Shown here in pieces: positions 1 to 46,722 of a DNA stretch of 46,722 nt (positions within the stretch are counted from its first letter, which is position 1; the number at the start of each line of letters is the position of its first letter). Source of the DNA: an uncultured archaeon (lineage in GTDB: Archaea > Nanohalarchaeota > Nanosalinia > Nanosalinales > Nanosalinaceae); NCBI GenBank assembly GCA_964421955.1, contig CAYQYU010000008.1, positions 1 to 46,722 on the forward strand, written 5' to 3'. The translations under genes were made by a program, and so were the position numbers. The notes under the pieces were generated by a model, which was not told the DNA's origin, did not search any database, and was given only the letters and a program-made list of their open reading frames with translations.

Positions 1-277
1 CACGCATGATCGAACTTTGCGCAAAAGTTCGGGGTAGAAATCCCGGGCACCGCGAACTGCTGTCAGTTCGAGCAACATGACCACCTCTGGTGGTCGACCG
101 GCTATGCCGGTCACGCATGATCGAACTTTGCGCAAAAGTTCGGGGTAGAAATCCCGGGCACCGCGAACTGCTGTCAGTTCGAGCAACATGACCACCTCTG
201 GTGGTCGACCGGCTATGCCGGTCACGCATGATCGAACTTTGCGCAAAAGTTCGGGGTAGAAATCCCGGGCACCGCGA
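1..277. repeat. Tandem direct repeat, 111-bp unit (copies start at 1, 112, 223; third copy partial); each unit has four short hairpins and a tRNA 3'-end-like segment
   Basis: CACGCATGATCGAACTTTGCGC... recurs identically at 1, 112 and 223. Internal inverted repeats: CGAACTTT/AAAGTTCG, CGAACTG/CAGTTCG, GACCACC/GGTGGTC, GACCGGC/GCCGGTC. The array may continue beyond the window start. Confidence 0.95.
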
Positions 278-400
278 CTTCCGATTCGGTGCGTCGCTCT
301 AACAGGATTCGGGTTCGAATCCTGTGCTCCGCGCTCTTTCGTATGAATGAGTGCTCGAGAAGGGTCTGGGTTGAAAATGCCTGCGGGCTCGACTGGTTTT

Positions 401-910
401 TCAGTCATCGGTTTCCTGGGCTTCAAGTGTTCCATCAATGTACTCTGATTCTTCCAAGCCATACTTTTCAGACTCAGCATCGTGGTCTTCTTCAAGTTCC
501 ATCCTGTACTTCCTGGCGGCGTAGTGCGCACCTACCTGATTGGCAAGCATGTCAAGGGGATCCGGGTAGCCGTCCCTCTCAAACTCCTTGTAGGCTCCGA
601 GGCCAAGTGTTACCGTCTGACAGGTTACCCATACCGCCCGATAGCCGGGATCGAAGGGTAAAGAATCGATAGCTCTTACCAGCCCTCTGTTGCCGCCGTA
701 AGAAGTTACGAGATGTACCGGCTTGTCGGCGTGGACGTCATTCAGAGTTTCCTGGAAAAACTGCTCGGGGATCTCCAGACCGGTTATAGTCTCGACTACG
801 CCAGGATACGTCTCCATGAACTGGAAGCTCACACCTGTAGAAAGACCGCCCCACATGTCCCAATGATCCCTGACCTCCTGCTTAGCTCTCTCGTAGATTC
901 CCTCTGTCAC
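401..910 (-). CDS. Hypothetical protein, YfiM/DUF2279-like motif set
   Basis: Acidic 169-aa ORF with DKPVH...S, G..KE and DMLANQVGA segments resembling the YfiM/DUF2279 pattern. Confidence 0.55.
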   Translation of the reverse strand: MTEGIYERAKQEVRDHWDMWGGLSTGVSFQFMETYPGVVETITGLEIPEQFFQETLNDVHADKPVHLVTSYGGNRGLVRAIDSLPFDPGYRAVWVTCQTVTLGLGAYKEFERDGYPDPLDMLANQVGAHYAARKYRMELEEDHDAESEKYGLEESEYIDGTLEAQETDD

Positions 911-1041
911 GGAAAGTTAGTCAAGTAGAAAACTAGTTTATACCTGTCTTTCCTGTAGCTCCAGACTTTAATACTGAACGGGCGTGGGATACGAGTTCGG
1001 ATTTATAAAGATAAGATAGGAAGTTTTGGTGTGTTGAATCG

Positions 1042-2322
1042 ATGTCTTGGATGGCGAAGATCAGGGACCTGTTCATCCAGCTTCGAGAAAGGGTGATTGA
1101 ATTGACCGAAGAAAACAGTTCTGAACCGGAAATGGACAAGAAAAAGAAGGAAAAAAAGCAACGCCAGGACTCAGACGACGGAAAACAGCAGAGAGTCCAG
1201 TTCCCGCAGTACTTCCAGACCGGCCAGAAAAAGCAGAAAAGCAACCCTAACAGCACCAACCTGAAGACACCTGTTCTCAGGGGAGTAATAGTTTCTGAAT
1301 TTGATGGAGAGAGAATCTGGGTCGAGGCATCAGGAAATATGAAGGGCCGCTACGGCGTCGAAGTACCGAGCGGCTACAGCCCTGAGGACTTTTCCGCTGG
1401 CACTGAAGTCGCGCTTGATCCGAACAGTTTCAAGGTAACAGATATAGTAGAGAAGAGCAAGGATGCGGACTTCACACCGGTAATGACCGAGATCACCTTC
1501 CAGGACGTTGGAGGGCTCGACCACATAATTAAAGCGCTCAAGTCGAACGTCGGCGCACAGCTAGATTCAGAAAAGCGGCAGAAGATCAACGAGTGGGGAA
1601 TGGATCTTGACAAGAGCATCCTGTTGGTCGGAAGGCCTGGAACCGGTAAAACACACATGGTGAAGGCGCTCAGCAATGAGTACGAGGCGGATATGTTCAT
1701 GATCAACGGACCCCAGCTAGTCGAAAAATTCATTGGAGAGGGCGCAAAGAAGGTCAAAAGGCTTTACGAGCAGGCCCGAGCCTCTGACAGGCCGGCGATA
1801 ATCTTCATCGATGAGATAGATGCCATCGCGAAGAAGAGACTTGACGAACGCAGGCATGGAGGCGAAGAGGTCGAGAGAACGATGTCACAGCTACTATCGG
1901 AGCTTGACGGTCTCGACACCGAGGAAGGCTCGGACGTTATATCGATATTTGCAACCAACAAGCCGGATGTTATGGACCCTGCACTGCTGAACAGGTGCAG
2001 CGCGATTGAAGTTCCGGTACCGACTGAAGAGGCGAAGAAGGAGATTCTCCAGGTACATACCAGGAGACTCGAGACCGAGGGGGACGTTGACCTCGACCTG
2101 ATTTCGGCGGAGCTCGACGAGGATTTCACCGGAAGGGACATAAAACAGATAGTGAAGCAGTCCGCGATCAACGCTCTTGACCGCTCCGAAGATACATCAA
2201 GCGCGAGAGTCAGCATGGCGGACTTTGAAGAGGCGATACAAGACCTGAGAGAGGGCAACATCGGGCTCGAAAAAGACTTCCTCGCAGGAGAAGACATCCA
2301 CCCCGAGGAAATGTTTGCCTAG
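1042..2322 (+). CDS. pan: Divergent proteasome-activating nucleotidase (PAN)-like AAA+ ATPase
   Basis: OB-like segment (VALDPNSF), DVGGL, Walker A GRPGTGKT, pore loop KFIGEG, Walker B IFIDEID, GGEEVERTMSQLLSELDG, C-terminal HbYX-like MFA; TTTATAAA upstream at ~1002. Confidence 0.8.
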   Translation: MSWMAKIRDLFIQLRERVIELTEENSSEPEMDKKKKEKKQRQDSDDGKQQRVQFPQYFQTGQKKQKSNPNSTNLKTPVLRGVIVSEFDGERIWVEASGNMKGRYGVEVPSGYSPEDFSAGTEVALDPNSFKVTDIVEKSKDADFTPVMTEITFQDVGGLDHIIKALKSNVGAQLDSEKRQKINEWGMDLDKSILLVGRPGTGKTHMVKALSNEYEADMFMINGPQLVEKFIGEGAKKVKRLYEQARASDRPAIIFIDEIDAIAKKRLDERRHGGEEVERTMSQLLSELDGLDTEEGSDVISIFATNKPDVMDPALLNRCSAIEVPVPTEEAKKEILQVHTRRLETEGDVDLDLISAELDEDFTGRDIKQIVKQSAINALDRSEDTSSARVSMADFEEAIQDLREGNIGLEKDFLAGEDIHPEEMFA

Positions 2323-2420
2323 AGCTACTCCGTGAGGAGTTGGTCTATCGAGAAGCGCAAGCTTCGACAGACTGTACTCGAAACCTGTAAGTTTTCAAAC
2401 TAACACAAGAGGTTAAACCG

Positions 2421-2642
2421 ATGACCGAAGACAAGTTCCACAAAGAGATGCGGCTGAAGAAAGAGGATGCAGCAGGTTTTCTGCGCGAACTCGCTGATTC
2501 AATTGAAGACGAGGAGGAAGTCATGCTCCAGGGAGAAGACTGGAAGATATACCAGCCCTACCAGGACATAATCCCGTTCAGGCTGGTCCAGACTGATAAA
2601 GGGCTTGAGGTCGACCTGAAGATGATTCCGCCTGAAGAGTAG
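2421..2642 (+). CDS. Amphi-Trp-like small protein
   Basis: 73 aa; the pattern FHKEMRLKKEDAAGFLRELADSIE matches the haloarchaeal amphi-Trp family; SD-like GAGG upstream. Confidence 0.6.
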   Translation: MTEDKFHKEMRLKKEDAAGFLRELADSIEDEEEVMLQGEDWKIYQPYQDIIPFRLVQTDKGLEVDLKMIPPEE

Positions 2643-3350
2643 TCAGTATTCAAACTCCTCTTTCTCCGTCTCCCACTCCGGATCAACCTTTCCCAGATCA
2701 CGAGTAACATGGGAAACCATCTTCTCCAGCTTCTTTTCCTTCTCCATCGTGCTTGAAGAAGTGAGAAATTCCTGGGCCAGCTTGTACATGTAGCCGTCGA
2801 ACTCCTGGAGCTTCTTTATTCGATAGTTATCCTTTACCGGTACTTCTCCCTTCAGCAGGTAATGCTTATGTATTAGATATTCAAACATCTGGTACATCAT
2901 GTATCGCTTCTGGCCCACATCTTCAGTATCCAGATCCTGCTGGTAGTCCCAGATGTTGTAAAGAATCTTCTCTCTTTCCTGATCAGAAAGATTCATCTTT
3001 TCATCTAATTTCTGCTCAGAGTACTCTTCCAGCTCTTCAAAGATGCCTTCGGGATCGTGCCTCACATCTGCGTTCCTCATCCAGTGATGCATGTACCAAG
3101 ACTCGCCTTCACGGTCAAAGTAACTCTTCGCCCACTCCATCGAATTGAAGAACTTTTCAAAAACTATGCCTTCTATTTCCTCTGTAACCCTTTTCCGCCA
3201 GTCACCGTCGATAATTACGTATATATCAATATCGTTGTGATCTTGCGAAGGATCGCGGGCATAGCTCCCAACTACTGCAACTGCACTTACATCTTTGCGG
3301 GACTTAAGCCTCTCAACTTCAGAATCGACAAGTTCTTCCAGTTCAGTCAT
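2643..3350 (-). CDS. Pol-beta superfamily nucleotidyltransferase domain protein with helical C-terminus
   Basis: VVGSYAR...NDIDIY (GS...DxD); its start overlaps the gatB stop. Confidence 0.8.
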   Translation of the reverse strand: MTELEELVDSEVERLKSRKDVSAVAVVGSYARDPSQDHNDIDIYVIIDGDWRKRVTEEIEGIVFEKFFNSMEWAKSYFDREGESWYMHHWMRNADVRHDPEGIFEELEEYSEQKLDEKMNLSDQEREKILYNIWDYQQDLDTEDVGQKRYMMYQMFEYLIHKHYLLKGEVPVKDNYRIKKLQEFDGYMYKLAQEFLTSSSTMEKEKKLEKMVSHVTRDLGKVDPEWETEKEEFEY

Positions 3351-4762
3351 CCTAGACGGTCGAGAATCTTCTCTCTAGCAGTTTTTGGATCGGCCTTCCC
3401 CTGGCTCTGCTGCATTACCTGTCCGACAAGGAAGTTGATCGCGTCTTCCTCTCCCGAGTGGTAATCGTCGACCGCATCCTTGTTACTTTCAATAACTTCA
3501 TCGACTATCTGGTCGACCTCGGAGTCCTCCGCCTTCAGTAGGTCGCGTTCTTCAACAACTCGGGCCGGATCCTGCGGATCCTCCACAATATCTCTAAGAA
3601 CTATCTCCGCGTTCCGATCAGAGATCTCATCCTGTTCCAGGAGCTCGAGCAGGTACTCCAGCCATTCCTTCTTCACAGGAGATTCACCGTAAGTTAGCTC
3701 GTTGTAGTTCAGCGTCTTCTTTAACTCGCCCGTGAGCCATGATGCGACAAGGCTAACATCATAGTCCTCCGCGAGAGCTTCAAAGCCGTCCGCTAGTGTG
3801 GGCTCGGTTATGAGTGATTCTATCTGCTTGTCGGAGATCCCGTATTCCTGTTTGAAACGGTCGAACTTCTCGTGCGGCAGCTCTGGGATTTCGTCGCGGA
3901 CTCGGTCCTGGAACTCCTGATCTAGTTCCTGCCTGGTGAGATCCGGGTCGAAGATGTAGCCATAGTCCTTCTCAGTCTCCTTTTCCCGCAGTTTCTCTGT
4001 CACGCTCATGTCCGCGTTGTAGCTGCGGGTCTCCTGTTCGACTTCGCGGTTCCTCTGCTTTAGCTGTTTCTGGCGCGAGATCTCGTAGCTTAATGCCTTT
4101 TCAACCTCAGAGGTTCCCGTTATGTTCTTGACTTCAACGCGAGAACCGCCTTCTATTGAAATGTTTGCGTCACTCTTGATCGAGAACTTGCTCTCGGGAA
4201 AGTAAACCTCCAGGTATTCAAGCATTCTCGCGAGCTGCTGGAGGTAGGCCCTGGCTTCTTCCGGTGATTCAAAGTCTGGACCTGTAACTATTTCGAGAAG
4301 AGGTGTTCCAGACCTGTTATAGTCTACCAGAGTGTATTTTGCGTCCGAGACAGATCCTCCTACATGTTCAAGTTTTGCAGGATCTTCTTCTATGTGCAGA
4401 CGGGAGATTCCTATCTGCTTCTTCTCATCACCTATTTTGACCTCTATCTCGCCTTCCCCTCCAACTGGTATCTCGTACTGTGTTATCTGGTAGTTCTTGC
4501 TCATGTCGGGATAGAAGTAGGTCTTTCTCGAAAAGAAGATGTCCTCATTTATATCGCACTGTAAAGCGAGTGCTGTTTTAACTGCCTCCTCAAGCACCGC
4601 ATGGTTCAACCTAGGTCTCGACCCCGGGTGACCCAGGCAGGTCTCACATACATTGGTGTTCGGCTCCTCCGCTTCCTCGTTCGGGCACCCACAGAAGAGC
4701 TTCGTCTCGGTATCGAGCTGGACGTGCGTTTCCAGTCCTATCTTGACTTCTGTTTCACTCAC
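3347..4762 (-). CDS. gatB: Asp/Glu-tRNA amidotransferase subunit B
   Basis: KIGLETHVQL, LFCGC, RKTYFYPD, HIEEDPAK, DYNRSGTPLLEIVT, RVEVKN, FLVGQVM. Start taken at GTG 4762 after GGTGA (alternative ATG 4768). Confidence 0.96.
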   Translation of the reverse strand: MSETEVKIGLETHVQLDTETKLFCGCPNEEAEEPNTNVCETCLGHPGSRPRLNHAVLEEAVKTALALQCDINEDIFFSRKTYFYPDMSKNYQITQYEIPVGGEGEIEVKIGDEKKQIGISRLHIEEDPAKLEHVGGSVSDAKYTLVDYNRSGTPLLEIVTGPDFESPEEARAYLQQLARMLEYLEVYFPESKFSIKSDANISIEGGSRVEVKNITGTSEVEKALSYEISRQKQLKQRNREVEQETRSYNADMSVTEKLREKETEKDYGYIFDPDLTRQELDQEFQDRVRDEIPELPHEKFDRFKQEYGISDKQIESLITEPTLADGFEALAEDYDVSLVASWLTGELKKTLNYNELTYGESPVKKEWLEYLLELLEQDEISDRNAEIVLRDIVEDPQDPARVVEERDLLKAEDSEVDQIVDEVIESNKDAVDDYHSGEEDAINFLVGQVMQQSQGKADPKTAREKILDRLG

Positions 4763-6137
4763 GGTCATCACCGGCGTAAGTATAGGCTGCGTCCAGAATT
4801 TTCTGTTCTTCAAAATGGTCGCCGATCAGGTGCAATCCAGTCGGCATTCCCTCGCTGGTTCCATTGGGAACTGATATCATCGGCACTCCCGCCAGGTTAG
4901 GGCCGACGGTAAGCGTGTCCATGGCGTAGACCTCTGTCGGCGACATCGACTCCGCCTCCTCTATCCTGGGCGCGATGTTTGGCATTGAAGGCGATGCCAG
5001 AACGTCATATTCTTCGAAAGCCTCTTTTAACTGGTCGATTATTTTCTGGCGGACCTTCGCGGCTTTCAGGTAGTACTGGTCCCTGTAGCCTGCCATCCTT
5101 GTATAGGTACCTATCAGGATACGTCTCTTCGCTTCCTTGCCAAATCCCTCTGCACGCACACTGGAGAAGTAGTCGTTAAAATCATCGAACTCCTCCAGAT
5201 CCTTCTCAAGGCCGTAACGCATCCCCGAGAATTTTGCGAGGTTGGTCGAGGCCTCGGCCATCGCTAGAACGTAGTAGGCAGGCACCGCGTACTCTCTCGA
5301 AAGCAGGGGTATGTCGATCTCTTCAACAGTCGCTCCTTTCTCCTCAAGTTCTTCCAGGGAGCGCTCAAAGTTCTCCTTTACACCGCTTTCCAGGCCTTCC
5401 AGTTGTATGTACTGCTCTGGAACACCTATCTTCAGGTTTTCAGCCTCATCTAATTCCCCAGAATAGCCTGGAACCTCCTTTTTCGCAGTGGTCTGGTCCC
5501 TGGAATCAGGGCCCGCGATAACTTCAAGACCCTTTGCAACGCCGAAAACCGTCTTCGCAAGCACCCCGATCTTATCCAGGGAGTTTGCATAATTTATCAG
5601 GCCGTACCGGGATACTCTTCCATATGTGGGAGTTAGTCCCACTACGCCGTTGTATGCCGCAGGGTTAGTGATCGAGCCTCCTGTAGACTCCCCGATCGAT
5701 ATCAGAGGTCGGTCCATCGCCGCCACGACCGCGGCAGCACCGCCCGAGGAACCACCTACTACGCGTTCAGGATCATGCGGATTCTTTGGAGTTCCAAAGG
5801 CGCAGTTGGTGGAGAAGCTCCCGAAGCCGAACTCGTCCTGGTGCGTCTTGCCATAGAAGCTGGCGCCCGCATCCTTTAACCGGGAGACAACGGTCGAGTC
5901 GAAAACTGGTTGATAGTTCTCTATTATCTTCGAGCCTGCAGAGGTTGTAACATCCTCGGCGCAGATCGCATCTTTAACCACGAACGGGATGCCAGAGAGT
6001 TCGCCATCGTTTTCCTGACGATCAATAACTCGCATGAGGTTGAACTCTTCATCCTTCTGCTCCAGCTCCTCCAGAAACTTCTCGTGAAAGTCTTCCTGCT
6101 GGTCCTGTAGAAACTCTCTGAATGTTTCAGGCGCCAT
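4755..6137 (-). CDS. gatA: Asp/Glu-tRNA amidotransferase subunit A
   Basis: Amidase signature VKDAI, GGSSGG, STGGSITNPA, PTYGRVSRYGL, GFGKEAKRRILIGT. Confidence 0.96.
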   Translation of the reverse strand: MAPETFREFLQDQQEDFHEKFLEELEQKDEEFNLMRVIDRQENDGELSGIPFVVKDAICAEDVTTSAGSKIIENYQPVFDSTVVSRLKDAGASFYGKTHQDEFGFGSFSTNCAFGTPKNPHDPERVVGGSSGGAAAVVAAMDRPLISIGESTGGSITNPAAYNGVVGLTPTYGRVSRYGLINYANSLDKIGVLAKTVFGVAKGLEVIAGPDSRDQTTAKKEVPGYSGELDEAENLKIGVPEQYIQLEGLESGVKENFERSLEELEEKGATVEEIDIPLLSREYAVPAYYVLAMAEASTNLAKFSGMRYGLEKDLEEFDDFNDYFSSVRAEGFGKEAKRRILIGTYTRMAGYRDQYYLKAAKVRQKIIDQLKEAFEEYDVLASPSMPNIAPRIEEAESMSPTEVYAMDTLTVGPNLAGVPMISVPNGTSEGMPTGLHLIGDHFEEQKILDAAYTYAGDDRE

Positions 6138-6167
6138 AGGTCAGGGTTGCAGGCGACTCTTAAAAAT

Positions 6168-6293
6168 TCATTCTTCGGCCCCGACACAGTCATCGACATG
6201 GAAAGTCTTGCCGCACTCGCCGCAGGTTGCGAAAAGGACTCTGTAGCTGTCTCCCTCCATTTCACCGCCACACTCCGGGCATTTCAGATCCAC
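6168..6293 (-). CDS. 41-aa CPxCG-type zinc-finger microprotein (not in ORF track)
   Basis: Manual translation from GTG 6293: MDLKCPECGGEMEGDSYRVLFATCGECGKTFHVDDCVGAEE*; GGGGGA upstream; lies within the gat gene run. Confidence 0.75.
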   Translation of the reverse strand: MDLKCPECGGEMEGDSYRVLFATCGECGKTFHVDDCVGAEE

Positions 6294-6340
6294 GGAGCTT
6301 CCCCCGGATAATCCGCCCGAGAAAATCCTGATTTTCGCAA

Positions 6341-6835
6341 CTATCCCACCTCATGGAACTCTATCTCGCCCGATTCGATATCCAAAGTTGCTAAGTGAAA
6401 CGGCTCTTCAGCAAACGGGACAGGAATACCTCCCGGGTTGATTTCGATCGTTCCTTCGCTTTCATCTATCTTCTTCTCGTGGGTGTGGCCTCTGAGGACG
6501 TAGTCATAGTTGCCAGAGCTGACAAGTGCTTCAACTATTTCTTCCTCAGTTCCATGGTAGACCGCGATGCTGTTCCCGTCAAACTCCAGCTCCGCAATAT
6601 TGTTGTAGAACTCTCCGAACTCGTTAACCGCAGGTTTCAGGTTCCACTCTCCGTCGTTGTTTCCCCTGACGCAGTAGAAGTCAAAGCTGTCGCGGTCGAA
6701 AAGCTCCGCGGTGAAGGGCGCGACCATATCGCCGCAGTGGATAACCGCGTCAACTTCCTGGGACTCGAAGAACTCTATGGCCTGGCATGTAACATCCAGG
6801 TTGTCGTGGGTGTCAGATATTAGACCGAGCTTCAT
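6341..6835 (-). CDS. YfcE/MJ0936-family metallophosphoesterase
   Basis: ISDTHDN, IHCGD, VRGNND, YHG, GHTH, INPG; true start ATG 6835 just after the gatC stop. Confidence 0.93.
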   Translation of the reverse strand: MKLGLISDTHDNLDVTCQAIEFFESQEVDAVIHCGDMVAPFTAELFDRDSFDFYCVRGNNDGEWNLKPAVNEFGEFYNNIAELEFDGNSIAVYHGTEEEIVEALVSSGNYDYVLRGHTHEKKIDESEGTIEINPGGIPVPFAEEPFHLATLDIESGEIEFHEVG

Positions 6836-6836
6836 T

Positions 6837-7115
6837 TTAGACACTTGGTCCCTTGAACTTTCCGTCCTCCTTGTTACCGGTATTCTTGAACACTTCTTCC
6901 CTGGAGAGGCACTCTTCTTTCTCATCCTCTCTTGTTTCAGGTTCTACTTCTACGGGGTGGAACGCTGGCTCCACATCCTCAGTATCGACCTTTTCAAGCT
7001 GTGAGAACATATTTAGGATCTCCTCAAAGTCCTCTGTAAATTCGTCGGCCTCCCCTTCAGAGACCTCTATACGAGCATTTCTCGCAACTTGCAGGACTTC
7101 TTCTTTATCCGGCAT
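6837..7115 (-). CDS. gatC: Asp/Glu-tRNA amidotransferase subunit C
   Basis: VARNARIE...FEEILNMFSQLEKVDTEDVEP...RED...DGKFKGP; clustered with gatA/gatB. Confidence 0.92.
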   Translation of the reverse strand: MPDKEEVLQVARNARIEVSEGEADEFTEDFEEILNMFSQLEKVDTEDVEPAFHPVEVEPETREDEKEECLSREEVFKNTGNKEDGKFKGPSV

Positions 7116-7215
7116 AAACAATACTGGAAGTCGAAGTTTTTTGTAATCTCCCGCCGGAGGAATGTAGGTAGTGTTCAGAAGCTGTGAACAACGAAAACAC
7201 TAGACATAGGTAACA

Positions 7216-7223
7216 TTTATAAA
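7216..7223 (+). promoter_or_regulatory. Archaeal TATA box upstream of the UUGGGC hairpin element
   Basis: TTTATAAA about 25 nt upstream of the structured element starting near 7249. Confidence 0.55.
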
Positions 7224-7248
7224 CCAGTCTCGAAAATGGTTAACTACA

Positions 7249-7394
7249 AGACTACATTTTCACGCTTGGGCGCGTGAATCACAGATCCGATCAAACTCGT
7301 TTGGGCGCGAGTTGGATCACACGATTCGAATTGGGCTTCGAATCGAACGAAACGTGTAAGTTTGGGCTATTGGTCTAAGTTCTAGGGTAGAATT
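7249..7394 (+). ncRNA. Putative structured RNA (5' leader of ftsZ or stand-alone sRNA) with repeated UUGGGC-loop hairpins
   Basis: Three hairpins (7259-7278, 7294-7313, 7322-7345) have different stems and the same TTGGGC loop; a fourth TTGGGC lies at 7362 and a GGG-loop hairpin at 7378-7394. Confidence 0.65.
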
Positions 7395-7458
7395 ACCTAT
7401 GCCGGTTTAAAAAGGTTAGGTATAGCTCTACCGCACTCGCAAAAAAGGACGATACAAG

Positions 7459-8529
7459 ATGGAATCCATAATCGACAACTCGAAATCCACCACACAGGCG
7501 GAAACTCAAAATCTCGACGACGTAAAAGATGCTAAGATCCTAGTCGTAGGTGCAGGCGGAGCTGGGAACAACCAGGTAACCCGCATCCAGAAAAAAGATA
7601 TCCAGGGAGCAGAAACGGTAGCTATCAACACCGACAAACAGCACCTCGAAATCTCTTCCGCGGACCGGAAGGTTCTAGTCGGAAGAGAACTAACCAAGGG
7701 ACTTGGCGCAGGCGGACATCCAGAGAAGGGTGCCCGGTCAGTAGAAGAGAACCGCGCCGAACTCAGGAAGCTTTTCCAGGACGCGGACATGGTATTTGTA
7801 ACCGCGGGCCTCGGAGGCGGAACAGGAACCGGTGCAGCACCAGTACTTGCAGAGATCGCGAAGAAAGAGGACTGCATAGTAATAGGAACCGTAACAATGC
7901 CGTTCGAGATTGAAGGTGCGCGCATGTCGAAGGCAGAAGACGGCCTCTACAGGCTACGCCAACATGTGGACACCGCAATTGTAATTGAAAACGACCGGCT
8001 GCTCGATATTGCGGGAGATATGCCTCTCGACCAGGCATTCGGAGTAGCGGACGAGCTCATAACAACAATGATCAAGGGCGTTACCGAGACAATCTCGAAG
8101 CCTTCACTCGTCAACCTCGACTACGCGGACGTCAAATCCGTCATGAACGAAGGCGGCGTTGCAGTGGTAGGGTACGGAGAAAGCGACACCAAGAACAAGG
8201 GAGAAGAAGCAATACACGAAGCATTAAGCAACCCGCTACTTGAAGTCGACTTCGAAGGTGCAAACGGAGCGCTGGTACACATCGCCGGCGGCCAGGACCT
8301 CACGCTCAACGAAATCAACGATGTTGGTCAAACGGTACAGGGACGGCTGGATGATCATGCACAGGTCATCTGGGGCGCCCGCGTAAAAGAAGAACTACAG
8401 GGTAAAATCCAGGTTATCTCCATCGTAACAGGAGTAGAATCACCTTACGTCCTCGGAGATGTCGAGGAACAGGAGTCAGAGATGAAAGGAGACGTAAACG
8501 ACCTGGGACTGGAAGTGATGAACGGCTAA
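7459..8529 (+). CDS. ftsZ: Cell division protein FtsZ (FtsZ1-type)
   Basis: VGAGGAGNN, AINTD, GLGAGG, tubulin signature GLGGGTGTG, PFEIEG, NLDYADV, QVIWGAR. Confidence 0.98.
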   Translation: MESIIDNSKSTTQAETQNLDDVKDAKILVVGAGGAGNNQVTRIQKKDIQGAETVAINTDKQHLEISSADRKVLVGRELTKGLGAGGHPEKGARSVEENRAELRKLFQDADMVFVTAGLGGGTGTGAAPVLAEIAKKEDCIVIGTVTMPFEIEGARMSKAEDGLYRLRQHVDTAIVIENDRLLDIAGDMPLDQAFGVADELITTMIKGVTETISKPSLVNLDYADVKSVMNEGGVAVVGYGESDTKNKGEEAIHEALSNPLLEVDFEGANGALVHIAGGQDLTLNEINDVGQTVQGRLDDHAQVIWGARVKEELQGKIQVISIVTGVESPYVLGDVEEQESEMKGDVNDLGLEVMNG

Positions 8530-8600
8530 TTCCGAAAAGACGAAATTCGGAGACTTTCTGGGTTCCCAGAAAATCTTCGATTTTCGAAAACGATATTTAA

Positions 8601-8760
8601 CCGGGGGAGATCTCACGGGCACAACAATACTCCCTTCCCCCCCCCCAGCCCGGGGATCTCCTCCAGTTTACCTTTATATTCACCGGCAGGCCCTCCGCGA
8701 ACACCCGAAACTCCCCTCCCCCCCCCAACTGCGGAGGCTCGCCATTTTCACCTTATTTCT
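8601..8760 (+). ncRNA. Two tandem stem-loops with near-identical C-rich loops downstream of ftsZ (putative 3' UTR or sRNA element)
   Basis: Stems 8603-8664 and ~8685-8743 enclose ACTCCC(T/C)T followed by C10/C9 and A; each is followed by a similar TTT(C)ACCTT(T)AT tail. Confidence 0.55.
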
Positions 8761-8805
8761 TCCCATCAGGGAAAAACGTTTAATTCTGGTTGACAATCTG
8801 CAAAT

Positions 8806-9318
8806 GTGGCCAAGAAACAGTTCTACCTTAGAATATCCGCGGCACTTCTGCTTTCACTCTCAGCCGCAACAGTGCTATCCACCTCAGCCGAGTACGCGGG
8901 AGTAATCGCGGGAGCATCGGCTATATCCAGCCTGCTCTTGATGCGGTCTGCAGAGAGAACCTCCCGTATGGAAGGCCGCACAGACAGGATGAAGGTAGCG
9001 CTCACAAGTTCGACGGTTCTGTACGAACTTATCCTGCTGCTGGGCGCGGTATCTCTAGCGGTAGTTCCGAAGTACGCCGTCGCAATCGTTTTCGCAGCGG
9101 TCGCATTCACTGAAATCCTGCAGCTCGAGACCGAGCAGAAGCTCAGGACCGCTTTCACACCGGATATAGGCAGGGAGGGTCGAATAGTTGTGCTCGGTGC
9201 ATCGCTCGTGGCCTACAGCTTTAACACCTGGTTCCTGTTCTACGGCATCCTGTTCCTGGCGCTACTGGCGATCTACGACTCGCTCAGGCTGATCCACCAT
9301 ATAAACGACGAGATCTAG
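8806..9318 (+). CDS. Membrane protein, possibly a degenerate CDP-alcohol phosphatidyltransferase homolog
   Basis: About 6 hydrophobic segments; IGREGRIVVL resembles the G..GRxER loop of archaeal CDP-alcohol phosphotransferases; catalytic Asp motif absent. Confidence 0.55.
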   Translation: MAKKQFYLRISAALLLSLSAATVLSTSAEYAGVIAGASAISSLLLMRSAERTSRMEGRTDRMKVALTSSTVLYELILLLGAVSLAVVPKYAVAIVFAAVAFTEILQLETEQKLRTAFTPDIGREGRIVVLGASLVAYSFNTWFLFYGILFLALLAIYDSLRLIHHINDEI

Positions 9319-9516
9319 TCATCGAACTGGTAGCTCATCGAGCAACCTACATCGAACGTGTTTGGATCAACCTCGTTCTCGGTAGGAAGATAACTGGAAT
9401 ACGAGATCTCCAGACAAATATTGTGCTCCCCAGAGTCTTCAAAGTCAGGAAATACACTTACTAGAAGTATAGCTGTTTCCTCAAGTATTTAATTCTTGGT
9501 CGCCCCGGCTATTTTT

Positions 9517-10020
9517 ATGAAGGCTCCAATCTGTAACGTATGTCTCAAGAGCGACCAGCTGTGCTCAGCTTGCCAGGAGAAGCTCGATGAAGGCGAAATA
9601 GACGAGATCGACATCAAAATCTCCCGGATACTCCAGGAACTATCGAACGAGTATGGCTCTCTCAAGGACTCAGAGATAGAGAGAGTCTTCGACACCGAGA
9701 ACGTCGTCGTTATAGTTACCGCGGAAGGAGACGGCGCAAAAGTAGTGGGTAGACAGGGAGAGATAGTGAAGGAGCTTGCAAACCAGATCGATAAATCGAT
9801 TCGCGTGGTGGAACACGCATCGGACGACCTGGAAGTCATCAAGGGTTTACTCTCACCTGCGGAGGTGCAGTCGGTCAACACGGTTTTCGAGCCCGACGGA
9901 GAGTACAAGAAGATAGTAGTCGACGAGGACTACGAGGGCAAGATCAATCTGTCGCAGGAGGAGTTCGAGCACATCGTCGACAAGGTCACAGGAACCGATT
10001 ACAGGCTGGCGTTCGAGTAG
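9517..10020 (+). CDS. Archaeal NusA-like KH-domain protein with N-terminal Zn finger
   Basis: MKAPICNVCLKSDQLCSAC plus KH motif VVGRQGEIVKELA; start refined to ATG 9517. Confidence 0.85.
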   Translation: MKAPICNVCLKSDQLCSACQEKLDEGEIDEIDIKISRILQELSNEYGSLKDSEIERVFDTENVVVIVTAEGDGAKVVGRQGEIVKELANQIDKSIRVVEHASDDLEVIKGLLSPAEVQSVNTVFEPDGEYKKIVVDEDYEGKINLSQEEFEHIVDKVTGTDYRLAFE

Positions 10021-10062
10021 AAAATCCAAACTTCTATAACGTATAACAGGACAGCTGTAACT

Positions 10063-11853
10063 ATGCCAACGGAAAAATCGAAGCGCTACATCGTCGTGAT
10101 TGACCAGGACAAGATAGAGCCAGATCTTGCCCAGGAAACTGTAATCAACTTCGACCCGCTGAATCGATCAGGTCAGGAAGGCGGCTTCTACCTCACCGAG
10201 GAAGGTGAGCTGCATATTGATGAGGAAGACGTGATGGAGGCCCACCGGATGGCGATCAAGAAGTACCCCTACGAGGATGCGATAAAGCTCGTGCAGCTGC
10301 CGTACGAGGAAGGCGAAAAAGTACACCAGTTCTCCGACAACTCGTTCAGACTGTACGGTCTACCGGTCCCGGAAGAGGGCCGCGTCGTCGGAGTGCTCGG
10401 GGAGAACGGAACCGGAAAGTCAACCGCGCTAGAAATACTCGCGGGCAAAATCAAGCCGAACCTGGGCCGGTACGATGACGAACCTGAATGGGACGAACTC
10501 GTGAAATACTACAGGGGAACTGGACTCCAGAACCATTTCGAGAAGCTTTCATCGGACAACGTCGAAGCAGCCTTCAAGCCGCAGAAGGTCGAGGTGATTC
10601 CCGAGGTCTACAAAGGTGAAGTCGGAGGACTGCTTGAAGACGCCAGAGAACGTTCAGATATCGAAGAGATTTCCGAAAAACTGGATATCGACCACCTGCT
10701 TGACCGCAAACTGGAAGAACTCTCAGGCGGAGAGTTACAGCGCGTGGCGATCGCATCAACTCTGTTGAAGGATCGAGACATCTACATGATCGACGAACCA
10801 TCCTCTTTCCTCGACGTGAAGCAGCGGTTAAATGTTGCGCGAGAGATCAGGAAGCTCGCGGAAGACGATCGCGCAGTGATTGTCGTAGAACACGATCTCG
10901 CTACGCTTGACCTGGTATCTGACACGGTACACATCTTTTACGGCGATCCCGGGAGTTACGGAATGGTATCGAACTCGTTCTCCTCAAAGAACGGTATCAA
11001 CCAGTATCTCGACGGCCATCTTCCCTCCCATAATTTACGCATACGGGACGAGTCAATCAAGTTCGACCGTTCGAAAAGATCACAGGTCGAGCACAACGCA
11101 ACAGTCCTGAAGTTTCCAGAGTTCAGGAAGGATTTCGGGGAGGACGAGTTCTCGCTAAAGACAGCAGAGGGAGACCTCCACGAAGAAGAGATACTTGCAA
11201 TTTTCGGAGAGAATGGTCTCGGAAAGACCGTGTTCGCAAAGATGCTGGCCGGCGCCATAGAACCTGATGAAGGAGAATCACCCGACTTATCAATCTCCTA
11301 CAAGCCGCAGTACATCGAGGCCGGGGACGAAACAGTGGAAGAGGCGCTGAGAAAACACGTAAATCCTGATTCGCAGGAGTTCAGAACACGCATAGCCGAG
11401 CCCCTGAAACTTACCGGTCTGTATGAGCACAATCTAGAGGAGCTTTCAGGAGGGGAGCTGCAGCGAGTCGCAGTCGCAATTTCCCTTGCAAGGGACGCGG
11501 AAATCTACCTTCTCGACGAGCCAAGCGCATACCTGGATGTCGAGGGAAGAGTCAGTCTCGCGAGGACACTCAAGCGCTTCGCCCGCAAAACAGAAAGGCC
11601 TCTAATGGTGATCGATCACGACCTGCTGATGCTTGACTATATTGCTGATAGAGGAACAGTTTTCAGGGGTGAGCCCGGCGTTCAGGGCGAAAGCACGGAG
11701 CCCTCAAGAATCTCGGAGTCACTTAACAACTTCCTGAAAGAAGTTGATCTGACCTACAGGAAGGACCCGGAAACTGGGAGGCCGCGAGCCAACAAACCAG
11801 GATCACAGAAAGACCAGGAGCAGCGGAAGAAAGGCGAGTTCTATGAGCAGTGA
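10063..11853 (+). CDS. rli: Ribosome recycling ATPase ABCE1/Rli1, cysteine-free variant
   Basis: FRLYGLPVP, two NBDs (GENGTGKS, GENGLGKT), two LSGGELQRVA, DEPS, C-terminal YRKDPETGRPRANKPGSQKD. Confidence 0.96.
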   Translation: MPTEKSKRYIVVIDQDKIEPDLAQETVINFDPLNRSGQEGGFYLTEEGELHIDEEDVMEAHRMAIKKYPYEDAIKLVQLPYEEGEKVHQFSDNSFRLYGLPVPEEGRVVGVLGENGTGKSTALEILAGKIKPNLGRYDDEPEWDELVKYYRGTGLQNHFEKLSSDNVEAAFKPQKVEVIPEVYKGEVGGLLEDARERSDIEEISEKLDIDHLLDRKLEELSGGELQRVAIASTLLKDRDIYMIDEPSSFLDVKQRLNVAREIRKLAEDDRAVIVVEHDLATLDLVSDTVHIFYGDPGSYGMVSNSFSSKNGINQYLDGHLPSHNLRIRDESIKFDRSKRSQVEHNATVLKFPEFRKDFGEDEFSLKTAEGDLHEEEILAIFGENGLGKTVFAKMLAGAIEPDEGESPDLSISYKPQYIEAGDETVEEALRKHVNPDSQEFRTRIAEPLKLTGLYEHNLEELSGGELQRVAVAISLARDAEIYLLDEPSAYLDVEGRVSLARTLKRFARKTERPLMVIDHDLLMLDYIADRGTVFRGEPGVQGESTEPSRISESLNNFLKEVDLTYRKDPETGRPRANKPGSQKDQEQRKKGEFYEQ

Positions 11854-12106
11854 AAGGCTCTCAAAGGATGACATCGACTTTTCCCGGGGAGACGAAGACG
11901 TGGCGTTTGTCCATACAGATATCGACATGGAGTCGATAAGCGAGGAAGAAAACCCTCGCCAGGAACTCCTGGAAGAGATGGAAAATAGAGGTCTTGAATT
12001 CGAGAACGCGCGTGTAATCGGAATTTTCAGGGACGAGTTCTCGCTTCTATTGCAGGAAGATGCCAGGATAGTTCTCGACGGAGAACAGGTGTGGCCAGAA
12101 GAATGA
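11843..12106 (+). CDS. Hypothetical acidic protein
   Basis: 87 aa; overlaps the ABCE1 stop and the next start, suggesting coupling. Confidence 0.7.
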   Translation: MSSERLSKDDIDFSRGDEDVAFVHTDIDMESISEEENPRQELLEEMENRGLEFENARVIGIFRDEFSLLLQEDARIVLDGEQVWPEE

Positions 12107-12504
12107 ATGGGATACCGGTTGCGAAAGTCCTGGTCAGGAACGATAGCGGAGAGTTTCTGGTCGTGAGAGAACGAGAATCAGGCAAGTGGGAGCTACCGGG
12201 CGGGATAACCAAGGACGGCGAAAACCGATTCGCGGCGGCCGAACGCGAATTAAAGGAGGAGACTGGACTCGAAATCAGTAGCTTTGAAGATGTTGTCCGC
12301 GTGGAAATAGAGGATGAGGAAAAAGTTAACTGCCATATAGTTTTTGCGGAGACAGAGAAGACAGGAATCAAACTTTACGAAGAAGAGCTATCCGACTATC
12401 GCTGGGTTACGCCGGAAGAGTTCAGGCAGATGGAATGGCACGCCGATGCGGGTTACGGAGTTCCCGCGATGGTCTTCCTGGAAGACTATCTTAACCAGAA
12501 CTAG
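12103..12504 (+). CDS. Nudix hydrolase
   Basis: WELPGG...AAERELKEETGL Nudix box; ATG 12103 overlaps the upstream TGA. Confidence 0.92.
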   Translation: MNGIPVAKVLVRNDSGEFLVVRERESGKWELPGGITKDGENRFAAAERELKEETGLEISSFEDVVRVEIEDEEKVNCHIVFAETEKTGIKLYEEELSDYRWVTPEEFRQMEWHADAGYGVPAMVFLEDYLNQN

Positions 12505-12713
12505 TCTCCGCTGTCTCCCTCGATAAGCCCATACATCCCGGATATAACGAAAATAGCCATGCTAAACCCGAGTATACTCAGGACGAAGTTTGCAAGTGCC
12601 CGGTCACGTATCCAGGTTCCTGACAGGGATTCTGAAAGTAAAGGCATCATGAAGTATGTCATCGAGCCGAATATAGCCACGACCAGGAATCCTGTCAGTA
12701 GCCGGGGAGCCAT
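12501..12713 (-). CDS. Small two-TM membrane protein
   Basis: GAGGTGA SD before ATG 12713; two hydrophobic helices. Confidence 0.7.
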   Translation of the reverse strand: MAPRLLTGFLVVAIFGSMTYFMMPLLSESLSGTWIRDRALANFVLSILGFSMAIFVISGMYGLIEGDSGD

Positions 12714-12721
12714 TCTCACCT

Positions 12722-13444
12722 CTAATCCCCCAGCACAAACTCCAGTCTCTCCGTGTCCGCGCCTTTACTGACGCGGTTGACAATCTCTACCTCTCCAATC
12801 TCGCCGATATTGTCGACATGTGTGCCTCCACAGGGGCAGATATCCTCGCCGCCGATAATCACCGCCCGCAGCGGATCAATCCCATCAGGTATCAGCTCAA
12901 GGTTGGATCGGCCCTCCTCCACCTCTGATTCGAGTCGGTCGCGGTCCATCATCTTCTTCTCGACATCGAGCTCCTTCTGTATAAGAGCGTTCACCGCCTT
13001 CTCTATTCTCTCAATATCGTCATCCTCGAACTCGACAGGCCTGAAGTCGATGCGGGAACGATCCCCATGTATCTGGTTTCCCGCGGTCGCGGCACCGTAC
13101 TGTTCCAGGACATACCATGATATGACGTGCTGTGCAGTGTGCATTCTCATGTGCCTGTATCGGCGCTCCCAGTCAATCTCGCCATGAACCTGCTGTCCAG
13201 ATTCCGGGAACTCGTCGCCATCTACAAAGTGTCGGACCTCGCCGTGACTCTTCTGGACATCAGTAACCTCCAGAATGTTCCCATCCCAGGAGATTTCTCC
13301 GCGGTCGGCAGGCTGTCCACCACCCTCAGGATAGAACATTGTTTCTTCAAGAACGATATAGCCATCGGCCTCTCGCGTCTTTGAAACTTCAGCTTCGAAC
13401 TCTTTCTCATAATCCCTATCAGGCAGGTACAGAAGCTCGGTCAT
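12722..13444 (-). CDS. alaXM: Alanyl-tRNA editing protein AlaX-M
   Basis: FYPEGGGQPADRG, HMRMHTAQH, CPCGGTHV; start refined to ATG 13444. Confidence 0.95.
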   Translation of the reverse strand: MTELLYLPDRDYEKEFEAEVSKTREADGYIVLEETMFYPEGGGQPADRGEISWDGNILEVTDVQKSHGEVRHFVDGDEFPESGQQVHGEIDWERRYRHMRMHTAQHVISWYVLEQYGAATAGNQIHGDRSRIDFRPVEFEDDDIERIEKAVNALIQKELDVEKKMMDRDRLESEVEEGRSNLELIPDGIDPLRAVIIGGEDICPCGGTHVDNIGEIGEVEIVNRVSKGADTERLEFVLGD

Positions 13445-13536
13445 GTACAAGGAGTGGAGCCGGATAATTAAGTTGGTTTGGGGAGGAGAAAAATAGGAAG
13501 AGAAAAAAATTGAAAAATCCATTTCCGGAGGAGGTT

Positions 13537-13731
13537 TTAAACCACTTCAACATTCACGGCCTTTGGTCCACGGTCGCCTTCTTCCTGCTCGAACTCTACC
13601 TCGTCACCTTCTTCTACAGATTCCCCTTCTTCAAGCTCGCTCGAGTGGAAGAATACGTCTTCGTCCATCTCATCTGTCTCGATGAAACCGTAGTTCTTCC
13701 TGTCATGGAAGAACTTGACTGTACCTTTCAT
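13537..13731 (-). CDS. csp: Cold-shock protein
   Basis: MKGTVKFF...YGFI...DVFFH...GPKAVNV; strong AGGAGGTG SD. Confidence 0.97.
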   Translation of the reverse strand: MKGTVKFFHDRKNYGFIETDEMDEDVFFHSSELEEGESVEEGDEVEFEQEEGDRGPKAVNVEVV

Positions 13732-13794
13732 AGAATAAATACACCTCCTTTGAAGTGAGAACAGATTCTGTTTCCAGCTTTTTAAACTAGTGTA

Positions 13795-14367
13795 TCATCC
13801 CGGCAACACATAGTTGAGTGCCGCAACCACGAGGCCAGCCAGACCCATTCTGGAGCCTGCGTAGTACCACTTCTGTTTCGATATCGAACCCATGTAGGCG
13901 CCGAAGGAGAACAATAGTAGAACACCTATAGCTATAGACGCCAGAGTGGCCTCAAGCATTCCGAGTACCCGGGGCTCGAAAAGAAAAGGTATAACAGGCA
14001 GCATTATCCCTATAATCGGTCCGAAACCGCTCATGGCAGCGTTTATAACCCTTCCCTGCATCTTTCGCTCGTGCAGCTCCGAGCCTTCAAGGTCCCGGAG
14101 CATTGCCTTTTCCTCCTCGTGAAGTTCCGCAAGTTTCTCTGCCCGCTCTATCTCCCAGACACTCCATACTCCCGAGGTTGCGAGCCCTATTGCCGCACCG
14201 AGCCCGACCTGGAAAACAATTATTCCGGAGGATACTCCCGATAGAAAGGAACCCACTGCTATGCCGATGGAAGTAAGAGTTCCATCGAAACCGTTGGATA
14301 TAAAGTAGCGACGGGAGATTGAGCGTACCTCCTCCCTCTTCCAGGCTTCCCTGAGATTCAGATTCAT
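13795..14367 (-). CDS. VIT1/CCC1-family membrane protein
   Basis: RRYFISNGFDG, SGVWSVWEIERAE, five TM segments; paired with DUF211. Confidence 0.88.
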   Translation of the reverse strand: MNLNLREAWKREEVRSISRRYFISNGFDGTLTSIGIAVGSFLSGVSSGIIVFQVGLGAAIGLATSGVWSVWEIERAEKLAELHEEEKAMLRDLEGSELHERKMQGRVINAAMSGFGPIIGIMLPVIPFLFEPRVLGMLEATLASIAIGVLLLFSFGAYMGSISKQKWYYAGSRMGLAGLVVAALNYVLPG

Positions 14368-14373
14368 GAGGTT

Positions 14374-14658
14374 TCAGTCCTGTGGAGTGTTTACCTTGTT
14401 GACAAGCCTTTCGCCCGCGGCGACCTCGTCAACGGAGTGTATCGAGGCGCCTGAATCCTCTATAAGTGATCTTACCTGGTCTTCTTTAACTAGTCCTTCC
14501 ATGGTTATCTTGACATTCTTGACTTCTTCGTCTACTTCCAGCAGCGAAGAGTTAACACCTTCTACTCCATCAAGCTCCGCCAGTTCCTCTGTGAGGCGGA
14601 CTATGGATGGTTCGTGGGGCTTGAGCACATCGATCACGAGACGTCTGATACTGGCCAT
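14374..14658 (-). CDS. DUF211 domain protein
   Basis: IRRLVIDVLKPHEP...GASIHSVDEVAAG. Confidence 0.9.
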   Translation of the reverse strand: MASIRRLVIDVLKPHEPSIVRLTEELAELDGVEGVNSSLLEVDEEVKNVKITMEGLVKEDQVRSLIEDSGASIHSVDEVAAGERLVNKVNTPQD

Positions 14659-14726
14659 AACCACGTTTTGCGAACGCAGGTTTAAAGCTGGTTGGTTTTA
14701 AGAAGTTTGTCACCGAGACTCTGGGT

Positions 14727-14918
14727 ATGGGTAGAGTAAGACAGACCTACATCAAGCGCCTGGCAAAGGATCTCGTAGACGCGGATCCCGACAGGTTTAG
14801 CGAGGACTTTGACGAGAACAAGGAAGAACTCAAGGAGACAGAAGAGTTTGAGTCGAAGAAGTTGAGAAACAGGGTCGCGGGCTACATCGTCAGAGTGAAA
14901 AAGAATAGAGAACTGTAG
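14727..14918 (+). CDS. rps17e: 30S ribosomal protein S17e
   Basis: MGRVRQTYIKR...FSEDFDENK...SKKLRNRVAGYI. Confidence 0.97.
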   Translation: MGRVRQTYIKRLAKDLVDADPDRFSEDFDENKEELKETEEFESKKLRNRVAGYIVRVKKNREL

Positions 14919-16962
14919 CAGCGACCACAATTATCACGAGATGGAGGAATCCTATTCCCGGGACAACGTTTCTTGTCGAGATCGCCGTGTCTTTTCTCAC
15001 GTACACTGGTACACTTTTTGTAGTCGATAGCCCGAGTTCGGTGTTCGTCGTGGTTATGTTGAGTTCCTCATCTCCCGTCGTATCCGGGTTGATACGCGCC
15101 TGGAACCTCCTGGAAGACTGTGCATCGAGACTGTAGGTTATCCAGAACCTGTCGTTTTCCAGGAAAGTGGCATTTATTCCCTGGAGAGAGGTGTTCAGAT
15201 CTTTCGGGGTTCCAATGCTGTTCCTGACCTCAAAGACAAACTGGCTGGAATCACCTAGAGTGGCTATTATGCTGGAATACCGGTTTTCTACATTCACTGT
15301 AGGCCTGAAATCGGGCGATGTCAGCTTCTTGAAGTCAAAATCGGACGAAGTGAAGTTCTCCGTGCCGTCAGAGACATTCACGTACCAGGTGTAATCGTTG
15401 CTGACCACCGGTTTCGACCATAAAACCTCGGCCATACCTCCACCGAAAGAGGTGTCCTTGCCGATCAGCATGTCATCGCTATCGTTGTAGAAATATACAT
15501 TAAGAGCTGTAGTCTCCTTGTCGGTCGCCCATATCCTGAGAGGTACAGGATCATCACCTGAAAAGCCGCCGTCCTGTGGATCGCTGTCGGTTATAGTGGG
15601 AAGAGCGTTTACAAAGAAGCTAGCGTTATCGGTGCTCTTCGATGTCTCCCAGGAATCGGCGACTTCGACATGCCACCACTTGTGATCACCGCCGCCGAGA
15701 TCGGCGCTGCTCCATGTGCCCTCAACGGTACCTCCACCTGTCACCGTGGCGCTATCAATTGAGGTTCCGGTCTTGTTGTCGTAGAAAGTTACTGTAAGAG
15801 TGTCGCCGGAGTTGGGATCAGAGACATCCGCCCGCAGTACAGTATCGTTGCCCTTCAAAGTTGTACCGTCAGGCCTTATAAGACTGTCTACCTGGGGCGG
15901 CTGGTTCTTGATAACCGTCCACGTACTACTTGAGGATGAAGTTGCACCCTTAGAATCCTCGGCTACCGCATACCAGTCATTATCTCCATGGCTTATGCTC
16001 CAAGAAACACCGCTGGAACACTTGTTCCCATCTGAGGCGGAACAGGAGCCAATAAGGCTTCCCGAGCTGTCATAGAAGCGGATTGTACCTGAGTCCCCAT
16101 CAGGATCGTTGAACTCCGCGTTCAGAGTCACCGGAGAGGAAGTTACTGTGGTGCCGTCGGACGGCTCGGGATTAGTAGGCGCTGAAGGAGCGCTGTTACA
16201 TGTGCTGGCGGTGTCAGAGTAGAATGTTCCACTTTCGTGTCCGCTTAAATCATAGCTTCCTGAATTAGATATACTGCAAGCAATAATCTTGAATCTTCCT
16301 CCACCGCCTTCTCCTCCATCACCTCCTGCACCTCCGAATCCGCCGCCTCCACCGGTGGCTTCGACATAACCGGCGAAAGCTACGCTATCCCCTGTGAGGA
16401 GGACGCCGCCACCGCTTCCTCCTCCACCTCCTGTATCTCCTATACCACTTCCTCCGCTTATTCCATTTCCTCCGTTGACGTATATGTCTCCGGTAACATC
16501 GATATTAGATGCATTTACTTTCAGGGCTGCGCCTCCTCTACCCGGATCACCGTCGTTATTGTTCACACATGAGTCGCCACCGTCCTTCCCCGGCTGACCC
16601 TGAAGAATCTGGTTGGATGTCTTCGAGCCCCGGGCTGGCAGCCCCGGGGGATGAGCCGGGCCTCCAGCTCCTCCGTAGCCTCCACCGTCCCCATCTCCCA
16701 TTCCAGGGCTACTCGTGCATCTGTCGCTACTCTCTGCATTTCCCTGAACCTGGGATGAGAGCAAGAAATAGTTAGCCTTGATCTCTACTTTTCCCTCTAT
16801 ATACAGTGTTCCCCCATTCTTGATTTCAACATCGTCGTAGGTGTAAGAGCCATCTGTAAGCGTCTGGGATCCTCCATTTACAATGAGGTCTGCAGCTGTT
16901 GAAAGACCTGATATAAGTAGTATCGATATCAGTAGCAGGCAGAGCTTATTGTAGGTATCCAT
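14890..16962 (-). CDS. Secreted cell-surface glycoprotein with Gly-rich domain, Ig-like repeats and C-terminal VPG + TM anchor
   Basis: Signal peptide; GGGGGSGG-type stretches; three P.DG...W.V...D repeats; N-x-S/T sequons; C-terminal VPGIGFLHLVIIVVAATVLY. Confidence 0.85.
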   Translation of the reverse strand: MDTYNKLCLLLISILLISGLSTAADLIVNGGSQTLTDGSYTYDDVEIKNGGTLYIEGKVEIKANYFLLSSQVQGNAESSDRCTSSPGMGDGDGGGYGGAGGPAHPPGLPARGSKTSNQILQGQPGKDGGDSCVNNNDGDPGRGGAALKVNASNIDVTGDIYVNGGNGISGGSGIGDTGGGGGSGGGVLLTGDSVAFAGYVEATGGGGGFGGAGGDGGEGGGGRFKIIACSISNSGSYDLSGHESGTFYSDTASTCNSAPSAPTNPEPSDGTTVTSSPVTLNAEFNDPDGDSGTIRFYDSSGSLIGSCSASDGNKCSSGVSWSISHGDNDWYAVAEDSKGATSSSSSTWTVIKNQPPQVDSLIRPDGTTLKGNDTVLRADVSDPNSGDTLTVTFYDNKTGTSIDSATVTGGGTVEGTWSSADLGGGDHKWWHVEVADSWETSKSTDNASFFVNALPTITDSDPQDGGFSGDDPVPLRIWATDKETTALNVYFYNDSDDMLIGKDTSFGGGMAEVLWSKPVVSNDYTWYVNVSDGTENFTSSDFDFKKLTSPDFRPTVNVENRYSSIIATLGDSSQFVFEVRNSIGTPKDLNTSLQGINATFLENDRFWITYSLDAQSSRRFQARINPDTTGDEELNITTTNTELGLSTTKSVPVYVRKDTAISTRNVVPGIGFLHLVIIVVAATVLYSFSL

Positions 16963-17014
16963 TCGAGTTCACAGGTCTAAAGCCTATTTCTTGAGGCTGG
17001 AATTTAATCCTTTC

Positions 17015-17974
17015 TCAGAAAGCCCGTCTATCTCTCCTCTTAAGACCGGGCGAGAAACGCTTCTCAAGGCGAGAAAGATATTTCTCCGGGATCTTCGCCC
17101 GCTTGTCCGCCTCCAGGACAGGCGCAGGTACAGTATAACGGACGGATGCCTTCATCGAAAGCAGTAGACCGGAAATCCTGTCGGCCTCTCCAGGGTCGCC
17201 GTAAAAATCTATCCTCAGTGGTAAATCCCTCTCGGACAGCTTGACATAGAAGGTGTTGATCCTGTTGACATGCCGGTCCTCCAGCTCCTGTAGAACCGGG
17301 TGTTCTGCTGGCGAGTCCGAGTACCGCCTCACAAAACTCCTCTCCCTCTCATCAAGAATCGCGTCCATGAGAACTGTGTCCCTGATATCACCTATCTCGA
17401 CACCGAGCTTCTCCTCGAGCATTCTCGACAGCTTCAGGCCGTAGGAGTCCTCGACCACGCCCACGAATTTTCCGGAGCCAGCCTTCTCGAACACTTCCGA
17501 GTACTGGTCTATAACCTCGCTGTCTTCAAGATAGCTCGGGACCACTGAGCCGTCCAGAAGCACGATATCCGACAGGTCAAGAGAACGGTCGACCGTGTCT
17601 ATCTCCCTCTCTATCCGCCTGGCCTCGGCGTTTCTTTCCAGGCTTCGGGAGTCCTCGGCCTCGAACACCCGGAAATCCGGCTCCGGGTTTCTGGAGGGAA
17701 TATAGTCGACTTCAAGTGAGCCGCCATAATCAAAAATTGCTGCAACGGCCCTGACCGCTACCACGTCACCGGAGGCGTAGCGCCGCTTCAGAAGCCCTCC
17801 ATCGACACCCGCGACAGTTCCCGGTGCAACCTCTTCCACTTCCTTCGACAGAAATCCTTCCTTAACTGTTGCGTCCTCTTCAATACTGTCGATATCCCGG
17901 AACTTTTCCTCAAGTTCTTCTAGTCTGGAATCCTGTTTAGAAAGTTTTTCGGCAGCTTCACGGATGCTGGCCAT
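17015..17974 (-). CDS. nurA: NurA-family DNA double-strand break repair nuclease
   Basis: AGVDGG, VLLDGS, C-terminal YTVPAPVLEADKRAKI; alternative start 17980. Confidence 0.82.
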   Translation of the reverse strand: MASIREAAEKLSKQDSRLEELEEKFRDIDSIEEDATVKEGFLSKEVEEVAPGTVAGVDGGLLKRRYASGDVVAVRAVAAIFDYGGSLEVDYIPSRNPEPDFRVFEAEDSRSLERNAEARRIEREIDTVDRSLDLSDIVLLDGSVVPSYLEDSEVIDQYSEVFEKAGSGKFVGVVEDSYGLKLSRMLEEKLGVEIGDIRDTVLMDAILDERERSFVRRYSDSPAEHPVLQELEDRHVNRINTFYVKLSERDLPLRIDFYGDPGEADRISGLLLSMKASVRYTVPAPVLEADKRAKIPEKYLSRLEKRFSPGLKRRDRRAF

Positions 17975-18012
17975 AGACATGTATAAGAGCTTTAAACGTT
18001 AAAACGGTGAGT

Positions 18013-18780
18013 ATGGACCTCGACGAGTTCAAGCACTTTTTCTTTGACCTCGACAAGACGCTCTGGAGCTGGGACTCCACGATCATCGGTGCCGAAGATA
18101 CCGTTGACTCGCTGAGGGAGGCCGGTAAAAATGTCTACTTCCACACTGACAATACTCTTCTAACACGGAAGGAGTACGCAAAGAAACTGACTTCTATGGG
18201 GATTCCCGCGGAAGAAGACGACATCATAACTTCTGCCTACGCGGTCGCGAAACACCTTGAGAAGAAGAACGTTACCGAGGTCTACCCGATAGGAGAATCC
18301 GGGCTTATAGATGAACTCGAGGCCCACGATATCAATGTAAGTGAAAACGCGGACATAGTTGTAGCTGGATTTGACAGGCAGTTCAGCTACTCCAAGCTTA
18401 AAAGAGCGATGAAGATTCTCAAGGACGGCGAGCTATACATCTGCTCCACCGAGAAAACTTTCAGGACCTCAAAGGGGGAGCAACCCCACCAGGGGCCGAT
18501 AAACCTCGCACTCAAGGAATTTTCTCCAGCTAAAAACGCGGGTAAGCCAGAACAGATCTTCCAGGACCAGTTCAGGAACTACTTCAGCTACTTCCCCGGA
18601 AGCTCAGTGTTTATTGGTGACCGGCTGGAGGATATTGAAACAGGGAACAAACTGGGTCTGAAGACCGCGGCAGTTATGTCTGGCGACATCGACCGCGATA
18701 AACTTGCCCGGGCGGAAGAAATGCAGAAGCCGGACTACGGAATTTCCTCGCTTGCAAAACTTAGAAGGCGGATTATCTAG
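18013..18780 (+). CDS. HAD-IIA (NagD-like) hydrolase
   Basis: FFDLDKTLW, TDN, GKP, FIGDRLEDIETG. Confidence 0.9.
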   Translation: MDLDEFKHFFFDLDKTLWSWDSTIIGAEDTVDSLREAGKNVYFHTDNTLLTRKEYAKKLTSMGIPAEEDDIITSAYAVAKHLEKKNVTEVYPIGESGLIDELEAHDINVSENADIVVAGFDRQFSYSKLKRAMKILKDGELYICSTEKTFRTSKGEQPHQGPINLALKEFSPAKNAGKPEQIFQDQFRNYFSYFPGSSVFIGDRLEDIETGNKLGLKTAAVMSGDIDRDKLARAEEMQKPDYGISSLAKLRRRII

Positions 18781-19333
18781 AATCCAGCCATTCAACCATC
18801 TTCTCCGCAGCCTTAAGCCGGTGAGAATTCTTCCTCTTGAGAGATGGGTCCTCCGCGAAAGTCTTCTCTGTCCCTTCAGGTATGAAATAACTGTCATAAG
18901 GAAGCTGCGAATGAGGCTCTCCTCTGGCCTCTTTCGGGATTCTACCGTCAACTCTGCCTGTAAAGACCTTTAATTCTTCACCGTTGTAGGCTGCGATGGC
19001 GGTCTCAAAGTACGCTGAACGGTCGTCTTCTTCCTGTAGCAATGGTAGAAGACCCTCCACACCTACAGTTTCACTGAAGAAATAGGCTAGAGAACCTGGA
19101 AAACTGCCGAGAGCGTTAACGAAGAAACCTGTATCATCCACTATCACTGTTTCCTCAGCACCAAGATCCTGGTAGGAGTCGATCACCTTCTGCCTCGCCA
19201 CTTTTTCAGCATCAACTGCCTGTATCTCTTCAACATCAACATCTACCTGCTCCAGCTCGAGGTTATGACGCTTGAAAAGCGGTTTCAACTCCTCAATTTT
19301 CCCCGAGTTGCCTGTGGCGAAGAGAACCTTCAT
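18773..19333 (-). CDS. rdgB: Non-canonical purine NTP pyrophosphatase (HAM1/RdgB)
   Basis: FATGNSGK, VDDTG, FPG, KTFAE, SHR. Confidence 0.93.
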   Translation of the reverse strand: MKVLFATGNSGKIEELKPLFKRHNLELEQVDVDVEEIQAVDAEKVARQKVIDSYQDLGAEETVIVDDTGFFVNALGSFPGSLAYFFSETVGVEGLLPLLQEEDDRSAYFETAIAAYNGEELKVFTGRVDGRIPKEARGEPHSQLPYDSYFIPEGTEKTFAEDPSLKRKNSHRLKAAEKMVEWLDSR

Positions 19334-19388
19334 ATCTTTCAGTGTACCAGTTAGGCTAAAAACTATTCCGGACTCTGCCTATTTTGCA

Positions 19389-20066
19389 ATGTACAAAGGA
19401 AGTACTGAAACCTTCAGGAACGAGATACGGGAGACCGGTCTAGAAGATGTGCTGAAGCAGCAGCGCATCTGGAGTGCGCTTGAAGGGCCTGCTGAAGAAA
19501 GTATTGCTGAAGACCCTAGATGGATAGATTACAGTGAGGGCAAGATACATGTCTTCGGCGAGGAATTAGAGCCACTGCTTGAAGACGAATACATAGGTAT
19601 AAGCCTGCCTTACCTGAACTTCTCAGACTACTCTGAAGGCTTTGCCGATTCAATAATAGAACTTCTAGAGGAAGCTGATTCAACAGAAGACCTAGAGAGC
19701 ATCGGAGAGGTGCTCGCAGTGAACGCTGCTAAAGCGGTTGAACAGGAAATCCATGAATCTGGAACAGGAGGAATACTGCTTCTAAGCTCACTTGAAACCG
19801 AGTATCTGGAGAAATACAACTTCGGCCCTGTACACGAATCAGAGGCAACCGACCTTCCCCCTGAATACGCACCTGAAGATATATTCTACATACGTGTGGA
19901 GGACGGAGAGACTGAAGGAGTTCTAGTTGTCACCAGCGATCCTTTATCAGGGGTTTACTACTTTGGAAACATGCTTCAACATGAGATAGACCGGGCCGAG
20001 CTGAGCCAAGAGGAACTAGACGCTCTTAGCAGAGGCATCGGTAAGGGCGCAGACAGCTATCACTAA
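19389..20066 (+). CDS. Hypothetical acidic protein
   Basis: Open frame from ATG 19389 (MYKGSTETF); no recognisable motif. Confidence 0.7.
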   Translation: MYKGSTETFRNEIRETGLEDVLKQQRIWSALEGPAEESIAEDPRWIDYSEGKIHVFGEELEPLLEDEYIGISLPYLNFSDYSEGFADSIIELLEEADSTEDLESIGEVLAVNAAKAVEQEIHESGTGGILLLSSLETEYLEKYNFGPVHESEATDLPPEYAPEDIFYIRVEDGETEGVLVVTSDPLSGVYYFGNMLQHEIDRAELSQEELDALSRGIGKGADSYH

Positions 20067-20125
20067 AAGCTACTCCAGAAAGGAGTTAAAAAATTCCCGT
20101 CTAAGCACTTTACAGGTGGTTCAAA

Positions 20126-22192
20126 GTCGAGAAAGAAAGAGTTACCGTAACTTCAGCACTTCCATACATCCACGGAGTGCCCCATCTCGGAAACATGGCA
20201 GGGAGTGTACTACCCGCAGAACTCTTACACCGTTACCTGGACATCAGGGGAGTCAAGAATGAGTTTATCTGTGGTGGAGATGTCCACGGGACACCCCTAG
20301 AACTCGAGGCTATCGAGAGAGGTACAACGCCCGAGGAACTCAAGGACGAGCAGAACCAGAAAGTGAAGGAGGCCTATGAGAGCCTGAACGTTGACTTCTC
20401 GATTTTCAGCGATACCCACAGCAAATACAACCGGAGGCAGACCCACGACATGTTTGAAGAGCTTTACTGCAAGGGACTGATCACGGAAAGAGAGCAGACA
20501 ATGCCCTACTGTAGAAATGATGAGAGGTTCCTTCCCGACCGCTATATCGAGGGAGAGTGTCCTCACTGCGGCGGGCTTGCAAGAGGAGACCAGTGCGACG
20601 ACTGCGGAAAACTGGTGGATCCTGAAGAGATAATCGATCCCGAGTGCCAGATCTGTGGCCAGAGCAACATCGAGTTCCGCGATACCACTCACCTCTTTCT
20701 GGACCTGACACACTACAAGGACCGGATAAGAAACTGGGTGGAAGAGGAAGACCCTGTGCCGGAAAACATGAGGAACCAGGTGCTTCACGACCTTGAAGAG
20801 GCGGAAGAGCGGTCGATTACCCGTGACCAGGACTGGGGTTTCAAGGTCCCTGTGGAAAGGGTAAACGAGAGAATAGAGCAAGAGAACCTAAAAGTTGCAA
20901 AGCTCGATCCAGAAACCTACGAGGACAAGGTTCTCTACGTCTGGTTCGATGCGCCTATAGGATACATAGGATTTACACGAGAACTTTTCGATGACGGTGA
21001 GAAATGGAAGGAGCACTGGAACCAGGATGCAGAGGTCTACTACTCCATCGGCAAGGATAACACGATATTCCACACTGTTATCTGGCCGACCATGCTTATC
21101 GGAGCCTCAAACGAAGATATTGAATACAGCCTGCCAAAGTACGAGTTCATCCAGCAGTACCTGATGTGGGAGGAGGGTGCCTTCTCCAAGAGCAGAAACA
21201 GAGGAATCTTCATCGACGAGGCAGTCGAGCACTATCCTGCAGACTACTGGAGGTTCTACCTGTCGAAGATGCTTCCAACGGACCACGACACCAACTTCTC
21301 CTGGCAGGAGTTCGAGGACGCAATTAACAACGTCCTGAACGACACAGTTGGAAACTTCGTCAACCGTACGCTTTCACTCATCGAGAAATGGTTCGACAAC
21401 GAGATACCTGCTGGAGAGCTTGAGCGAAGGGACGAGGAAACTATCCACAGGGCGGAAAAAATAGTTGAGGAGTACGAGGAAGCCTTCGAGGACCACGACC
21501 TGAAAGAAGGTCTGGAGAAAGCCCTGGAGCTCGCGAGGCTGGGCGACCAGTACCTCAGCGAGGAAGAGCCGTGGAATAACGAGGATAGAAGGGACGCAGT
21601 TCTACAGGTCGCGGTCCAGATTGTAAGGGGTCTCGGCGTCCTTCTATACCCCTTCACGCCCGAGACTTCAGAGAAGATCGCGGAGATGCTGGACACGGAG
21701 ATCCACACTGATGAGGGATACGACGAGTTCATCGACCCGCTGCTCGGAGGAATAGAGTCAGGCCACGAACTGGGGGAACGGGAAGTCCTGTTCGAGAAGA
21801 TTGACGTTGAAGATAAAAAAGACAGTAGCGAAGACAAAGGTGAAGTCGAGGGAGTAAAAATGACGGATAGCATAAGCTTCGAGGAATTCCAGGACCTGGA
21901 TATACGCGTCGGTAAAGTCCTGGAAGTCGAGGACCACCCGAACGCGGACAGGCTCTACATCGTACAGATCGATGTCGGAGATGAACAGTTACAGACATGC
22001 GCCGGGCTTAGGAACCACTATGAAAAAGACGAGCTTGAAGACAGAGAGGTAGTAGTTCTCGTGAACCTCGAACCTTCAGAGCTGCGCGGAGAGACAAGCG
22101 AATGCATGATGCTTGCCGCCGAAGACGAGGAAGGAAACGTCTCCCTGCTGACAACTGACGAGGAAATGGCCACTGGAAGCGAGGTCAAGTAA
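20126..22192 (+). CDS. metG: Methionyl-tRNA synthetase with C-terminal tRNA-binding domain; start codon non-canonical or uncertain
   Basis: VTSALPYIHGVPHLGN, Zn knuckles, YVWFDAPIGY, IGKDN, FSKSR, C-terminal Trbp/EMAP domain; the conserved N-terminus extends upstream of the track's GTG 20177. Confidence 0.96.
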   Translation, partial: VEKERVTVTSALPYIHGVPHLGNMAGSVLPAELLHRYLDIRGVKNEFICGGDVHGTPLELEAIERGTTPEELKDEQNQKVKEAYESLNVDFSIFSDTHSKYNRRQTHDMFEELYCKGLITEREQTMPYCRNDERFLPDRYIEGECPHCGGLARGDQCDDCGKLVDPEEIIDPECQICGQSNIEFRDTTHLFLDLTHYKDRIRNWVEEEDPVPENMRNQVLHDLEEAEERSITRDQDWGFKVPVERVNERIEQENLKVAKLDPETYEDKVLYVWFDAPIGYIGFTRELFDDGEKWKEHWNQDAEVYYSIGKDNTIFHTVIWPTMLIGASNEDIEYSLPKYEFIQQYLMWEEGAFSKSRNRGIFIDEAVEHYPADYWRFYLSKMLPTDHDTNFSWQEFEDAINNVLNDTVGNFVNRTLSLIEKWFDNEIPAGELERRDEETIHRAEKIVEEYEEAFEDHDLKEGLEKALELARLGDQYLSEEEPWNNEDRRDAVLQVAVQIVRGLGVLLYPFTPETSEKIAEMLDTEIHTDEGYDEFIDPLLGGIESGHELGEREVLFEKIDVEDKKDSSEDKGEVEGVKMTDSISFEEFQDLDIRVGKVLEVEDHPNADRLYIVQIDVGDEQLQTCAGLRNHYEKDELEDREVVVLVNLEPSELRGETSECMMLAAEDEEGNVSLLTTDEEMATGSEVK

Positions 22193-22194
22193 GT

Positions 22195-22788
22195 TCAGAA
22201 GTTCGAGCTGGTCTCGTTGATCCTTCTCTCTATGTACTGGGACTTGATCCCTTCTTTCTCCATCTGTTCCTCCACTTTAACTGCTATTTCTCTCGCCTTT
22301 TCCCTCTCGCCTGAGTGCCAGAGAACATACGCATCTCCAAGCATATAGAGAAGAACCAGAACCTTTTCCCGGTGCTCCTCCACCTCTTTAAGTCCTGCTG
22401 GACCTCCATAGTTCTTGCGTCCATCAGAAAGGAAAACATGACTCCTGAACTCCCGGGTTTCACCGGTTTCAGGATCCATTCCGCCCTCGTACTCTATCAC
22501 TACCTCGAAACTTTTCTTGAAGTCGAGAGCACCTTTGATTGCGGAGATAGTGGCGAGACCGTTGCAGTTGATGTAGTCTCCCTTGGAGAAATTGTTTATC
22601 GAGTGAACCCTACCTTTACCAGGAGTAGCGGACCGTGTCTTACCTTTAAGGCTCCTGAAGAAGCTTTCGAAATCCTTGTAACGACCTGTAGCTTTACACC
22701 ATTCCTGGATCTCTCCATAAAACTCTTTCTCACTTCCAGGAGAGTACTCCCAGGCAAAGATCGCCTTTATCCAGACCGGAATCTCCAT
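22195..22788 (-). CDS. Hypothetical protein, possible transglutaminase/papain-like Cys-His pair
   Basis: INCNGLA...SHVFL pattern; family assignment weak. Confidence 0.55.
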   Translation of the reverse strand: MEIPVWIKAIFAWEYSPGSEKEFYGEIQEWCKATGRYKDFESFFRSLKGKTRSATPGKGRVHSINNFSKGDYINCNGLATISAIKGALDFKKSFEVVIEYEGGMDPETGETREFRSHVFLSDGRKNYGGPAGLKEVEEHREKVLVLLYMLGDAYVLWHSGEREKAREIAVKVEEQMEKEGIKSQYIERRINETSSNF

Positions 22789-22821
22789 GGAAAGAAATCA
22801 GTGTCTCTAGTTAAAAAGAAG

Positions 22822-23220
22822 TCACCAGTTATACTCTACTTCTGCATAGCCACTTTGATCAGTTAGAACTCGATCAGGAGTGTTGCCTGGTTCCATGTTC
22901 TGCCTCGCCATTTCATAGAGATCTTCACCTGTTACAGCCCCTGAGCGGCTTTCTTCTCCAAGATCCAGGTATCCAGCAACCTCAAGATTAAGGGCCTCGG
23001 AAGTGTATCTTGCGAACAAATCTTCTCCCCAATCAACATCCTGTACCACCCAGAGATCGCCCTCGGAATCGTATCCTATGAAATCTCCCTCGTAGAAAAC
23101 CGATCCTGGAGGCGGGGAGTCATGTACTGCTACATCAGTGTGATGGGGTATCTCGGATACTCTAATATCCGAAACTTCAACTCTATCTATCTCCTTTAAG
23201 CCATCTACTCTCTCAGAAAT
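22822..23220 (-). CDS. Hypothetical acidic protein, probable ATT start
   Basis: Frame stays open 57 codons beyond the track's GTG 23049; GGTGA then 6 nt then ATT TCT GAG (xSERVDGLKE...). Confidence 0.6.
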   Translation of the reverse strand: MSERVDGLKEIDRVEVSDIRVSEIPHHTDVAVHDSPPPGSVFYEGDFIGYDSEGDLWVVQDVDWGEDLFARYTSEALNLEVAGYLDLGEESRSGAVTGEDLYEMARQNMEPGNTPDRVLTDQSGYAEVEYNW

Positions 23221-23243
23221 CTCAAATCACCCTGAAGAATTGT

Positions 23244-23612
23244 TTAGAACGGGGATTTTCCTGAAGCCGCTGTGGGTTTGTCGAGCCTCTCATCACAGAG
23301 ATCCTCAACGCTTGAACCATCCTGGTTCAGGATGCTGAGAGGAGTTTTGTACTCGGAGCCTTCCTCCTCCAGCTTCTCACCAACGTGCTCGGCAACTTCG
23401 AGACCGTCACCGTCGCCCTCGTACACTACCGCGGTCTCAAGCTCTCCGCCACGGAAAGCCCTTACCTGGGTGTATTCAGGGTCAAGAGGAGAACCAATTT
23501 TCTCTTCCTCAATCCTGTATCCATCGATCTCAGTAACTCTCCGGGTTTCATCTCCTTCTACGCTATCTTCCTCTATATCGAGGAACCATTCGGTGTCGTA
23601 TTGATCGCTCAT
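23244..23612 (-). CDS. Hypothetical acidic protein
   Basis: 122 aa with GGTGAGG SD. Confidence 0.75.
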   Translation of the reverse strand: MSDQYDTEWFLDIEEDSVEGDETRRVTEIDGYRIEEEKIGSPLDPEYTQVRAFRGGELETAVVYEGDGDGLEVAEHVGEKLEEEGSEYKTPLSILNQDGSSVEDLCDERLDKPTAASGKSPF

Positions 23613-23731
23613 TTAGCCTCACCTGTATAAATCCTCATCTTCCGGAGTTCAACGTCACGAGCCTCTATATCCTCCCGCAAATCTTCCATTTTCTCCCCCG
23701 CTATACTCTTGTAACATATAACCTCTCTCAT
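23609..23731 (-). CDS. 40-aa small ORF coupled to the downstream gene
   Basis: MREVICYKSIAGEKMEDLREDIEARDVELRKMRIYTGEAK*; ATGA overlap; TTTATA on the minus strand ~25 nt upstream. Confidence 0.5.
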   Translation of the reverse strand: MREVICYKSIAGEKMEDLREDIEARDVELRKMRIYTGEAK

Positions 23732-23801
23732 ATGTTGCTATTACTCAGTAACAATATAAAAGTGTTTCGGTGGGGTGAGCTTCGTTAATTTATTCTGTTA
23801 T

Positions 23802-24146
23802 CTAAACCGCTGGTTTAGGAGTCCTTTCTCCCGGTTCTTCGAGTTTCTGGATTATGGCTTCGGCCATCTTGTCGGGGTCCTGGCGTTCCTCTTCATCCAG
23901 TTCGAACTCTATTCGGAGAGGTTCTTCGTCACTCCATCTTCTCTCCTCTTCCTGCACTACCTCATCGTACCGGTCTACAGCAACGTAACGGGCTGTGAGG
24001 CTCTGGTTTCCGAGCAGGGAGACCTGGAAGTAGTACGGGCCTTCGTCATAGCTCAGGTCTCCGTTTCTGTCATAGAGTTCTATGTCCGCCCGGGTTATGA
24101 TTCTGCCGCTTCTGTCGATTTTGTCGTCGCTCCAGTAGCTGTCCAC
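23802..24146 (-). CDS. Hypothetical acidic protein
   Basis: Leaderless GTG 24146 about 25 nt below a TTTATA; the longer track ORF overlaps the next gene. Confidence 0.6.
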   Translation of the reverse strand: MDSYWSDDKIDRSGRIITRADIELYDRNGDLSYDEGPYYFQVSLLGNQSLTARYVAVDRYDEVVQEEERRWSDEEPLRIEFELDEEERQDPDKMAEAIIQKLEEPGERTPKPAV

Positions 24147-24228
24147 AGACAAGTTTCTGTCTCTCCTGGATATAAATCTGTGGAGCAGATGATATGGCTT
24201 TTTGTATATTAGTCCAGGCTTTACAGGT

Positions 24229-25011
24229 ATGAAACTCAAGTTTCTCGGGACAGGTGGTGGACGGTATGTCACCGGGATGCAGAGAAGGAAGACTGCAGGA
24301 ATAATAGTCAAAACAGACGAGGCGCAGCTACACGTCGATCCCGGGCCCGGAGCGCTGGTTCACAGCCACAAAATTGCAGAACCCGAAAAGACCGGGGCGG
24401 TTGTAGTATCCCACGGCCACCTCGACCATTCAAGCGATGCGGAGGCGCTCATAGAGATGATGACCGAGGCCTACGATCATCCGGGAGCAGTGTTTGCAAA
24501 CGAAACATGCCTGAAGGGATACAGCGACATCGAGAAGTCCGTCTCAAACTACCACCAGGGCCTTTGCGCGGAAGTAGAGCAGCTTGAAGACGGAGAAGAA
24601 TACGAGTTCAAAGATGTCCGGATAAAGTCGCAGGAGATGTTCCACCGCGACCCCAAGACACAGGGCTTCATTCTTGAGAGCGATGGAAAAAAGGTGGGCT
24701 TCTGGACCGACTCCGAGTTCTCGGAGGAACTGCTCGACTTCTACAGCGGGGTTGACACGATGGTGATCTTCTGCAACCGGCCGAAAAACGACGGACATGG
24801 CGGGCACACCTCACTTGACGATGTTCCAAAAATCCTGAAATCCGCGGATCCCGGGACCGTCATCATCACCCATTTCGGCTACAAGTTTCTCGACTCCGAC
24901 CTAGAAGAGCAGAAAGAATGGCTGGAAGAGAAAGTCGATGCAAAGGTTGTATTTGCCGAGGACGGCATGGAGTTCCCGGGCGACGCAAAGCTGTCAAGGT
25001 TCGCGTCCTAG
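24229..25011 (+). CDS. MBL-fold metallo-hydrolase (MJ1163/RNase Z-like group)
   Basis: FLGTGGGR, VDPGPG, SHGHLDHSSD, H, D, THFG. Confidence 0.9.
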   Translation: MKLKFLGTGGGRYVTGMQRRKTAGIIVKTDEAQLHVDPGPGALVHSHKIAEPEKTGAVVVSHGHLDHSSDAEALIEMMTEAYDHPGAVFANETCLKGYSDIEKSVSNYHQGLCAEVEQLEDGEEYEFKDVRIKSQEMFHRDPKTQGFILESDGKKVGFWTDSEFSEELLDFYSGVDTMVIFCNRPKNDGHGGHTSLDDVPKILKSADPGTVIITHFGYKFLDSDLEEQKEWLEEKVDAKVVFAEDGMEFPGDAKLSRFAS

Positions 25012-25074
25012 AGCAGTTTTCCACCGGACTTCTAGAGCTATAATTTTAAAAGAATCGCCAGGTAGAGGAAGAAT

Positions 25075-25274
25075 ATGAGCCTTTCAACTCGAACCAAGGG
25101 TGGCCGTTTTGTACGGCCGGAAAGGAACTCTTACATCTAGAGTTACCAGTTTTTCCAGTCCATTCTCGGGTGAATCACAGATAATGAAATCTAGCGCCGA
25201 AGAACCAGTTTTGACGCTGCAGAAAACCAATTTAAGAATCACAGTTTCAGCCCCATTTTAAGAGGAAGATCGAA
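25075..25274 (+). promoter_or_regulatory. Long structured 5' leader of valS containing a 21-codon uORF (25075-25140)
   Basis: TTTTAAAA at 25044-51; stems CCTTTC/GAAAGG and GGCCGT/ACGGCC; uORF MSLSTRTKGGRFVRPERNSYI*. Confidence 0.45.
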
Positions 25275-27884
25275 ATGCCTGAAGGAGACTACAACGCGGA
25301 AGAAGTCGAGCAAAAATGGCAGAAGAAATGGGTCGAGGATGAAACATACGCCTACACGAGAGTGGAAGACCGGGAAGAGGTCTTCTCCATAGATACCCCT
25401 CCACCGACAGTATCCGGATCGCTGCACATGGGGCATCTCTACGGCCAGACACTCCAGGACTTCATGGCCCGGTTCCAGAGAATGTACGGCCATGAAGTCT
25501 TCCAGCCGTTCGGCTACGACGACAACGGAATCGCTAGCGAGAGATTGACAGAGGACGAACTTGGAATCCGGCACCAGGACTTTACAAGGAGGGAATTCCA
25601 GGAGAAATGCCGTGAAGTGTGTGAAAAATACGAGAAACAGTTCACGGAGAACATGCAGTCGCTCGGGATCTCCCACGACTGGACCAACACATACAAGACC
25701 ATCGAGCCGAGAGTCCAGCGTATCAGCCAGCTGTCCTTCATCGACCTCTACGAGAAAGGAAGAGAGTATAGAGAAAAAGGGCCCGCGATCTGGTGCCCGG
25801 AGTGCGAGACCGCGATATCCCAGGTCGAGGCCGAGGACCTCGACAAATCGGGCCACTTCAACGATATTGAGTTCGAAGTTGTCAACGGCGACAACTTCAC
25901 GATTTCGACCACGAGACCGGAGCTACTGCCCGCCTGTGTTGCAGTCTTCATACACCCGGAAGATGAGGAAAACCAGGACCTGGTCGGGAAGAAAGCCCGC
26001 ATCCCAATTTTCGGCCAGGAAGTCCCGATACTTGAGGACGAGCGAGTTGACATGGAGACTGGCTCGGGAATCGTCATGTGCTGTACCTTCGGCGACCAGA
26101 CAGATATCGAGTGGTACCAGGCCCACGACCTGCCGCTGAAAATCGCCATCGACGAGTCTGGCACAATGACAGAAGTCGCGGGAGACTACGAGGGAATGAA
26201 CACTGAAGAAGCCAGGGAAAAAATAGTAGAAGAGCTTGAAGAGGAAGGTGCGCTACTCGACCGGGAACAGATCAACCACACCGTTCAGGCTCATGAGAGA
26301 TGCGACACACCGATCGAGTTCCTCGTAAAGGAGCAGTGGTACGTCGAGCTTCTGGACCACAAGAAGAAATACCTGGATGCGGGGAGACAGATGGACTGGT
26401 ACCCGGAGAAGATGTTCACGCGTTACAAGCACTGGATCGAGGGCCTCCAGTGGGACTGGTGTATCTCGAGACAGAGGGACTCTGGAATTCCATTCCCGGT
26501 CTGGTACTGTGAAAAATGTGGAGAGGAAGTCATCGCGGAGAAAGACCAGCTACCAGTCGACCCTATCGAGGACGAGCCTCCAGTTGAGGAATGTTCCGAA
26601 TGTTCCGGCAGCTCTTTCAGGCCGGAAGAAGACGTCTTCGACACCTGGGCCACGAGCAGCCTGACTCCACTGATCAACGCGCACTGGGACTGGAATGAAG
26701 AAGAGGAAGAGTTCGAGATCGGGCGGCCGGAACTATACCCGTTCAATCTCAGGCCGGAGGGTCACGACATCATCACTTTCTGGCTCTTTCACACAGTAGT
26801 TAAATGCTACGAGCACACAGGAGAAGTCCCGTTCGAGTCCGTAATGAACCACGGCCATGTCCTCGACAAGCACAGGGAGAAGATGAGCAAGTCGAAGGGC
26901 AACGTCGTCGCGCCCGCAGAAGTACTGGAAGAGTTCCCTGTCGACGCGGCGCGTTACTGGGCCGCGGGCTCAAGCGTGGGTGACGACTTCCCGTTCAAGA
27001 AGAAGGAGCTACGGGCCGGAGAGAAACTGATGAGAAAGCTCTGGAACGCCTCGAAGCTCGTCGAACAGCTCGCGCCTCTGGATGAAATCGAAAGAGGTGG
27101 GCAGAAACTAGAGAAGATAGATAGCTGGATGCTGGCCGAGATGGACGAGCTGATCGAATTCATGACCGAAAAGATGGAGAACTACGAGTTCGCGAAGGCC
27201 CGCGACAGGCTGAGATACGTCTTCTGGAACACCTTCTGCGACAACTACCTCGAGATCACGAAGCAGAGGCTCGAAGACTCGGACTCGCAGTCCGCCAAAC
27301 ACACGCTGAGAAGCGTCCACAGCAACTTCCTGAAGCTGTTTGCGCCATTCCTCTCCCACATAACCGAGGAGATTCACCACGACATGTACACCCCAGACTC
27401 TTCGACAGAGAGCATCCACACTTCAGACTGGCCTGAACCAGTTGATGTAAAGGCCGATCTGGATCGCGGGGAGCGCGCGATGCAGGTAATATCATCGCTG
27501 AGAAAGTACAAATCAGACAACCAGATGTCCCTCAACGAGGAGCTGGATAGTGTCGAGGTCTACGGAGACATAGAGGGCTTCGAGGACGCGATAAGGGAGG
27601 TCATGCACATCGAAGAACTCGAAATCACTGAAGACGAACCAGAAGTCGAGAAGCAGATTAAATCGATCAAGCTCGACTATGAAAAGGCAGGACCAGAGTA
27701 TGGCGACGACATCGGAGGGATCGAGGAGGCGTTGAGAAAGCAGGACTGGGATATTGAATCAGGCCGGCTACATGTTGCGGGACACATGCTGAAGCCGGAA
27801 ATGTTCGACGTCAAAGAGGAAAAAGAGTACCTCGGAGACGGAGAAATGATCGAATCAGAAGAAGTTACAGTGATCGTGAAGTAG
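25275..27884 (+). CDS. valS: Valyl-tRNA synthetase
   Basis: IDTPPPTVSGSLHMGH, TTRPELL, DWCISRQR, DTWATSS, KMSKSKGN. Confidence 0.97.
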   Translation: MPEGDYNAEEVEQKWQKKWVEDETYAYTRVEDREEVFSIDTPPPTVSGSLHMGHLYGQTLQDFMARFQRMYGHEVFQPFGYDDNGIASERLTEDELGIRHQDFTRREFQEKCREVCEKYEKQFTENMQSLGISHDWTNTYKTIEPRVQRISQLSFIDLYEKGREYREKGPAIWCPECETAISQVEAEDLDKSGHFNDIEFEVVNGDNFTISTTRPELLPACVAVFIHPEDEENQDLVGKKARIPIFGQEVPILEDERVDMETGSGIVMCCTFGDQTDIEWYQAHDLPLKIAIDESGTMTEVAGDYEGMNTEEAREKIVEELEEEGALLDREQINHTVQAHERCDTPIEFLVKEQWYVELLDHKKKYLDAGRQMDWYPEKMFTRYKHWIEGLQWDWCISRQRDSGIPFPVWYCEKCGEEVIAEKDQLPVDPIEDEPPVEECSECSGSSFRPEEDVFDTWATSSLTPLINAHWDWNEEEEEFEIGRPELYPFNLRPEGHDIITFWLFHTVVKCYEHTGEVPFESVMNHGHVLDKHREKMSKSKGNVVAPAEVLEEFPVDAARYWAAGSSVGDDFPFKKKELRAGEKLMRKLWNASKLVEQLAPLDEIERGGQKLEKIDSWMLAEMDELIEFMTEKMENYEFAKARDRLRYVFWNTFCDNYLEITKQRLEDSDSQSAKHTLRSVHSNFLKLFAPFLSHITEEIHHDMYTPDSSTESIHTSDWPEPVDVKADLDRGERAMQVISSLRKYKSDNQMSLNEELDSVEVYGDIEGFEDAIREVMHIEELEITEDEPEVEKQIKSIKLDYEKAGPEYGDDIGGIEEALRKQDWDIESGRLHVAGHMLKPEMFDVKEEKEYLGDGEMIESEEVTVIVK

Positions 27885-27885
27885 G

Positions 27886-28767
27886 ATGACAAGCTACAGA
27901 GACAGATTCCAGCCGATGCTTCTCGAAATCTTTCAGAAAGCAGAAAGGCTCCACCAGGAGCTGTCAATGGAGGGCGAGGACGAGAAAAACATTGCCGAAG
28001 ACGACGTAGTCACGAAGGTGGACACGGAGATGACAGAACTCATAATTTCCTTCTTCAAGGACCAGGAAGGGTCTTACGAACTCCAGTCTGAAGAAATGGC
28101 AAAGGAGAGAATGGAGGCTTCAGAGGGAGAAACTGATTACACCGTAGTCTTCGACGAGATAGACGGCACCCACCATCTCATAGAGAAGAACGGGCCCTAC
28201 GGGCCGATAGTAGGTATAGCAAAGGGTCAAAATCCAGAGTTTGGAGATATTGTGGCCGCAGGATACCTGAATCTCGCGAGCGGTAAACTCTACCACGCCT
28301 ACCGGGGAGAGGGTGCCTACATAGATACCGGCAATCCCGGGAAAAATCAATCCCTCTCTACTAGCGGGAAGAAAGAGCTGGAGAGAGGGGGAAAGACATC
28401 CCTGCTGATTGACCAGGGGATGCTGGGAAAGAAGCCCAGTATAGCCCGGGAAGCCTGGAAACACTGGTGCAACGACTACGGCTCGCAGGGACAGCACTAC
28501 GCCCTCGTGGCCAAGGGAGACCGCGACGTTTTCATTACCGGCGGACACAGCTATCTCGAAAGCAAGCCCGTAAACTCTCCCGAAGAAGCCGCCGGAATGT
28601 ACCTGCTGGTCGAAGAAGCTGGAGGAAAAGTCACGGACTGGGACGGTGAAACAGTCGAGGAGGAAAAAATAGGTATGAAAGATAAGAAAAACCACGATAT
28701 AATAGCCGCGGCCACACCCAAACTGGCCCGGGAAACCGCTGAAAAAATTATACCAGAGGAACATTGA
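27886..28767 (+). CDS. Inositol monophosphatase/FBPase (FIG) family protein
   Basis: VVTKVD, SEE, FDEIDGT, AAGMYLLVEEAGGKVTD. Confidence 0.88.
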   Translation: MTSYRDRFQPMLLEIFQKAERLHQELSMEGEDEKNIAEDDVVTKVDTEMTELIISFFKDQEGSYELQSEEMAKERMEASEGETDYTVVFDEIDGTHHLIEKNGPYGPIVGIAKGQNPEFGDIVAAGYLNLASGKLYHAYRGEGAYIDTGNPGKNQSLSTSGKKELERGGKTSLLIDQGMLGKKPSIAREAWKHWCNDYGSQGQHYALVAKGDRDVFITGGHSYLESKPVNSPEEAAGMYLLVEEAGGKVTDWDGETVEEEKIGMKDKKNHDIIAAATPKLARETAEKIIPEEH

Positions 28768-29517
28768 ATGAAACTCGGAATCTCCCTGGGGCCGAAACCG
28801 GAAGAAGTTTCCCGCGTGCCGGAAGAGTTTGACTTTGTGGAAATCTCTATAGGAGAGATGGAGATAGCCCCGGAAGAAATAGATACCGGGCAGCTGAAAC
28901 AGGACCTTGAGGACAGAGATCTCGACCTTGTAGTCCACCTGCCGTTCAGGCAGCCGATAGTCACCAGCGTCGAGGAGTTCAACCAGGCCCAGAAGGACTA
29001 CCTGGAACGGCTACTGGAGTTCTCCTCAGAGCTCGGTGCGGAAAAGGCGGTGGTCCACGCCAACCTGAGGTACGGCGAGGACAAAGAAGAAATGAGGGAG
29101 AGGCTGGAAGAACAGCTGGGAGAAATCAGCGAGCTCGGGCAGGAGCACGGAGTCGAGGTCTGCTTCGAGAACATCCACTTTGAGACCTCGAAAGCCGCCG
29201 ACATCTGGGAACTGGCAGATATACTTGAAGATCTGGGCCTTTCAATGTGCTTCGACAACGGCCACGCGTTCGCCGAGATCGACCAAGAAGAGATAGCCGA
29301 GTTCCTGGAGGAATACACCCATATAATCTCCCACCTCCACATACAGGACACCAGGGAGGGCAAAGACCTCCACATGCCGATCGGCAGCGCAGAGTTCGAC
29401 TTCTCGATAATTGGAGACACGCTTCCCGGATTCGCGGGAACCGCGTGTCTCGAAATTTTCACCTCAGACAGCGACTACCTCAAACTATCGCGGGAAAAGT
29501 TCCGGGAGCACTTCTAG
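28768..29517 (+). CDS. Sugar-phosphate isomerase/epimerase (AP endonuclease 2 TIM-barrel) family
   Basis: VHLP, VVH, FEN, FDNGH, HLHIQD, DLHMPIG, LEI. Confidence 0.9.
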   Translation: MKLGISLGPKPEEVSRVPEEFDFVEISIGEMEIAPEEIDTGQLKQDLEDRDLDLVVHLPFRQPIVTSVEEFNQAQKDYLERLLEFSSELGAEKAVVHANLRYGEDKEEMRERLEEQLGEISELGQEHGVEVCFENIHFETSKAADIWELADILEDLGLSMCFDNGHAFAEIDQEEIAEFLEEYTHIISHLHIQDTREGKDLHMPIGSAEFDFSIIGDTLPGFAGTACLEIFTSDSDYLKLSREKFREHF

Positions 29518-29550
29518 GAGTTTAAAAGACTTCTTTCCTCATCAAGCCTC

Positions 29551-30789
29551 ATGACCGACGACAACTCCGACAACCACATGTCGAAGTACGAGCTGAAGAA
29601 GCTGATCAAGCAGCTGGAGGAAATTAGAGGTCGCAACACTGAGCTGGTATCTCTCTACATTCCGGCGGGCTACGACATGTCGAAGATATCCGACTTCGTG
29701 ACCTCTGAGGCGAGCGAGGCGGAGAACATCAAGTCGAAGCAGACCCGGAAGAACGTCCAGGCGGCACTCGACAAGATTGGAAGAAAGGTCCAAGAGGAGC
29801 ATGAGACACCGGAGAACGGTGTTGCCTTCTTCTCCGGTAATGTCTCCGAACGGGAGGGACGGCCTGACATCCAGGTCTGGGAGGTCGTGCCGCCACAGCC
29901 TATCGAGTCCCGGCACTATCGATGCGACAAGGAGTTCGTGCTCGAGCCGCTGAGGCAGATGATCGTGGACGACCGCGTATACGGTCTGATCGCGGTCGAC
30001 AAGAATGAAGCGGCGATAGGCTACTTACAGGGAAGTTCCATCAAGACCGAGTACAGGATGACCTCCGAGGTTCCAGGAAAAACGCGCGCGGGAGGTCAGT
30101 CGGCGCAGAGGTTCGCAAGACATAGGGAACAGATGCTGAAGAATTTTCTGGACGAGGTCGCAGGAAACGCGAAGAAGGCGTTTTTGAACAAGTCCCGTGA
30201 AGGCAAGCTGCTCGGAATTCTGGTAGGAGGACCTGGGTGGGTGAAGGACAAGCTTATGGACGGCTATCTTCACCAGGAACTGAAGGAAAAAGTGGTTGCG
30301 AACAAGTCACTGAACTACTCGGGTGAAGAAGCCCTGACAGAGCTCGTCAACAAGTCAGAGGATGCCATACAGGACGCCGCGGTAGTCAAGGAGAAGAATC
30401 TTGTCAACAAGTTCTTCAGAAATCTGAAGGAGGAGAACGGCAAGAGCGAGTACGGCGTCGAACAGGTCAAGAAGGCGCTCGACATGGGCGCGGTTGAGAC
30501 AATACTCATTACAGAAGATGTAAACCTTTTCCAGGCCCACTACAGATGCCCAAACGATCACGAGAAGAACATCCTTGAGGAGAAACCCGAGATTTCCGAC
30601 TCAGTGGAATGCGACGAGTGCGGCGAGGATATGGACCTGGAGGACATCAGCGACATTGTTGACGTTTTCGGTAAAAAGGCGGGGGAAATGTCTTCGGAAC
30701 TCGAAATTATTTCTTCAGATCACGAGGAGGGCCAGCGGCTTTCAAATATGGGTGGAGTGGCCGCGATCCTCAGGTACAGGATCAGGTAA
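29551..30789 (+). CDS. prf1: Peptide chain release factor aRF1
   Basis: TELVSLYIP, NIKS, YRCD, GGQSAQRF, GAVETILI, AAILRY. Confidence 0.98.
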   Translation: MTDDNSDNHMSKYELKKLIKQLEEIRGRNTELVSLYIPAGYDMSKISDFVTSEASEAENIKSKQTRKNVQAALDKIGRKVQEEHETPENGVAFFSGNVSEREGRPDIQVWEVVPPQPIESRHYRCDKEFVLEPLRQMIVDDRVYGLIAVDKNEAAIGYLQGSSIKTEYRMTSEVPGKTRAGGQSAQRFARHREQMLKNFLDEVAGNAKKAFLNKSREGKLLGILVGGPGWVKDKLMDGYLHQELKEKVVANKSLNYSGEEALTELVNKSEDAIQDAAVVKEKNLVNKFFRNLKEENGKSEYGVEQVKKALDMGAVETILITEDVNLFQAHYRCPNDHEKNILEEKPEISDSVECDECGEDMDLEDISDIVDVFGKKAGEMSSELEIISSDHEEGQRLSNMGGVAAILRYRIR

Positions 30790-30829
30790 TGACACAAATT
30801 TTATATCCCGGCCTTCTAGAGCTTCTTTC

Positions 30830-30982
30830 ATGGACAAAGAAGAACTGAAGCAGGAAATAAGGTCTGCACTCGAGGAGGGTTACAGTCCCGAAGAAGTCGT
30901 TAAGGCCCTGAGACAGAACGGCTACAGCGACGAAGTCATAAAGGAGGCTGTGAGAGAGATAAAAGAAGATATTAAAGACTAG
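30830..30982 (+). CDS. 50-aa helical microprotein (GYS..E repeat)
   Basis: MDKEELKQEIRSALEEGYSPEEVVKALRQNGYSDEVIKEAV...; TTTTATAT ~25 nt upstream of ATG 30830. Confidence 0.75.
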   Translation: MDKEELKQEIRSALEEGYSPEEVVKALRQNGYSDEVIKEAVREIKEDIKD

Positions 30983-31022
30983 GAAGGGAGAAATTCAAAA
31001 ACGATTCTGCACAAGCTTAACT

Positions 31023-31595
31023 ATGCCAGACGATTCTCTCTCCCGTATTGACTTTTCGGATACTGAATACACTATCAAACAGTCGCTCGTGAGAAACAAG
31101 TACGAGATCTTTGACTCCTCGGAAACACTCATCCTGAAGGCCAAGCAGAAGCTATTCAAGATGAAGGAGGAGTTTCCTTTCACCGACCCCGATGGAAATG
31201 TCGTGTTCCGGATAAAGGCCGACAGGAGACTGGATATCGCGGGAAAGTACAGGATAATCGACGAGGAAACGGGAGAAAAAGTGGGCTTGCTGTCAAAAGA
31301 GTTCACACTGCTGAAGCATGTCTGGAAGGTCAAGGACCCGGAATTGGACGACGTGCTCGCAACTATCGAGAGCAGGAGCGCAGCCATAGAGTTCCTCAGG
31401 ACGATGTCAGACCTCTTCTCCCTTCTGCCTCACAGATACAGCATCACCGGACAGGAAGAAGAAAATCTGGGGACTCTACAGGGCAGGTTCTCGCTGAAAG
31501 ACACCTACGACCTCGAGCTTGAGAAGGAAGACTTTCCCGGGAAAGAAGTGGTGGTTGCATCAGCGGTCACGATAGACGCGCTCGAGGGTAACTGA
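31023..31595 (+). CDS. LURP-one/scramblase-like (Tubby C-terminal fold) protein
   Basis: KAKQKLFKMKEEFPF...GRFSLKDTY pattern. Confidence 0.75.
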   Translation: MPDDSLSRIDFSDTEYTIKQSLVRNKYEIFDSSETLILKAKQKLFKMKEEFPFTDPDGNVVFRIKADRRLDIAGKYRIIDEETGEKVGLLSKEFTLLKHVWKVKDPELDDVLATIESRSAAIEFLRTMSDLFSLLPHRYSITGQEEENLGTLQGRFSLKDTYDLELEKEDFPGKEVVVASAVTIDALEGN

Positions 31596-32176
31596 TGGAA
31601 ATCACGAACCTGTCGGAAAATTCGGAGGACTTTACCGGAAATGTCTGGCTACTGAGCGACCAGGAGAACATTCTTATCGACGCCGGAACCGGCGACTCCT
31701 GGAACATGATAAAGGAGCTTGAAAAGGTCGATAAAGTCGTTGTAACGCATTCTCACCACGATCATGTCGACAACCTGCCGAAGATAGTTGACAGGTTCGA
31801 TCCCGAAGTCTTTGCCTTTGAGCCCGACAACCTTCCTGTGAATGCGGAAAAACTCGATGAAGGCCGCGAGATCGATCTTGGAGGCGTGAGATTCCGCGCG
31901 ATCCATACTCCAGGCCATAGAAACGACTCCATCTGCCTCTACTCGCCCGCGGAGAAGATACTTTTCACCGGCGACCTAGTGTTCCCTGGAGGCAGTTTCG
32001 GCAGGACTGACCTAGCCGAGGGCGACCGTGAAATCCTGATCGAGTCCATAGAGAAAATAGCGGAACTCGACGTAGAAAAGTTCTACCCAGGTCATGATGG
32101 ATCAGTTAAAGAAGACGCAAATGACTGGATCAATAAGTCGCTGGAAGAGGCGAAGAAACGGGAGCCAAAATACTAG
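31595..32176 (+). CDS. MBL-fold hydrolase (glyoxalase II-like)
   Basis: THSHHDHV, HTPGH, FTGD, GRTDL, YPGH. Confidence 0.92.
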   Translation: MEITNLSENSEDFTGNVWLLSDQENILIDAGTGDSWNMIKELEKVDKVVVTHSHHDHVDNLPKIVDRFDPEVFAFEPDNLPVNAEKLDEGREIDLGGVRFRAIHTPGHRNDSICLYSPAEKILFTGDLVFPGGSFGRTDLAEGDREILIESIEKIAELDVEKFYPGHDGSVKEDANDWINKSLEEAKKREPKY

Positions 32177-32838
32177 TACTCCGCGGGATCTACCAGCAGG
32201 TACCTGTAGAGGTCCTTGGTCTTCCTGTAAACTATCACCGCAAGAACTACCGCGGCCGCCGACACGAGTATGGCGGTCGAGGCAGTATCTATCTGGCCCG
32301 CGACGGCCATGAAATCATCTTTCAGGCTCCAGCCGATGAACGCTAGCACAGTATTCCGAGGCATCATCCCTATGAAGCTCCAGACCCCGTAGGTGCGCCA
32401 GTCCATCCTGAACAGGCCTGCGGCACCCGAGACAAGTGAAAGAGGTACTATCGGGACTGCCCTGAAAAGCGCAACGTAGTATTTCTCACGGTCGGAATCA
32501 AAGTGTTTCTCAAACTGCTGGATCTCCTCCCAGGAAATATCCAGGAACCTGCCGTACCTCTGGATCGCGGGTTTTCCGCCGAAAAACGCTATCGCAAAAA
32601 CAAAGTATGAACTCACCACAGATGCTATCGAGGCAGGTATAGCGATGAACAGGACTATCTCAACCAGTGCTGCAGCAAGTCCTGTGGATTCAACCAGCAG
32701 TGCACCTGCAGCCATCGGTATCACCGGCGAGGGAATCGGCACAACTACTTCCTCGATAACCATCCCCAGCATGACCGCGATCACACCGTGCTGCTGGATC
32801 AGCTGGATTATAGGCTCGACCGGTATGTCTAGAACCAT
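32173..32838 (-). CDS. DedA/VTT family membrane protein
   Basis: EEVVVPIPS, FGGK, FRAVPIVP, AGLFRM. Confidence 0.9.
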   Translation of the reverse strand: MVLDIPVEPIIQLIQQHGVIAVMLGMVIEEVVVPIPSPVIPMAAGALLVESTGLAAALVEIVLFIAIPASIASVVSSYFVFAIAFFGGKPAIQRYGRFLDISWEEIQQFEKHFDSDREKYYVALFRAVPIVPLSLVSGAAGLFRMDWRTYGVWSFIGMMPRNTVLAFIGWSLKDDFMAVAGQIDTASTAILVSAAAVVLAVIVYRKTKDLYRYLLVDPAEY

Positions 32839-32871
32839 AGCTAGAAATAGTTCGAAGGGGATTAAAGGATT

Positions 32872-33243
32872 ATGGAGACACGGGTGCTGAAACGGAGGAT
32901 AGAAATCGACGAGGAACTCGTAACAGAGAATCCAGAAGAGATTGAGAAACAGCTCAGGGAATACGAGACCGGGAAACGGGAGAAATTTGATCTGTCAGTA
33001 GAGTTCCCGGACAGCTTCACGGGAAGGGTGATGAAAGCGATGTCAGAGATTCACTACGGAGAAACCGAAACATACGGGGAGATCGCAGAAAAGCTCGATA
33101 CCTCTGCTGTCGCGGTCGGCCAGGCGTGCTCCCGGAACCCCGTCCCTGTGATCATTCCCTGCCACCGCATCGTCTCTGAAACAGGCGCGGGCGGCTACCA
33201 GTACGGCGACCTCAAGAAGAAGCTACTAGAGCTTGAAGGATAG
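32872..33243 (+). CDS. ogt: Methylated-DNA-protein-cysteine methyltransferase
   Basis: TYGEIA, AVGQACSRNP, active-site PCHRIV. Confidence 0.93.
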   Translation: METRVLKRRIEIDEELVTENPEEIEKQLREYETGKREKFDLSVEFPDSFTGRVMKAMSEIHYGETETYGEIAEKLDTSAVAVGQACSRNPVPVIIPCHRIVSETGAGGYQYGDLKKKLLELEG

Positions 33244-34693
33244 AGCCGAACTGTCTGGCCCAGTAGACCAGCAAATCCTCGAGGAACTGCCCGAAAGAAA
33301 CCTCGCCTTCTTTGACACTGTCTATAGATGGCGTCGCATTTATGGTCCGGTTGGGAACCTCTAGGCGTTCGACCTCTATGCTCCTTGTGCTCCGTGAAGG
33401 CTTGCCTGAGTAGACAGGATAATCGTAACTGTTGATCTCGTCGAGACACCGGTCAAATTTTTCACGGGAACTGTAACTGCAGGGGGTCATGTCGAGGTAG
33501 CCCGAGTAGATGCTCCATTTTACCCCTGGCTCCTCTATCTCGGCGTTGACATCTATCTCCCTGTAAAGTTCGCTTAAAGACCCATTCATCCGGGCTACAT
33601 AGTTCCTGATCACGAGCTCCGAGTAGGCGTAGCCAAACTTCCTGGTCTCCGGGTCAGTATCCATGGCGTTCCATTCCTTCATGAAATCCTTCTCTTCCTG
33701 GTAGTACTCCCAGAGTTCTTCCCTGTCGCCCTGCGGGGGCAGGATGTAGGTCCTGCCATCTTTCCTGTACCTAGTCTCCTCTCCGAACAGTTCCCGGGGT
33801 GGCTGGTCGATCTCCTCCGACCGGTAGAGCTTTCGCTTAACAAGGAACTCGACGTACTTTCCAGTACCTTCATCGAAGTAAGTCGTATGCGTGTTGTCCC
33901 AGTTGAATTCCCTGTCATTCAGGCCGTGGACGACTTCATGCGCGAGAACCGGCAGGAAGTCCTCCTCGATACTTTCCCGGTCCCTGATCTGTATAGCCCC
34001 CGAAACGTACTCTCCAGCGCTCCACTCGTTGACCTTCCTCTCGTAGCTCTCGTCGCTGTGGACTGCGACAGGGAAAAGCGGGAAGTCCTGCACGATGCCG
34101 AGAGTGCCGACAGGAACCTCGTATGCTATGCCCGTATTTTCAGGCTCGGCGCCTAAGAACGAGAAATACTCCGTCTCGTAGCCGTCGCCAAACTTCATCC
34201 TGACGTTTACAGGTCCCTCCCCACGGAAGACCATCTTCTTGCCGGAGAACGACATATCGAAGCCGAAACCTGTCCTGCCTGAGAGAAGGTCCTCCGCCTT
34301 TACAGTGCCTGTAGTCCTCTCTCCCTCGAAGCCCGATAATCTGAGCGGACCCCGCTTGTATAAACCCTCGTGAATCTCCTCTGCATCGGAATCTATGACC
34401 GTCCGTATCTCGATCACCCGGTCATCAGATCCATAACTTCTTCTCCCGGGGATTGAAACTTCGCCGCCCGAGACCGTGTAACCATCTATCTCCCCGCGAC
34501 CGTCCCGGACACCCAAGACCTCTGCATCTTCCGGAAGAAGCCAGGTGAGACCCGGACACGTTCTATCGCAGTCTAGTTCTACCGTCGAGTTCATCGCCAC
34601 AGAATATTCATCCACGCCAATGCTGTACTGGACCTCGCCCGAGGCAGCGGTAACAAGAAATAGAATGAAAAAGAGGATCACTATCTTGCGCAT
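33212..34693 (-). CDS. Secreted gluzincin-type zinc metallopeptidase
   Basis: Signal peptide; LAHEVVH followed by FDEG (third ligand Glu). Confidence 0.78.
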   Translation of the reverse strand: MRKIVILFFILFLVTAASGEVQYSIGVDEYSVAMNSTVELDCDRTCPGLTWLLPEDAEVLGVRDGRGEIDGYTVSGGEVSIPGRRSYGSDDRVIEIRTVIDSDAEEIHEGLYKRGPLRLSGFEGERTTGTVKAEDLLSGRTGFGFDMSFSGKKMVFRGEGPVNVRMKFGDGYETEYFSFLGAEPENTGIAYEVPVGTLGIVQDFPLFPVAVHSDESYERKVNEWSAGEYVSGAIQIRDRESIEEDFLPVLAHEVVHGLNDREFNWDNTHTTYFDEGTGKYVEFLVKRKLYRSEEIDQPPRELFGEETRYRKDGRTYILPPQGDREELWEYYQEEKDFMKEWNAMDTDPETRKFGYAYSELVIRNYVARMNGSLSELYREIDVNAEIEEPGVKWSIYSGYLDMTPCSYSSREKFDRCLDEINSYDYPVYSGKPSRSTRSIEVERLEVPNRTINATPSIDSVKEGEVSFGQFLEDLLVYWARQFGSILQALVASS

Positions 34694-34746
34694 GAAGCCG
34701 GATTTCGGCTGAAGGAATAAAAGCGTAAGTTACCGGAGAAGACTAT

Positions 34747-35334
34747 ATGGCGATACTTTCCGATAGCGACATAAAGAAGCTCGTAGAGCAGAAAAACGCT
34801 GTCTACGTAAACCAAGGTCCGGAGATGGATGTCGATCTACAGCTCGGGCCTTCATCGCTTGACCTCAGGCTCGGCTACGAGTTCGGGATTCTAAACACGC
34901 GGAAGGTTGAGATGATCGACACCAAGAACATGCAGGACTACGATCGATACATTAGAACAGAGGAGCATACCGCGGATGAAGGTGTTGTCATCCACCCTGG
35001 AGAGTTCATTCTCGGAGGGACACTTGAAACGTTGAATATTCCAGACGATATCGTCGCCAGGGTCGAGGGCCGGTCCTCATATGGACGGCTGGGAATAATT
35101 GTACACGCGACCGCCGGCTACTGCGATCCGGGTTTCGAGGGTGACATCACTCTCGAGATCCAGAATCTCGGGAACGCACCGGTCAAGCTCTACCCTGAAG
35201 ATCGAGTGTGCCAGGTGGTCTTCGAGACCATGACCCAGGAGGCAGAGACCCCTTATGGTTCGAAGAAGGACAACAAGTACATGGGTCAGACCGGAGCCAC
35301 CGGATCGAAACTTGATGAGGAAAAGCGATCCTGA
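34747..35334 (+). CDS. dcd: dCTP deaminase
   Basis: SLDLRL, EGRSSYGRLG, AGYCDPGFEGDITLE, KYMGQ. Confidence 0.96.
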   Translation: MAILSDSDIKKLVEQKNAVYVNQGPEMDVDLQLGPSSLDLRLGYEFGILNTRKVEMIDTKNMQDYDRYIRTEEHTADEGVVIHPGEFILGGTLETLNIPDDIVARVEGRSSYGRLGIIVHATAGYCDPGFEGDITLEIQNLGNAPVKLYPEDRVCQVVFETMTQEAETPYGSKKDNKYMGQTGATGSKLDEEKRS

Positions 35335-35376
35335 AGAAGCGGAAAACTTTTAGATCTCAAGTTCCAACTCTAGGGT

Positions 35377-35697
35377 ATGTCCAATCTTATAGAAGAATAC
35401 TTCCCGGAACTTTCCGAAATGGGCTGGGAACTTGAAGAAGAAAATGAGGGCTCAGCCCGATACGTTCTCGACCAGGGATACGGTACAGGTATAGTCCTTG
35501 ACCTGGAGGAAGCAGGCTTCAACCACAGTCACAGTGCCAGGGGAAACAGAGTCTACACTGAGCCGGAAACGGAGGCTGTCGCGGGCGTTACCGATGACCA
35601 GGTCCTTCTAAAATTTGAGTATCCTGAGGAGGAAAAGGAAGAAACAGGATATCATCTATTCGATGTAGAGAACGGGATAAATGCGGGTCCAAGATAA
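35377..35697 (+). CDS. Hypothetical acidic protein
   Basis: 106-aa ORF, leaderless-type spacing from an upstream AT-rich box. Confidence 0.65.
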   Translation: MSNLIEEYFPELSEMGWELEEENEGSARYVLDQGYGTGIVLDLEEAGFNHSHSARGNRVYTEPETEAVAGVTDDQVLLKFEYPEEEKEETGYHLFDVENGINAGPR

Positions 35698-35724
35698 AGA
35701 AAAAGAAGGAAAAGCGGTAGATTA

Positions 35725-36033
35725 CTAACCGTACTGTCTCTGAAGGAGCTGTAGACCGTTGGCAAGACCTCCCACAAGCAGTAGCAATCCACCAACCAGA
35801 TAGAGTGCCGCGACGATCATTCCCGCTGAAGACGGAACTGATAAGATCGCTCCTAGCGCATTACCGGCCAGCATGTAGTCAAGTCCTGCACCGGCAATAA
35901 ACGCCATCACCCCGGCGGTAATCTCTGTCCATCTGATGTCAGGCAGACTACTGTAGTTCCAAACCGCTGCCAGGATAGCTACTGCGAGGGAAACTGTTAA
36001 TCCAACGTTCAGCTCTAGACCTAGAAAGGCCAT
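35725..36033 (-). CDS. Small three-TM membrane protein
   Basis: GGGGGTGA SD before ATG 36033; hydrophobic helices. Confidence 0.7.
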   Translation of the reverse strand: MAFLGLELNVGLTVSLAVAILAAVWNYSSLPDIRWTEITAGVMAFIAGAGLDYMLAGNALGAILSVPSSAGMIVAALYLVGGLLLLVGGLANGLQLLQRQYG

Positions 36034-36230
36034 TCCTTCACCCCCCATAACACCGTTATGTTACCTGAGTTAAAAAAAGTTAATTGTCAGGCCCCTATGA
36101 CTAATAAACCAGTTAAAAACCGTTTCAAGATCCTGAAACGTCCTTTTAGAGCCCTTGATACTATATGACCCTGCCCGGAGAAATTTCAATATAGCTCAAT
36201 CTAATCCACGGACACCCGAGTCCGCAGTTT

Positions 36231-36356
36231 CTACTTCTTTCGCTCTATGCAGGTCCTGTGGCAGACGCCCTCGTCTGACTCAAAGAAGGACTGATCACTG
36301 TGAACACTGTTGCCACACACAAGACAGAAGCCGATCTGGCGTTGAAGCTCTGGCAT
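36231..36356 (-). CDS. 41-aa zinc-finger microprotein (CxxCG...HxxC; not in ORF track)
   Basis: MPELQRQIGFCLVCGNSVHSDQSFFESDEGVCHRTCIERKK*; GGGGGT SD upstream. Confidence 0.75.
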   Translation of the reverse strand: MPELQRQIGFCLVCGNSVHSDQSFFESDEGVCHRTCIERKK

Positions 36357-36540
36357 CTAACCCCCTACCCCCACTTAACATTTGTTATCTTCCCTAATAT
36401 AAACTACCCTGTACTCTTATCCACACAAAACCGCTCCAGAACAGGAAATTGTATTACAAACACACCCTATCTGGACAAAAAAGGCGTTTCTGTATTACAG
36501 AATCCGTGCCTGTTTAAATCTAGCGTCCCAACACAGCTGT

Positions 36541-37281
36541 ATGAAACCAGCCGACTGTCACTGCCACCTCGACTTCGAGCAGTTCGACCATGACCGGGAA
36601 GATGTTATAGAACGCTGCCAGGAACGACTGGAATTCACTGTCAACGCAGGAAGCAACATCGAACACAATAGAGCGGCGCTAGATCTCCAGGAAAACTATC
36701 CCGGAACCATGGTCGCTAACCTCGGGCTCCACCCTGTCTACACCGAAAGCTTCGACGAGCTTGAAGAGGTGAAGCAACAGATCCGGGAAGAACTGCCCGC
36801 GGCGATAGGAGAGATCGGACTGGACCACCATCACGTCACTGCGAGCAGAGAAAAAGAAAGGCAGGAGGAGGTCTTCCGGTCACTGCTTGAACTCGCAGAA
36901 GGGCAGAACCTTCCTGTTGTAGTCCATTCAAGGGACGCGGAAAGAGAGGTTGTCGACATCCTGAAAGAGCACGATCTTCCCGGGGTGATGCTCCACTGTT
37001 TCAACGGAACAGTTTCGCTCGCAAAGGAAGCTGTCGAGAACGGTATGATAATTGGAGTGACAACCCAGGTAATTTACTCTGATCGTGTAGAGGAACTCGC
37101 AAGGGAAATCCCTCTCGAGAACATCCTTCTCGAAACCGATTCACCATATCTATTCGGCGATAGGAACGAGCCGGTAAACGTCGAGAAAAGTGCGAAGAGG
37201 ATAGCCGAACTCAAGGACAGGGAAAGGGAAAAGGTTGTCGAGATCACTACCCGCAACGCGAGAGACTTTTTCAACAAGTGA
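36541..37281 (+). CDS. tatD: TatD family DNase
   Basis: DCHCHL, GLHP, IGEIGLD, VHSR, HCF, LETDSP. Confidence 0.95.
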
Positions 37282-37316
37282 TTATCCCTTTATATCTTCA
37301 GATGCAGAACCTTGGT

Positions 37317-37781
37317 ATGGTACTGGAAAAGTTCAAGGATCGGGTGAGTGGCGAGCCAAGGATCGCCGTCTTCGTCGACGGACCAAACATTATCAGGAAG
37401 GAGTTTGACCTCGATCTGGATCTCCTCCGTGAAAAGATAGGCGAGATGGGAACCATAAAGGTCGGCAAGGTTTTTCTCAACCAGTACGCCTCGGAGAAGC
37501 TGATCGAGGCCATCGTCTCGCAGGGCTTTGAACCCGCGCTCGGACTTGGCAGAGAGAAAGACAAGGAAAGCGATGTGGATGTCTACATGGCTGTCAACGC
37601 GATGGAGGCCGTCTTCAACGATTCGATCGATATCATTGTACTCGTTTCCCGGGACACGGATTTTTTACCAGTTATACAGAAGGCGAAGGAGCACGGCAAG
37701 GAGACCGTTATAATTGGAATGGAACCCGGATTCTCGACCGCCCTGAAGAACGCGGCCGACCAGGTAATAGAGCTCGAGTGA
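37317..37781 (+). CDS. NYN domain protein (TIGR00288-like)
   Basis: [33 protein letters not shown]. Confidence 0.92.
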
Positions 37782-37787
37782 GATAGA

Positions 37788-38105
37788 ATGGCTCCAGTAA
37801 GACCTGACCCCATGGGTGCGCTCGACCTTCTATCCGCCGCTTTGCTCTGGTTCACCCTTTCTCCCCTGCCTGTTGCGGTGGCACAGTTTCACGCTGGCTT
37901 CCTCTTTTTCAAGGGCGGAGGAAGCATGATAAATTCAGTTCCCCTGCCTGTTCCAGTATATGTGCTGGGAGGGGCGGCGGATATATTATCCGCCGCCATC
38001 CTCTTCACCGGCAGCCCCCCCGTGCTTGTGGGCTACAAGAACTGGATAGCGGGCATGCTGTTCCTCAAGGGTATCTGGACTTTCCTCGGATTCATGCAGG
38101 ACTGA
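37788..38105 (+). CDS. Small four-TM membrane protein with internal duplication
   Basis: Two G.LD(L/I)LSAA...F.KG halves. Confidence 0.75.
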   Translation: MAPVRPDPMGALDLLSAALLWFTLSPLPVAVAQFHAGFLFFKGGGSMINSVPLPVPVYVLGGAADILSAAILFTGSPPVLVGYKNWIAGMLFLKGIWTFLGFMQD

Positions 38106-38147
38106 GCCCCAACACAGTGATTACTCGATCTCTTTCAAGAGCAGCTA

Positions 38148-38237
38148 TCAAACCTGGATGCTGCCAACACCGAGTTCGTTCCATATCGTCCTTTCCTCGC
38201 GGATATCTTCAATGGCGATATAGCTGGTTTCTTCCAT
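38148..38237 (-). CDS. 29-aa small ORF or gene remnant
   Basis: MEETSYIAIEDIREERTIWNELGVGSIQV*; TTTATAAA ~27 nt upstream. Confidence 0.35.
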   Translation of the reverse strand: MEETSYIAIEDIREERTIWNELGVGSIQV

Positions 38238-38303
38238 TGCACGCAGAAATTACCGTCGCTCCATTTATAAAGAAGCGGAGAATGTTCCGGTAGTTCCGGA
38301 AAC

Positions 38304-38465
38304 TCAGTCAGAGTAGTTCCGGATAAGCTCCTCGACTATGCGTTTCTTGAGAGCGCCAGCATCGGTTTCAGTGTCTATTTCCTGCTTGAGTTTCTCGAGC
38401 TCCTCAATTTTCTCTTCCGCTGGTAGCTCTTCAAAGTCTTCCGGTAGCTCGGATTCTATGTTCAT
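38304..38465 (-). CDS. 53-aa acidic helical microprotein (not in ORF track)
   Basis: MNIESELPEDFEELPAEEKIEELEKLKQEIDTETDAGALKKRIVEELIRNYSD*; composition typical of this genome. Confidence 0.75.
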   Translation of the reverse strand: MNIESELPEDFEELPAEEKIEELEKLKQEIDTETDAGALKKRIVEELIRNYSD

Positions 38466-38489
38466 AGTCCTGTTTAGAAATGAAATCTT

Positions 38490-39155
38490 TTATCTGCGGC
38501 CGCCGTGCCTGTTCCGGGTCCCGCCACCCAGGCTACTGTTTATTCTCTTCAGTAGCTCTATGATCTGCTCATTCTGTGACTTCAGCTCATCGATGTCCTC
38601 CCTGCTGGCGGTAGAGCTTCCTCCACGAGGATTCATGCCCGCGTTCTCCATTTCTCTCTCTGTCTGCGGACTTAGCTGTGGCTCCGAGCTTCCTTCCCGC
38701 GGTCTCCCTGTCTGGGGATTTGGAGATTCCTGTGGAGCTTTTCCCCGGGACTGGTTCCCCTGGCTGTTCTGCTGTCTCCTCGAATTCTGCTGGCCTGGCT
38801 GACCTCCACGTCCCTGATTTGGCTGGTTCTGTCTCGGAGGTTGTGGTTCATTTGCACCAGAGTCTGTCGCGGGAGCTGGATCATCGGAGAGACCCTGTCC
38901 CACGGGATCGATACCTCCCTGGTTCTGGCCCTGCTGGTTCTGGCCGGGACTTCCAAAACCTGTATCTCTGCTGTTATCAATATCATTCATTCCTCCTGGG
39001 CTATTTCCAGGGCCCTGACCCTGTGATCCTCCTTCAAAGGAGCTTTCGAAATCGTTGCCGCCGAAATCTGAGCCTCTCGATCGAGAACTGCTGTTAGAGG
39101 AACCAGAAGACGAATTAGATGAAAATGAATCCTTGATACTGTCCAGGAAACCCAT
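38490..39155 (-). CDS. Intrinsically disordered S/G/Q/N/P-rich protein with N-terminal amphipathic motif and C-terminal coiled coil
   Basis: MGFLDSIKDSF; low-complexity core; EDIDELKSQNEQIIELLKRINSSL. Confidence 0.8.
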   Translation of the reverse strand: MGFLDSIKDSFSSNSSSGSSNSSSRSRGSDFGGNDFESSFEGGSQGQGPGNSPGGMNDIDNSRDTGFGSPGQNQQGQNQGGIDPVGQGLSDDPAPATDSGANEPQPPRQNQPNQGRGGQPGQQNSRRQQNSQGNQSRGKAPQESPNPQTGRPREGSSEPQLSPQTEREMENAGMNPRGGSSTASREDIDELKSQNEQIIELLKRINSSLGGGTRNRHGGRR

Positions 39156-39226
39156 AAGAGGATTTGTGGCGGAGCTGTTGATTAAAGTTTCGATTCACCG
39201 ATTTTAAGTAGGAGTGGAACAAATCT

Positions 39227-40852
39227 ATGGGCGTGAGCCACGGAGACGAACCCGGGAAAACCTGCCATTTTGGACACGTCGTTATGCCCGTGAAGGGGGA
39301 GATAGACCATGAACTCAAGAAGAGGGTTCAAAGTGGGGAGATAGGAAATCTCGACCAGCTAAGGAACGCTGGTAACAGTATTGGCGATCTCTGCGGCAAT
39401 CCCTACAAGACGGTCAAGGTGATTTCCGGGAGCCAGGGCGCTCCAAGAGCCGCGGCCTTCCAGGCGGTTGACAAGCTTGACGACGACCTGGATTATACGG
39501 CGAAAAAACTGAGCGAGAGCATCTTTGTGTCACCCCAGAGCCAGCTCCACAGCGAGTACATGCAGAGGAAGAACCAGGCGGAGCAGAACGTCAGGGACAC
39601 GATGAGGAATATCTCGAACCTGATCCAGCAGAAGCACATGCTTGAACACGATATCCGAAAACTGAGGACGCGGGCGGAAAACATGCGTTCCGGAGACGAG
39701 AATATTCTGAAAGGTGACTTCATAGAGCTCGTGGACGGCGCGGGAGCTGCCGGAGGACAGGGCGGTGACGAGGCCTCGCTAAAGTTCTACCGTGACAACA
39801 ACATATATCCCTCAATTGTCGCGGACTTCCAGGAGATGAGTTCGCTCGAAGATCTTGAGGAGGGCGAGAAGCTAGGAGAGCTGCCGAACAACGAGAAGGC
39901 CATTCTGCGGAAAAAATGGGCGATGTACGAGAAGTGGAAGGACCTCTACGGAAGCGAGATCCAGAGAAAGTTGAAGGAGCTAAAGCAGCAGCTGAAGAGT
40001 ATTGAACGCTCGATTGATGAGACTGAGGAATGGCTTGAACCTTACGTCAGGGACGTGAAGATGATAAACGAGAAGAGTCGTGATGAGCTCAAGGCCGAGT
40101 TCAGCCATTATTTCGATTTCCGGGGCACCTCGACCCAGTTCAGGACGATGGAGTTCGTGGCCTATCGACCGATGGTAAATGGGGGGAGAATGCTTGAAGT
40201 TGTGGAGGACGGGTCGAACGCCACCCACTACCGTATGATATACATACACGTCACCCATATCAACCTCGCGGGATTTGAACAGCCGCAGACACCGGCCCAG
40301 GGGCCTTCAGTTGCGATAATCAAGTGGCATCCCGTGGTGATATGTCGCCACGTGTTCGAGAAATTCTTCCAGAAAAGGGTCGAAGAACACGCCAACCAGT
40401 TCGAGCAGGTCCTGAAAGACTACCACGGCGAGCTACAGACAGAGAGAGGTAGCAAGATACAGGAAGCCAGGAGCGATAAGGGCTTCAAGGTGAGAGAGGT
40501 CAGGGAGAAGATCAAGGAGGAGTTGGACAGGGAAATCCCTGTAGAGTTTTCATCCACGTTGAGAAGGGTTGAAGACGGTATAGACACCCCAAATACCATC
40601 GAGAAGCGGTACGGGGAAGGAGTGCTGGAGGCGCTTGAAACGGTGCTTGAGATAGAACTCGGAGAGGAGGATGAAGATGCGGACGAGGAGATGTACCGGG
40701 GAATACAGAAAGAGCTCAGGGAATTTACAGGCCTTGTAGACGAGTTCAAGATCCCTGCCAGCGCCGATCCCGTGGGAGACTTTCAAAACCATTTCAAGTT
40801 CGACTTTTACTACGACTTCAAGGTCGACCTCGGCCTGTTCGTCATGAATTGA
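39227..40852 (+). CDS. Uncharacterised coiled-coil protein with possible XRE-type HTH
   Basis: Two heptad regions; GSKIQEARSDKGFKVREV...SSTLRRVEDGIDTP. Confidence 0.85.
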   Translation: MGVSHGDEPGKTCHFGHVVMPVKGEIDHELKKRVQSGEIGNLDQLRNAGNSIGDLCGNPYKTVKVISGSQGAPRAAAFQAVDKLDDDLDYTAKKLSESIFVSPQSQLHSEYMQRKNQAEQNVRDTMRNISNLIQQKHMLEHDIRKLRTRAENMRSGDENILKGDFIELVDGAGAAGGQGGDEASLKFYRDNNIYPSIVADFQEMSSLEDLEEGEKLGELPNNEKAILRKKWAMYEKWKDLYGSEIQRKLKELKQQLKSIERSIDETEEWLEPYVRDVKMINEKSRDELKAEFSHYFDFRGTSTQFRTMEFVAYRPMVNGGRMLEVVEDGSNATHYRMIYIHVTHINLAGFEQPQTPAQGPSVAIIKWHPVVICRHVFEKFFQKRVEEHANQFEQVLKDYHGELQTERGSKIQEARSDKGFKVREVREKIKEELDREIPVEFSSTLRRVEDGIDTPNTIEKRYGEGVLEALETVLEIELGEEDEDADEEMYRGIQKELREFTGLVDEFKIPASADPVGDFQNHFKFDFYYDFKVDLGLFVMN

Positions 40853-40858
40853 GGGGTC

Positions 40859-43351
40859 ATGGCTTTCTTACTTGATACCCTGAGGAAGAATCTCGGTTCC
40901 GGGAATGAGGAAGGTTTTGGCGACCTGAACTACATCATCGGTAACACTTCCGGACTCGACATCGGACAGGTTCCTTCGCCACTCGACCAGCGTATCGGCA
41001 GGATGGCACAGATCGGAGGTGGAGTGATGGAGGTACAGATCACCAACCCCGCAACCTTCCAGATCGATAGGCCTGAGTTAATGAACGTTATCAACCAGAT
41101 CGGTTTCGACACTATCACTTTACACGGCGACCCCAACATCGGCTTTACAGGAGCATACGCGACTCGGGGCCAGGGAATAACAGGGTACAACATCGTCCAC
41201 CGGTACTTCAAGCGCTACCTCGAGCAGATGGCCTCGTTCCGGTGGGAGGCCAGCAAACAGAAAGAGGACTTCTTCGACGTCGGTTACGTCAACATGCACG
41301 CCTCCAACGAGATGATACCGGCCCGGGAAGAAAGACTAGCATCCGACGTCTCCGTCGATCCATTCGGCTTCCAGATCACGAACATCAACGGCGGGAAGGA
41401 AATCAATATCTACGAGAACGAAGAGTTCCTGGAGAACCTGTTCGACTACTTCTTCCTGGAGATGGTTGAACAGCCCTGGAGGCAGTACGAACAGATATTT
41501 TCGGATGAATCAGAAGATTTCCGGGAGAAATGGAACGAGGTGAAAGCTGAGGAGGTGGATGACTACTTCTTCAGCAGGAAAATGGATATATCTTTCAAGG
41601 ACAAGATTTCCCTCTTCCAGACCGCCTCAAGCATCGATCAGGGCGCGGAGGAAGACTTTCTCCAGAGCCTAGATCAATACGAGCTTGAACAGCCCATAGA
41701 AATCGCCGCAAGAAGAACGACTCAGGAAGATGAGCTGGGAGAGGAAGTGGTGAGAAAGGTGTCGACTCTTGAGGAAATATCCAATGTATTCAGGGCTGAG
41801 GCAAGGAGAATTTTCAGCAACACAGCGCGTCTTTCCCGGGATCTTTTCGACCTGAAGAATGGTAATGTGCAACCAGAACTTGAGAGAGGTATCAGAGCAA
41901 CCGGCATCAATGTACCCGAGAATTCCCTGGATAACGCCGTGGAGGAGCTGATAGAGGACCTCTGGGGGACAGGTACACAGGCCGCTCTTTCCGCCCAGGG
42001 AAAGCTCCAGTCCGTATCAAGAAACCTTGACATACAGAACACCAGGATATACGAGGAGGCCCAGGACCGCCCGGATGTAATAGAAGAAGCCAAAAAAGCC
42101 TTTTCCAACCCTGAGAACAACCAGATAATAAAGAACCTAACCCAGGGCCGTGTCCGTGACGACTTCAACAAGGAGTCATCGCTGTTCTTCCACATCCTCC
42201 CTGCCTGGATGCAGGCTGCCGACTACTCCTCTGATGAAGGCAATCACCCAGGTTGGGAAGTACCCAAGTTCATCTGGGAGAACACGCTTAGACAGAGCGT
42301 TGAGGAGAGCAACGTGGTTGATGGCGACGACCCTTACTTCGACAGCTGGGAGCAGTTCGAAGCCTTCCTGGATGAGAGACGTGAGAACGAGCTGGACGTT
42401 ATCGCTGCGGTCGGAATATGCTACATTTGGGGTCACTGGACCCAGAAAAAGGACCGGTTTAACAACGAGCCATTCGAACTTACGGTCACCGGCTTTGAAG
42501 GATACGAGAAGCCCGAGCTGAAGGAGGGAGATGAGGGAAGTTACACCTGGATCGAGTGGATGAACAAGTTCGGGCTGAGGCTGAACATCGAGGCGATGTT
42601 TGGAAGCCCCGGTGAGTTAAGAAGAGTGTGGCGGCCGAAGGATATCGCGATAGCATGCCACGCAATCAACCGTCAGGCCCGCAAAGACCTGGGAGAAGAC
42701 TACGATAATAACCTTGTCAAGTTCACGATCGACATGGAGCACACCGCCTCCTACGGCGTAGATCCGTGGAATGAGATGCAGAAGCTGATCGACAACGAGA
42801 AGAAGCTTGCGGAAGACTATCCTGATCTCGGCATCAATCCCGAGAAGCCGCTGGCGAAGATAGTGAAGACCTATCACCTTACGAAGCCGGGGTGGGAGCA
42901 ACAGCAGGGCCACAGGCACGGACCCTTTACGCGGGGAGACGAGACGCTCTACTACTGGCTCTACCACATGGTGAAGAACGGTTTTGCCCGCAATCCTGAC
43001 GACGAGGCCCGTATAATCTTCGAGGTCGGCGGGGAATATAGGGAGGAAATGTACGTCACTCGGGTGGCTATGGACATGATAGAGCTCGGAATAGAACCCG
43101 AGGAGTTGAACGTCAACAAGATCCCTGTCGACGGCAACTTCGAGACAGTGGAGCAGGAACTCATGGCCCGTTTCTTCGGGATGGACAAGGGAAGCTTCAA
43201 CCGGGAGTGGGCGAAGATCGAGGAGCACGCGTTCGACCCGCTCGACGGTTTACTCCAGGCAAGAAGCTTCGATGATACGTTCTCCAGCCAGGGCGCTATC
43301 GAGCAGGGCCAGGCCCGGCCACAGCAGTGGAAGGAAGAGGAGTACCAGTAA
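40859..43351 (+). CDS. Large AP-endonuclease-2/xylose-isomerase-like TIM-barrel protein with ~425-aa insertion
   Basis: Ordered motifs TLHG, NMHA, NIEA, TIDMEH, TYHL, HRHGP, IFEV. Confidence 0.8.
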   Translation: MAFLLDTLRKNLGSGNEEGFGDLNYIIGNTSGLDIGQVPSPLDQRIGRMAQIGGGVMEVQITNPATFQIDRPELMNVINQIGFDTITLHGDPNIGFTGAYATRGQGITGYNIVHRYFKRYLEQMASFRWEASKQKEDFFDVGYVNMHASNEMIPAREERLASDVSVDPFGFQITNINGGKEINIYENEEFLENLFDYFFLEMVEQPWRQYEQIFSDESEDFREKWNEVKAEEVDDYFFSRKMDISFKDKISLFQTASSIDQGAEEDFLQSLDQYELEQPIEIAARRTTQEDELGEEVVRKVSTLEEISNVFRAEARRIFSNTARLSRDLFDLKNGNVQPELERGIRATGINVPENSLDNAVEELIEDLWGTGTQAALSAQGKLQSVSRNLDIQNTRIYEEAQDRPDVIEEAKKAFSNPENNQIIKNLTQGRVRDDFNKESSLFFHILPAWMQAADYSSDEGNHPGWEVPKFIWENTLRQSVEESNVVDGDDPYFDSWEQFEAFLDERRENELDVIAAVGICYIWGHWTQKKDRFNNEPFELTVTGFEGYEKPELKEGDEGSYTWIEWMNKFGLRLNIEAMFGSPGELRRVWRPKDIAIACHAINRQARKDLGEDYDNNLVKFTIDMEHTASYGVDPWNEMQKLIDNEKKLAEDYPDLGINPEKPLAKIVKTYHLTKPGWEQQQGHRHGPFTRGDETLYYWLYHMVKNGFARNPDDEARIIFEVGGEYREEMYVTRVAMDMIELGIEPEELNVNKIPVDGNFETVEQELMARFFGMDKGSFNREWAKIEEHAFDPLDGLLQARSFDDTFSSQGAIEQGQARPQQWKEEEYQ

Positions 43352-43352
43352 A

Positions 43353-43955
43353 TTATCGATCCAGGTTCTCCACAGCATCCCGCTGGCGGAGAAAAACATC
43401 GGCGGTCTGGGCGAAGAAGTTACGTTTACAGGGCTGCTCTCTCTTTCCTATATAGGTGTCAAATGCGAAGGTGCGATAAGTGTTATCATCTCCATACATT
43501 CCAAATGCTTTTCTGGCTGTCAAATCACATTTCCAGCCGTGGTAGTCCGAGGTAAATCCGTGCACAGTATCACCTCCATCTGCGACATCAAGGGCCGAAT
43601 CCACATCATCCGCGGTGGTGTCAAGTTCCCTGTAGGGTTCCTGGACATCGACACCTAATTCTTCAAGATTTTCTATCTCTGAACTATCAACTGCTTCCTG
43701 CTCTTCTTCCGGAACAACGAGTACATCAGGAACATCATTTCCAAAATCCCAGTTATGGGTGATATCATACTGCGCGCCCATGAACCTGATCCTGCTCTCG
43801 TAGTCGTTTGGCGCACCGTACACGAATCCGACATCGCAGCCTCCATGCTCAAGAGTATCTTCGTAACTCTCTCTATCACTAATAAAAGGTATACGAACCA
43901 TCGCATCTCCCATCTGATCGAGACTATGAACAGGGCCCAGTTTATTTTCTACCAT
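43353..43955 (-). CDS. Hypothetical protein, DUF218/YdcF-like
   Basis: FTSDYH preceded by DTTADD, like the NT.EN...VTS.YH pattern of DUF218; composition appears more AT-rich. Confidence 0.55.
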   Translation of the reverse strand: MVENKLGPVHSLDQMGDAMVRIPFISDRESYEDTLEHGGCDVGFVYGAPNDYESRIRFMGAQYDITHNWDFGNDVPDVLVVPEEEQEAVDSSEIENLEELGVDVQEPYRELDTTADDVDSALDVADGGDTVHGFTSDYHGWKCDLTARKAFGMYGDDNTYRTFAFDTYIGKREQPCKRNFFAQTADVFLRQRDAVENLDR

Positions 43956-44017
43956 AAAGTAACAACTACACTGTAAGGTTTATAAATTTATGAACCAAGG
44001 ATTCATTGTGGTTCTAC

Positions 44018-45274
44018 ATGAGCGGCGCCGATAAAGTCAAGGAGATGAGAGAAAAATCCAAGGAGCGCAGAATAGAGGCCGCGGAAGAATTTGCGGACAA
44101 ACTGGTCGATAAACTCGGCGACAAGGTCAAATGCGTCGCCGTATGGGGCTCCGTTCCACAGGCAGAGCACGGATACGACTCCGATATCGACACGCTCGTT
44201 ATTCTGGACGATACTAAACTACAGCAGGACGTTCCCAAGGATGCTCGCGACAAGATAAGAAGGAAGGTTACGGACCTCGCGAAAGAAACAGATGACAGGA
44301 TCACGATCCAGTACTTCCCGTTCCTGACTGAATTCTGGGACTCGCTGAGAAAGGGCGAGCCGCTCGCGATCGAGGCCGTGAGAAACGGCGAACCAGTCTA
44401 CGACGTGGGAATCTTCATGCCTGCAAAGCGTCTGCTCGAGCGGGGCAAGATTTCTGCGACTCGAGAAAGCGTCAAGAAAAGACTCAAACTAGCCGCCGCG
44501 GGCTACAAGAAGGCAGAGAAGAACTTCAAATCCTCGATCCCTCACAAGCTCGAGCAGGTTATGGCTAACGCAGGACAGGCACCTATAATGCTTGTAGGAA
44601 AACAGCCGCCCGCAAAGGAAAAGGTGCCTGAGACGCTTGAGGAAATGTTTGTAGAAAAAGAGATGCTAGAGCCGGAATACATCGAGATCGCGCAGGAGCT
44701 CTACGATTTCGGCGACCAGGGTGAGAAGAACCCTGAGGAGACCACAGGACAGCAGATCGAGGAACACCTCGAGAAGGCGGACGATTTTGTCCGCAGAATG
44801 CACAAGCTTGTCTCCCAGCTCGGTGCAAGAAAGAAGGTCAAAGACATAATTGACGACTACAAGAGGTTCCTCAAGGCGAACGTCGCCGCTTTAAAATCGA
44901 AGGGTGTTGAACCTCCGGAGGACAAGGAGGACCTACCCGAGGTAGTTGAAGAGAATCTGGATGTTGGCGAATCCCACATCGAAATGTTCGAACGCTGGGA
45001 GGATGTGATCGAGAAGGTGAAGAGCAAGGAGTTACAGGATGTCAACGAGAAGGAGCTTTACGAGCTCAAGAACGATACCAGGGACTTCGTCTCGAGAGTT
45101 GGTAAGGACCTCCAGGAGATGAAAGAGCAGGAGGCCGAAAGTATGGCACCTGATATGGACACCTCATCGATCGCAAAGGCCGCCGACACGGATGAAATGA
45201 TCCCCAACCTCGAAGAGAAGGCCGAAAAGGAAGTAGAGGCCGAAGAAGAGACCGAGGAAGAGGACAAAGATTAG
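44018..45274 (+). CDS. Nucleotidyltransferase fused to a HEPN-like helical domain, with acidic tail
   Basis: VWGS...SDIDTLVILDD, FWDSLRKGEP, helical C-terminal half; start refined to ATG 44018. Confidence 0.88.
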   Translation: MSGADKVKEMREKSKERRIEAAEEFADKLVDKLGDKVKCVAVWGSVPQAEHGYDSDIDTLVILDDTKLQQDVPKDARDKIRRKVTDLAKETDDRITIQYFPFLTEFWDSLRKGEPLAIEAVRNGEPVYDVGIFMPAKRLLERGKISATRESVKKRLKLAAAGYKKAEKNFKSSIPHKLEQVMANAGQAPIMLVGKQPPAKEKVPETLEEMFVEKEMLEPEYIEIAQELYDFGDQGEKNPEETTGQQIEEHLEKADDFVRRMHKLVSQLGARKKVKDIIDDYKRFLKANVAALKSKGVEPPEDKEDLPEVVEENLDVGESHIEMFERWEDVIEKVKSKELQDVNEKELYELKNDTRDFVSRVGKDLQEMKEQEAESMAPDMDTSSIAKAADTDEMIPNLEEKAEKEVEAEEETEEEDKD

Positions 45275-45276
45275 CT

Positions 45277-46113
45277 TTAAGATTTACTGCTATAGGAGCT
45301 CCTTTCCAGCCATTCACTAACTTTTCGGAATGACTCGTAGTGATCAAAAACCATATCTCTGACCTGCTCTCCTCTCTCCGTCATTTCGTAGTCTCCCTTC
45401 CCATTCTCTATCAGACCAGCCGATTTCATCGAATAGTCGCCGGATGAAATCCAGTTGCCAATATTGGAGGGAGTTACATCAAGAATATCGCCCAAGCTCT
45501 CATATGAGACACAATCACTGTTCATTGTATCCATAAGTAGGAAGGTTCTCAACGGTTTACTATGGTTATCTCTACTCGCTTCTTTATCCTGTAGCGTCAA
45601 GACTTTGAAGTATTCTCCGACTTCTTCGTAAGATACTTCGCCGGCGAAAGGATTCTCTTCAGGTTCGCCTATCGATTCCACAACCCCTTCATCTCTGAGA
45701 TGATTCTCTACCGATTCACTTACTTCCTCGCCACCTCCTACCTCCTTAGCAGCTCTTTCAGGAAGATTTCCGTATATCTCTTTCTCAAGCAGAGAAAAGT
45801 AGTCATATCTGTCCTCTGCAAAGCTATCTATACCTTCAAAAAGCGCCTCGGTATAAGGTGTATCACGGTTGAAAGGATCCACAAGTCGTACATCTTTCCA
45901 CTCATCCGCCCAAGCCTCAATAGTGGGTGCCCGTGTACCTTCACTCATCTCTAGTTCTTCAATTATCGTTTCTGGATCAGCTCCACCTAGCCAAAGCTGA
46001 AGAGCTTTAAGTTTGCTGTATCCTCCATTTGCGTTTCTAACGCTTCTGTAGATATCGGAAACGGTATTGATATGCCCATCCTCCAAAATATTTTCAGCAT
46101 CCAAGCCAACCAT
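45277..46113 (-). CDS. Hypothetical protein with probable winged-HTH domain(s)
   Basis: SYESLGDILDVTPSNIGNW...AGLIE...YEMTERG. Confidence 0.65.
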   Translation of the reverse strand: MVGLDAENILEDGHINTVSDIYRSVRNANGGYSKLKALQLWLGGADPETIIEELEMSEGTRAPTIEAWADEWKDVRLVDPFNRDTPYTEALFEGIDSFAEDRYDYFSLLEKEIYGNLPERAAKEVGGGEEVSESVENHLRDEGVVESIGEPEENPFAGEVSYEEVGEYFKVLTLQDKEASRDNHSKPLRTFLLMDTMNSDCVSYESLGDILDVTPSNIGNWISSGDYSMKSAGLIENGKGDYEMTERGEQVRDMVFDHYESFRKVSEWLERSSYSSKS

Positions 46114-46173
46114 GAGTTCTTACTCGGTAGTAACATTTTTATATCAACCCGGATAGGATAGTCAGCTTGCTAT

Positions 46174-46611
46174 TTACCCGGGAAAAAGATATTCGTGGAT
46201 GTGTGAGTGCTCCAGCTTCCAGACTGTATCCTCTAATCTGTTCTCCGGAATGAACTCCGGATGGCCTTCCCATGAACCACTTTTCTCGCCGCCAGTTACA
46301 TTTGCCTCGAAGAAGAACTCGATGTTACCATATCTTTCCCCTACACGGACATCGAGAAGGTCTCCAATCTCTGCCTCAAAGCCTGTCTCTTCTTTCAGTT
46401 CCCGTTTCGCAGTCTCTCTCAGATCTTCTCCCTGATCGACAAGTCCGCCGGGAAGCTCATAGTTCTCGCCGTTGTGTAGCGCGAGTATATCATCGTTCTG
46501 CCCGTGCGCGAGGACCGCTACAGAAACAGGTGGCCAGAAAACTTTTCCAACTACTTTCGCAGCAAATCCTTCAACGTATTTCTTCAGGAACTTTCTCAGG
46601 ATTCTTCCCAT
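46174..46611 (-). CDS. Nudix hydrolase
   Basis: LPGG...GEDLRETAKRELKEETG; start refined to ATG 46611 below TTTAAA. Confidence 0.9.
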   Translation of the reverse strand: MGRILRKFLKKYVEGFAAKVVGKVFWPPVSVAVLAHGQNDDILALHNGENYELPGGLVDQGEDLRETAKRELKEETGFEAEIGDLLDVRVGERYGNIEFFFEANVTGGEKSGSWEGHPEFIPENRLEDTVWKLEHSHIHEYLFPG

Positions 46612-46722
46612 GTATAAAGTTCTTGATCCCCAGTTTAAATCTATCTCTCGTCCTGCATTTCCTTGACCTTCTTTATCTGAGAGCAACTTCGGGTTTCGTT
46701 AACACGCCTTTTAAACGGAACC

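Follow-up and report, generated by a model that had tools for sequence, protein, structure and literature searches.

Does a run of hairpins with differing stems and one shared loop, lying just upstream of the cell-division gene ftsZ1 in a member of the Nanohaloarchaeota, form an RNA that acts on that gene, and if so, what might read its loops? To our knowledge archaea offer very few examples of cis-regulatory RNAs, and our literature search found neither an archaeal cis-regulatory RNA on a cell-division gene nor a publication describing this hairpin element. Genomes in the Nanohaloarchaeota measure about 1 Mb, and the organisms are symbionts that must time their division with that of a host; co-cultures with hosts exist for Ca. 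Nanohaloarchaeum antarcticus and Ca. Nanohalobium constans. The window analysed here is a stretch of 46,722 nucleotides from one such genome, and the features from the upstream promoter to the end of the gene are as follows.

7216 to 7223, + strand: TATA box P1 (TTTATAAA), the consensus TATA of the hairpin-array RNA
7247 to 7250, + strand: predicted transcription start (CAAG), placed from its distance to TATA box P1 and from a conserved T/C-A-A-G in alignment A1
7259 to 7278, + strand: hairpin 1, 7-bp stem and UUGGGC loop; -9.7 kcal/mol, z -3.73 when folded alone
7294 to 7313, + strand: hairpin 2, 7-bp stem with a U-G top pair and UUGGGC loop; -7.8 kcal/mol, z -2.45
7322 to 7345, + strand: hairpin 3, 9-bp stem and UUGGGC loop; -10.9 kcal/mol, z -4.15
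7362 to 7367, + strand: fourth UUGGGC copy, with no stable hairpin here (-4.0 kcal/mol, z -1.04)
7380 to 7392, + strand: TTCTA-N3-TAGAA inverted repeat, arms invariant and centre variable
7397 to 7425, + strand: inverted repeat CTATGCC/GGTATAG, surrounding TATA box P2
7406 to 7413, + strand: TATA box P2 (TTTAAAAA), conserved, about 50 nt before the ATG (-53)
7446 to 7453, + strand: putative Shine-Dalgarno-like site AGGACGAT, 6-13 nt before the ATG
7459 to 8529, + strand: ftsZ1, 356 aa; Pfam Tubulin 1.5e-45 and FtsZ_C 3.1e-33, TIGR00065 398.6 bits

The three UUGGGC-loop hairpins lie exactly where an earlier note on this DNA had placed them, and the fourth TTGGGC and the TTCTA-GGG-TAGAA hairpin sequence that it listed are likewise present. 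The TCACA linkers that it described exist in this genome but are not conserved in the alignment of relatives. The fourth copy of the motif, not stably folded here, is the fourth or fifth hairpin in other genera. Seven TTGGGC occur on both strands of the window against 17.19 expected, and four of the seven fall within 7266-7367, all on the + strand. Across the genome (922,649 b) there are 128 copies, three of which sit on stems of at least 7 bp, all three at the ftsZ1 locus, with next best stems elsewhere of 5 and 4 bp. We do not read the rarity of the hexamer itself (128 vs 475, zero-order) as a sign of selection, since it is explained by its pentamers (observed/expected 1.02). The note had recognised no known family, and Rfam 15 agrees: at gathering scores the whole window gave no match, and at E <=10 the region 6800-7800 gave a single chance match, to the lncRNA ZNRD1-AS1_3 (16.9 bits, gathering score 60). 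The locus is neither the RNase P RNA, which lies at C12:6170-6475 (49 bits, under the cut-off of 84), nor the SRP RNA, which lies at C1:9831-10094 (124.5 bits).

The case for an RNA rests on covariation, which we examined in a MAFFT alignment of 29 sequences (A1) and in 51 rows fitted to a covariance model (A2). In A1, 87.6% of the cells pair, compared with 26.9-46.2% when the partner is slid, and 17 of 34 pairs have changed on both sides; 0 of 500 shuffles reach that figure, with the caveat that the sequences in all our counts are related and shuffle statistics therefore overstate significance. The corresponding values in A2 are 88.8% and 28 of 34, or 21 of 22 for hairpins 1-3. Changes on both sides affect 5/7 pairs of hairpin 1 in A1 and 7/7 in A2, and 6/8 and 8/8 pairs of hairpin 3. 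Hairpin 2 is the most conserved in sequence: its CTCG/CGAG is invariant in 29/29 rows of A1, and its top pair is U-G in 20, U-A in 5 and unpaired (C-A) in 4. On the + strand, G-U cells outnumber A-C cells by 123 to 61. Since the stems covary whilst the loops stay fixed, the element is an RNA of the + strand; selection on RNA structure, which the note had read from unrelated stems, an invariant loop and G-U pairs, is thus borne out by the relatives, and its picture of a single loop motif displayed multivalently is supported.

The same cannot be said of the cloverleaf that the note had drawn by closing a four-way junction with a helix between 7249-57 and 7354-63, which found no support across the 29 relatives. 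Pairing among its cells amounts to 57.7%, where shuffles give 54.9% (66 of 500 shuffles reach the observed value) and a slid partner gives 32-51%; the closure suggested by the minimum-energy fold does no better (52.9% pairing against 55.4%), and the RNAalifold prediction contains no such helix. As conservation of the proposed closing helix is lacking, the array is not a cloverleaf: the 5' element is a string of three to five independent hairpins with one to three unpaired copies of the motif. The two inverted repeats that follow have a different character. The TTCTA-N3-TAGAA repeat shows covariation in 0/5 pairs (A1), its centre reads AGG, TGG, TCG, GGG or others among relatives, and only two copies exist in the genome; these features suit a DNA operator better than an RNA hairpin. 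The second copy (8821-8833) is absent from every relative locus with at least 500 nt downstream (61 rows listed), and we therefore treat it as chance. The CTATGCC/GGTATAG repeat has 4/7 pairs changed on both sides, but only 82.8% (A1) or 76.3% (A2) of its cells pair and its fold z-score is -0.39, so that it may be either an RNA helix or a palindrome flanking the promoter.

The covariance model matches 52 of 70 Nanohaloarchaeota genomes, with one copy per genome and never away from ftsZ1; the phylum-level search covered the identical 70 genomes to the class-level search. Most of the remaining genomes hold weaker arrays by eye, and such arrays were seen upstream of the FtsZ1 orthologues examined from genomes that the model missed. 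A second FtsZ paralogue with about 50% identity is encoded elsewhere in the relatives' genomes, and no array was found upstream of the FtsZ2 paralogues (3/3) or of outgroup FtsZ genes (3/3).

How the array is transcribed bears directly on what it could do. Both TATA boxes that the note had pointed out, at 7216 and nearer ftsZ at about 7406, were confirmed as consensus and conserved boxes 190 nt apart. Exactly one TTTATAAA occurs in each of the 44 loci holding the 3' block, 225-288 nt upstream of the ftsZ1 ATG, and only 25 sites of this type exist in the genome; the predicted start reads TAAG in most relatives. The TATA of typical genes in this genome starts at -30 to -35 relative to the ATG, so that they are leaderless. 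Within 45 leaders (10,722 nt), runs of at least four T number 13 compared with 86.2 +/- 6.4 in dinucleotide shuffles, and runs of at least five 2 compared with 30.0. Given that U-tract terminators are almost missing before ftsZ1, the array is probably a long 5' leader of that gene, and a leader controlling cell division, one of the functions that the note had offered, seems its most likely role. P2 could also yield an ftsZ1 mRNA with a short leader. The 16S rRNA 3' end reads GGAUCACCUCC in relatives; in the present genome (G000) the rRNAs are not assembled.

The loops themselves carry a second signal. Their consensus is YGGGM (UUGGGC in this genome), the forms seen are UUGGGC, CGGGCA, GGGC and GUGGGA, and many copies of the motif occupy a 4-nt loop with a U-A closing pair. 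Among the 269 GGGN-loop hairpins of 78 distinct leaders, 221 are GGGC, 41 GGGA and 7 other (GGGK), and leaders mixing GGGC with GGGA number 5 where 32.7 would be expected (minimum 25 in 2000 shuffles). GGGA has arisen from GGGC about four separate times according to the ftsZ1 nucleotide tree; the switch always replaced C by A, with no change to U or G, and one genome (G040, leader L075) has three UUGGCG loops instead. Since all the loops of one RNA switch together, and have done so several times independently, the pattern points to a single reader. The leaders also avoid complements of their loops: in 45 of them there are 5 runs of at least three C against 19.2 in dinucleotide shuffles, and 1 GCCC against 5.9, with GGGC at 204 against 43.2. 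To judge from this depletion, the array loops must stay free.

We looked for that reader among several candidates and rejected each of them. In 16S rRNA, compared between 3 GGGA-type and 4 GGGC-type complete genomes, there was one fixed difference and no GCCC-to-UCCC site tracking loop type. The SRP RNA has a UGGGCG near its 5' end that lies in a helix and is essentially alike in both loop types. Mimicry of tRNA-Gly or of glycine codons found no support in ftsZ1 codon use, which is alike by loop type (GGA 0.62 vs 0.57, GGC 0.21 vs 0.24); tRNA-Gly(UCC) is the only tRNA-Gly among 40 Aragorn calls. An internal partner site would be expected to track loop type, and in the ftsZ1 coding sequence and the leader 3' block no column does; nor does any FtsZ1 residue across the four switches, or any residue of the KH protein encoded downstream (8 GGGA-type vs 20 GGGC-type genomes). 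A regulon of single YGGGC hairpins is likewise not apparent, with 9 of 82 such hairpins intergenic and 3 of these 9 belonging to the ftsZ1 locus.

A different kind of candidate partner lies on the other side of the gene, where a second element follows the stop codon.

8599 to 8668, + strand: C-loop hairpin 1, a 12-bp enclosing stem and a 27-nt loop with CCCTTCCCCCCCCCC (8632-8646)
8685 to 8743, + strand: C-loop hairpin 2, arms CCTCCGC/GCGGAGG and a 30-nt loop with ACUCCCCUCCCCCCCCCAA (motif 8713-8726)
8745 to 8761, + strand: U-rich tract (TTTTCACCTTATTTCTT), likely the 3' end of the ftsZ1 transcript

In the minimum-energy fold (z -5.43) both C tracts fall in loops, one of 27 nt and one of 30 nt, and their predicted unpaired probability is 0.86 compared with 0.47 for all bases. 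In relatives, the 300 nt past the ftsZ1 stop hold one or two hairpins with variable stems and large loops carrying ACUCCCCUCCCCCCC-type or (A)CUCCCCUCCCCCCC tracts, and U-rich tracts like TTTTCACCTTATTTCTT also come after the C-loop there. At least one run of four or more C lies within 300 nt of the stop codon in 69 of 70 loci. At least one C3+[TA]1-2C4+ motif is present in 61 of 68, compared with 0.0073 per 300 nt genome-wide, which makes it about 100 times rarer elsewhere. Runs of seven or more C number only 10 in the genome, and the C10 and C9 found here are two of them. A stem of at least 9 bp encloses 67 of 88 copies of the C motif against 68 of 440 shuffled controls, and the 84 stems of at least 7 bp around it have 70 distinct 5' arms. 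These C-loop stems are taken from a per-sequence stem search; on a very gappy MAFFT alignment of the 3' region RNAalifold predicted 0 pairs. The C motif of hairpin 2 is the best-conserved block of the 3' region (alignment A3). Rfam searches of 8480-8900 at E <=10 returned only chance snoRNA and miRNA matches of at most 16.3 bits. Outside the locus, the C-rich motif and U tract also stand behind an unlinked gene for a 48-aa RHH protein, in G000 and in 6/6 relatives examined.

In the Nanohaloarchaeota, ftsZ1 is flanked on its own strand by a pair of RNA display elements with complementary motifs, and we suggest, with confidence a little short of an even judgement, that G-loops and C-loops bind each other directly as RNA, which would couple both ends of the ftsZ1 mRNA. 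Under this model P1 would drive an RNA of three to five hairpins, most likely running on into ftsZ1 as a long leader, and several of its G-loops would dock on the C-loops through short GGG:CCC contacts, which U-A pairs could lengthen in many lineages (UUGGG:CCCAA). 'Salt-in' halophiles maintain molar intracellular K+, and at the molar K+ that we infer for these cells such a multivalent contact might be stable. Acting in cis, it would join the two ends of the ftsZ1 mRNA; in trans, the P1 RNA could meet other mRNAs with C-loops, such as that of the small RHH regulator; in either case the contact would determine how well the division mRNA is translated or how long it lasts. In the sequences read, a U usually precedes the C runs of the C motif, whichever loop type the genome has; a GGGA loop would therefore gain a fourth pair with UCCC, in keeping with switches that replace C by A but not by U or G. 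PMC2636863 reports that 5' and 3' UTRs interact functionally when translation is controlled in haloarchaea, which would provide a precedent. A fuller version, in which the array gates division phylum-wide by multivalent kissing with the C-loops of its own 3' UTR, and possibly that of a CdrS-like RHH regulator, closing an mRNA loop with C-to-A switches tuning the contact, we regard as rather doubtful.

There are observations that speak against such a contact. In many lineages the two motifs are complementary over no more than 3 nt (GGG:CCC), and the C motif offers nothing to pair with the fourth base of the loop, which is C in most genomes. Because the C motif does not change with loop type, there is no reciprocal covariation to prove pairing, and loop type is not followed by any column in the ftsZ1 coding sequence or in the leader's 3' part either. 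The presence of the C motif and U tract behind the unlinked RHH gene means that they may be a 3'-end signal with a protein reader of its own, unrelated to the G-loops. A KH-domain gene adjoins the C-loops, and the conserved P2 permits ftsZ1 mRNAs that lack the array.

Some of these points lead to the main rival to RNA-RNA contact, in which proteins read both elements: an RNA-binding protein would dock multivalently on the G-loops, as on CsrB, another protein, for example the Zn-ribbon/KH protein, would bind the C-loops, and the two RNA elements would not touch. We consider this possible but unlikely. KH domains are able to bind C-rich RNA, and a Zn-ribbon/KH protein gene, which occupies 9496-10020 in this window, lies 0.2-2 kb downstream of ftsZ1, adjoining the C-loops and on the same strand in 14/14 loci with enough flank. 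Loops that are identical within one RNA and switch together would suit a protein; so would an exchange of C for A, both amino bases, in a protein pocket, and the wobble-compatible C to U, which base pairing would allow, is not seen (7 GGGK among 269 loops). The identical C motif behind the RHH gene also suggests a shared trans factor. However, the residues of the KH protein and of FtsZ1 do not track loop type in the comparisons given above, a CsrA gene was not found in this genome, the few intergenic YGGGC-loop hairpins do not amount to a regulon, and protein readers would leave unexplained why two very rare complementary motifs flank one gene. Less probable again is that the P1 transcript is a separate small RNA of about 150-190 nt acting only in trans, as a sponge or regulator, with ftsZ1 expressed from P2 alone and the position of the array reflecting conserved synteny. 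Two consensus, conserved TATA boxes 190 nt apart would allow for this, P2 at -53 with its Shine-Dalgarno-like site being a plausible promoter in its own right, and PMC7002113 mentions a conserved 266-nt intergenic sRNA of a Nanohaloarchaeon, STRG.4577.1. Since the gatC-ftsZ1 order is kept in 29/29 loci, linkage of the array to ftsZ1 is inseparable from synteny. We nevertheless judge a separate RNA improbable, given the lack of a U-tract terminator between array and ftsZ1 (T4+ runs, 13 vs 86.2) and an array present once per genome and never away from that gene.

We give little credence to two further explanations. The GGG tracts of four loops could form a K+-dependent quadruplex that compacts the leader, which we think very improbable. 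At least four G3 runs are present in 45/46 leaders, the exception (L075 of G040) having none and UUGGCG loops instead; C runs are avoided in the leader; GGGGGG/CCCCCC are among the genome's rarest hexamers (74 vs 530 expected); and the cell interior is presumably very rich in K+. Yet leaders L065, L179 and L170 have only three G3 runs, L062 and L174 have three in the array and one beside the ATG, and the genome with UUGGCG has loops with GG only. A quadruplex would not need a uniform fourth base, and many motifs are held in 4-nt loops closed by U-A pairs. It is more improbable still, to the point of being hardly credible, that the repeats work as DNA, whether as transcription factor sites, a cruciform or a replication element. 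Every site does fall within a promoter-rich intergenic region, and the neighbouring TTCTA-N3-TAGAA is operator-like, with invariant arms and a variable centre. Hairpins 1-3 show the opposite of such a protein-bound palindrome, their arms varying and covarying around a fixed, asymmetric centre; in addition, G-U cells exceed A-C cells two to one on the + strand, and all copies of the motif share a single orientation.

Returning to the G-loop/C-loop contact as our preferred reading, it is useful to set both elements beside known RNAs. The guanidine-II (mini-ykkC) riboswitch consists of tandem small hairpins with covarying stems, an identical conserved loop and loop-loop contacts, and the array resembles it in the tandem arrangement, the covarying stems and the identical loop. 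The guanidine-II tetraloops, ACGR in sequence, pair with one another, whereas UUGGGC is not self-complementary; the array has 3-9 copies rather than 2, and no Rfam match to that family was obtained. T-box leaders are similarly long and structured and show a short triplet-like motif in a loop, and UGGN and GGC/GGA loops could in principle read a tRNA. In contrast to T-boxes, however, there is no T-box Rfam match here, no second tRNA-contacting domain was seen, and loop type has no link to glycine codon use. The CsrB/RsmZ sponge RNAs, like the array, present one short G-rich loop motif multivalently on many hairpins with differing stems. The array differs in that 221 of 269 loops are GGGC without GGA, only the 41 GGGA loops containing it, and in that it is fixed beside one gene without a terminator of its own; CsrA (PF02599) had no match in G000, which is 98.82% complete, with the control positive in 3/14 reference genomes. 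On the 3' side, the 6C RNA of Actinobacteria and similar sRNAs also have hairpins with unpaired C-rich loops, and 6C sRNA is reported to bind multiple mRNA targets through such loops (PMC6486639). The resemblance is functional only: the present elements belong to an archaeon, their C-loops are part of the 3' region of ftsZ1 itself, with C9-C10 runs in loops of 27-30 nt, what they would pair with is an ordered array of G-rich hairpin loops rather than a ribosome-binding site, and neither 6C nor another Rfam family matched 8480-8900 at E <=10 beyond chance. For halophilic archaea, Brenneis and Soppa 2009 (PMC2636863) report that both UTRs of an mRNA are needed together for regulation; the present elements are conserved across a phylum and carry defined complementary motifs.

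Taken together, the G-loop array and the C-loops around ftsZ1 suggest a new RNA-based control of archaeal cell division. The concerted and repeated switching of loops is in itself an unusual evolutionary signal, and the covariance model of an array that is conserved across the phylum (52/70 genomes), always at ftsZ1, is ready for use. If it is proteins that read the loops, both motifs are ready baits with which to find them. If the kissing circuit is true, a prokaryotic division gene would for the first time have a defined 5'-3' RNA-RNA circuit, and the long-noted need for haloarchaeal 5' and 3' UTRs to work together could acquire a defined mechanism.

The hairpin array occupies the intergenic stretch between two divergently transcribed genes:

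6837-7121, minus strand: gatC, divergent from ftsZ (Pfam GatC, 2.7e-18)
7459-8529, plus strand: ftsZ (ftsZ1; Tubulin 1.5e-45, FtsZ_C 3.1e-33, TIGR00065 398.6 bits)

The three TTGGGC-loop hairpins that the earlier note described at 7249-7394 were found exactly where it had placed them, and when folded singly they reach -9.7, -7.8 and -10.9 kcal/mol. Four of the seven TTGGGC copies in the window fall within 100 nt, all on the plus strand, and among the 128 copies in the assembly (922,649 b, 27 contigs) only the three at this locus have stems of at least 7 bp. The array is thus genuine and goes well beyond what chance would give. The genome-wide rarity of TTGGGC was also considered as a signal, but composition accounts for it (maximal-order Markov observed/expected 1.02) and so no weight was put on it.

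A search of a species collection with the exact hairpin-2 pattern returned 26 records, 18 from Nanohaloarchaea and eight unrelated, and a nucleotide-level search covering 61 related genomes gave 21 places at E ≤ 4.2e-5, every one in the window's own family. The earlier note had proposed looking in relatives with a covariance model, and the model that we built from 29 sequences does find the array there, with one copy in 52 of 70 genomes of the phylum; within the window's family the figure is 46 of 49. In the genomes examined from other families, GGGC-type loop hairpins can be seen ahead of the FtsZ1 orthologue, and the match is lost there under stricter model filters; in the single apparent exception, genome G040, the loops of three hairpins are UUGGCG instead. 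A conserved block precedes ftsZ in 44 of 56 loci, each of the 44 having exactly one TTTATAAA at 225-288 nt upstream of the ATG, and the divergent neighbour is gatC in 29 of 29 distinct loci. No similar array was found before FtsZ2 paralogues (0/3) or outgroup FtsZ genes (0/3).

Selection on the structure of a plus-strand RNA, as had been suggested from the window alone, is borne out by these alignments. In a plain MAFFT alignment the paired share of cells is 87.6%, and sliding the 3' partner lowers it to 26.9-46.2%; changes on both sides are seen in 17 of 34 pairs, a level reached by none of 500 shuffles. In a 51-row alignment fitted to the model, and biased towards it, such changes occur in 21 of the 22 pairs of hairpins 1-3. 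The excess of G-U over A-C cells (123 vs 61) favours the plus strand. The cloverleaf drawn in the earlier note is not supported, given that the helix closing its four-way junction is paired in 57.7% of cases compared with 54.9% in shuffles, that closure in minimum-energy folds is likewise not conserved and that RNAalifold does not predict the helix. Since this helix is not conserved, the element is a string of independent hairpins, with one to three unpaired copies of the motif and three to nine G3 tracts in all.

We take the final 80 nt upstream of the gene to be P2, the proximal promoter of ftsZ1, together with control sites flanking it, the alternative being an RNA helix. The pattern TTCTA-N3-TAGAA found here has invariant arms and a variable centre, which marks a DNA operator and not an RNA hairpin, and covariation is only partial in the inverted repeat that surrounds the second TATA box (7406-7413). 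The one other copy of this pattern in the genome, TTCTACCTTAGAA at 8821-8833, exactly matches, as reverse complement, the consensus TTCTAAGGTAGAA found before ftsZ1 and lies inside the ORF at 8806-9318; as it is absent at that place in all relatives checked, it is probably due to chance.

The genome has few perfect TATA 8-mers (25 TTTATAAA, 40 TTTAAAAA), and those preceding genes mostly start 30-35 nt before the ATG, implying that most genes are leaderless. ftsZ1 has two TATA boxes, the distal P1 243 nt and P2 53 nt upstream, and a Shine-Dalgarno-like AGGACGAT 6-13 nt before its ATG. Archaeal intrinsic termination is based on U tracts. Between P1 and the ATG of 45 leaders there are only 13 T4+ runs (86.2 +/- 6.4 in shuffles) and two T5+ runs (30.0 in shuffles), and given this avoidance the P1 RNA most probably continues into ftsZ1, forming a long leader. 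It is in this inferred sense that we speak of transcript boundaries and of a function for the array. Five further exact copies of CCCTTCCCCC occur in the same genome (C1:103132, C1:149765, C1:155342, C2:34331 and C11:16784), at least two of them about 25-30 nt from an opposite-strand start codon; the reversed control pattern has two copies in all.

Adding 33 distinct leaders from metagenome contigs gave 78 distinct leaders, in which 269 GGGN-loop hairpins comprise 221 GGGC, 41 GGGA and seven other loops. GGGC and GGGA are mixed in only five leaders compared with 32.7 expected by shuffling, a figure which overstates the effect because kin are not independent. The real evidence lies in repeated switches of all loops, which suggest that one agent reads every loop. 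GGGA requires four origins on an ftsZ1 nucleotide tree (75 sequences) and two on a protein tree (52 rows), and in the lineage of leader L153 all six motif copies are GGGA on stems that match those of its GGGC-type sisters; one of these sisters has a single changed loop. Leaders contain fewer C3+ runs than expected (5 vs 19.2) and almost no GCCC (1 vs 5.9), as if the G-loops must remain unpaired.

Nothing tracking loop type was found in 16S rRNA, SRP RNA, the neighbouring KH protein, the FtsZ1 protein or glycine codon use, nor in any column of the ftsZ1 coding sequence and proximal leader. No CsrA gene was found in the window's genome, nor any sign of further single G-loop hairpins elsewhere in it. 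Aragorn called 40 tRNA genes in this genome, 29 with a predicted intron and a single one for tRNA-Gly (UCC); no 16S or 23S rRNA is assembled. SRP RNA is present as two copies, 3-16 kb apart, in each of two relatives, G068 (L139, L142) and G011 (L141, L143).

A complementary element was newly found at the other end of ftsZ1. One or more C4+ runs lie within 300 nt of the stop codon in 69 of 70 loci, and the motif C3+[TA]1-2C4+ (one to three copies, consensus ACACUCCCCUCCCCCCC) in 61 of 68, its genome-wide rate being 0.0073 per 300 nt. There are only ten C7+ runs in the genome, two of which, C10 and C9, are those behind ftsZ1. The C tracts are predicted to be unpaired (0.86 vs 0.47 for all bases), and a stem of at least 9 bp encloses 67 of 88 motif copies compared with 68 of 440 controls. 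With 70 different arm sequences around a constant tract, these hairpins, like the G-loop ones, keep their loop while their stems vary. After the stop codon in the window, the predicted fold has three hairpins (-77.9 kcal/mol, z -5.43), followed by further genes, all on the plus strand:

8541-8586, plus strand: long hairpin without a C-loop, directly after the ftsZ1 stop codon, predicted by folding (GACGAAAUUCGGAGACUUUCUGGGUUCCCAGAAAAUCUUCGAUUUUCG)
8599-8668, plus strand: C-loop hairpin 1, predicted by folding, 27-nt C-rich loop
8685-8743, plus strand: C-loop hairpin 2, predicted by folding, 30-nt C-rich loop
8745-8761, plus strand: U-rich tract after the C-loop hairpins
8806-9318, plus strand: hydrophobic 170-aa ORF with no family match, first after ftsZ1
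9496-10020, plus strand: Zn-ribbon/KH 'NusA-like' protein (NF005013, 147.4 bits, below the cut-off of 175)
10063-11853, plus strand: ABCE1, after the Zn-ribbon/KH gene

The sequence of the hairpin at 8541-8586 recurs in several genera in an alignment of the ftsZ1 3' region (A3). The C motif is also found at a gene elsewhere in the window's genome (G000):

G000:C6, L204:1027-1173, plus strand: 48-aa ribbon-helix-helix gene (PF01402, 21.7 bits)

Against the NCBIfam CdrS model this gene scores only 17.8 bits (cut-off 100). A TATA box precedes it by about 30 nt, and its 3' flank (L204:1174-1235) carries the C-rich CCTTCCCCCCCCTCCCCTCA and a U tract, 15 nt after the stop codon, an arrangement seen in six of six relatives inspected.

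Because two very rare, complementary loop motifs flank one gene throughout the phylum, the simplest reading is direct RNA-RNA contact between G-loops and C-loops, which we favour tentatively, at somewhat under an even chance. The loops would touch through GGG:CCC pairs, extended in the window to UUGGG:CCCAA at 8722-8728 and UGGG:CCCA at 8643-8647, with UUGG:CCAA as the putative contact in G040. In the sequences read, a U usually precedes the C runs of the C motif, whichever loop type the genome has, so that a GGGA loop would gain a fourth pair, which would account for A being the outcome each time the switch recurs. However, the complementary core is short, C as the usual fourth loop base has no partner, and reciprocal covariation between the two elements is absent. 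Proteins that bind the loops are the main rival reading, which we consider less likely, and the remaining probability goes to other rivals; the Zn-ribbon/KH protein, encoded after ftsZ1 in 14 of 14 loci with sufficient flanking sequence, is an obvious candidate for a C-loop reader. The C motif and U tract at the ribbon-helix-helix gene fit either action in trans by the G-loop RNA or a C-loop-reading protein of a separate kind.

Neither the 5' array nor the 3' C-loop element matches an Rfam family, in keeping with the earlier note, and we found no literature on a nanohaloarchaeal ftsZ1 hairpin array. A conserved 266-nt nanohaloarchaeal intergenic sRNA, for which the main text of the report gives no sequence or locus, may or may not be the array RNA (PMC7002113). 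The closest functional analogues are haloarchaeal 5' and 3' UTRs, described as having to interact functionally (PMC2636863), and the 6C sRNA, described as pairing through C-rich loops (PMC6486639); the element belongs to neither. It is a new, phylum-wide RNA family tied to ftsZ1, with concerted loop evolution as its unusual signature, and the ribbon-helix-helix gene and ftsZ1 may share a regulator.

Follow-up and report, generated by a model that had tools for sequence, protein, structure and literature searches.

Two structured RNA elements flank ftsZ in the Nanohaloarchaeota: an upstream array of GGGC-loop hairpins and downstream hairpins of a dispersed C-rich loop family

Comparative analysis of nanohaloarchaeal genomes indicates that ftsZ is flanked by two structured RNA elements, an upstream array of hairpins that display GGGC in their loops and one or more downstream hairpins that carry a C-rich motif in a large loop. 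The elements are probably a long leader and a 3′-UTR of the ftsZ message. That they are conserved, fold into hairpins, lie on the + strand, have a characteristic copy number, and are linked to ftsZ was observed across the genomes compared, and is described below. The favored explanation, held tentatively and at slightly less than even chance, is that the two RNAs work as separate cis-regulatory modules, and that the G-loop array is a platform on which a trans-acting factor lands multivalently. A first-pass annotation of this DNA had described UUGGG loops on the 5′ side of ftsZ and C-rich loops on its 3′ side. These proved to be real, with the sequences described, and the statement that two structured elements bracket the gene and occur together was confirmed in relatives. 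The further proposal, that the two sets of loops kiss, found no comparative support.

The window, which is the whole stretch of DNA analyzed (46,722 nucleotides), is contig C8 of a genome (G000) of 922,649 bp, with a G+C content of 51% and a completeness of 98.8%. Its ftsZ gene (7459-8529, + strand) encodes a protein of 356 amino acids with Tubulin and FtsZ_C domains, which matches TIGR00065 with 398.6 bits and whose closest solved relative is named 'FtsZ homolog 1'. The gene is 72-89% identical in Nanohaloarchaea, Nanosalina, Nanohalobium, Nanosalinarum, Nanoanaerosalina, and Asbonarchaeum. A second ftsZ in the genome, a paralogue at C5:57490 that is 50% identical to that of the window, has neither the G-loop array nor the C-loop element, and its upstream region is short and ordinary. 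The gatC gene lies upstream of the window ftsZ in divergent orientation; downstream are genes for a membrane protein without a family match (8806-9318) and for a NusA-like KH protein (9496-10020). In 41 of 57 loci the KH gene is no more than 1.5 kb from ftsZ. The comparison set consisted of 57 distinct nanohaloarchaeal ftsZ loci, drawn from 40 relatives and named public records, together with five Methanosarcinales outgroups; the phylum total was 70 genomes.

The upstream element of the window contains three hairpins on the + strand, each with the loop UUGGGC. Hairpin 1 (7259-7278) has a 7-bp stem (7259-7265/7272-7278) and its loop at 7266. Hairpin 2 (7289-7318) also has a 7-bp stem (7294-7300/7307-7313), with the loop at 7301, a U-G closing pair, and a GAUC/GAUC extension on the outside, and hairpin 3 (7322-7345) has a 9-bp stem (7322-7330/7337-7345) with the loop at 7331. 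A fourth UUGGGC (7362-7367, + strand) has no stem of at least 5 bp in the window, and in many relatives it is part of a hairpin. The distance from the G-loops to the start codon downstream is 90-200 nt. Between them and the gene are the conserved palindrome UUCUA-GGG-UAGAA (7380-7392, + strand), which is either the fourth helix of the leader or a protein site, and helix 5 (7397-7425, + strand), in which CUAUGCC and GGUAUAG close the loop GGUUUAAAAAGGUUA with a TATA-like word in it. Across the window TTGGGC is rarer than chance (7 copies observed vs 17.2 expected), and four of the seven fall within 7266-7367. Among the 128 copies in the 922,649-bp genome, the ftsZ leader alone holds a cluster of at least three within 150 nt. 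Hairpins with a TTGGGC loop number four genome-wide, against a mean of 3.0 for permuted 6-mers, which makes the count alone ordinary and the clustering unusual. The folding z-score of the leader was -3.54 on the + strand and -3.51 on the - strand, and thus showed no strand preference.

Hairpins with a GGG loop were found between -330 and -60 in all 57 nanohaloarchaeal ftsZ loci. The number per locus ranged from one to six, with a mode of four (one in 2 loci, two in 9, three in 14, four in 25, five in 5, and six in 2), compared with a mean of 0.58 in shuffled sequences and 0-1 in the five Methanosarcinales outgroups. When loops were strictly defined, 81 of 95 read UUGGGC, 8 read GUGGGA, and 3 read UUGGGA, the constant core being GGGC or GGGA. 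An alignment of the leader from 46 loci (A1; five helices, 35 pairs), with a structure taken from the window's own sequence, had 82.3% of its cells paired, compared to 73.9% after shuffling and 27-46% with slid partners. In this alignment 23 pairs had changed on both sides, a number that none of 500 shuffles reached. Double-sided changes affected 6 of the 7 pairs of hairpin 1, all 9 of hairpin 3, and 5 of the 7 of helix 5; the palindrome UUCUA-N3-UAGAA was paired in 90% of cells, and none of its pairs had changed on both sides. A further alignment (A4), fitted to a model of hairpins 2 and 3, had 87.6% of cells paired and changes on both sides at all 16 pairs (7/7 in hairpin 2 and 9/9 in hairpin 3), figures that are to be read knowing that the A1 structure and the A4 alignment are both biased towards the proposed structure. 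RNAalifold recovered hairpin 2 independently from alignment A2, and nothing else; from the hairpin-3 alignment (A3), in which MAFFT misregisters UUGGGC and CUUUGGGCAAAG length variants, it returned 0 pairs. In other families, a hairpin around UUAAAA(A)G is kept on unrelated stems. That the helix-5 loop pairs with the word AAAACCUAUAUU on the 3′ side was considered and rejected, Nanosalina-type loci being without a compensating change by eye.

The sense of the structure was indicated by the imperfect pairs. G-U exceeded A-C by 47:20 in the stems of the leader and by 53:27 in those of the 3′ hairpins, which favors the + strand in both. Because the stems covary and the G-U pairs favor this strand, both flanking elements are regarded, on the sequences compared, as structured RNA. 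The leader, with its covarying helices, sense strand, and fixed position before one gene, has the general features of a cis-regulatory element.

The extent of the leader was estimated from its promoter. A distal TATA box (P1, TTTATAAA; 7216-7223, + strand) is nearly invariant in A1, and in relatives hairpin 1 follows it by 35-50 nt; 52 of 57 loci had a TATA-like word between -204 and -345 relative to the ATG. Applying the usual archaeal spacing between TATA box and start site, a typical value, places the predicted P1 start close to 7247, with about 12 nt between it and hairpin 1. An inverted pair, TGTTCA-N7-TGAACA (7172-7190, assigned to neither strand), stands upstream of this distal promoter as a candidate transcription-factor site. 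The 130 nt that precede the TATA box contained at least two TGAACR/YGTTCA words in 35 of 43 family-level loci, compared with 0.14 expected from their genome-wide density, and the TGAACA repeats sit upstream of P1, not of P2. A proximal TATA-like word is also present, at -35 to -52 in most loci. Since helix 5 covaries around this word, the word itself is probably transcribed. The covariation of helix 5, and the lack of any U-run between the array and ftsZ in the loci inspected, suggest that the array is co-transcribed with the gene; positions 7247-7458 would then constitute an ftsZ 5′-UTR of about 210 nt.

Directly 3′ of the ftsZ stop codon, the window contains hairpin 0 (8541-8586, + strand), whose 22-nt arms are 86% complementary and which ends in GAUUUUCG; it was found in only a subset of relatives. 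Two C-loop modules follow on the same strand. Module 1 (8590-8664) consists of the AU-rich word ACGAUAUUUA and a stem (8603-8614/8653-8664) that holds the core ACUCCCUUCCCCCCCCCC in its loop at 8629-8646. Module 2 (8671-8743) consists of the AU-rich word CCUUUAUAUU and a stem (8692-8699/8730-8737) with outer pairs (8685-8690/8738-8743) and the core ACUCCCCUCCCCCCCCC at 8710-8726. Both have large loops with ACUCCCYUCCCCCCCCC on the 3′ side. The units are in tandem, with 17-nt cores that are 94% identical and 81 nt apart on stems that differ, and they contain the window's only runs of at least 8 C (8637-8646, just before AG, and 8718-8726, just before AA). The AU-rich words have the look of promoters. 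Their use as promoters of a free C-rich RNA was rejected, because transcription would begin within the hairpin and the spacing is broken by loop insertions in relatives. Folding z-scores for the region were -4.86 on the + strand vs -1.89 on the - strand. The pyrimidine- and U-rich tail AUUUUCACCUUAUUUCUUCCC (8744-8765, + strand) has a counterpart in relatives, where the last C-loop hairpin is succeeded by a U-rich stretch; it is likely the 3′ end of the ftsZ transcript, and may act as a transcription terminator.

The C-motif, defined as C4+ N0-2 C4+, was found 3′ of ftsZ in 48 of the 53 loci whose downstream sequence extends for 150 nt or more, and these 48 have both elements. Stems of at least 10 bp enclosed 33 of 72 motifs, compared with 23 of 720 in shuffled sequences; the arms of these hairpins have no common sequence for MAFFT to align. 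The other five loci have G-loops without a strict C-motif; all five lie outside the window's family, and three have shorter runs of C5-6. Neither ftsZ element matches a family in Rfam 15. A search of the whole window gave 0 matches at the gathering score, and one of 7100-8850 gave just three chance-level matches (E 1.1-7.2).

The array and the C-loops differed in their distribution over the genome. The covariance model R1, built on hairpins 2 and 3, matched 45 of the 49 other genomes of the window's family, once per genome with two matches in G052. Of the 20 genomes of the four remaining families, for which its specificity is too high, it matched 1; in all, it detected the leader in 47 of the 70 genomes of the phylum. 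Wherever the position of ftsZ is known, every R1 match adjoins the gene, just upstream. Pairs of TTGGGC were found at ftsZ in four of five complete genomes, with one stray match. The sequence CCCCTCCCC was present in 2-5 copies in each of the five complete genomes, 18 in total, of which seven follow ftsZ, two follow a gene for a 48-aa RHH protein, and nine lie elsewhere. Four of these nine are one orthologous hairpin, and two are beside nrdR. An orthologous C-loop hairpin occupies a second locus in G000 and four complete genomes (GGUGA-UCCCCUCCCCAGAGGC-UCACC in G000), a C-loop hairpin lies near nrdR in G000 and two genomes, and G000 has further copies on contigs C4 and C16. A C-loop element was also noted on contig C9. 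The C-motif follows the stop codon of the 48-aa RHH gene in all 20 loci in which the RHH protein is at least 70% identical. A U-tract comes next at these loci, and no enclosing hairpin was evident by eye, folding having been carried out for G000 alone. Pfam RHH_1 was the sole match of this protein (21.7 bits); the available portion of PMC8406309 contains nothing on it as a CdrS homologue. No G-loop array was found at the C-loop loci other than ftsZ. By this distribution of sequences, the C-loop hairpins form a small family that is dispersed over the genome and extends beyond ftsZ. Their core, CCCCUCCCC, contains the anti-Shine-Dalgarno core CCUCC, as does the 3′ end of the 16S rRNA of this genome, GGAUCACCUCCA.

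The two sets of loops had been proposed in the first-pass annotation to control FtsZ by loop-loop kissing, and in the window the pairing is indeed possible, as UUGGG can pair with CCCAG or CCCAA over 5 bp, including one G-U, with -6.1 and -6.2 kcal/mol. The comparison of relatives did not support it. Among 73 C-motifs, the two bases after the C-run were UU in 38 and RR (AA, AG, or GG) in 7, and the G-loop stays UUGGGC, in the proportion given above, whatever bases follow the C-run. Because the purines that extend the pairing are not conserved and the G-loop is constant, GGG:CCC alone (3 bp, about -4.4 kcal/mol) is left as the general pairing in most genomes, and the 5-bp UUGGG:CCCRR match is, as far as the aligned sequences indicate, local to the window. 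The conserved flanks are not complementary (UU..C around GGG vs ACACU..U..UU around the C-motif), the conserved U of the CCCCUCCCC core has no partner, and in the GGGA-loop clade the C-loops have no matching change. GCCCRR is not conserved anywhere in the transcript, no 30-nt bin having it in more than 12 of 46 loci. At least five contiguous pairs are possible in 15 of the 38 loci in which both loops are strictly defined, a count that has no chance control, and weak multivalent contacts may still form in molar salt. The duplex between the whole leader and the whole 3′-UTR was uninformative, with an energy of -70.2 kcal/mol, compared with a shuffled mean of -86.5. Of the two signs of a functional pairing that had been named, co-occurrence was observed at ftsZ, in 48 of 53 loci, and compensatory change was not seen. 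Independent occurrence of the elements had been named as evidence to the contrary, and was found for one of them: C-loops stand at other conserved loci without G-loops, whereas the array always stands at ftsZ.

Two RNAs of Staphylococcus offer the nearest comparison for such contacts. PMC3868564 describes a UCCCCUG motif in the 3′-UTR of S. aureus icaR that pairs with the Shine-Dalgarno region of its own 5′-UTR. On that account, icaR is the nearest precedent for kissing, as both it and ftsZ have a C-rich 3′-UTR motif and a G-rich 5′ partner on one mRNA. The two differ in that the icaR partner is the Shine-Dalgarno region, with continuous complementarity, whereas the G-loops of ftsZ lie far upstream of the start codon, have 3 bp conserved, and belong to an archaeon. 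RNAIII, as presented in PMC2837412, makes loop-loop contacts with rot mRNA through C-rich loops, and two contacts are needed. It resembles the 3′ region of ftsZ in having C-rich motifs in hairpin loops at several sites. However, in that account the RNAIII loops are fully complementary to their targets, whereas the flanks of the ftsZ motif mismatch, and trans action of the C-loops is putative.

There are three ways in which the C-loops might engage the leader. One is that the C-loops of the 3′-UTR kiss the GGG loops on the same mRNA, closing the message and tuning its translation or decay. Both elements flank ftsZ in most loci, several sites are offered on either side, the window allows 5 bp with at least as many in a minority of the strictly defined loci, and icaR and RNAIII-rot are precedents. 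Yet co-occurrence is expected anyway of any two elements on one gene, and the unconserved extending bases, the unpartnered U of the C-core and UU/C flanks of GGG, the absence of compensatory change even in the GGGA-loop clade, and the lack of a conserved GCCCRR make this improbable. Alternatively, C-loop RNAs from several loci, as 3′-UTR fragments or small RNAs, might pair with the leader in trans, or the leader might be their sponge, which would couple division to the C-loop genes. This is unlikely as well, though C-loop hairpins are found at four or more conserved loci per genome, the leader offers three to six G-loops, and one known class of regulatory RNA has unpaired C-rich motifs as its seed (PMC2837412); the pairing is no stronger than in the cis arrangement, and the C-core matches GGAGG-type Shine-Dalgarno sequences far better than UUGGGC. 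A related and rather unlikely possibility is that the dispersed C-loop hairpins, with their core CCCCUCCCC after ftsZ, the RHH gene, and in other 3′-UTRs, dock on the leader GGGC loops by many weak G-C kisses, the pool of C-loop RNA setting the amount of FtsZ. If such docking were true, the salt-rich cytoplasm would stabilize the contacts, and the result would be an RNA-RNA circuit for cell division.

Other explanations concern the array itself. The proximal word UUUAAAAAGG, about 45 nt before the ATG, could be the true ftsZ promoter, in which case the array would be a separate small RNA, transcribed from P1, terminating ahead of the proximal word, and acting in trans as a protein sponge in the manner of CsrB/RsmZ. 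The presence of two TATA-like words, the workable promoter distance of the proximal one, and the array of identical loops, a classic sponge design, are compatible with this. It is nevertheless improbable, as there is no U-run terminator between array and gene, the array was always found next to ftsZ, and the proximal word lies in the loop of the covarying helix 5 and is kept with different stems elsewhere, which suggests that it is transcribed through. A K+-dependent G-quadruplex, in which four or more GGG tracts of the leader compete with the hairpins in the high-salt cytoplasm, is very unlikely. At least four GGG runs are available in 51 of 57 leaders, but the other 6 have just three, covariation supports hairpins centered on each GGG, and long spacers that cannot fold alone, here of 25-35 nt, disfavor a quadruplex. 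Least probable is a role of the repeats as DNA, in the form of protein-binding sites, a replication origin, or cruciforms, for which the regular spacing of about 30-35 bp, the equal folding of the leader on either strand, and the palindrome without covariation might be cited. A DNA-binding site keeps its arms and lets its spacer vary; the fixed loops and variable, covarying arms of the array are therefore the opposite of that pattern, and G-U exceeds A-C by about 2:1 on the + strand. A mimic of a tRNA anticodon loop, T-box-like UGGN pairing, and a replication origin were considered and set aside, being at odds with the loop length, the CGGGCA variants, and the covarying arms.

The reading that we favor, that of two separate cis-regulatory modules, may be outlined as follows. 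The ftsZ gene of the Nanohaloarchaeota, an FtsZ1-like paralogue, would be transcribed from the conserved distal promoter into an mRNA that is folded at both ends, in a long leader and in its 3′-UTR. The leader would present its array of three to six hairpins displaying GGGC, mostly as UUGGGC, followed by two more helices before the start codon, and the 3′-UTR would fold into between one and three hairpins, each with a large loop whose 3′ side holds a core of the CCCCUCCCC type. The trans-acting factor would most likely be a putative protein that reads the GGGC loops. By analogy with CsrA/RsmE sites, several bound copies might set the translation or the lifetime of the ftsZ message, and hence affect FtsZ. 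The C-loops would be a general module that resembles the anti-Shine-Dalgarno sequence; if they act by RNA pairing, GGAGG-type sites are, by this resemblance, a more plausible partner than UUGGGC. The NusA-like KH protein encoded downstream is, by its proximity to ftsZ, a candidate binder of either motif.

CsrA/RsmE leaders and the CsrB/RsmZ sponges have several hairpins with one short G-rich loop word, and are bound multivalently. The ftsZ leader is similar to these RNAs in its several hairpins with one common loop motif, and differs in the word, which is GGGC or GGGA as opposed to the GGA of CsrA/RsmE, and in that no protein is known to bind the ftsZ array. CsrA (PF02599) was not found in G000, while three control genomes gave matches. 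Among the literature matches listed for Nanohaloarchaea ftsZ and for Nanohaloarchaeota non-coding RNA, the available text mentions no RNA elements at ftsZ.

Little on the control of division in host-dependent DPANN archaea is apparently in print. The elements described here provide two RNA motifs that are new to the family libraries. The leader, conserved and present in single copy, offers a handle on this control, and a bait for the factor that would read its repeated loop word. The C-loop family, in turn, hints at a wider post-transcriptional layer in these genomes of about 1 Mb.

Upstream of the distal ftsZ promoter, an inverted repeat, TGTTCA-N7-TGAACA, lies at positions 7172-7190 of the window, and two to four words of the TGTTCA/TGAACA type occupy the same place in relatives. 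Directly 3′ of the ftsZ stop codon, a long hairpin ending in GAUUUUCG was found at 8541-8586; only some relatives have such a hairpin, which may serve as an alternative 3′ end.

The gene at 9496-10020 encodes a NusA-like KH-domain protein that matched KH_5 and PRK06418, the latter with a score of 147.4 bits, which is under the 175-bit cutoff. The N-terminus of this protein is Cys-rich, with two CxxC motifs. The KH gene lies within 1.5 kb of ftsZ at 41 of the 57 nanohaloarchaeal loci, compared with none of the five outgroup loci. One nanohaloarchaeal ftsZ locus (L036) comes from a record whose title names a Colwellia polaris metagenome-assembled genome. The flanks of this locus are identical to those of locus L009, and the Colwellia polaris bin label is probably wrong.

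Elsewhere in the genome that carries the window (G000), additional hairpins with C-rich loops were located on contigs C9 (approximately 17440-17470, minus strand), C2 (34300-34345, adjacent to nrdR), C4 (67760-67800), and C16 (3900-3935). Orthologues of the C9 and C2 hairpins are present in other complete genomes.

A gap of approximately 490 nt in the window (36049-36540) is without a convincing ORF, and no Rfam match was found within it. The gap contains CUAACCCCCUACCCCCAC at 36355-36375, which is not within a hairpin, and, downstream of this element, a pair of palindromic (T)GTAWTAC(A) boxes at 36451-36500. Such paired boxes, with a TATA-like word between them, occur at eight loci in G000, the others being C1:10171, C1:123889, C1:147089, C3:10752, C9:17528, C11:17123, and C13:17492. 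The spacing between the boxes is 40-41 nt, with seven of the eight pairs at 41 nt. A looser form of the pair lies 5′ of a gene for a 48-aa RHH_1/CopG protein (L085; C6:49326-49500), whose stop codon is followed by CCUUCCCCCCCCUCCCCU and a U-tract, an arrangement kept in 20 of 20 close homologue loci. The eight box-pair loci look like the promoter set of a single regulator.

Follow-up and report, generated by a model that had tools for sequence, protein, structure and literature searches.

Cysteine-free ABCE1 of Nanohaloarchaeota retains a conserved N-terminal domain in place of the FeS cluster domain

RESULTS

A single ABCE1 gene without cysteine codons

The window, i.e. the whole stretch of 46,722 nucleotides from an uncultured nanohaloarchaeon that was analysed here, contains an ABCE1 gene whose features are listed in Table 1. 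As claimed in a preliminary description of this DNA, the translation contains no Cys (0/596 residues), and because an in-frame stop codon is located 14 codons upstream of the ATG, no Cys-bearing extension is hidden. The protein is also, as had been proposed, a true ABCE1: in a profile search it reached 718.7 bits with the NCBIfam equivalog NF009945 (cut-off 469) in one stretch covering residues 10-595 and profile positions 4-589 of 592, and among solved structures the best match is that of P. abyssi ABCE1 (3bk7_A, E 4.6e-167). The domain order, N-domain, NBD1 with a helix-loop-helix (HLH) insert, hinge 1, NBD2, and hinge 2, is the same as in canonical ABCE1/Rli1 (P. abyssi 3BK7; S. solfataricus 6TMF; yeast 5LL6). 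Pfam ABC_tran matches twice, and all ATPase motifs of the canonical protein are retained: Walker A GENGTGKS, signature LSGGELQR, Walker B D244 E245, and H277 in NBD1, and Walker A GENGLGKT, signature LSGGELQR, D485 E486, H519, R573, and N577 in NBD2. The Walker, signature, and H-loop residues all fall within columns that are invariant in 103 ABCE1 sequences, which include K119, Q174, S221, G223, Q226, D244, E245, and H277 on the NBD1 side and K388, Q416, D485, E486, H519, R573, and N577 on the NBD2 side (window ABCE1 numbering).

The genome (922,649 bp, 98.8% complete) contains only one ABCE1 copy above the NF009945 cut-off, the runner-up scoring 79 bits, so that no second, canonical ABCE1 is present elsewhere in it. 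Cys-free open reading frames (ORFs) of at least 500 aa are not rare in this genome (16/102; Cys content of the proteome, 0.70%). Among 88 full-length representatives of ABCE1 clusters at 50% identity, on the other hand, 81 carry Cys in each of the seven ligand columns that align cleanly; three belong to the Cys-free type, and the remaining four are short of one to four ligand Cys. The absence of Cys is exceptional within the ABCE1 family and unremarkable for long proteins of the host genome.

The Zn-ribbon/NusA-like KH gene adjoins ABCE1 in 25 of 29 related loci. An 87-aa ORF overlapping ABCE1 is found downstream in 8/29 loci only and a NUDIX gene in 10/29; neither could be linked to ABCE1 as a partner gene.

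Table 1. Features of the ABCE1 locus and genes of partner factors
Feature	Position	Strand	Basis
174-aa Zn-ribbon + NusA-like KH protein, directly upstream of ABCE1	9496..10020	+	Pfam KH_5
ABCE1/RLI gene, 596 aa + stop, zero Cys codons	10063..11853	+	ATG start; ORF translation, profile match
N-terminal, predicted ferredoxin-like domain (residues 1-80), corresponding to the FeS cluster domain but Cys-free	10063..10302	+	Alignments to 6tmf_d and 3bk7_A; AF2
First ligand motif, I18-x4-A23-x3-V27-x3-D31-P32 in place of C-x4-C-x3-C-x3-CP	10114..10158	+	6tmf_d alignment, MAFFT columns
P32-L33-N34-R35-S36, retained uS12-contact patch	10156..10170	+	S. solfataricus alignment, contact residues from PMC7196836
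Second ligand motif, M58-x2-H61-x2-A64-x3-Y68-P69 in place of CxxCxxCxxxCP	10234..10269	+	Three alignments
Cantilever end + NBD1 with helix-loop-helix insert + hinge 1 (residues 84-330)	10312..11052	+	Motifs, invariant columns, model
NBD2 + hinge 2 (residues 331-596)	11053..11850	+	Motifs, invariant columns, model
aRF1, A-site factor working with ABCE1	29551..30789	+	Pfam eRF1_1, eRF1_2, eRF1_3
Pelota	G000:C7:46669-47649		220.9 bits vs cut-off 177.65

All eight cluster ligands are replaced

The segment highlighted in the preliminary description corresponds to codons 1-80, i.e. the N-domain, and the strings quoted from it are all present (IVVIDQDKIEPD at residues 10-21, DPLNRSG at residues 31-37, and KKYPYEDAIKLVQLP at residues 66-80). 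The best PDB match of the N-domain alone (95 aa) was the FeS domain of S. solfataricus ABCE1 (6tmf_d, E 1.1e-5). Residues 10-37 align without gaps with residues 3-30 of 6tmf_d, C11, C16, C20, and C24-P25 of S. solfataricus being the counterparts of the first motif, and the spacing of the second motif is identical to that of the canonical one. The ligand positions C1 to C8 are occupied by I18, A23, V27, D31, M58, H61, A64, and Y68 in three alignments (3bk7_A, MAFFT, and 6tmf_d), the mapping of C3 and C5 differing by one residue between aligners. The N-domain is thus homologous to the FeS domain over its full length (NF009945, 6tmf_d, and a profile of the one-cluster forms described below), and the replacement of ligands noticed earlier extends to 8/8 positions. 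With none of the eight ligand Cys left, the N-domain should be unable to bind the two [4Fe-4S] clusters. Pfam RLI (PF04068) and Fer4 did not match the window N-domain even at E values up to 1, and residues 1-85 gave no usable match in the protein atlas.

Distribution and conservation of the Cys-free N-domain

A survey of the phylum identified 54 ABCE1 genes in 53 of 70 genomes, with 51 readable N-domains. The mapping of Cys loss by ortholog alignment, which the preliminary description had suggested, showed that 49 of these 51 have no ligand Cys at all; the two exceptions have five (C1-C3, C7, and C8) and all eight, respectively. The RLI or Fer4 Pfam label was found on none of the 120 database proteins closest to window ABCE1, some of which are assigned by name to the cultivated Ca. 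Nanohalobium constans and Ca. Nanohalococcus occultus. Ligand loss is therefore lineage-wide and concerns nearly the whole phylum, which suggests that the clusters are replaceable scaffolding.

Within families f1 and f5, the N-domain is the most conserved part of ABCE1. Its pairwise identity is 78% in f1 (NBDs, 65-70%) and 85% in f5 (NBDs, 68-70%); dN/dS within families is 0.008-0.16 and lower than that of the rest of ABCE1 in 9 of 10 usable pairs. These values confirm that the domain is maintained by purifying selection. An assembly error, a decaying gene, or a contaminant as the source of the Cys-free reading has a negligible probability: no support for such an origin of the gene was found, and it is contradicted by the open, full-length frame, by the occurrence of the pattern in 49 independent genomes, some of them single contigs of ~1 Mb, and by the purifying selection.

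In 51 Cys-free ABCE1 sequences, D31, M58, and H61 are invariant (100%) and H51 and E59 are conserved to 92%, whereas at the site of the C1, C2, C3, and C8 cluster the apolar residues that take the place of Cys are conserved to 80-88%. That D31, M58, and H61 never vary, and H51 seldom, goes beyond what the filling of a void would need and could mark a metal site.

Ribosome interface and structure models

In S. solfataricus, ABCE1 contacts uS12 through P25, R28, and S29 (PMC7196836). These residues align with P32, R35, and S36 of window ABCE1; in the Cys-free set, P32 and R35 do not vary (100% conservation). K66/K67 match S. solfataricus K59/K60, the canonical contact N17 corresponds to Q24, and uS12 of the window genome retains the partner residues Q76 and H100. 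Unlike the uS12-contact residues, two rRNA contacts that are basic in S. solfataricus are replaced, R2 by Y9 and K15 by L22.

A full-length AF2 model of window ABCE1 had a pLDDT of 93.7 and a pTM of 0.90, with block values of 88-96 over residues 11-80; the input alignment included canonical ABCE1 sequences, and this confidence is not independent. The solved ABCE1 structures are also older than the AF2 network. The model, whose protein is 46% identical to 3bk7, superimposed on that structure with a TM-score of 0.92/0.93 and an rmsd of 2.2 Å over 597 columns. In this prediction, one of the checks proposed beforehand, the N-domain is placed canonically. When the N-domain was modelled from 16 Cys-free sequences alone, a beta-alpha-beta-beta-alpha-beta fold was predicted with moderate confidence (pLDDT 76.6). 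Foldseek searches with this model gave no match at E ≤0.001; the best matches, ferredoxins and 6tmf_d, were weak (E 0.05-0.085, prob 0.91-0.96, TMq ~0.5). VIA likewise gave no match with Z ≥5 and only weak ones (Z 3.8-4.2, rmsd 2.6-3.3 Å over 49-61 residues). Judged by its conservation, the retained uS12 patch, and the canonical modelled position, the Cys-free N-domain looks functional.

In the sister family f4, ABCE1 was absent from all 10 genomes (80-93% complete), and aRF1 was retained in 4 of 5 genomes tested. ABCE1 is perhaps less indispensable in this phylum, therefore, and an ABCE1-independent recycling route may exist. The bacterial factor RRF was ruled out as a substitute in family f4 and in the window genome (0/5 genomes). 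From the state of f4 and the loss of the R2 and K15 contacts, it could be argued that Cys-free ABCE1 has been downgraded, so that it may bind the 30S subunit (in anti-association, biogenesis, or initiation) but would not split ribosomes as a wedge, the phylum using another recycling route. We consider this unlikely, as the N-domain would not be expected to be the best-conserved part had its mechanical role lapsed, the ATPase motifs, the hinge residues, and the uS12 patch are intact, and RRF is absent.

Genes for Fe-S cluster assembly are retained

The preliminary description had suggested that the organism might lack Fe-S assembly and had proposed a check for SUF genes. In the window genome, SufB (733.5 bits), SufC (331.9 bits), and SufS (499.4 bits) were found above their cut-offs and SufD just below (208.7 bits; cut-off 222), and these four genes and a NifU_N/SufU-like gene sit in one locus. 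Of the 49 other genomes of f1, 47 contain SufBD. The Fe-S clients Dph2, Elp3, XPD, and an NcsA-like protein have intact Cys motifs, and an Nth-like protein and a 2Fe-2S ferredoxin also keep their Cys. PriL (Pfam PF04104) matched weakly (E 0.007) within a primase-like ORF of 508 aa that contains four Cys. Fer4 (PF00037) had no matches in the window genome, compared to seven in a relative with canonical ABCE1, and no CxxCxxCxxxC motif occurs among its 884 ORFs. Although a small, reduced genome without any ferredoxin-type domain would fit an inability to assemble Fe-S clusters, the SUF locus, its wide occurrence in f1, and the intact clients make this cause of cluster loss very improbable. Of the earlier interpretation, the true ABCE1 with replaced ligands and a kept N-domain thus stood, while the lack of Fe-S assembly had to be dropped.

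Oxidative or iron stress, also named beforehand as a cause, may have selected for the loss; it would fit the reported lifestyle of the group and the lability of yeast Rli1 clusters toward reactive oxygen species. The first loss step is also seen in genomes titled Woesearchaeota.

One-cluster forms and a probable order of loss

ABCE1 proteins with the ligands for one cluster were found in the nanohaloarchaeal genome L008 (pattern CCCDTHCC; L008:1477-3255) and in 27 further genomes, mostly titled Ca. Woesearchaeota or Nanoarchaeota (the set includes proteins P0279-P0301). They retain C1, C2, C3, and C8, all the ligands that one [4Fe-4S] cluster needs, and in many cases C7 as well; the assignment of ligands to the two clusters (C1, C2, C3, and C8; C4-C7) follows human ABCE1 (Table 1 of a 2026 review, PMC13255074). 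Like window ABCE1, the one-cluster forms have D at C4 (27/28 genomes), H at C6 (28/28), and a residue other than Cys at C5, and they share with it a DP(I/L)NRSG...GF motif; unlike window ABCE1, which has no ligand Cys left, they carry the PF04068 label. The N-domain profiles of the Cys-free and one-cluster forms matched each other in hhalign with 99.6% probability (E 1.2e-23, 44% identity over 72 columns).

These conserved positions could also be taken to mean that a metal is still bound without Cys, D31, H61, M58, E59, and H51 forming a mononuclear (Zn or Fe) or an unusual cluster site at C4-C7. The tighter conservation of this site than of the other one, the D and H already present in the one-cluster genomes, and the fact that the same positions ring one cluster in the canonical fold (ligand set of PMC13255074) would agree with such a site. 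However, Asp-His pairs and Met also commonly serve packing or hydrogen bonding, and window ABCE1 has no Cys at all. We know of no [4Fe-4S] cluster without any Cys ligand, and on balance a metal site appears improbable.

The one-cluster intermediate points to a stepwise loss from two clusters to one and then to none. Families f1 and f5 agree at C4 (D), C5 (M), and C6 (H) but differ at the other five ligand positions (I, A, V, A, and Y in f1; V, V, A, I, and I in f5). A single origin of all reduced-Cys forms was rejected on the NBD tree (lnL lower by 94.9, p-AU 0.0024), the group for this test having been named only once a first tree was at hand. Several rows of this tree, some of f5 among them, have an odd composition, which we take to reflect halophily. 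The post hoc group and these rows leave parallel loss, N-domain exchange, and a tree artefact as readings. L008 was placed inside f1 in the free NBD tree, and a basal position was not rejected (p-AU 0.73). The stepwise history of cluster loss is thus not fully resolved.

DISCUSSION

The results are probably best explained by a sole and, as predicted, functional nanohaloarchaeal ABCE1 whose N-domain persists as a wedge without cofactor, the clusters having been lost in steps while SUF was kept. We infer that no cofactor of any kind is bound and that splitting activity has been retained. The C1, C2, C3, and C8 cluster site would be filled with the apolar and aromatic side chains of I18, A23, V27, and Y68, and the C4-C7 site with the invariant Asp31/Met58/His61 set and A64. 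As in canonical ABCE1, the two intact NBDs would close in an ATP-driven step and swing the N-domain first against aRF1 or aPelota and then into the uS12/h44 pocket of the 30S subunit. A one-cluster form would have arisen first by the exchange of C4 for D, C5 for T or M, and C6 for H, and the second cluster would have been lost afterwards, separately in two nanohaloarchaeal families. The setting would be a lineage that got rid of every ferredoxin-type 4Fe-4S domain and kept SUF for a few other Fe-S enzymes.

Several known systems can be compared with this protein. An engineered S. solfataricus ABCE1 titled '-FeS domain' (3OZX), which ranked 8th among the structural matches of the window ABCE1 model (TMt 0.92), is likewise cluster-free with an intact twin-ATPase body. 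In 3OZX, however, the entire FeS domain was deleted, whereas in window ABCE1 the domain is kept and conserved and only the ligands are stripped. Deletion of the FeS domain reportedly abolishes splitting by ABCE1. Cys-less (C-) zinc-ribbon ribosomal proteins and the archaeal RNA polymerase subunit D without its cluster are like window ABCE1 in that ordinary side chains take the place of a structural metal site while fold and role persist; they differ in that other proteins and metals are concerned, often in pairs of paralogs, whereas here a single ortholog of an essential type is affected.

The role of the ABCE1 clusters is debated, structure and redox or oxygen sensing having been proposed, and ABCE1 has been invoked to explain why Fe-S biogenesis is essential. 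The Cys-free ABCE1 bears on this argument, and the retention of SUF in the same genome shows that Fe-S loss can be protein-specific. The review PMC13255074 describes two [4Fe-4S] clusters as a universal feature of ABCE1, bound by eight conserved Cys, of which yeast needs at least seven for viability. Our literature search found no paper describing a Cys-free ABCE1 and none on a one-cluster ABCE1.

Three natural forms are available for comparison: the cluster-free ABCE1, which is conserved and apparently works, the one-cluster intermediate, and the canonical ABCE1 of a relative from the same phylum. With them, the question whether the clusters are scaffolding only becomes testable. The Cys-free form is also a template for oxygen-insensitive ABCE1 variants in biochemistry. 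A more tentative idea, which we regard as possible but doubtful, is that Nanohaloarchaeota and their DPANN relatives preserve a full path of dismantling, with two clusters in f2, one in L008 and the Woesearchaeota-type forms, none in f1 and f5, and no ABCE1 in f4. If this were true, the clusters would be pure scaffolding replaceable by ordinary side chains, and archaea would own an ABCE1-independent way of ribosome recycling.

A single cysteine-free ABCE1 in the window's genome

Translation of the 596-codon ABCE1 gene yielded a protein without any cysteine, and a stop codon in frame 14 codons 5′ of the start excludes a longer form with a hidden, cysteine-containing N-terminal extension. The preliminary description, which had reported an ABCE1 without cysteines at 10063-10302, was therefore correct in this respect; the span corresponds to ABCE1 codons 1 to 80, and all three N-domain strings quoted for it were found there. 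The protein matched the NCBIfam equivalog NF009945 with 718.7 bits (cut-off, 469) in a single stretch (residues 10-595, profile positions 4-589 of 592), and its closest solved structure was Pyrococcus abyssi ABCE1 (3bk7_A, E 4.6e-167). Pfam recognized two ABC_tran domains and no RLI (PF04068) or Fer4 domain at E values up to 1. The genome (922,649 bp in 27 contigs, 98.8% complete) contains one ABCE1 copy and no second one, the next ABC match reaching 79 bits.

The genes around ABCE1 are ordinary housekeeping genes, encoding FtsZ, a membrane ORF, a Zn-ribbon/KH protein, a NUDIX hydrolase, and an AlaX-like protein. Next to ABCE1, the ribbon/KH protein recurs at 25 of 29 related loci, those of family f5 and locus L008 (see below) among them, and the acidic ORF lies downstream of ABCE1 in 8 of the 29. 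Of the partner factors, aRF1 is encoded within the window and Pelota in the window's genome.

Locations of the genes and loci discussed in the text (G000, window's genome; G001 and G006, genomes of relatives)
Feature	Location	Strand	Remarks
ABCE1/RLI gene	window 10063-11853	+	ORF with ATG start, 596 codons
Zn-ribbon/KH protein	window 9496-10020	+	174 aa; N-terminal CxxC...CxxC ribbon and NusA-like KH; directly upstream of ABCE1
Very acidic ORF	window 11843-12106	+	87 aa; 11-nt overlap at the ABCE1 stop codon; matches no family
Fe-S locus	G000, contig C6		XPD, SufB, SufD, SufS, NifU_N/SufU-like gene, SufC
Canonical ABCE1/Fe-S observation	G001:C13:95585-97130, C11:87530-89248
Split aRF1	G006:C3:5223-8006
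UDP-glucose dehydrogenase	G000:C27:423-1751
Large ORF	G000:C1:52608-71468		6287 aa, 50 Cys

Eight cysteines, C1 to C8, bind the two [4Fe-4S] clusters of the canonical N-domain (FeS domain); for human ABCE1, Table 1 of PMC13255074 assigns C1, C2, C3, and C8 to one cluster and C4, C5, C6, and C7 to the other. When the N-domain alone (95 aa) was compared with the PDB, the top match was the FeS domain of Sulfolobus solfataricus ABCE1 (6tmf_d, E 1.1e-5), with residues 10-37 aligned to 3-30 without gaps. From this alignment, MAFFT columns, and the 3bk7 alignment, C1 to C8 were mapped to I18, A23, V27, D31, M58, H61, A64, and Y68, the aligners differing by one residue at C3 and C5. All eight ligand positions are thus taken by other residues, as had been proposed, and the spacing M58-x2-H61-x2-A64-x3-Y68-P69 is identical to CxxCxxCxxxCP.

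Cysteine loss within the phylum

Cysteine makes up 0.70% of residues in 884 non-overlapping ORFs of the window's genome, and 16 of the 102 ORFs of at least 500 aa have none. A Cys-free protein as such is therefore not unusual in this genome, but it is unusual for ABCE1. Scanning all 1.84 billion cluster representatives with HMMER gave 451 proteins with E values of 1e-30 or better; from the best 150 of the 451, 88 full-length proteins were picked and aligned. All seven cleanly aligned ligand columns were Cys in 81 of these 88; three were Cys-free (P0121, P0123, P0131), and four lacked one to four cysteines (P0136, P0152, P0186, P0205). P0152 (586 aa, metagenome) shows a mirror-image partial loss, with C4-C7 kept and L, E, I, and A at C1, C2, C3, and C8; in the tree, its branch is long and distant from the nanohaloarchaeal clade. 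Apparently, either cluster site can be lost. The 120 closest database proteins (66-81% identity, the window's own excluded) bear names including Candidatus Nanohaloarchaea, Nanosalina, Nanohalobium constans, and Nanohalococcus occultus, and none of the 120 carries an RLI or Fer4 label.

ABCE1 was found at E 1e-100 or better in 53 of 70 species genomes of the phylum: in the window's genome and 45 of 49 others of its family f1, in the one genome of f2, and in 6 of 8 of f5, with 0 of 1 in f3 and 0 of 10 in f4. Three of the 54 ABCE1 genes examined were cut off before the N-domain. No ligand-position cysteine was present in 49 of the 51 readable N-domains, which showed the pattern I/L/V-A-V-D-M-H-A-Y in f1 (43 genes, one without the first column) and V-V-A-D-M-H-I/V-I/V in f5 (6 genes). 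The remaining two were L008 (genome G035, f1), with C-C-C-D-T-H-C-C, and L009 (genome G001, f2), the sole N-domain of the 51 with all eight cysteines.

In f4, a family of the same order, NF009945 had no match at E 1e-100 or better in any of the ten genomes (G003-G012, 80-93% complete; e.g., L045, L043). With the window ABCE1 as query, the top f4 matches (E 1e-18 to 8e-13) spanned one ATPase half (NBD) only, and one of them was a 231-aa transporter-type ATPase adjoining a permease-like ORF. aRF1 was found at 55-56% identity in three of five f4 genomes tested, and RRF was absent from all four tested. In a fourth genome, G006, aRF1 matches as two segments (query residues 9-184 and 183-411) that are separated by about 1.5 kb and lie in a single 941-aa open frame, which resembles an intein-type insertion. 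It would be remarkable for a family of archaea to lack ABCE1.

No Cys-free or one-cluster ABCE1 of Nanohaloarchaeota, DPANN, or Woesearchaeota was found in the full-text literature searched, nor was Cys-free ABCE1 covered by the matches listed for nanohaloarchaeal iron-sulfur clusters or SUF; a 2026 review (PMC13255074) still describes eight conserved cysteines. Within this literature, both forms appear undescribed.

Fe-S cluster assembly and client proteins

The preliminary description had offered a lack of Fe-S assembly as a possible cause. The window's genome encodes a Suf locus, in which SufB (733.5 bits; cut-off, 346.4), SufS (499.4; 475.1), and SufC (331.9; 212.8) exceeded their cut-offs and SufD (208.7; 222) fell slightly below. 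A Pfam scan of 170 ORFs with at least four cysteines (up to 5000 aa, which left out the 6287-aa ORF) identified as likely Fe-S clients Dph2, Elp3, XPD/Rad3, an NcsA/TtuA-like protein, an Nth-like glycosylase, and a 2Fe-2S ferredoxin. The clearest cysteine patterns were intact (Elp3 CGGGCIYC, three cysteines in Dph2, four in the XPD insert). An inability to make clusters is therefore not supported. Among relatives, SufBD was present in 47 of the 49 other genomes of f1 and in 6 of the 8 of f5. The ferredoxin-type 4Fe-4S domain PF00037 had no match in the window's genome or in G035. The f2 genome G001 had seven, with its canonical ABCE1 and small ferredoxins, together with an adjacent IscS (cysteine desulfurase)/NifU_N gene pair and no SufBD match, so that its Fe-S economy is unlike that of f1 and f5.

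In several relatives (G038:C71, G047:C58, G048:C54, G067:C15), the open frame carrying the SufB core domain measures 829-890 aa, against about 470 aa usually, or the domain is broken into pieces within one frame, which suggests inteins or insertions in SufB. A UDP-glucose dehydrogenase of the window's genome carries an Intein_splicing domain.

Predicted fold and conservation of the N-domain

The preliminary description had also assumed that the fold is kept without cofactor. An AF2 model of the full-length protein (mean pLDDT 93.7, pTM 0.90; blocks of residues 11-80, 88-96) superimposed on full-length P. abyssi ABCE1 with TM 0.92/0.93 and an rmsd of 2.2 Å over 597 columns, and was closer to resting or pre-splitting than to post-splitting conformations (TM about 0.7). 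Since the input alignment of 103 ABCE1 sequences included canonical ones, this model offers no independent proof of folding in the absence of clusters. A model of 75 aa predicted from 16 Cys-free N-domains only showed a beta-alpha-beta-beta-alpha-beta order (pLDDT 76.6, pTM 0.56); its top PDB matches were ferredoxins and ABCE1 FeS domains, all weak (Foldseek E 0.05-0.085, probability 0.91-0.96), as was the VIA comparison (Z at most 4.2).

Mean pairwise identity was higher in residues 10-80 than in the ATPase halves, both in f1 (78% versus 65% and 70%) and in f5 (85% versus 70% and 68%), and Q15, D31, P32, L33, R35, L50, I52, V57, M58, and H61 were invariant in 51 Cys-free sequences. Synonymous sites were saturated in most pairs; dS was usable in 10 within-family pairs, in which N-domain dN/dS was 0.008-0.16 and, in 9 of the 10, lower than in the remaining protein. 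Judged by these sequence comparisons, the Cys-free N-domain is under selection.

One-cluster forms and the history of the loss

A search with the N-domain of L008 retrieved 29 proteins, 5 canonical and 24 of a one-cluster type that keeps C1, C2, C3, and C8 (S at C2 in one), its C4 position being D, C5 a residue other than Cys, C6 H, and C7 either C or S. A pattern scan with a single genome for each species, which picks this type by construction and is no gauge of genomes keeping the canonical form, gave 28 loci, titled Ca. Woesearchaeota (14), Nanoarchaeia, Nanoarchaeota, or Nanobdellati (6), "uncultured Methanosarcinales" (4), "archaeon" (2), Ca. Nanohaloarchaea (1), and Acidobacteriota (1). 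D occupied C4 in 27 of them, H at C6 and a non-Cys C5 were found in all 28, and at least 4 had M at C5 like the window protein. The type occurs in 27 DPANN genomes whose titles do not name a halophile and are mostly Ca. Woesearchaeota or Nanoarchaeota (L117-L144, P0279-P0301); their N-domains share a highly conserved DP(I/V)N(R/K)SGG..GFH (mean column identity, 77%). The Cys-free window protein keeps none of the four cysteines. It shares D at C4 and H at C6 with the one-cluster type, and the N-domain profiles of the two types matched with 99.6% probability (E 1.2e-23, 44% identity, 72 columns).

In a tree built on ATPase columns only, the nanohaloarchaeal D..H forms were one clade (SH-aLRT 99, 54 rows) adjoined by canonical L009, P0122, and P0128, with f1 and f5 each supported at 99. 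L008 fell within f1, where local support was weak, and a tree placing it outside all other f1 rows scored 15.7 log-likelihood units above the quick free tree and was not rejected (p-AU 0.73). D, M, and H at C4-C6 are common to f1 and f5, and C1, C2, C3, C7, and C8 differ. On the simplest reading, the C4-C7 cluster would have been lost first and the other cluster separately in f1 and f5, with L008 and P0207 as one-cluster survivors.

A less tidy picture comes from other DPANN genomes, whose one-cluster forms were scattered among the canonical sequences in at least three places. A tree uniting all 51 reduced forms had an lnL lower by 94.9 and was rejected (p-AU 0.0024). This could be explained by parallel loss with identical replacements, by N-domain exchange, or by a compositional artefact.

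Ribosome interface and a possible cofactor-free wedge

For a 2.8-Å post-splitting complex, PMC7196836 lists FeS-domain contacts of R2, K15, N17, E19, and K59 with rRNA and of P25, R28, and S29 with Q76 and H100 of uS12. Through the gapless 6tmf_d alignment, these S. solfataricus residues correspond to Y9, L22, Q24 (R in 80% of the Cys-free set), T26, and K66, and to P32, R35, and S36, of the window protein. Contact by contact, the uS12 patch is thus shared with canonical S. solfataricus ABCE1, whereas two basic rRNA contacts, R2 and K15, are lost. K60, which according to PMC5105147 cross-links to uS12 K40, has its counterpart in K67, 90% conserved in the Cys-free set. The uS12 of the window's genome aligned ungapped with the 6tmf chain and retains the Q of RVQLIKNGK and the H of IDEHDEV.

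PMC5105147 characterizes the clusters as diamagnetic [4Fe-4S]2+ centres shaping the 75-aa domain, and PMC7196836 and PMC13255074 describe the domain as a lever or wedge. I, A, V, and Y fill the first cluster site of the window protein and seem to form a small apolar core there, and the second site, with invariant D31, M58, and H61, plausibly holds an Asp-His link and a Met filler. The parts contacting NBD1, the cantilever, and uS12 are retained. We infer that the domain acts as a wedge without cofactor, moved by the twin ATPase, which is unchanged.

Haloarchaea sharing the habitat probably keep the eight ABCE1 cysteines. A possible reason for the loss is relief from an oxygen-labile, iron-costly cofactor, which would fit the shedding of all ferredoxin-type domains in the lineage, the ROS-labile clusters reported for yeast Rli1 (PMC3442406), and the life of Nanosalinaceae-type organisms, described as aerotolerant fermenters on aerobic hosts (PMC7443923; PMC9765267). 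The first loss step, however, is found in Woesearchaeota-titled genomes too.

Follow-up and report, generated by a model that had tools for sequence, protein, structure and literature searches.

What three large neighbouring genes of a nanohaloarchaeal genome do, and whether they act together, is the question raised by a locus in the window, the 46,722-nucleotide stretch of contig CAYQYU010000008.1 that was analyzed. The first-pass annotation had described the genes, here termed A, B, and D, as co-oriented and core-like in composition. Both properties were confirmed by the ORFs found at the positions given below, with A, B, and D in the same orientation, and by GC3 values of 0.696 (A), 0.697 (B), and 0.666 (D).

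38490–39155, minus strand: disordered protein, 221-aa ORF, divergent, upstream of A
39227–40852, plus strand: gene A, 541-aa ORF, coiled coil and XRE-like HTH
40859–43351, plus strand: gene B, 830-aa ORF, predicted (beta/alpha)8 barrel
43353–43955, minus strand: antisense slot gene, 200-aa ORF between B and D
43956–44017, no strand: divergent intergenic region between slot gene and D, holding a putative TATA box
44018–45274, plus strand: gene D, 418-aa nucleotidyltransferase of the Pol-beta superfamily, alternative start at 44006

Synteny was counted over informative loci of species-representative genomes. The order A-B-D is kept across two phyla despite differing flanks. Translation of A and B is coupled or close to it: A immediately precedes B in 32/32 nanohaloarchaeal loci, with intergenic gaps of -4 to +128 nt, and adjoins B in four of six Aenigmatarchaeota-type loci, overlapping the start of B in three of those four. 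Gene D lies downstream of B in 32/33 nanohaloarchaeal loci (in the lone exception, L039, D was still detected by tblastn) and after B in 3/4 Aenigmatarchaeota-type loci. For A, B, and D, the earlier proposal that the genes form a cluster conserved in the lineage and present again in further DPANN genomes was thus borne out. A single trio locus per genome was found in four complete or megabase-scale genomes. The surrounding genes differ from clade to clade and are of the housekeeping type, including aminoacyl-tRNA synthetases, FtsZ, aRF1, and A-ATPase. Since the three genes are found clustered in practically all nanohaloarchaeal genomes examined and also in a related phylum, they are probably a housekeeping module, which would be ancient, single-copy, and vertically inherited in Nanohaloarchaeota and their Aenigmatarchaeota-type relatives.

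The nuclease genes TatD (Pfam match, E = 2.9e-69) and NYN (E = 1.8e-29) just upstream, which had been pointed out along with the disordered protein, are not general companions of the trio. All three are neighbours of the trio in one subclade only (14 loci and the window), whereas another 17 loci have a MoxR/DUF58 context in their place.

Gene D is under a constraint comparable to that on an ATP-synthase subunit, the mean pairwise identities being 0.74 for D, 0.73 for AtpD, 0.81 for AtpA, 0.50 for A, and 0.43 for B. In the window, D appears from its upstream sequence to have a putative promoter of its own and is parted from B by the antisense gene. The motif TTTATAAA at 43979–43986, approximately 32 nt before the ATG at 44018 and approximately 24 nt from the start of the slot gene, resembles what we take to be an archaeal TATA box. 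This ATG is the preferred start and yields the 418-aa form, which is also that of the protein database entry of D from the same contig; a TTG at 44006 would give 422 aa. The putative promoter, the strongly different evolutionary rates of A/B versus D, and the separation of D from B by an antisense gene in 17/35 sources would suit two unrelated units, an A-B pair and an independent essential D, left next to each other by a frozen ancestral accident. Two Aenigmatarchaeota-type loci, one with A-B and no D nearby (L042) and one with B-D and no A (L041), would fit as well. Against such an accident, which we consider quite unlikely, stands the order B-then-D itself, retained in 32/33 nanohaloarchaeal and 3/4 Aenigmatarchaeota-type loci despite reshuffled surroundings.

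The "NTase-HEPN" label given to D held for its first part. Pfam NTP_transf_2 and Polbeta were matched in 30/30 family members, an RNA-polymerase-type palm (MTPAP-like) in 26/30, and the active-site motif G44-S45...D56-x-D58 (numbering of the 418-aa form) was invariant across the family. The nucleotidyltransferase domain is followed by a helical HEPN-like region and a helical, acidic C-terminal extension; HEPN itself was matched in only 1/30 members, and neither a conserved R-x4-6-H nor a conserved histidine fit for a modified or active site was found in this region. Among solved structures, kanamycin nucleotidyltransferase, ANT(4'), was the best profile relative of D (E = 1.5e-6). Its profile relatives also included MntA and the uridylyltransferase GlnD, with weak E-values. 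Like ANT(4'), D has a nucleotidyltransferase domain and then a helical domain, but the similarity is limited to approximately 50 N-terminal residues, D carries approximately 200 additional C-terminal residues, and there is no sign of an antibiotic substrate. With MntA of the type VII MntA-HepT systems D shares the minimal nucleotidyltransferase fold with G-S...D-x-D; it differs in being a single fused 418-aa protein that lacks R-x4-6-H, and a core gene that is neither patchy nor mobile. By description, D fits the DPANN-specific cluster cls.004259, "MNT fused to HEPN" (representative NEQ050), described as unusually conserved and in a housekeeping context (Makarova, Wolf and Koonin 2019, PMC6393860); DPANN origin, a nucleotidyltransferase with a HEPN-like region, unusual conservation, and housekeeping surroundings are common to both, whereas linked A- or B-type genes are not mentioned in the parts of that paper bearing on the cluster.

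The same study treats MNT-HEPN architectures as toxin-antitoxin modules as a rule (PMC6393860). In addition, candidate defence systems were represented among the matches of D by generic MNT models (PDC-S09, E = 5.1e-8; PDC-M05A), and an oligonucleotide cyclase was matched weakly. A role as a toxin-antitoxin or antiviral defence module, of which the first-pass annotation had considered defence, is nevertheless highly improbable. A single protein without a conserved R-x4-6-H holds both the MNT and the HEPN-like part, the module is near-universal and single-copy, and the best 120 homologs of D share 73–100% identity. The context is housekeeping, and neither a plasmid match of B nor a phage match of A was found. 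In a PADLOC search, no known defence or toxin-antitoxin system was matched: system proteins gave no match to B or the slot gene, and those to A were coiled-coil noise only.

The "giant TIM-barrel" assigned to B was supported by a confident structure model (pLDDT 85.3, pTM 0.82) of a (beta/alpha)8 barrel of the xylose-isomerase-like/AP-endonuclease-2 type and by a PF01261 match of an Aenigmatarchaeota ortholog (L043, E = 3.5e-6, below cut-off), but PF01261 was matched in 0/45 nanohaloarchaeal B proteins. Approximately 395 residues of helical and beta structure are inserted into the barrel, between H147 and E578. The C-terminal tail (~783–830) is conserved and was modelled with low confidence. 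The motifs TLH89, NMH147, NIE578, TID625-x-x-H628, YH673, H685-R-H687, and FE722 provide nine candidate metal ligands (H89, H147, E578, D625, H628, H673, H685, H687, and E722), whose order parallels H69, H109, E145, D179/H182, H216, D229/H231, and E261 of E. coli Nfo, presumably the metal ligands of that enzyme. Residue types were checked against the fetched Nfo sequence; 9/9 positions matched in order, eight with the same residue type and the ninth with His for Asp. The candidate-ligand columns are invariant or nearly so, with H685 not conserved among Aenigmatarchaeota-type proteins. The "metallo-barrel" of the earlier description was thus corroborated at the level of sequence, as the full endonuclease-IV-type ligand set is present. 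Compared with the 285-aa endonuclease IV, B shares the predicted barrel of the PF01261 superfamily and the ligand order, but it has 830 aa, the insertion that separates the second His from the Glu, the conserved tail, and an obligatory coiled-coil neighbour gene. No E-value for sequence or fold was significant: hhalign of B with Nfo gave E = 0.12, NCBIfam nfo was not matched by B, and no Foldseek match reached E ≤ 0.001.

The best Foldseek matches of B (E at least 0.076) were ketose epimerases and endonuclease IV. Ketose 3-epimerases and YcjR headed the list at probabilities of 0.98–1.0, with endonuclease IV chains at 0.93–0.97; Atlas clusters of B carry xylose-isomerase-like names, and its Atlas structural neighbour is a "sugar phosphate isomerase/epimerase". 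DPANN archaea rely on scavenging, and these matches, together with kanamycin nucleotidyltransferase as best solved relative of D, would accord with small-molecule salvage, in which B would act either as an isomerase/epimerase on a sugar(-phosphate) or as a CbiR-like small-molecule phosphodiesterase and D would adenylylate a small molecule. Epimerases of this fold are not known to require more than an E-D-H-E set, whereas B also retains both N-terminal His and the additional His, which correspond to the ligands of the other metals in endonuclease IV. A coiled-coil/HTH partner and polybasic tails in D orthologs are also unusual for small-molecule enzymes, and a canonical small AP_endonuc_2/CbiR-like gene is already present in the window. 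Salvage is therefore regarded as improbable.

For A, the structure prediction (AF2; pLDDT 77.7, pTM 0.63) gave a small N-terminal alpha/beta domain, a long antiparallel coiled-coil hairpin (helices ~106–155 and 221–279) with a highly conserved tip, a beta-sheet domain (~304–373), a five-helix XRE-like HTH (~406–474), and an aromatic, conserved C-terminus. Of the "coiled-coil/HTH" label, the coiled coil was thus reproduced in the model, while the HTH was seen only in local Foldseek matches to SinR/XRE (probability 0.96–1.0) and weak HTH_31 matches in 3/38 proteins, and was unrecognisable in Aenigmatarchaeota-type proteins. In total, 189 homologs were found, and a profile search gave 223 representatives at E ≤ 1e-3; none of 43 A proteins scanned reached a curated Pfam cut-off, leaving A without a Pfam family. 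SMC-like models (LmuB, E = 9.5e-7; JetC) were matched weakly and over the coiled-coil portion only. By analogy only, the coupling of a metal phosphoesterase gene with one whose product forms a long antiparallel coiled coil, conserved at its apex, recalls Mre11-Rad50/SbcCD, but A has no ATPase domain and the fold of B is not that of Mre11.

With its full endonuclease-IV-type ligand set, B could chemically hydrolyse a phosphodiester bond of the kind made by nucleotidyltransferases. We tentatively favour a housekeeping module in which B, a metal-dependent phosphodiesterase with a putative trinuclear site, and D, an active O-nucleotidyltransferase, would work on the same phosphodiester-linked nucleotide chemistry, with A as the coiled-coil/HTH partner of B. 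Nucleic-acid 3' ends would be the likeliest substrate. Our best guess at the mechanism is phosphodiester break-and-make at such ends, with B cutting or cleaning them and D appending untemplated nucleotides. D orthologs of non-halophiles have polybasic N- and C-terminal tails (pI 9.25–9.9), and such tails are frequent among nucleic-acid binders. The closest solved relatives of D act on a small molecule (kanamycin nucleotidyltransferase) or a protein (MntA), which counts against a nucleic-acid substrate. Moreover, B orthologs of non-halophiles are neutral to acidic (pI 5.6–7.6; median of locus ORFs ~9.3) and in this respect seem unlike what is usual for a stand-alone DNA enzyme. Further points against this reading are the missing significance of any match between B and endonuclease IV, the loss of H685 and of a recognisable HTH of A among Aenigmatarchaeota-type proteins, the apparent promoter of D and its separation from B in the window, and the very different evolutionary rates of A/B and D. 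In a distance-matrix test, the co-evolution signal was no stronger than that for an unrelated control gene.

The protein-AMPylating antitoxin MntA and GlnD among the weak profile relatives of D, the hydrolysis predicted from the ligand set of B, the gene linkage across two phyla, and the very strong conservation of D, fitting a regulator under many constraints, are also consistent with a writer/eraser pair. Here, D would nucleotidylylate a hydroxyl of a protein or other macromolecule, B would remove the mark, and A would target or scaffold the two. This is unlikely, as no target is known and, to our knowledge, no de-AMPylase has a B-type fold; in addition, the HEPN-like part of D offers no conserved R-x4-6-H or His as modified or active site, and conservation of the module does not extend to the disordered "scaffold" protein.

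The disordered protein nevertheless represents a real gene, as motifs near both ends and in the middle are conserved in its family, found in 13 sources. Detected by tblastn at 14 loci and in the window, it is absent from the 17 loci with MoxR/DUF58 context and had no match in Pfam, NCBIfam, or PADLOC. It comprises a short conserved N-terminal helix motif, a centre rich in G, S, Q, and N that contains one conserved motif, and an amphipathic helix at the C-terminus (16.7% G, 15.8% S, 11.3% Q, 9% N, and 11% hydrophobic residues).

The antisense gene had been thought to look inserted. It encodes an acidic protein and is indeed AT-richer than the window (GC 0.476, GC3 0.453; mean GC of 45 window ORFs of at least 100 aa, 0.517, sd 0.026), but it is rather a recurrent occupant of the slot between B and D, with relatives there in 17/35 nanohaloarchaeal sources having both genes. 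A profile of the slot family gave no significant match in the PDB, and weak DUF218 matches were seen in 3/19 slot proteins. The family evolves fast, with the motifs "G-x-P...E-E-D" and "T-S-D-Y", and the gene may be a dispensable accessory. An iterative HMM started from the slot protein recruited 18 proteins, all from the B-D slot and none from elsewhere among 902 ORFs.

In the window, genes A, B and D, predicted to encode a coiled-coil/HTH protein, a large TIM-barrel-like protein and a nucleotidyltransferase (NTase), respectively, are co-oriented and are accompanied by a divergent gene for a disordered protein and by an antisense gene between B and D (slot gene). All the genes listed by the first-pass annotation were confirmed at their positions.

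Genes of the A-B-D region
38490–39155, minus strand: disordered protein (221 aa)
39227–40852, plus strand: gene A (541 aa)
40859–43351, plus strand: gene B (830 aa), starting 6 nt past A
43353–43955, minus strand: antisense slot gene (200 aa)
44006–45274, plus strand: gene D, with ATG 44018 as the better start

The gene spacing makes translation of A and B near-coupled. For D, a 418-aa form from the same contig has been deposited in the protein database. Sequence inspection placed TTTATAAA, which we take to be a TATA box, 32 nt upstream of ATG 44018, and D in the window has a putative promoter of its own, separate from B. A scan of the window with bacterial-type promoter and terminator models, which are ill-suited to archaea, revealed no enrichment, and Rfam and tRNA scans of the window each returned 0 matches. 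GC3 values of A, B and D were 0.67–0.70, and the window proteome is acidic (median ORF pI 4.69). Pfam analysis identified TatD and NYN genes upstream of A.

A scan for the B family in GTDB r232 with one genome per species yielded 46 loci, 40 of the nanohaloarchaeal type and six of a more distant, Aenigmatarchaeota type, the latter labelled Aenigmatarchaeota (three) or 'uncultured archaeon' (three). The 902 ORFs of these loci and the window were clustered, and synteny counts were restricted to loci with sufficient flanking DNA. In 32 of 32 nanohaloarchaeal sources A immediately precedes B, at distances of −4 to +128 nt, and in 32 of 33 D follows B in the same orientation; at the sole exception (L039), D was recovered by tblastn. 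At the distant loci, A adjoined B in four of six cases, overlapping the start of B in three of these four, and D followed B in three of four. The surroundings varied: 14 loci and the window share an upstream dCTP deaminase, TatD, NYN, a small membrane protein and the disordered protein; 17 other loci have a metallophosphoesterase, DUF58, a MoxR ATPase, DUF7502 and a membrane-anchored coiled-coil protein instead; and the neighbours at the distant loci are different again from both. Because the order is kept while the surroundings differ between clades, A-B-D represents a conserved unit, in agreement with the lineage-conserved cluster initially proposed, and it recurs in Aenigmatarchaeota-type loci. 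TatD, NYN and the disordered protein, which had been counted among its parts or associates, are clade-specific neighbours found only in the 14 loci and the window.

Housekeeping genes surround A-B-D, and four complete or megabase-scale genomes contain one B-family locus each. No match was obtained by tblastn for B in plasmids or for A in phages. The named homologs of A, B and D among the matches listed were all nanohaloarchaeal; together with the acidic proteome, they place the window in a member of the Nanohaloarchaeota. DPANN archaea have tiny genomes, and since these retain A-B-D nearly throughout the nanohaloarchaea and in a second phylum, the unit is probably indispensable. The mean pairwise identity across species was 0.74 for D, 0.50 for A and 0.43 for B, with reference values of 0.73 for AtpD and 0.81–0.83 for AtpA/B; the rate at which D evolves is as low as that of an ATP-synthase subunit. 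Partial Mantel tests controlling for AtpA/AtpB gave r values of 0.34 (A-B), 0.48 (A-D) and 0.06 (B-D), and control values of 0.40 (A-AtpD) and 0.53 (D-AtpD); a specific co-evolution signal among A, B and D was not observed, as A-B and A-D did not exceed the AtpD controls. That A-B and D are independent neighbours, a reading to be weighed with the putative D promoter on one side and the conserved gene order on the other, appears rather unlikely.

One locus with the nanohaloarchaeal A-B-D arrangement (L008, JBLGBK010000006.1) is labelled as a MAG of the bacterium Colwellia polaris; it also carries an archaeal A-type ATPase operon, and the contig is therefore probably mis-binned. At distant loci, the ORFs just upstream of A encode a small disordered protein that is Pro-rich and has an amphipathic helix at its C-terminal end, a tandem pair of ~170-aa paralogs and a small multi-TM protein. 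They echo the small membrane and disordered/coiled-coil proteins beside A in both nanohaloarchaeal contexts, a likeness in kind rather than an established homology, given the low-complexity sequences.

Small ORFs upstream of A at three distant loci (L043, L044 and L045)
L043:5839–6168, minus strand: small ORF
L045:5141–5539, minus strand: small ORF
L043:7238–7489, plus strand: small ORF
L045:6628–6984, plus strand: small ORF
L044:82–414, plus strand: small ORF

Searches with B of the window in Pfam, NCBIfam and PDB (the last by single sequence and by profile) gave no sequence match, and PF01261 was detected in 0 of 45 nanohaloarchaeal B proteins at E ≤ 0.1. The closest approach was the 515-aa ortholog of distant locus L043, which matched PF01261 below the profile cut-off (E 3.5e-6, 27.3 versus 31.1 bits) and Atlas clusters named 'xylose isomerase-like' (TM 0.49–0.75). 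An AlphaFold2 model of B built on a 45-sequence alignment (pLDDT 85.3, pTM 0.82) is barrel-like and shows eight strand-helix units as well as a large insertion. Foldseek versus PDB gave nothing at E ≤ 0.001 (best E at least 0.076, TM by query ~0.1); the best matches were xylose-isomerase-like TIM barrels only, comprising YcjR, ketose 3-epimerases and endonuclease IV, with probabilities up to 1.0 overall and 0.93–0.97 for endonuclease IV (E at least 0.076).

The metal ligands of E. coli endonuclease IV (Nfo) we take to be H69, H109, E145, D179, H182, H216, D229, H231 and E261, and the nfo sequence has the stated residues at all nine positions. B contains candidate ligands that follow this order within comparable local motifs (H89, H147, E578, D625, H628, H673, H685, H687, E722); the residue type is the same at eight of the nine positions, and the columns are invariant or near-invariant except for H685. 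This pairing is one of motif order and not of significant alignment: hhalign of the B family with E. coli Nfo gave a nonsignificant E value of 0.12, and the nfo family models (TIGR00587, NF002196) had no NCBIfam match in B or in the six Aenigmatarchaeota-type orthologs. Relative to Nfo, B has ~395 extra residues between H147 and E578. Sugar epimerases of the xylose-isomerase-like fold need only an E-D-H-E subset; as the ligand set of B exceeds it, we infer that B is a trinuclear-metal phosphodiesterase. A role of B and D in small-molecule salvage would fit their top matches, which are epimerases for B and a kanamycin-NTase for D; set beside the ligand pattern of B, we consider it quite unlikely. 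The C-terminal tail of B is conserved (HAFDPL-x-GLL; final W-x-x-E-E-Y) yet of low confidence in the model, a pattern typical of a segment that may dock on something else.

A canonical small AP_endonuc_2 protein of 249 aa is encoded elsewhere in the window (28768–29517, plus strand; E 4.5e-30 to PF01261). Among NCBIfam models it comes closest to CbiR, a cobamide-remodelling phosphodiesterase, with a score below cut-off (E 2.8e-24), and it has the same motif order H, H, E, D-x-x-H, H, D-x-H, E; the genome therefore contains a conventional member of the AP_endonuc_2 superfamily besides B. In Candidatus Nanosalinarum J07AB56, a second, partial B copy (L034:9959–11134) corresponds to the C-terminal half (391 aa) and ends in a masked run, with no A or D nearby.

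D belongs to the Pol-beta-superfamily NTases by profile and motif. The window protein matched PF01909 with 22.6 bits (cut-off 21), both NTP_transf_2 (PF01909) and Polbeta (PF18765) were found in 30 of 30 family members, an MTPAP-like palm match was found in 26 of 30, and the G-S...D-x-D motif (G44, S45, D56, D58) is invariant. HEPN and HepT Pfam matches were each limited to one of the 30 members, and the 30 sequences share no conserved His past the NTase domain, so that a HEPN RNase in D is unsupported. The NTase-HEPN assignment of the first-pass annotation consequently stands for the NTase, which has an intact motif throughout the family, and is weak for the HEPN part. D orthologs of non-halophiles have polybasic termini (pI 9.25–9.9).

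MntA/HepT is a patchy and mobile two-gene system with an R-x4-6-H HEPN RNase, whereas D is a single fused gene present at 32 of 33 loci without a conserved His past the NTase domain. In PADLOC-DB 2.0, neither B nor the slot gene nor the disordered protein had a match, A had only weak coiled-coil matches and D only generic MNT matches; no known defence system was called. A toxin-antitoxin or defence role, to which the generic MNT matches could be related, is highly improbable.

According to the sections consulted of Makarova, Wolf and Koonin (2019, PMC6393860), the DPANN-specific cluster cls.004259 ('MNT fused to HEPN') occurs in 36 of 67 DPANN genomes, typically in a house-keeping context, and is flagged as a priority unknown. 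D fits the description of this cluster (NEQ050) as worded there and is a candidate member of it. The JGI label 'nucleotidyltransferase/UPF0332' was attached to three among the 120 D homologs listed. D as a replacement CCA-adding enzyme was dropped, as it had no match to archaeal CCA models; in 177 DPANN genomes, a 2026 preprint (10.64898/2026.05.29.728689) reports CCA enzymes of class 1 or class 2. At one Aenigmatarchaeota-type locus (L041:10939–12934), A is missing and B is followed by a tandem pair of D paralogs, of 273 and 401 aa. The window itself encodes a second, small MNT-like protein (2643–3350, minus strand, 235 aa), with a weak match to the D-family profile (E 2.3e-5) and to HalB/MntA models.

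A was assigned to no Pfam or NCBIfam family. Nothing significant was obtained in single-sequence or profile searches versus PDB, the whole model gave no global Foldseek match versus PDB or BFVD, and the ESM Atlas provided no usable match. In the model (pLDDT 77.7, pTM 0.63), an alpha/beta domain at the N-terminus leads into a long helical hairpin, followed by a beta domain and a bundle of five helices. In local Foldseek comparisons, the bundle matched SinR/XRE HTH domains (probability 0.96–1.0, TM by target 0.56–0.73, E 0.27–0.6), and similar viral XRE matches were found in BFVD. HTH_31 was detected in three of 38 A proteins (E at least 0.069), and four among the 120 A homologs listed were named MBF1/HTH at source. 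Out of 1.84 billion representatives, a profile search retrieved 223 with E ≤ 1e-3, including 125 with E ≤ 1e-30; none of 43 distant family representatives reached a curated Pfam cut-off. The conserved core covers profile positions ~55–340 (head and hairpin), and H141, D142, R144, F165, V169, D170, P195, I197, D200 and F201 at the hairpin tip are invariant in both phyla.

From these sequence features we tentatively favour a function on nucleic-acid ends: B, together with A, would hydrolyse a phosphodiester or clear a blocked 3′ end, and D would then add nucleotides. Ends of nucleic acids are the most probable substrate in view of the HTH of A, the basic tails and RNA-polymerase-like palm matches of D, and the ligand pattern of B. 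Against end processing stand the lack of a significant Nfo match and the pI values of B orthologs, which are not basic, as well as the putative separate D promoter, the unequal evolutionary rates and the lack of a specific co-evolution signal. The initially proposed pair, in which D writes and B erases a mark, is chemically compatible; it appears unlikely. Taken more broadly, A-B-D may possibly, though doubtfully, be an unrecognised essential nucleotidyl-processing machine acting on nucleic acid or another macromolecule and confined to Nanohaloarchaeota and Aenigmatarchaeota. In it, a new coiled-coil/HTH subunit would hold a giant phosphodiesterase derived from endonuclease IV, which would work with an enigmatic and extremely conserved DPANN MNT-HEPN-like NTase in 3′ clean-and-extend or write/erase chemistry. 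The A-B-D finding is real and worth bench work, with the mechanism as a working hypothesis.

The superfamily of each enzyme is already known, and the family description of D has been in print since 2019 in the consulted sections of PMC6393860. No description of the trio, of the A family, of the giant split barrel or of the recurrent slot gene appeared in the DPANN literature found, including the consulted parts of PMC6393860 and PMC12988326; a literature search for DPANN with 'xylose isomerase-like' found nothing. With D tied to two partners, one having an endonuclease-IV-type metal site, a 'conserved hypothetical' is turned into concrete enzyme assays. If A-B-D is a nucleotidyl-processing machine, it would provide the first functional context for a top-priority DPANN unknown gene of 2019; should the pair act in repairing or marking nucleic-acid ends, it would represent a new branch of the AP-endonuclease-2 superfamily and would show the MNT-HEPN architecture in a new role beyond toxin-antitoxin biology.

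The slot gene is AT-richer than A, B and D (GC3 0.453), as originally observed; its interpretation as a one-off insertion did not hold, since the same slot is occupied in other genomes. Starting from the slot protein and its one close relative, an iterative HMM search converged at 18 members; each is encoded antisense to B and D in the interval that separates them, and the 902 ORFs contained no member at any other position. The family was present between B and D in 17 of 35 nanohaloarchaeal sources with both genes; B and D abut in 14, and four have other or no ORFs between them. Identity to the window protein was 13–44%, and the slot family is therefore fast-evolving. PF02698 (DUF218) was matched below cut-off by three of 19 sequences (E 0.0014–0.035), and the best PDB match of the family profile was YacP, at a nonsignificant E value of 0.74.

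Next to D, an ORF for an acidic protein of 278 aa (45277–46113, minus strand) is the most AT-rich of the region (GC 0.441; GC3 0.405). None of the 46 loci contained a relative, searches with Pfam, NCBIfam and PADLOC models gave no match, and by composition and distribution it is a better candidate for recent acquisition than the slot gene. Elsewhere in the window, a NurA nuclease gene (17015–17980, minus strand) adjoins a 690-aa ORF (14890–16962, minus strand) that has no Pfam or NCBIfam match and sits where a HerA-type partner might be expected.
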